Notes: generated from the letters alone by a model not told the origin. A stretch of DNA of 17,452 bases from Piromyces finnis finn (GCA_002104945.1 MCFH01000204.1:1-17452); one strand, 5' to 3'; numbered from the stretch's first letter, positions 1 to 17,452 are shown. Made by a program: numbers and translations.

Positions 1-3000
1 ACTATCTCTTGGACTCGAGGTGATCAATCTTCCGACATTGACCATGCTCTTATCAATTCGAAGATGAAAGATCTTATTCACTCAGGATCATTTATAAATA
101 ATTTTTATCCTGTATCAGACCATAAGCCACTTCTTATTAATGGTAAAATTATTCCTATGGAAGATTTTTCTAATGACTTTAATGTTCCTAAGAAAATTCG
201 AAATGGAATAGATTAAAATGTATTGAGGAAAAGGAATCTATTCTCAGTCATAATAAATTCCAAATACTTTCAGCAAAATTCAACGATCCTAATGTTTCTA
301 CAGATGAACTTTCCAAAGAGTTTACTTCAACTGCTTTTTCAATTGCAGACGAGCTCAGTTATACATTCAGCAAAATAATGTTATAAAGTCTTCATTTTCA
401 TATTTCACAACAAATTTTTAATCTTCAAAAAATCAAAATGAAGTTGTATAAGAGATTTAAAAAGAAAGAATTTATGATATAGATGAATTATTAAAAGAAT
501 TAAAATCTACCGTAAGCTCATTGATTACATCCACAAAAGATGTAATGAATTTAGGAAGCAAGAATATCTTCATTGGATTAAAACAGGATGTGAGTATATG
601 AAGAGTCATAATCCTAAGAAGGCCTGGAAATGGATCAAGAAAACTGCAAAAATAGGAAAAGATTCTTTCTTTATTGCTCAACCAATTAAAAATAAAAATG
701 GAGAATTAGTTGTTGCTACAGAAGAACAACTAGAAGTGTGGCATGATCATTTCGAAAACCTTGCATCAGATCCAAGTGGTGTAAGTCTTGATTTGGAGCA
801 TTGGTATGAAGAACCAATGAATAAACGTTTTTCACTTCCTATGCTTGATGAGTGGGATATCAACCAAGATATTAGTATTGATGAAGTCAAGTCAGCTATC
901 CTCTCTACTCCAAATTATAAAGCATCAGGTCCGGATGGTATTCCAATTGAATTTTACAAAGCATTAATTCCATCAAGTAATGATTCTAATAATGCTACAG
1001 ATAATAATTCTTCCGGTAATACTACTTCAGATAATGATGCTCATGGTTTAAATTTTATTCTTAAATTATTCAACCGTATTTGGGATGGAGACTTCCCCAA
1101 CTCATGGAATGAATCCAGTATTGTTTCTATTCCTAAGAAGGGAGATTTGACAGATTGTGATAACTATCGAGGTATATCACTTATCAATAATGGCATTAAG
1201 TTGATTTCCAAAATTGTCACACTAGAATCTCAGAAAATGGTTAAAGAATAATTTCATTAGACCTGAACAATTTGGTTTTCGAAAAAAGGAAGAAAGTATC
1301 AGTCTTTTCTTTCAATCCAAGAATATGCCGTAGACGTCAATTAGATAATAAAGAGACATATTTGGCCTTTTTAGATCTCAGGAAAGCATACGATTCAGTC
1401 CCAATCGGTAATATTCTCCATAATTAGATTGTTTAGGAATCCGAGGTAAGAGTTTACAATTCATCAAAAATTTATATTTAACATCTAAGGCTAATGTCAA
1501 ATTAGATGGACAATTCTCGAAATCTTTTGATGTGAAGAAAGGAGTCCGTCAAGGATGCCCTCTTTCTCCTATTCTCTTTAATCTCTTTATTAATGATATA
1601 TTTAAAGAGTGTGAAGATCTCGGAGTCAGTTTAGGTGACACTCGATGCTGTGGTGGACTTTTTGCAGATGATATAGTTATTTGTGCTCCAACAAGAGAAT
1701 ACTTAAAAAAGATGCTTAGAAGAGTTAATGAATGGGCCTTGTATAATGAAATGGAATTTGATATCCAGAAATGTTCAACGATGGTGATTCGTCCTGAATC
1801 AATAGAAAATCAGAACAAGAGAGATCCAACATTTTACTTAGCAGGACAACCCATTCCAACTACTGATTGCTATACTTATCTTGGTGTTCCATTTGATAAG
1901 AATCTGTCCTTTAAACCAGTAATTAAAGCTCTTAATAACAAGGTTTTGAAAGGGCTTTTTCTCAGTCAGTAAATTCTTAAGAAATCCTAATATTCCTATT
2001 CCTTTCAAAAAACTAGTACTTAACTCACAAGTGATTAGCAGAGTTTCATACTTTGCACCATTACTTGGATCCAACAAAGCTAGGTCTAGGATTGCTCAGA
2101 AGCATGTTAACAAAGGAATACGATGGATTGCCGGAGTTCATAAAGCTGTATCGTTTATATCTTTATACTCTATCTCAAAAGATTTGAATATTCCTCCATT
2201 GTCAGCCAAATGTGCATTAGCTCAGGTTAGATGTTTTAACAAATGGAAAAACTCAAATTGTATTATCTCACACCTTGTCAATTACATTCCTAAATTTAGA
2301 AAATACACGTGGTGCAAATCAAGTAGGACACTTGATAAAAATTAAAGAAACATGGAGATGTTAAAGCAGTTAAAACTTTTATTGGAAAGATCTAAAGGGA
2401 ATTCAATCAAAGCGCAATATTATGATGATAATAAATTTATTGAAACTAAAGATTTTATTAAATTATGTTATGAGTACCCAGAGTTTGCCTATGGCTTCTA
2501 CTGGCTATTGAAAGCAAGAAGCGGATACAAGTTGGATGCTAGAGTTGCCAAAGCTGCCAAATTTGTTGATCCAGTTTGTCCTAACTACTGTCCATGTTGC
2601 AAGTGTGGAGATCAAAGTATTAAACATTGGGTTATTAGATTGTCCAACATTTAGAGATATCCGTATTAAACATTATGATTCTATAGTCCATCTTTTAATT
2701 TTTTCAGTCAACGTAATTCCAATAGTCCTATCAATAATAATGAAATTGATAATATCAGTAGAGATAGCAATAACAGTAATAGTAATAGTAACAATAGTAA
2801 TAATAACAATAGTAGTAATAGTAATAATAGAAATAGTAATAATAACAATAGTAGTAATAGAAATAATAATATTAGTAATGATAGCAATAGTGGATGATAA
2901 TAATTCTAATTTAGATAGTAATTTAGTTAATGATAGTAATAGTTCTAATAATCCGGTGAATATTAATGTGTATGATTATTCTAGTGTGTGCAGTAAAATA

Positions 3001-3285
3001 TTTAAATTCCTTCTTGGGGGAAGAAGTTTTAACAATATCAATTACAATTCAAGGGAATGGAAAGAACTTTGTAAGCGTCAGATTCAATCTAGTACTAATG
3101 AAGGAACACCATTCTTGACTGTAACCGCGGAACTTCTAACCCAAAATCATGCCTTTTGCTATTGGCCAGCAATGGTCAATGTTCAAAAGGTTTGAAGCAA
3201 CATCAAGAGCGTCAATGCTGAAGAAACAGTAAGACAGGCCAGGAGGGCCAGCGCAACCAATGGAGATCATAATTTTGTTCCATGA
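1..3285 (+). CDS. APE endonuclease (C-terminal part) / reverse transcriptase / CCHC polyprotein, interrupted by many 1-nt frameshifts
   Basis: Joining frames gives KASGPDGIPIEFYK, NYRGISL, RPEQFGF, AFLDLRKAYDSVP, GVRQGCPLSPILFNLFINDI, GGLFADDIV, YTYLG and CPCCKCGDQSIKHW..LDCPTF. A probable stop TGA is at 3283-3285. Confidence 0.9.
2730..2960 (+). repeat. AAT/AGT-rich low-complexity tract inside the family A ORF (Asn/Ser-rich in the likely true frame)
   Basis: Runs of aatagt/aataac/agtaat; reads SNNSNSNSNNSNNNNSS... in one frame. Confidence 0.85.
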
Positions 3286-3518
3286 CAAAATTTTTGATCT
3301 TTGGCTCGGTGTCCCATTGGAAGTCAAATACAATTATTATACTTTAGTATGATAGTGGCTTTCTTACTTTAATTAAAATTACTAGAATACATTATACCCA
3401 ATTTTTATTCATTTGTGTTTATTTAAACATATTTTTTTTTATTTTATATTTAATTTTTTTTATTACATGTATTATAATTTTAATTAAATTAATAATAAAG
3501 TTTAAAATATTTGATGCC

Positions 3519-3521
<3 letters not shown>

Positions 3522-3550
<29 letters not shown>
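3522..3550 (+). repeat. Poly(A) tail of family A copy 1
   Basis: A29 immediately after an AT-rich 3' UTR. Confidence 0.85.
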
Positions 3551-3553
<3 letters not shown>

Positions 3554-4300
3554 AAAAGCTAGTACTTAACTCACAAATGATCATCAGAGTTTCATATTTT
3601 GTACCATTACTTGGATCCAACAAAGCTAAGTCTAGGATTGCTCAGAAGCATGTTAACAAAGGAATACGATGGGTTGCCGGAGTTCATAAAGCTGTATCGT
3701 TTATATCGTTGTACTCTATCTCAAAAGATTTGAATATTCCTCCATTGTCAGCCAAATGTACGTAAGCGCAAGTTAGATGTTTTAACAAATGGAAAAACTC
3801 AAATTGTATTATCTCATACCTTGTCAATTACATTCCTAAATTTAGAAAATACATGTGGTGCAAATCAAGTAGGACATTTGATAAAAAATTAAAGAAACAT
3901 GGAGATGTTAAAGCAGTTAAAAACTTTTATTGGAAAGATCTCAAAGGAAATTCAATCAAAGCGCAATATTATGATGATAATAATTTATTGAAACTAAAGA
4001 TTTTATCAAATTATGTTATAAGTACCCAGAGTTTGCCTATGGTTTCTACTGGCTATTGAAAGCAAGAAGCGGATACAAGTAGGATGTTAGAGTTGCAAAA
4101 AGCTGCTAAATTTGTTGATACAGTTTGTCCTAACTACTGTCCATGTTGCAAGAGTGGAGATCAAAGTATTAAGTATTGGTCATTAGATGTCTAACATTTA
4201 GAGATATCCAGTAACAATAATTTTAATAATATTAGTAATGATAGCAATAGTGAAGATAATAATTTTAATTTAGATAGTTAATAATAGTTATAGTTCTAAT
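3551..4300 (+). mobile_element. Family A copy 2, left fragment (post-RT region to the Asn/Ser tract)
   Basis: Colinear with ~2004-2950 of copy 1 (tcaaaaagctagtacttaactcacaa vs tcaaaaaactagtacttaactcacaa), with scattered substitutions and a ~200-bp deletion after gagatatcc. Confidence 0.95.
4286..4300 (+). repeat. Left target-site duplication AGTTATAGTTCTAAT
   Basis: Identical 15-mer at 9653-9667, directly after the family B poly(A). Confidence 0.93.
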
Positions 4301-5696
4301 TCTCTCTTGGGTACGTGCCTTCATTTATTTAATAAATGTAGTTTCTCAAGGGGTCTACTCATGCTCATGGTACTGAGAGAGTAGAAAGAATTAAATCCAA
4401 GTATTGCGCAATGGATACTTGGTTAGTCTATATTTGGAATATTATTAGGACTAAGCTCATGTACTGAGCGAACAGAGTTGATAATTTGAGTGTTAGTTGT
4501 TATATCATATATCCCTTACACCTTCAACTTATTTTTAGATAGTAGTTGCTTTAACAACTTTTATAACATATTATTTTAAACTTAAAATTGTTTGATTCGG
4601 TAGTATTAAATACTGATTTTGAATATTTCTTGATTTCATTTTTATTTTAGCTTTCATCGATAATTTGTTATCCCAGTTACTACTTATTCTCTTGTTCTTT
4701 TATTCCTTTTTTATTCTTTATATGTTGATTAGTCAGATAGTTTTGTTTTTTCAGTTAGTTTGTTATTCCTTTCATTATTCTTGAGTTTCGTGTGGGTGCA
4801 GCTTTCATTACTATAATCATATTTAATCTTTTATTTTTTTCTATTTTTATTATTTTCGAGGGGCGCGGCTTTTTTATTTTTCCTTTATGATTTTATATGA
4901 TTCTAGTAATATCTTTTTTTATTTCTTATTTTTTTGTAACTCTAGATTTTCCAAGGAATCTCTTTCTACTAACATTCTTTTGTATACTTTTTCATCTCTT
5001 TCTATATATATATATATTCTTATACTTTATATTATATGTATATTTTATATATCTGTATAACTTAATTAGGTTATTATGGACTATTATGGTAAGTATTAAC
5101 ACCTTTTTTTTCTTTAACATTTCTATTATCAAAGCTTCTATCCTGGAAAATCGAGTATTCTATTTTTATATTGTAAATACTACTCTTGTTTCAATTTTAT
5201 CTTTAAAAAAAAAAAAAAAAAAAATTTTATTAGTTTACCCAAAATTCTTCAACTTTTTTCCATTATTTTTGATATAACAACTTTTCACTCTTATTATCTC
5301 CTACCTTACAACATAAACACCTAAATGAATGTTCAATTTCAACAATCAGAATCAACACAATATAATAATCATCCAATAAATTATCAATTCTTATAATATA
5401 AAGAGCTTTCAAAATACAGTTATAATACAGAAATCCAAAGTGATAGATATTCATAATTTATCTTCCCGTTTAAAGTCTTCAGTAGAGTTAGAACTAAGTT
5501 TGTCAACAACTTAGCCCACTTTTCCAGTTATAAAATTTAAAATATTGTTTGACAAATAATCCACTTGCTATATAATATATCCGTCTTTACTATTATTATT
5601 TTTATTTTACTATATATTTTATTTCATTATAATATTATATCATTATATCAATACTTCAAATTATTAATATCTATTGTCATAATAAGTTCTTTCAAA

Positions 5697-8600
5697 ATGA
5701 ACAATACCAATTGTACTGTACCTACCTTACGACGTGGTCTTCGTTTCTTCGGATCTAACTCCAATAAAATCATATCTAATTTTTATCCATGATCTTAGTT
5801 CATGGTCAAAACAACGACTAATGGAATTTCTTTTAAAGACATTCAACCTTTCAATGATATTCTTCAATCCCTCACCAAAAAATATTCACAATCACTCGGT
5901 ACCTATTTCATTCTTAAAGTCAATGGAAAATGTCCGCTTAAAGCCATGTTACTTATACACTCACTTTCTAAAAAACTCCCATCTCTAGTAAAATATCTTG
6001 GAAATTCATTAATAAGCTCAAAAACAATAGATCATACAAAAACAAACGATCTATCAAATCTACTACTGGATGCTAGATTAATTGCCTTTGATGAACTTGA
6101 TAAGTGGTTAACAAACGCATAACAAATTCAACCACCCAGCTATCCTTGTAGGAGACTTTAATATGTCAGCTATTAAAATCAAATCTTATATATCACAACA
6201 CTTCCCGGATTGGACTATGGCTGAGTTAACTGGTAATAATTTTACCTGGGAAAAAGGATCTAAATCTTCATGCATTGATCATATTATATACAACAAAGCT
6301 ATGACAGAACACATAAACAAATCTTCAGTTTGTGAAGTTTTCCACGATGTTTCTGATCACAAACCGATCCTTGTGTCTTGTAAAAAAGACTCTTCGGATG
6401 GTTTCAAAAAGCCTAAGAAGACCTTTAAGTGGTCAAGTCATATCTGTAACACAAAGTGTTCTGACATTCTTACTAGTAATCGCTTTGCTGTTCTAGCTTC
6501 CGAGCTTGAAGCTAATTGCGATAGCCTTTCGGCTGACGATATGGTTTCAAGATTTTTAGATACTTCCAAAACTATAGGTAAAGAAATAAAAGCCATTGTG
6601 CCTGCAGATTTAAAAGGTCCAGCATTCCATTGCCCTCAATACATCAAAAACTTATCACATGAAAAACACCTGGCTTACAAAAATATTAAACCCCTTTCAG
6701 ATTGCGCTGACATGGAAAATTATCTTAACCAGTTCTCCATATACCAAAATCTATGTAATACCATCAAAAAGGTTAAGAGCAAATTCAGATCCAATCTCTA
6801 TAAAGCTAATATTGTTTCTATCGGTAAACATTTTATTGATAAAAGCTTTAGACAAGGTTGGAAAGGCTTAAAAAACTTGCCAAACCAAGTTATTCGTCCT
6901 CCCATGTTTCAACTATTAAGGACAAGAATGGCAAGGATTTATTTACTCCTCAAGAACAATTAAAACGTTGGGCTGAACATTATGAAAATCTTGCATCTGA
7001 TGTTACAAATCACAGCTTAAATCGTGGTTACTGGGAAAGAGCCTTCCAATTCAACCATATCAATCAAATAGCATGGGATATAAATGGTCCCATTTCTATT
7101 GAGGAAATTAGAAATGTTGTTCTGTCAATGAAGAATAACAAGGCTCCAGGTCCCGATGGTATCCCAATTGAATTTTTCAAAGCTTTCTTTTGTAACGAAG
7201 AACTGGAGAAAGAACATAAGTCTGCTGGAAATTGTCTTAAATTAATTTTTAATAAAATCTGGAATGGTTCCTTTCCTTTGAAATGGAACTCTGCTTCCAT
7301 TGTTTCTATTCCAAAGAAAGGCGATCTTTCAGACTGTAATAATTATCGTGGTATTTCTCTCATCAATGTAGGTCTTAAAATTATTTCAAAAATTGTAACT
7401 AATAGAATTTCAAAGTATGCTCTTTCTCATAATTTTATAAGACCTGAGCAATTTGGTTTTCGCAATAAAGAAGAATGTATTAGCTTATTTATTTCCATTA
7501 GAGAAATCTGTCAAAGAAGAAAATTTAAAGGAAAAGCCACTTATGTCGCCTTTCTAGACCTTAAAAAAGCATACGACTCAGTTCCTATTTTAATATCCTT
7601 ACAAAGTTATATAAATTAGGTATACGTGGTAAATGTTTTGATTTTCTCAATAATCTCTACTCTACCTCTAAAGCTCGTGCACGTTTCTTGGATATGCTTT
7701 CCAATGAATTCCCTATAAACCGTGGTGTAAGACAAGGATGTCCTCTTTCTCTTATACTGTTTAACCTCTTTATCAATGATATTTTAAATAAATGTGAAAG
7801 GCTTGGGGTTAGCTTAGGTAATAAACGTTGTTGTGGTGGCCTTTTCGCTGATGACATTGTTTTGATTGCTCCTAGTAAGAAGAACCTTCAAAGATGCTCA
7901 ATCTAGTCCTTGATTGGGCTAATTTAAATGAAATGTCTTTTGGAATAAATAAATGTGCAACTATTGTTGTTAAACCTATCAACTTTAATAGATCCCTAGT
8001 TATGTCGACCCAACATTTTACATCGGTATGTACTCGATTCCAAAGGTTTCTTGCTATACTTATCTTGGAATCCCATTCGACGAAGATCTTTCTTTGACTC
8101 CTATTCTGTCTAATATGTACAAAAAAGTTCAGAATTCTTTATTCTCTTTTAAGAACTTCCTCACCAACAATTGTGTTCCTATTGGCTTAAAAACATAGTA
8201 ATTCATTCTTATATTTTAAGCAAAGTCTCTTATTATGCTCCTTTGCTTGGTTCCAACAAAAATAGAACTAGAAGAGTCCAATCTCTTATCAATACTGCTG
8301 TTTTATGGAGTGTCAATAGCTTTCACAATAAAAGTTTTAATAACAAAGATTTTGTTTTTGAACGAAATTCATTTATTAGTCTGTATGCTCTTACAAGAGA
8401 TATGAAGATTCCTACCCTTTCAGGTATTTGTGCTGCGCAAACAAGTGAAATGCTTTGTTAAATGGAGAAAATCAAATTGTATAATTAAAGATCTCGTCCG
8501 ATCTATTCCTCCCATGTCTCATTACTCTTGGGCCAAAGAATCTTGTTCACTACATAAGAAGCTTATGAAAATAAATATTAAAAGTACTAAAGATATTAGA

Positions 8601-9366
8601 GAATATTATTGGAATAATAGTAGCCTAAATAATGGAAGTAAAGCCCTCAGATATACTAACAACAAATTCCTTAATTCAAATCGCCTAATGCATATCGGTC
8701 TCAACAAACCTCACTTAAATTTAGGAATTACCTGGATTATTCGTATTCGATGCGGTTATGAAAATACTACCCGAATTGCTATTGCCAGTAATAGAGTTAC
8801 TCCTGACTGCCCTCGTGTCTGTCCATGTTGCGGATATGACGAACAATCTTTTTACCATTGGATATTAGAATGTTCTGCATTCTCTGAATACAGAGCTTCT
8901 TCACTTAGCTTTCTTGACGATCTTTTTACCCTTTTTACAATAAATATAAGAATCAATTCATCACATACTTACTCCCCGAAACGGAAGTAAGAAAAATAAT
9001 TTATAACTATATTTTTACGTTCCTTCTTGGTGAACTTTAGCTTATGATGAGCTACAAATCGATAAGGCGGAACAAAGACATTTGAATGAACGCTTTACAG
9101 TTCATCGGGTCTCATGTTCCATATGTAGGGGTCTCGCGGCTTTTCTTACTAAAACAATCCCTATCATTAGTAGCTCTATGAAGCTACTTTTGATAGGTTT
9201 AGTAAGACACCTAACGTAATCAAGAGCGCCGACGTCGTACCGATATGGCAAAGGAACATTTCCAATGTTCCGTACACAGGGTTCAATGTTAGTATTTCCT
9301 CAAATTCGAATGAAAACATTATGAACTCATGGGAGAGTTTAGTGGACACCACACTATCATACCTGA
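5697..9366 (+). CDS. Family B polyprotein (N-terminal region / partial APE / RT / CCHC), frameshifted; both ends approximate
   Basis: GDFN at ~6151, KAPGPDGIPIEFFK, NYRGISL, RPEQFGFR, AFLDLKKAYDSVP, GVRQGCPLS, GGLFADDIV, YTYLG, CCHC at ~8820-8877. The ATG at 5697 and TGA at 9364-9366 are best guesses across frameshifts. Confidence 0.85.
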
Positions 9367-9628
9367 TGTTACTTCTTTTTTTTATTTCATTTAATTTATT
9401 AGGTAGGGACCAATCCCACACAGTACAAATTGCAGAGTTCATTGAACTTTTATGCAACTTAAATAATTATTTTATATTATTTTATATTTATATTTTTATT
9501 TATATATATATTTTATTATTTTTATTTATTATTTATTATATCAATATCAATATGTATTATCACCTAATGTTATGTAATATCTCAAATTAAATAAATAAAT
9601 AAAAAGATGTGTATTCTCTTCCTAGTCT

Positions 9629-9652
9629 AAAAAAAAAAAAAAAAAAAAAAAA
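9629..9652 (+). repeat. Poly(A) tail of the family B element
   Basis: A24 directly followed by the right TSD. Confidence 0.9.
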
Positions 9653-9667
9653 AGTTATAGTTCTAAT
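9653..9667 (+). repeat. Right target-site duplication AGTTATAGTTCTAAT
   Basis: Identical to 4286-4300. Confidence 0.93.
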
Positions 9668-10011
9668 AATCCGGTGAATATGTGTATGATTATTCTAGTG
9701 GGTGCAATAAAATATTTAAATTCCTTCTTGGGGGAGAAGTTTTAACAATATCAATTCCAATTCAAGGGAATGGAAAGAATTTTGAAAGTGTCAGATTCAA
9801 TCGGACACTTACGAAGGAACACCATTCTTGACGATAACGGTAAACGCGGAACTTCTAACCAAAATTATGTCTTTTGTTATTGACCAGAAATGGTCCATGC
9901 TCAAAAGGTTTAAAGCAATAACCATGAACATAAATGCTGAAGAAACAGTAAGACAGGAGGCCAGCGTAACCAATGGAGATTATAATTTTGTCCCATGGAA
10001 AAATTTGATCT
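9653..10011 (+). mobile_element. Family A copy 2, right fragment (ORF C-terminus); 3' UTR and tail missing
   Basis: Colinear with ~2935-3300 of copy 1 (tagttctaataatccggtgaata ... ttttgtcccatggaaaaatttgatct). Similarity stops at about 10011. Confidence 0.93.
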
Positions 10012-10072
10012 CTAAGGCTTATATTATAATCCAATTCATATGTATTAAAAAATTTTTTAAAAAAAAAAATAG

Positions 10073-10188
10073 TTTAATAGAATAGAAAGGAGTCTAACGA
10101 ATTCTAGTATTTTTGGATTGAAATTTAAAAAAAAAAAAGTTTTAATAGAATAGAAAGGAGTCTAACGAATTCTAGTATTTTTGGATTG

Positions 10189-10219
<31 letters not shown>
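10073..10219 (+). repeat. Two identical 54-bp units, each followed by an A-run
   Basis: tttaatagaatagaaaggagtctaacgaattctagtatttttggattgaaattt at 10073-10126 and 10141-10194, followed by A12 and A25. Confidence 0.9.
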
Positions 10220-10222
<3 letters not shown>

Positions 10223-10240
10223 TTATTAAATTTTATGAAT

Positions 10241-10960
10241 ACTCTGGGTACTTATAATTTAATAAAATTTTTAAGTTTCCTTATATTTGTTATTATCCCT
10301 TTTTACTGAATTGATATTTTTTGTGTATTTAAAATTTAAAAATTAATATTACTCTGGTTTAATAAAATGGTTCTAACATCCTATTCTGAAATTCTAGTAG
10401 TGACAATTTTTGGTATTAATTTGATTCCATTCTTCAAGTATAGACAGGGGAAAATCATTTATTTGTTGCTTCTATATACCAATACTCTAAATCATGGCTT
10501 ATACCTTTTAGCGTCAGATCATTCTAGTTGTTCTTTGATAGCAATAACTAGTTCTCCATTTTATTTTTAATCAGATGAATAATAAAGGAAACATTTTTTT
10601 TTTTTTTCAATTTTAGTAGTTTACTTAATTCATTTCTAATTCTTCATATAATTATATAACTCAATCTATTTTAATTCAATGAAGATATTTCTATTTTCTA
10701 TACTCATACATATTTTGTGAATGATATCAATAAAATCAAGACATTTCTTAACCTTTATAATAAATTATCTAGTTTATCTCTTTTTAATTCCTTATAGATT
10801 TTCATTTTGATTTTCTAAGGATTAAGATTACTTTGATATACATTCTCAAGAGGAATCAGAAATATTATTTAAAGGAATTAGTGTTTTAAAAAATTCAATC
10901 AGAATATCTTGAGGATTTGATATTTATAATTTGGATTGTTGATTTGATTTTAGCTAAACT
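10241..10960 (-). pseudogene. Decayed, internally deleted family A LINE relic in antisense orientation (upper boundary approximate)
   Basis: Reverse complement matches copy 1/2 in order: 10661-10690 ~ 561-590; 10510-10572 ~ 686-745 (attaaaaataaaatggagaactagttattgcta); 10380-10430 ~ 1191-1240 (aaaattgtcactactagaat); 10241-10257 = 4016-4032 (ttataagtacccagagt). Confidence 0.8.
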
Positions 10961-11689
10961 TTTTTTATTTTTTAATAGTATCAAATAGACTAAAACCTTT
11001 ATCATTATTCTAATTAAAATTAGAATACATATGTATTTAAAAAATAAATTTAATCCTACACAAAAAATAAATAAAACATCGGTATAATATATTCTAGCAA
11101 TTTTAATTAAAATAAAAAGGCTACTATTACACTTGGAGTATAATAATCGTATTTTCCTTCTATTATAAATTTAAAATAGTTGGATATTTAAAAAAAAAAA
11201 AAAAGATTAAAAAATATAAGGAGAATCCAATAAAAATAACAATAGTTCAAACATTAATAATAAAACCAGTGTAATAAGAATAAAAATTAGTATACATTAA
11301 ATTGATAATATTAAAAAAAAAAAAAAAAAGGAAAGAGTTTATAATAAAATTAGTGAATTAAGATTTTAAAAATATAGATAAATATTAAACTTTTTAAAAT
11401 TAATTTCATTGAAATTGAGATAGACAGCTATATTCTTTATAGTAAATTTAAAATATATATAAGAAAATAAACTTTTTTTACACAATCACTCTTATATTTA
11501 ATAATAAAAATATATTATTTATATTTATTTTTTTTTAATTAAATTAACACTTTTATATTATGTATATATACAATAAAATTTTTATAGGCTGAAATAATAA
11601 TATTGCTAAAATAATAATAATAAAAAAATCTATTGCAATGTCGTTTAAAGCCTTTTAAGATTAGTAATAATTTTTCTATATTAAATGAT

Positions 11690-13667
11690 TTAACTTTTCC
11701 AGATTTTGTTACATTCTGAAATGTAATCTTCACATTTCTTGTAATTACCATCTTGAACAGTATTCCAACAATTACCAGCATCTTTATAACACTTATCTGC
11801 CATTGATTGCTTACAACTCCAATCATTACTACCACAACTGAAGTAATCACCTCCAATAGTTGAACTTGAAGCTTCAAATGATGGGGCATCGAATGATGGA
11901 ACTGATGGTATATCAACTGGAGTATCAATTGGTGTATCAATTGGTGTATCGATTGGAGTATCAATTGGAGTATCAACTGGAGTATCAACTGGAGTATCAA
12001 CTGGAGTATCAACTGGAGTATCAACTGGAGTATCAACTGGAGTATCAACTGGAGTATCAACTGGAGTATCAACTGGAGCAGCAAAGTTTGGGAAACCACT
12101 ATTGTTATTACCACCACCGAATCCTGGGAAATTTGGGAAACCTCCATTTCCTCCATTGTTATTGCCAAAACCTGGGAAACCTCCATTTCCTCCATTGTTA
12201 TTACCAAAACCTGGGAAACCTCCATTTCCTCCATTGTTATTACCAAAACCTGGGAAACGCCATTTCCTCCATTGTTATTGCCAAAACCTGGGAACCACCA
12301 TTTCCTCCATTGTTATTACCAAATCCTGGGAAACCACCATTCCTCCATTGTTATTACCAAATCCTGGGAAACCACCATTGTTACCACCAAAGTCACTCCA
12401 TTGTTACCTGGGAAGCCACCATTACCGTTATTGTCATTATTTGGAATTGATGGAGTATTATCGACTTCTGGAACTGATGGAACATCATTATTTTCTGGAA
12501 TAGTTGGAGTTTCTGGAGCTTGTGGGTTCTGGATTAGATTGACCAGATGAGGTTGGCTTATTAGTTGGAGTAACTGGTCCAGTTGAGCCAATACCCTCAT
12601 TAAACCACTAACAACTTGAGGAGCTTTAACTTGATAAGTAGTACGATCAATAAGTCCGAAAGTTCACCAGAACCTTCAAAAAGACCATTATCCCAAACAA
12701 CACATGGAACACCAATTGCCTTGGCACCTCTAGTGTAGGCTTCAGCCCATTTAGCACGTTCAGCATCATTGTTACGACTCATAGCACCATTTCACCAATA
12801 ATTACAGCTATATTTTTTACTAGTGAATTTACTTTTAATTAAATTAAAGAGTTGATCTAAATCAGAAAGTGTTACTAAAGTAGAACGGCACCATCACATT
12901 ATTTAAGGCAAAAATTATATGGTGTATAAGCGTGAAGTGAAACGATTAAATTACTATCACCAGATGGGGAATTGATAAGCATTAATAGCACCATCCATAG
13001 TAGTAGCAGCATAAGTTGGAAGCATTAAATGACGTTTTGGGATTGTTTACCACCAGTAGCACGAATAGTTTTAACGAAAAGAGCATTCATTTTATTTAAC
13101 GAAGTCCCATCCTTCACTATCACCACCAGTCCATTCAACACGGGTTCCAACCTTTCTTGGTTCATTCATACCTTCAAAATTAAATGTTCATCATAATCAG
13201 CAAATTCAGCAGCAATTTGTTTCCAAATAGCAACTAAAATAGTTTGGTGCTTTTTTGAAGATTATTTGAGAAAGCATAGTTCCATTTTTCATGATGAATA
13301 TTTAAAATTACGTAAGCCCCTTTTTATAACCATATCTACAACTTCCGTGAACTCTCTTCATCCAAGTTGGATTAATTTTATAATCAGGACCTTCACCAAA
13401 GTGACCATCCCATGTTGTTGGAATACGGAAAGTATCAAAACCTTCTTTCATTAATGCAGTGAAAAGACCTTCTGTTGTCTTAACATTACCCCAACAGGTT
13501 TCAGAAGCTGTTGGATCAGCATTATTATCTAAATTATCACAACTAGCATCTAAAGTATTACCTAAACTCCAACCAATTTTCATATTTCTTGTTAATTCTA
13601 TTGATGACATTGCATGGGTACCAACGATAGATAACCCAGCTAATAATATAGCATTTAAAAATCTCAT
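11690..13667 (-). CDS. Secreted GH5 endo-beta-1,4-glucanase (GH5_4-like) + Gly/Asn/Phe repeats + PVDT linker + six-Cys C-terminal module; several 1-nt frameshifts
   Basis: Signal peptide MRFLNAILLAGLSIVGTHA; GWSLGNTLDA, FRIPTTW, ILNIHHE, EGMNEP (acid/base Glu at 13161-13163), SLHAYTPYNF, IIGE (nucleophile Glu at 12791-12793), VWDNG. Ends ...ECNKIWKS-TAA (stop 11690-11692). No introns are needed to join the frames. Confidence 0.93.
11910..12077 (-). repeat. 14 x 12-bp tandem repeat encoding a P(V/I)DT linker
   Basis: Unit ccagttgatact on the minus strand, 14 copies counted. Confidence 0.93.
12117..12440 (-). repeat. 39-bp tandem repeat encoding GGFPGFGNNNGGN (about six full copies plus partial ones)
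   Basis: Plus-strand unit ggaaacctccatttcctccattgttatt(a/g)ccaaa(a/t)cctg. Three units are one base short. Confidence 0.9.
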
Positions 13668-14052
13668 GTTTATTTATTAGTGTTTTAGATTATAACTATA
13701 TACAATATTATATTTTCTGTTATTTAAATTATTTATAATTATTTTAAAGTGTTGATATATAAGATATTTAAGTTTAATATTAATATTTTATTTTAAATAT
13801 TGAATTCACTTTTATATTCTATTTATATTAAATAATTAATAAATATATAATTTAAATAAATTTTTATACAACATATAAATAAGTATAAATAAAGAATTTC
13901 ACTTGTAAAAAAATATAAATAGAAGATTATTTTTTTATTTATATATTGAAATCTTTTTTATTAATTATTATAATGTATATTTTTTTAAGATTATAACAAT
14001 ATAATTTTTAATAATATAATATTAAATTAATTTTTTATTGTCTTTTTAAAAA

Positions 14053-14061
14053 TGATTGGCT
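14053..14061 (-). promoter_or_regulatory. Candidate CCAAT box (AGCCAATCA) upstream of the GH5 gene
   Basis: Matches the NF-Y/HAP consensus RRCCAAT(C/G)R on the GH5 sense strand, ~390 bp upstream of the ATG, in an otherwise GC-free region. Confidence 0.4.
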
Positions 14062-14340
14062 GATTTTAAAAATTAAAGTTTCTATTTTTAATAATTTTTT
14101 TTTGATTCTATATTAATTTTACCGCAATTCTTATATATAACCGCAACACCATTAATTTCCAAATAATAGCTATATTCTATTTTAATAACAAAAACTATAT
14201 TCATAATAAATTATAGATATATTAGCAATTAAAAATAAATTAAATGTTATATAAAATATCATATATTAATAAATATTAAGAAAGTACAAATTGCAAATCA
14301 ATGACACATCATGAATACAAAGTAACACTGATGAAACATA

Positions 14341-14399
<59 letters not shown>

Positions 14400-14410
14400 A
14401 ATAAATAAAT
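14341..14410 (+). repeat. (TAAA)n microsatellite, about 17 units
   Basis: Direct reading. Confidence 0.95.
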
Positions 14411-15212
14411 TATGTTATAAAAAACATAAAAAGTATAAATTTATATTAAACTAACTTTTATATTATTAAATTAAATTTTAATTTAATAATTAAACAATAT
14501 GATGTTCAAAACTAATATTCATAATTTTGTTAGCAATATAGAATTTATAATGCTAGATAAATAAATACTATGAAAAACATTTTGTAAATTTTTAAAAATA
14601 AATATTATTTCATCTTATATTAAAAAAAGTAATATTAGAATTTAATGAAATAAAAGAAGGATAATAGTGAAAATAATTATTATAAATAGTAAATCACATA
14701 AAAACAGGTTTATTAATATTTTATGTAGGTTTATAAAATTTTTTTTTTCTTTTTTACGAAAAAGCTTTACAAATTTATTAAATAATATATTGATTTTTAT
14801 AAAGTATAATTAGTTTAGAATTTTATAATTCTATCTTATTCTAACTACTAAAGAAAATTTCAAACATTAAAAAAAAAAAAAATTTATTTTTCACCTATAA
14901 ATGTAATATTTAATAGTTACATTAAAATAGATAATTATAGATATTTCTAATTAAATTATTAGTTTTTAAAGTAGTTAGAAAAGAAAAATGAAAATAACAT
15001 TAATAATACAAATAAAATTCATATAATTTTATTTAAAATGAAAAAAAAGAAAATAATAATGCTTTTATTAACAATTTTTATTTTATTATTATCTTTGTTG
15101 TTGTTATTTTATTATAAGTTATGATAAAATATTAATTGTAATTTTATTATTCTAAGTAACGCATTTTTATTTTAAAATCTTTTAAGATTTTAAAAGCATC
15201 CCCAATAATTAA

Positions 15213-16942
15213 TTATATACAGTGACAATTAATTATGTCTTTTTCTGATGATATATTATAATGTGAGATAGTTTTTAATATCATCATTAATTTCTGTAAT
15301 ATTACTAATATTATTAACTTTATTAGCATCAAGAATAGAAAAAATTTTTTCATTGAGAGATTTAAGTTTTTCATTTTTTAAGAAAATAGTTTCTTACATT
15401 CATTATTTGATTCTGTCGCTTGAATAGGAATACTTTCAATACTATTAATAGGTGTTATAAAATCTTTATTTAATATTCACCATCAATATTATTTCTCTAA
15501 CTAAATGTCAAATGTTGTGAAAGAACTTGGTATTTTAAATATGAGTCTTTGGATTAATACCCTTAAGAGTGAGTATAGTTGTATCTGGAGGTAATTTCTT
15601 TTAGACTACTTTTTTAGTACGTTGAGGACAAGATACGGATATTGTAATTAACATTGTTTCTAATGTTTGCTCTTTATCTTCTTTTTTTGTTAATATAATA
15701 TCATGATAGTTTTGCAATTCTTTGAATTTTGGGTGCTTCAATGCAAATTCTTCATCAGTCCAATTCAATTTTTGCTTCTCTTGATAAGCATAATTGATAT
15801 AATATCTTTCACAATCAAATCGATCGCTTTTGCTTATAGAACTTCCATTAAATTGTGTTAATTTACTTATTTGTCCTATAACAAATATTCTAAAATTAGA
15901 TGCTGGTTCCACTTTATCACCTATAGGATTTCTTGAAAGTCTTAACTTTTGTAGAGATGGGAATTTATCCAATTCTAGTATAGTTTCCCAATTATCAATT
16001 AAATTATTATTTAAATTTAATGTATCTAATTTTTTAAATGTTCCGGACTATACTGTATTGATTTGATTTTATTATAATCAATTTTTAATGTTTCTAAAGA
16101 TGGTAATTTACCTAAAGTATCTTCAATTACTTTCCAGGAATCAAATTTGTTGTATTCAAAATTTATTGATTGTAATGTTGAAAATTGATTTAATTGAAGG
16201 GAAGGGGATAAGCTACTTAAATTGTTAAAACCTAAAGAAATATTTTCTAGATTTATAAAATAAGGTTCTAGATTGCAAACAGTTTTCCATTCCTCTATTG
16301 ATTTATTTAATGATAGAGTCTTTATACTTTCAAATTTGGCATTTTTATTTCTAATTATATTATTTAAAGATGTAGGGTCAATTTTATTTTTATTTAAAAA
16401 TAATACATTTAAATGCTCAAGTTCATCTAAAATGTCAAAAACATCATCCCAGTGAGTAAATAGATTTTCTGATAAATTTAATTCTTCAATACTTGGACAA
16501 ATATTTTTTATCTTGCCTTTTGATTCGTTTTCAGCAAATGCTTTCTCAATATTTTGTAAATCTAAACCTACTTCAATTAATTCATTTAAATTACTTTGTT
16601 TTTTATCAATTTTTTCAAAACCAACAGTTTCAACTACTTTACCCCATACAATTGGTTCTGCATTTTTATCTTTTTCTTCTTTTATTATATACTTTTTATT
16701 AATGCTTCTTGAAAAGATTGCCCAACCATTAATAATGGTGAATCTTTCTTAACAAATGAACCTGAATTTTCTACAGTAGGAGTAAAATATTTTACACCTT
16801 TATATTCTCCATTATGTTTTCCTCTACTTGGATCATCCCATTGAATACCTAACCATATTACTTTGCTATTGGTAACAGGTCCCTCATATAAAACAATACC
16901 TAAATTATTATCATAATTAATTCTTTTTCCTATCAATGACAT
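15213..16942 (-). CDS. TBCE: Tubulin-specific chaperone / tubulin-folding cofactor E (CAP-Gly + LRRs + C-terminal ubiquitin-like domain); frameshifted, 3' end approximate
   Basis: CAP-Gly WLGIQWDDPSRGKHNG; VETVGFEKI; LRRs (LNLSENLFTHW, LNLNNNLIDNWETILELDKFPSLQKLRLSRNPI); ISKSDRFDCERYYI; UBL KKLPPDTTILTLKG ... EINDDIKTISHYNI, with stop at 15213-15215 after frame correction. Confidence 0.88.
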
Positions 16943-17452
16943 CTTTTATAATTAAATCGAATAAATTAATTTTTTGAATTACGAGGAAAATATTGCTTTA
17001 ACAAAAATATTAATTTATTTATTTTTTAAATTATCGTGCTTAATGTACTAATATTATTAACAATTAAATATTTATTATTTTATTATCTTTATTGGTATAT
17101 AAAATGAAATTTGATTTAAAATTCAAATTTCTATTATTTATTTATGCATACATATATATATAATAATGATTAAATATTAAAAAAAAAAAAAATCTATTGT
17201 TGTAATATTATTTTTAAAATTAATTAAATTTAAGGAATAAATAAATTATAAAAAATAAAAAAAATAAAAAAATTAATTAAAATATTAAATTAAATATATC
17301 CATTATTTATATGTGGTATGATAATAAAATATAATTATAAAAAAGAATTTTTTTTTTAAATAATTTATCCTTTAAAATATTAAATAAATAAATATCTTTA
17401 AAAAAATAATAATTTCCTTTATCATTAATAATAAATAAATAGTTTTTAAAAA

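Follow-up and report, generated by a model that had tools for sequence, protein, structure and literature searches.

The GH5 locus and its intact copy

The window, i.e., the whole stretch of DNA analysed here (17,452 nucleotides), is the entire contig C118 of the 56.46-Mb, 232-contig genome assembly of Piromyces finnis. Its minus strand holds a GH5 gene whose product ends in a six-cysteine module. The start codon and predicted signal peptide lie at 13611-13667, with the ATG at 13667 in an open reading frame spanning 13308-13667; the signal peptide was assigned by inspection and not by a predictor, as the first 19 residues are hydrophobic and end in THA. The GH5 subfamily-4-like catalytic domain (PF00150) follows at approximately 12591-13610, and is connected by a long low-complexity linker (11855-12590) to the end-cap module (11693-11854), which is closed by a TAA stop codon at 11690-11692, five residues past the last cysteine. 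The linker was delimited from tandem repeats, translation and the intact twin described below. A tandem repeat search finds in it a 12-nt repeat in 14 copies (11911-12078, encoding PVDT/PIDT) and a 38/39-nt repeat in 6.4 copies (12134-12379, GFPGFGNNNGGNG), all on the minus strand.

In the window, the catalytic domain is broken by single-base indels and the linker is frameshifted by indels, so that the frame of the GH5 gene changes many times. However, the whole 17.4-kb window is colinear with a second region of the genome, G000:C90:145666-163099, at 99.0% identity with 7 mismatches and 164 gap positions. About 96% of the differences between the two are indels, and they are spread over the whole contig; between the two GH5 genes there are about 25 single-base indels and about two substitutions. 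Few mismatches together with many gaps are the signature of an unpolished long-read contig, and the window is a redundant, unpolished and error-rich assembly copy of the C90 region. As an intact twin exists on C90, the frameshifts in the window are assembly errors, and the reading of the window gene as a pseudogene is ruled out by the predominance of indels along the entire contig. On C90 the gene is uninterrupted, with a frame of 661 codons encoding 659 amino acids in the order signal peptide, GH5_4 domain, linker of about 280 residues and module (residues 612-659). The segment encoding the module is identical in both copies.

The preliminary description of this DNA had identified the protein as a GH5 cellulase, and this is borne out. 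PF00150 is matched with an E-value of 1.1e-12 by the first fragment in the window and of 7.5e-70 by the intact twin (residues 52-329, Pfam). The closest solved structures are EglA from Piromyces rhizinflata (3AYR, 1.5e-141) and CelD from P. finnis (8GHX, 2.5e-138), both of which belong to GH5_4, and CelD carries a double dockerin (PMC10485095). Judged by the Pfam match and the nearest structures, the host protein is a GH5 subfamily 4-like endoglucanase.

A six-cysteine module at the C-terminus

Translation of 11860-11693 on the minus strand gives eight linker residues followed by a 48-residue tail that runs from the first cysteine (codon 11836-11834) to the last residue (11695-11693), directly before the stop codon. 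The tail is thus encoded by 11836-11693. The conserved domain begins six residues before the first cysteine, at GGDYFS (11854-11837), so the complete module is 54 residues long; it was defined from translation, profile matches, an AlphaFold2 model and dN/dS values. A recount of the cysteine spacing gives C-x6-C-x7-C-x6-C-x11-C-x6-C, exactly as first described. The family profile described below matches the window module at C118:11699-11848 with an E-value of 3e-17.

The module defines a family in anaerobic gut fungi

A six-frame search of the same genome with the 56-residue query returned 34 matches. Twenty-six of the copies were aligned (alignment A1) and turned into a profile, which in turn finds 33 strong sites in the genome (E 1e-22 to 7e-11) and four weak ones. 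Without three duplicates on redundant contigs, this corresponds to about 30 modules in about 25 proteins. The consensus of A1 is Y.SC...DW.CK..KS..CY.....CW..(9-12)..C..IN..CSKIW. All six cysteines (C7, C14, C22, C29, C41 and C48) as well as K15 and I51 are invariant in the 26 copies, while Asp11, Trp30 and Trp52 are conserved in at least 90% of them. The conserved aromatic positions are Y4, W12, Y23, W30 and W52.

The profile was also searched against a database of 1.84 billion proteins, in which about 15 billion sequences are represented by one member for each cluster at 50% identity. It matches 35 clusters, 17 of them at E ≤ 1e-10, with a best E-value of 8e-36. Where cluster members have a named source, it is always a member of the Neocallimastigomycota (Neocallimastix, Anaeromyces, Pecoramyces and Piromyces sp. 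E2); the other members come from unnamed contigs in JGI/IMG or ENA assemblies. By these sequence matches, the module family occurs only in anaerobic gut fungi. A word-index protein search with the module region found a single close orthologue, P0045, because such short modules have too few exact words in common.

Selection on the different parts of the protein was estimated by the Nei-Gojobori method, using the C90 gene and two orthologues from assemblies (L036 and L037). Among these three genes, dN/dS is 0.08-0.23 for the GH5 domain and 0.46-1.4 for the linker, which evolves nearly neutrally. For the module it is 0.03-0.12, a rough value from few and saturated synonymous sites, but one that still differs clearly from that of the linker. 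This low value relative to the linker shows that the tail is a selected, functional domain, and the numbers of six-frame matches, strong profile sites and database clusters place the module far beyond chance. We therefore conclude that the tail almost certainly represents a genuine conserved domain family.

Predicted fold

Structurally, AlphaFold2 run on A1 gives a confident model with a mean pLDDT of 88.1 and a pTM of 0.68, in which an extended lead-in (residues 1-11) is followed by two helices (12-32 and 39-49), see also the suggestion in the preliminary description that the domain is probably helical, with which the model agrees. On this model, the tail folds independently as a genuine domain of about 52 residues, with a strand-like N-terminal lead-in and two antiparallel helices. 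Cys22 and Cys29 in the first helix and Cys41 and Cys48 in the second are i,i+7 pairs, and this spacing would place the cysteines on the facing sides of the helices. Three disulphides probably staple the module: a C1-C2 bridge would fasten the lead-in to the beginning of helix 1, while C3-C6 and C4-C5 bridges would clamp the two helices together through their twin C-x6-C motifs. The invariant cysteines are even in number, which points to disulphides within one molecule rather than between molecules. The invariant Lys15 lies one heptad before Cys22 on the same face of the helix, so that its probable packing partner is the conserved C-terminal Ile-Trp.

With two helices at pLDDT 88 and an i,i+7 cysteine pair on each, the module may be a disulphide-stapled helical hairpin, a class based on working principle and not on homology. 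It would then resemble the twin CX9C proteins of the CHCH type, the plant alpha-hairpinins and the Cs-alpha/alpha toxins, in that two disulphides could clamp its antiparallel helices through the cysteine pair on one face of each. However, the motif is CX6C instead of CX9C or CX3C, there is an additional third cysteine pair and an N-terminal lead-in, and the module is extracellular and fused to enzymes. Furthermore, no fold match goes beyond generic hairpins. Foldseek against the PDB finds nothing below E = 1 for the single module (best E 2.3), and a wide VIA-align search gives only TPR-like, designed or other generic hairpins with Z ≤ 5.3. Searching the ESM Atlas by shape returns only generic helical fragments, and by features no usable match. 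Among the PDB sequences, the module profile has no match at E ≤ 10.

Carrier proteins and architectures

The module was expected to recur on other CAZymes and on scaffold-like proteins, and both are seen in Pfam scans of the carrier open reading frames and of the database matches. In the P. finnis genome, seven unique genes combine it with a GH5 domain. Other partners are GH10 (L039, in which the module is C-terminal and a CBM10 dockerin N-terminal), GH11 (P0009), CE2 esterases capped at both ends, a PL1 pectate lyase (L043) and S8 subtilases (P0022 and P0031). The subtilases also contain a cysteine stretch that looks hevein-like by eye. L040 combines the module with CBM87 and, by its Pfam match, with a deacetylase that we take to be Agd3-like. 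In Aspergillus, Agd3 acts on an exopolysaccharide made by the fungus itself. A catalytic domain is absent from many carriers, in which a signal peptide is followed by tens to hundreds of Thr/Lys/Pro-rich repeats (KTLPTTTS-like) and finally the module.

The position in the protein is strictly terminal for most copies. Of the 26 aligned copies from the P. finnis genome, 22 finish 4-10 residues from the stop codon, and the remaining four are N-terminal copies. A C-terminal sorting signal of the KDEL type was considered and rejected, as the conserved Trp is followed by one to six variable residues and N-terminal copies exist. This placement at the mature N-terminus or just before the stop codon, together with the very small, disulphide-rich nature of the module and its constant vicinity to long low-complexity linkers, could also be explained by a ligand-free, protease-resistant and disulphide-locked cap that shields the linker ends from gut exopeptidases or helps folding or secretion. 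However, a linker would serve no obvious purpose on an enzyme if its far end bore nothing functional, conservation across genera extends to surface-exposed positions and distinct subtypes, and internal arrays of the module exist, so we find this explanation very unlikely.

The N-terminal copies form a distinct subtype (N-type), NPYLVC ... EIW.Y.G, compared with the ...KIW-stop of the C-terminal copies (C-type). In the P. finnis genome, the N-type is found directly after the signal peptide in five proteins, all of which also end in a C-type copy. Two of these are double-capped open reading frames on contig C156, one being a confirmed CE2 and the other a partly scanned frame of 912 residues. The other three are dumbbells, with a signal peptide, an N-module, about 800 residues of (GKTLPVTSS)n and a C-module. 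A metagenomic protein of only 160 residues, P0001, has the same order with a linker of 40 residues.

Finally, there are array proteins with three to six divergent module matches: P0016, P0019 and P0026 from the database and one on contig C174 of the P. finnis genome (L038:1432-4680). The repeat unit of the arrays is a pair of six-cysteine modules, the first of which is interrupted by an insertion of 27 residues. A 139-residue unit with two modules is predicted as one all-helical domain with a pLDDT of 92.7 and a pTM of 0.76, and the latter suggests that the two predicted modules are held in a fixed arrangement. Compared with the folds in the PDB, this unit has no Foldseek match, and VIA-align reaches Z ≤ 6.7 with the second module only.

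The two subtypes and the arrays would fit a protein-protein docking element of a second, dockerin-independent assembly system, acting through pairing of N- and C-type modules, through homotypic pairing or with the arrays as scaffolds. In favour of such an element are the conserved difference between N- and C-terminal copies, the presence of a C-type copy in all five proteins with an N-type copy, and the arrays with their two-module unit predicted as one compact domain. Nevertheless, we consider it distinctly unlikely, as binding between N- and C-types would make the double-ended proteins use up their own sites, and array proteins such as ORX87060.1 carry no scaffoldin annotation. A complex predicted from an N-type copy (L032:2932-3117) and the C-type module of the window scored 0.01 against a mark of 0.34, a result that gives no answer and is not evidence either way.

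Comparison with known families

A confident match to an existing Pfam family would have removed the novelty claimed in the preliminary description. The Pfam scan of the module finds no family at E ≤ 1, and homologues are present in the clusters described above. The observation that the tail has neither a dockerin nor a CBM1 nor a CBM18 signature also stands, with no match to CBM_10, CBM_1 or Chitin_bind_1 at E ≤ 1. No sequence or structural relative of known function was found in the Pfam, PDB sequence and fold searches. A literature search also found no description of such a module, but this absence is weak evidence since subscription papers were mostly outside the search. We class the module as a new family of non-catalytic terminal modules of modular secreted enzymes.

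Several small cysteine-rich families were compared individually. CBM18/hevein is rejected because Chitin_bind_1 is not matched at E ≤ 1 and the module has six cysteines against eight in the hevein motif. One array member, P0016, is automatically named CFEM in UniRef, but hmmscan does not support this name at E ≤ 10, and there are six cysteines per module compared with the eight-cysteine CFEM pattern. ShK-like domains (ShKT) have a C-terminal CxxxCxxC arrangement, whereas the last three cysteines of the module are spaced by x11 and x6, and Pfam gives no ShK match at E ≤ 1.

CBM1 (PF00734) has a similar appearance, being small, disulphide-bonded, aromatic-rich and placed after a linker on fungal cellulases. 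However, CBM1 has four cysteines instead of six, the CBM1s of the P. finnis genome have another spacing and other conserved residues, and CBM1 is a beta structure while the module is predicted to be helical. Pfam finds no CBM1 match at E ≤ 1 in the module and none at E ≤ 10 in other family members. The CBM_1 model detects 94 true CBM1 sites in the genome, none at a module site, and hhalign of the module profile (A1) against the genome's own CBM1s (A5) gives a probability of 0.9%. The automatic UniRef name of member P0005, CBM1 domain-containing protein, is not reproduced by Pfam.

A related but separate idea is that the module is a new, all-helical CBM for plant cell-wall polysaccharides, which would replace CBM1 in targeting free, non-cellulosomal enzymes to their substrate. 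We regard this as unlikely. It agrees with the location of the module, which on GH5, GH10, GH11, CE2 and PL1 enzymes sits after the linker, where CBMs sit, with the conservation of five aromatic positions, and with the GH10 protein, where a dockerin plus a binding module would be a common cellulosomal layout; the name of P0005 also points in this direction, but lacks the support of the CBM1 comparisons above. On the other hand, several of the conserved aromatics adjoin cysteines and may be core residues, and the module is found on subtilases, on the Agd3-like deacetylase and on many non-catalytic proteins. An all-helical hairpin is also not known among CBMs.

The fungal dockerin (NCDD, CBM10-like, PF02013) is the other natural comparison, as it is a cysteine-rich, non-catalytic terminal module of about 40-50 residues on secreted CAZymes of the same fungi, and the same GH5_4 catalytic type carries either tag (PMC10485095). 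It is rejected as an identity for the module by the lack of any match. As a positive control, the same Pfam scan detects CBM_10 in the GH10 protein L039 (residues 39-76) and nothing on its C-terminal module. The fungal dockerin is a small beta fold, while the module is predicted to be helical. In addition, only one copy of the module follows the very long linker, and a dockerin may be present in the same protein. One correction to the preliminary description is that the module need not exclude a dockerin: the tail of this GH5 has none, but L039 has both, which shows that dockerin and module are not simply interchangeable. The combination on one GH10 is compatible with a tether as well as with a CBM.

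It can also be speculated that the module is a fungal cohesin that binds the CBM10-type dockerins of other enzymes, since the partner site of the fungal dockerin is still undefined (PMC8262932) and the family includes multi-copy array proteins. We find this extremely improbable: one protein carries both dockerin and module, most carriers are single-copy enzymes and not scaffolds, and nothing found so far connects the module with ScaA scaffoldins.

At the level of layout, two further systems are similar. The dumbbell proteins resemble gel-forming mucins, where VWD assemblies at the N-terminus and a cystine knot at the C-terminus surround a PTS domain, in that cysteine-rich modules flank a very long Thr/Ser/Pro-rich repeat. 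The end domains of mucins mediate end-to-end assembly. The similarity concerns the layout only, as there is no homology (no Pfam match) and the modules are ten times smaller and helical. GPI-anchored cell-wall proteins share with the carriers the order of signal peptide, effector domain, long and probably O-glycosylated stalk and C-terminal element. However, this element is a hydrophilic folded domain in the carriers, in contrast to the hydrophobic GPI signal.

A putative attachment module

We suggest, with slightly better than even confidence, that the module is a generic attachment or tethering module, a reading based on the sequences and the predicted structures. It caps the C-terminus of secreted proteins, and in some of them also the mature N-terminus, behind long linkers that are probably O-glycosylated. 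From there it would tether the fused partner, here the GH5_4 endoglucanase, to a surface or matrix. Possible targets are the fungal cell surface, the matrix outside the cell and further modules of the same family.

Recognition of the enzyme's own substrate by the module is less likely, as the range of partners (GH5, GH10, GH11, CE2, PL1, subtilase, Agd3-like and mucin-like) is too diverse for one substrate. In particular, the proteases, the Agd3-like enzyme and the non-enzymatic mucin-like partners point away from a substrate-specific CBM and toward a tether. A tether is also favoured by the double-ended and two-module proteins, which are sensible only as bridges or cross-linkers, and by the linkers, which are much longer than usual CBM linkers and resemble the stalks of cell-wall proteins. 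The array proteins, with two divergent modules predicted as one all-helical unit, also count in its favour. Moreover, the GH5_4 type is found either with a double dockerin, as in CelD (PMC10485095), or with this module, and this fits a pair of alternative localisation tags.

Some features of the carriers count against attachment. The conserved aromatics could form a carbohydrate-binding face, as in CBM1, instead of a core. A long linker with a terminal module is also the ordinary layout of an enzyme with a CBM, and the GH10 protein with dockerin and module is explained by a CBM no less well than by an anchor.

Implications for gut fungi

Among the plant-degrading enzymes of gut fungi, it is understood only for the dockerin-bearing ones how they are positioned, and the receptor site of the dockerin is undefined (PMC8262932). 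The module delineates a second group, amounting to about 25 secreted proteins per genome, that have a common, previously unrecognised terminal domain. This set includes cellulases, xylanases, esterases, a pectate lyase, proteases, a matrix-polysaccharide deacetylase and mucin-like tethers. For annotation, the family gives an identity to carriers that are now labelled hypothetical, or mislabelled as CBM1 or CFEM.

The broadest interpretation is a second, dockerin-independent extracellular assembly system in gut fungi, built on one lineage-specific six-cysteine helical module. Here, C-type modules would cap enzymes and proteases, N- and C-types together would be used on the mucin-like tethers, and the paired-module arrays would serve as hubs. 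Through binding among the modules, or of the modules to a shared matrix component, the enzymes would come to be displayed on the rhizoid surface. We consider such a complete system improbable.

If the module is an attachment tag, as we suggest, it would provide a very small (about 50 residues), disulphide-stable tag for engineered enzyme assemblies, and it would be a new means by which gut fungi display enzymes or build matrix.

Contig duplication and the surroundings of the GH5 gene

Positions 1-17416 of the window align to 145666-163099 of contig C90 of the same genome at 99.0% identity; the alignment contains 7 mismatches and 150 gap openings, which together cover 164 positions. The entire window (contig C118) is an error-rich redundant duplicate of this C90 segment, and any frameshift or 'pseudogene' seen in it needs comparison with C90. 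Identical module matches on C172/C171 and on C30/C193 suggest that these contig pairs are duplicates of the same kind.

The upstream neighbour of the GH5 gene is a putative leucine-rich-repeat protein gene on the minus strand (window ~15200-16300), which is intact on C90 (extracted locus L031:5914-6999, minus strand). By eye, its product resembles tubulin-folding cofactor E, and its C-terminal end is ubiquitin-like-looking. Downstream of the GH5 gene, a 68-bp unit is repeated 2.2-2.6 times with 88-97% matches (10033-10206) in AT-rich intergenic DNA, where long poly(A) runs flank the repeat.

Proteins built from the six-Cys module

Two 'dumbbell' proteins are encoded on C178, one of 939 codons (1076859-1079675; L032:2860-5676) and one of 1028 codons (235612-238695; L034:3613-6696). 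In both, a signal peptide is followed by an N-type six-Cys module, ~800 aa of near-perfect (GKTLPVTSS)n and a C-type module, and neither has any domain besides the two modules.

A secreted array protein of 1083 codons (C174:146931-150179; L038:1432-4680) contains four units of 139 aa, and each unit comprises two divergent six-Cys modules. Long (PVVDE)n spacers lie between the units, and the protein ends with a basic Lys/Thr tail. The unit is predicted to fold as a single all-helical domain (pLDDT 92.7), for which no PDB match was found. Homologues occur in Anaeromyces and in JGI/IMG and ENA assemblies.

Two Anaeromyces robustus proteins bear automatic UniRef names, 'CBM1 domain-containing protein' (P0005, ORX84523.1) and 'CFEM domain-containing protein' (P0016, ORX87060.1). 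Their sole cysteine-rich parts are six-Cys modules, and neither label was reproduced by Pfam scans at E<=10.

Enzymes carrying the six-Cys module

A GH10 xylanase (C171:304636-306507; L039:1137-3008) combines an N-terminal CBM10 fungal dockerin with a C-terminal six-Cys module, and two GH5-module genes lie ~12-15 kb from it on the same contig. The module also ends an Agd3-like deacetylase on the minus strand of C200 (747674-749548; L040:1175-3049), with Agd3_CE matched at E 1.6e-88 and CBM87 and Agd3_C matched partially. This ORF likely has an upstream exon, since it is without an obvious start. The module-capped deacetylase hints that P. finnis makes and modifies a galactosaminogalactan-like exopolysaccharide.
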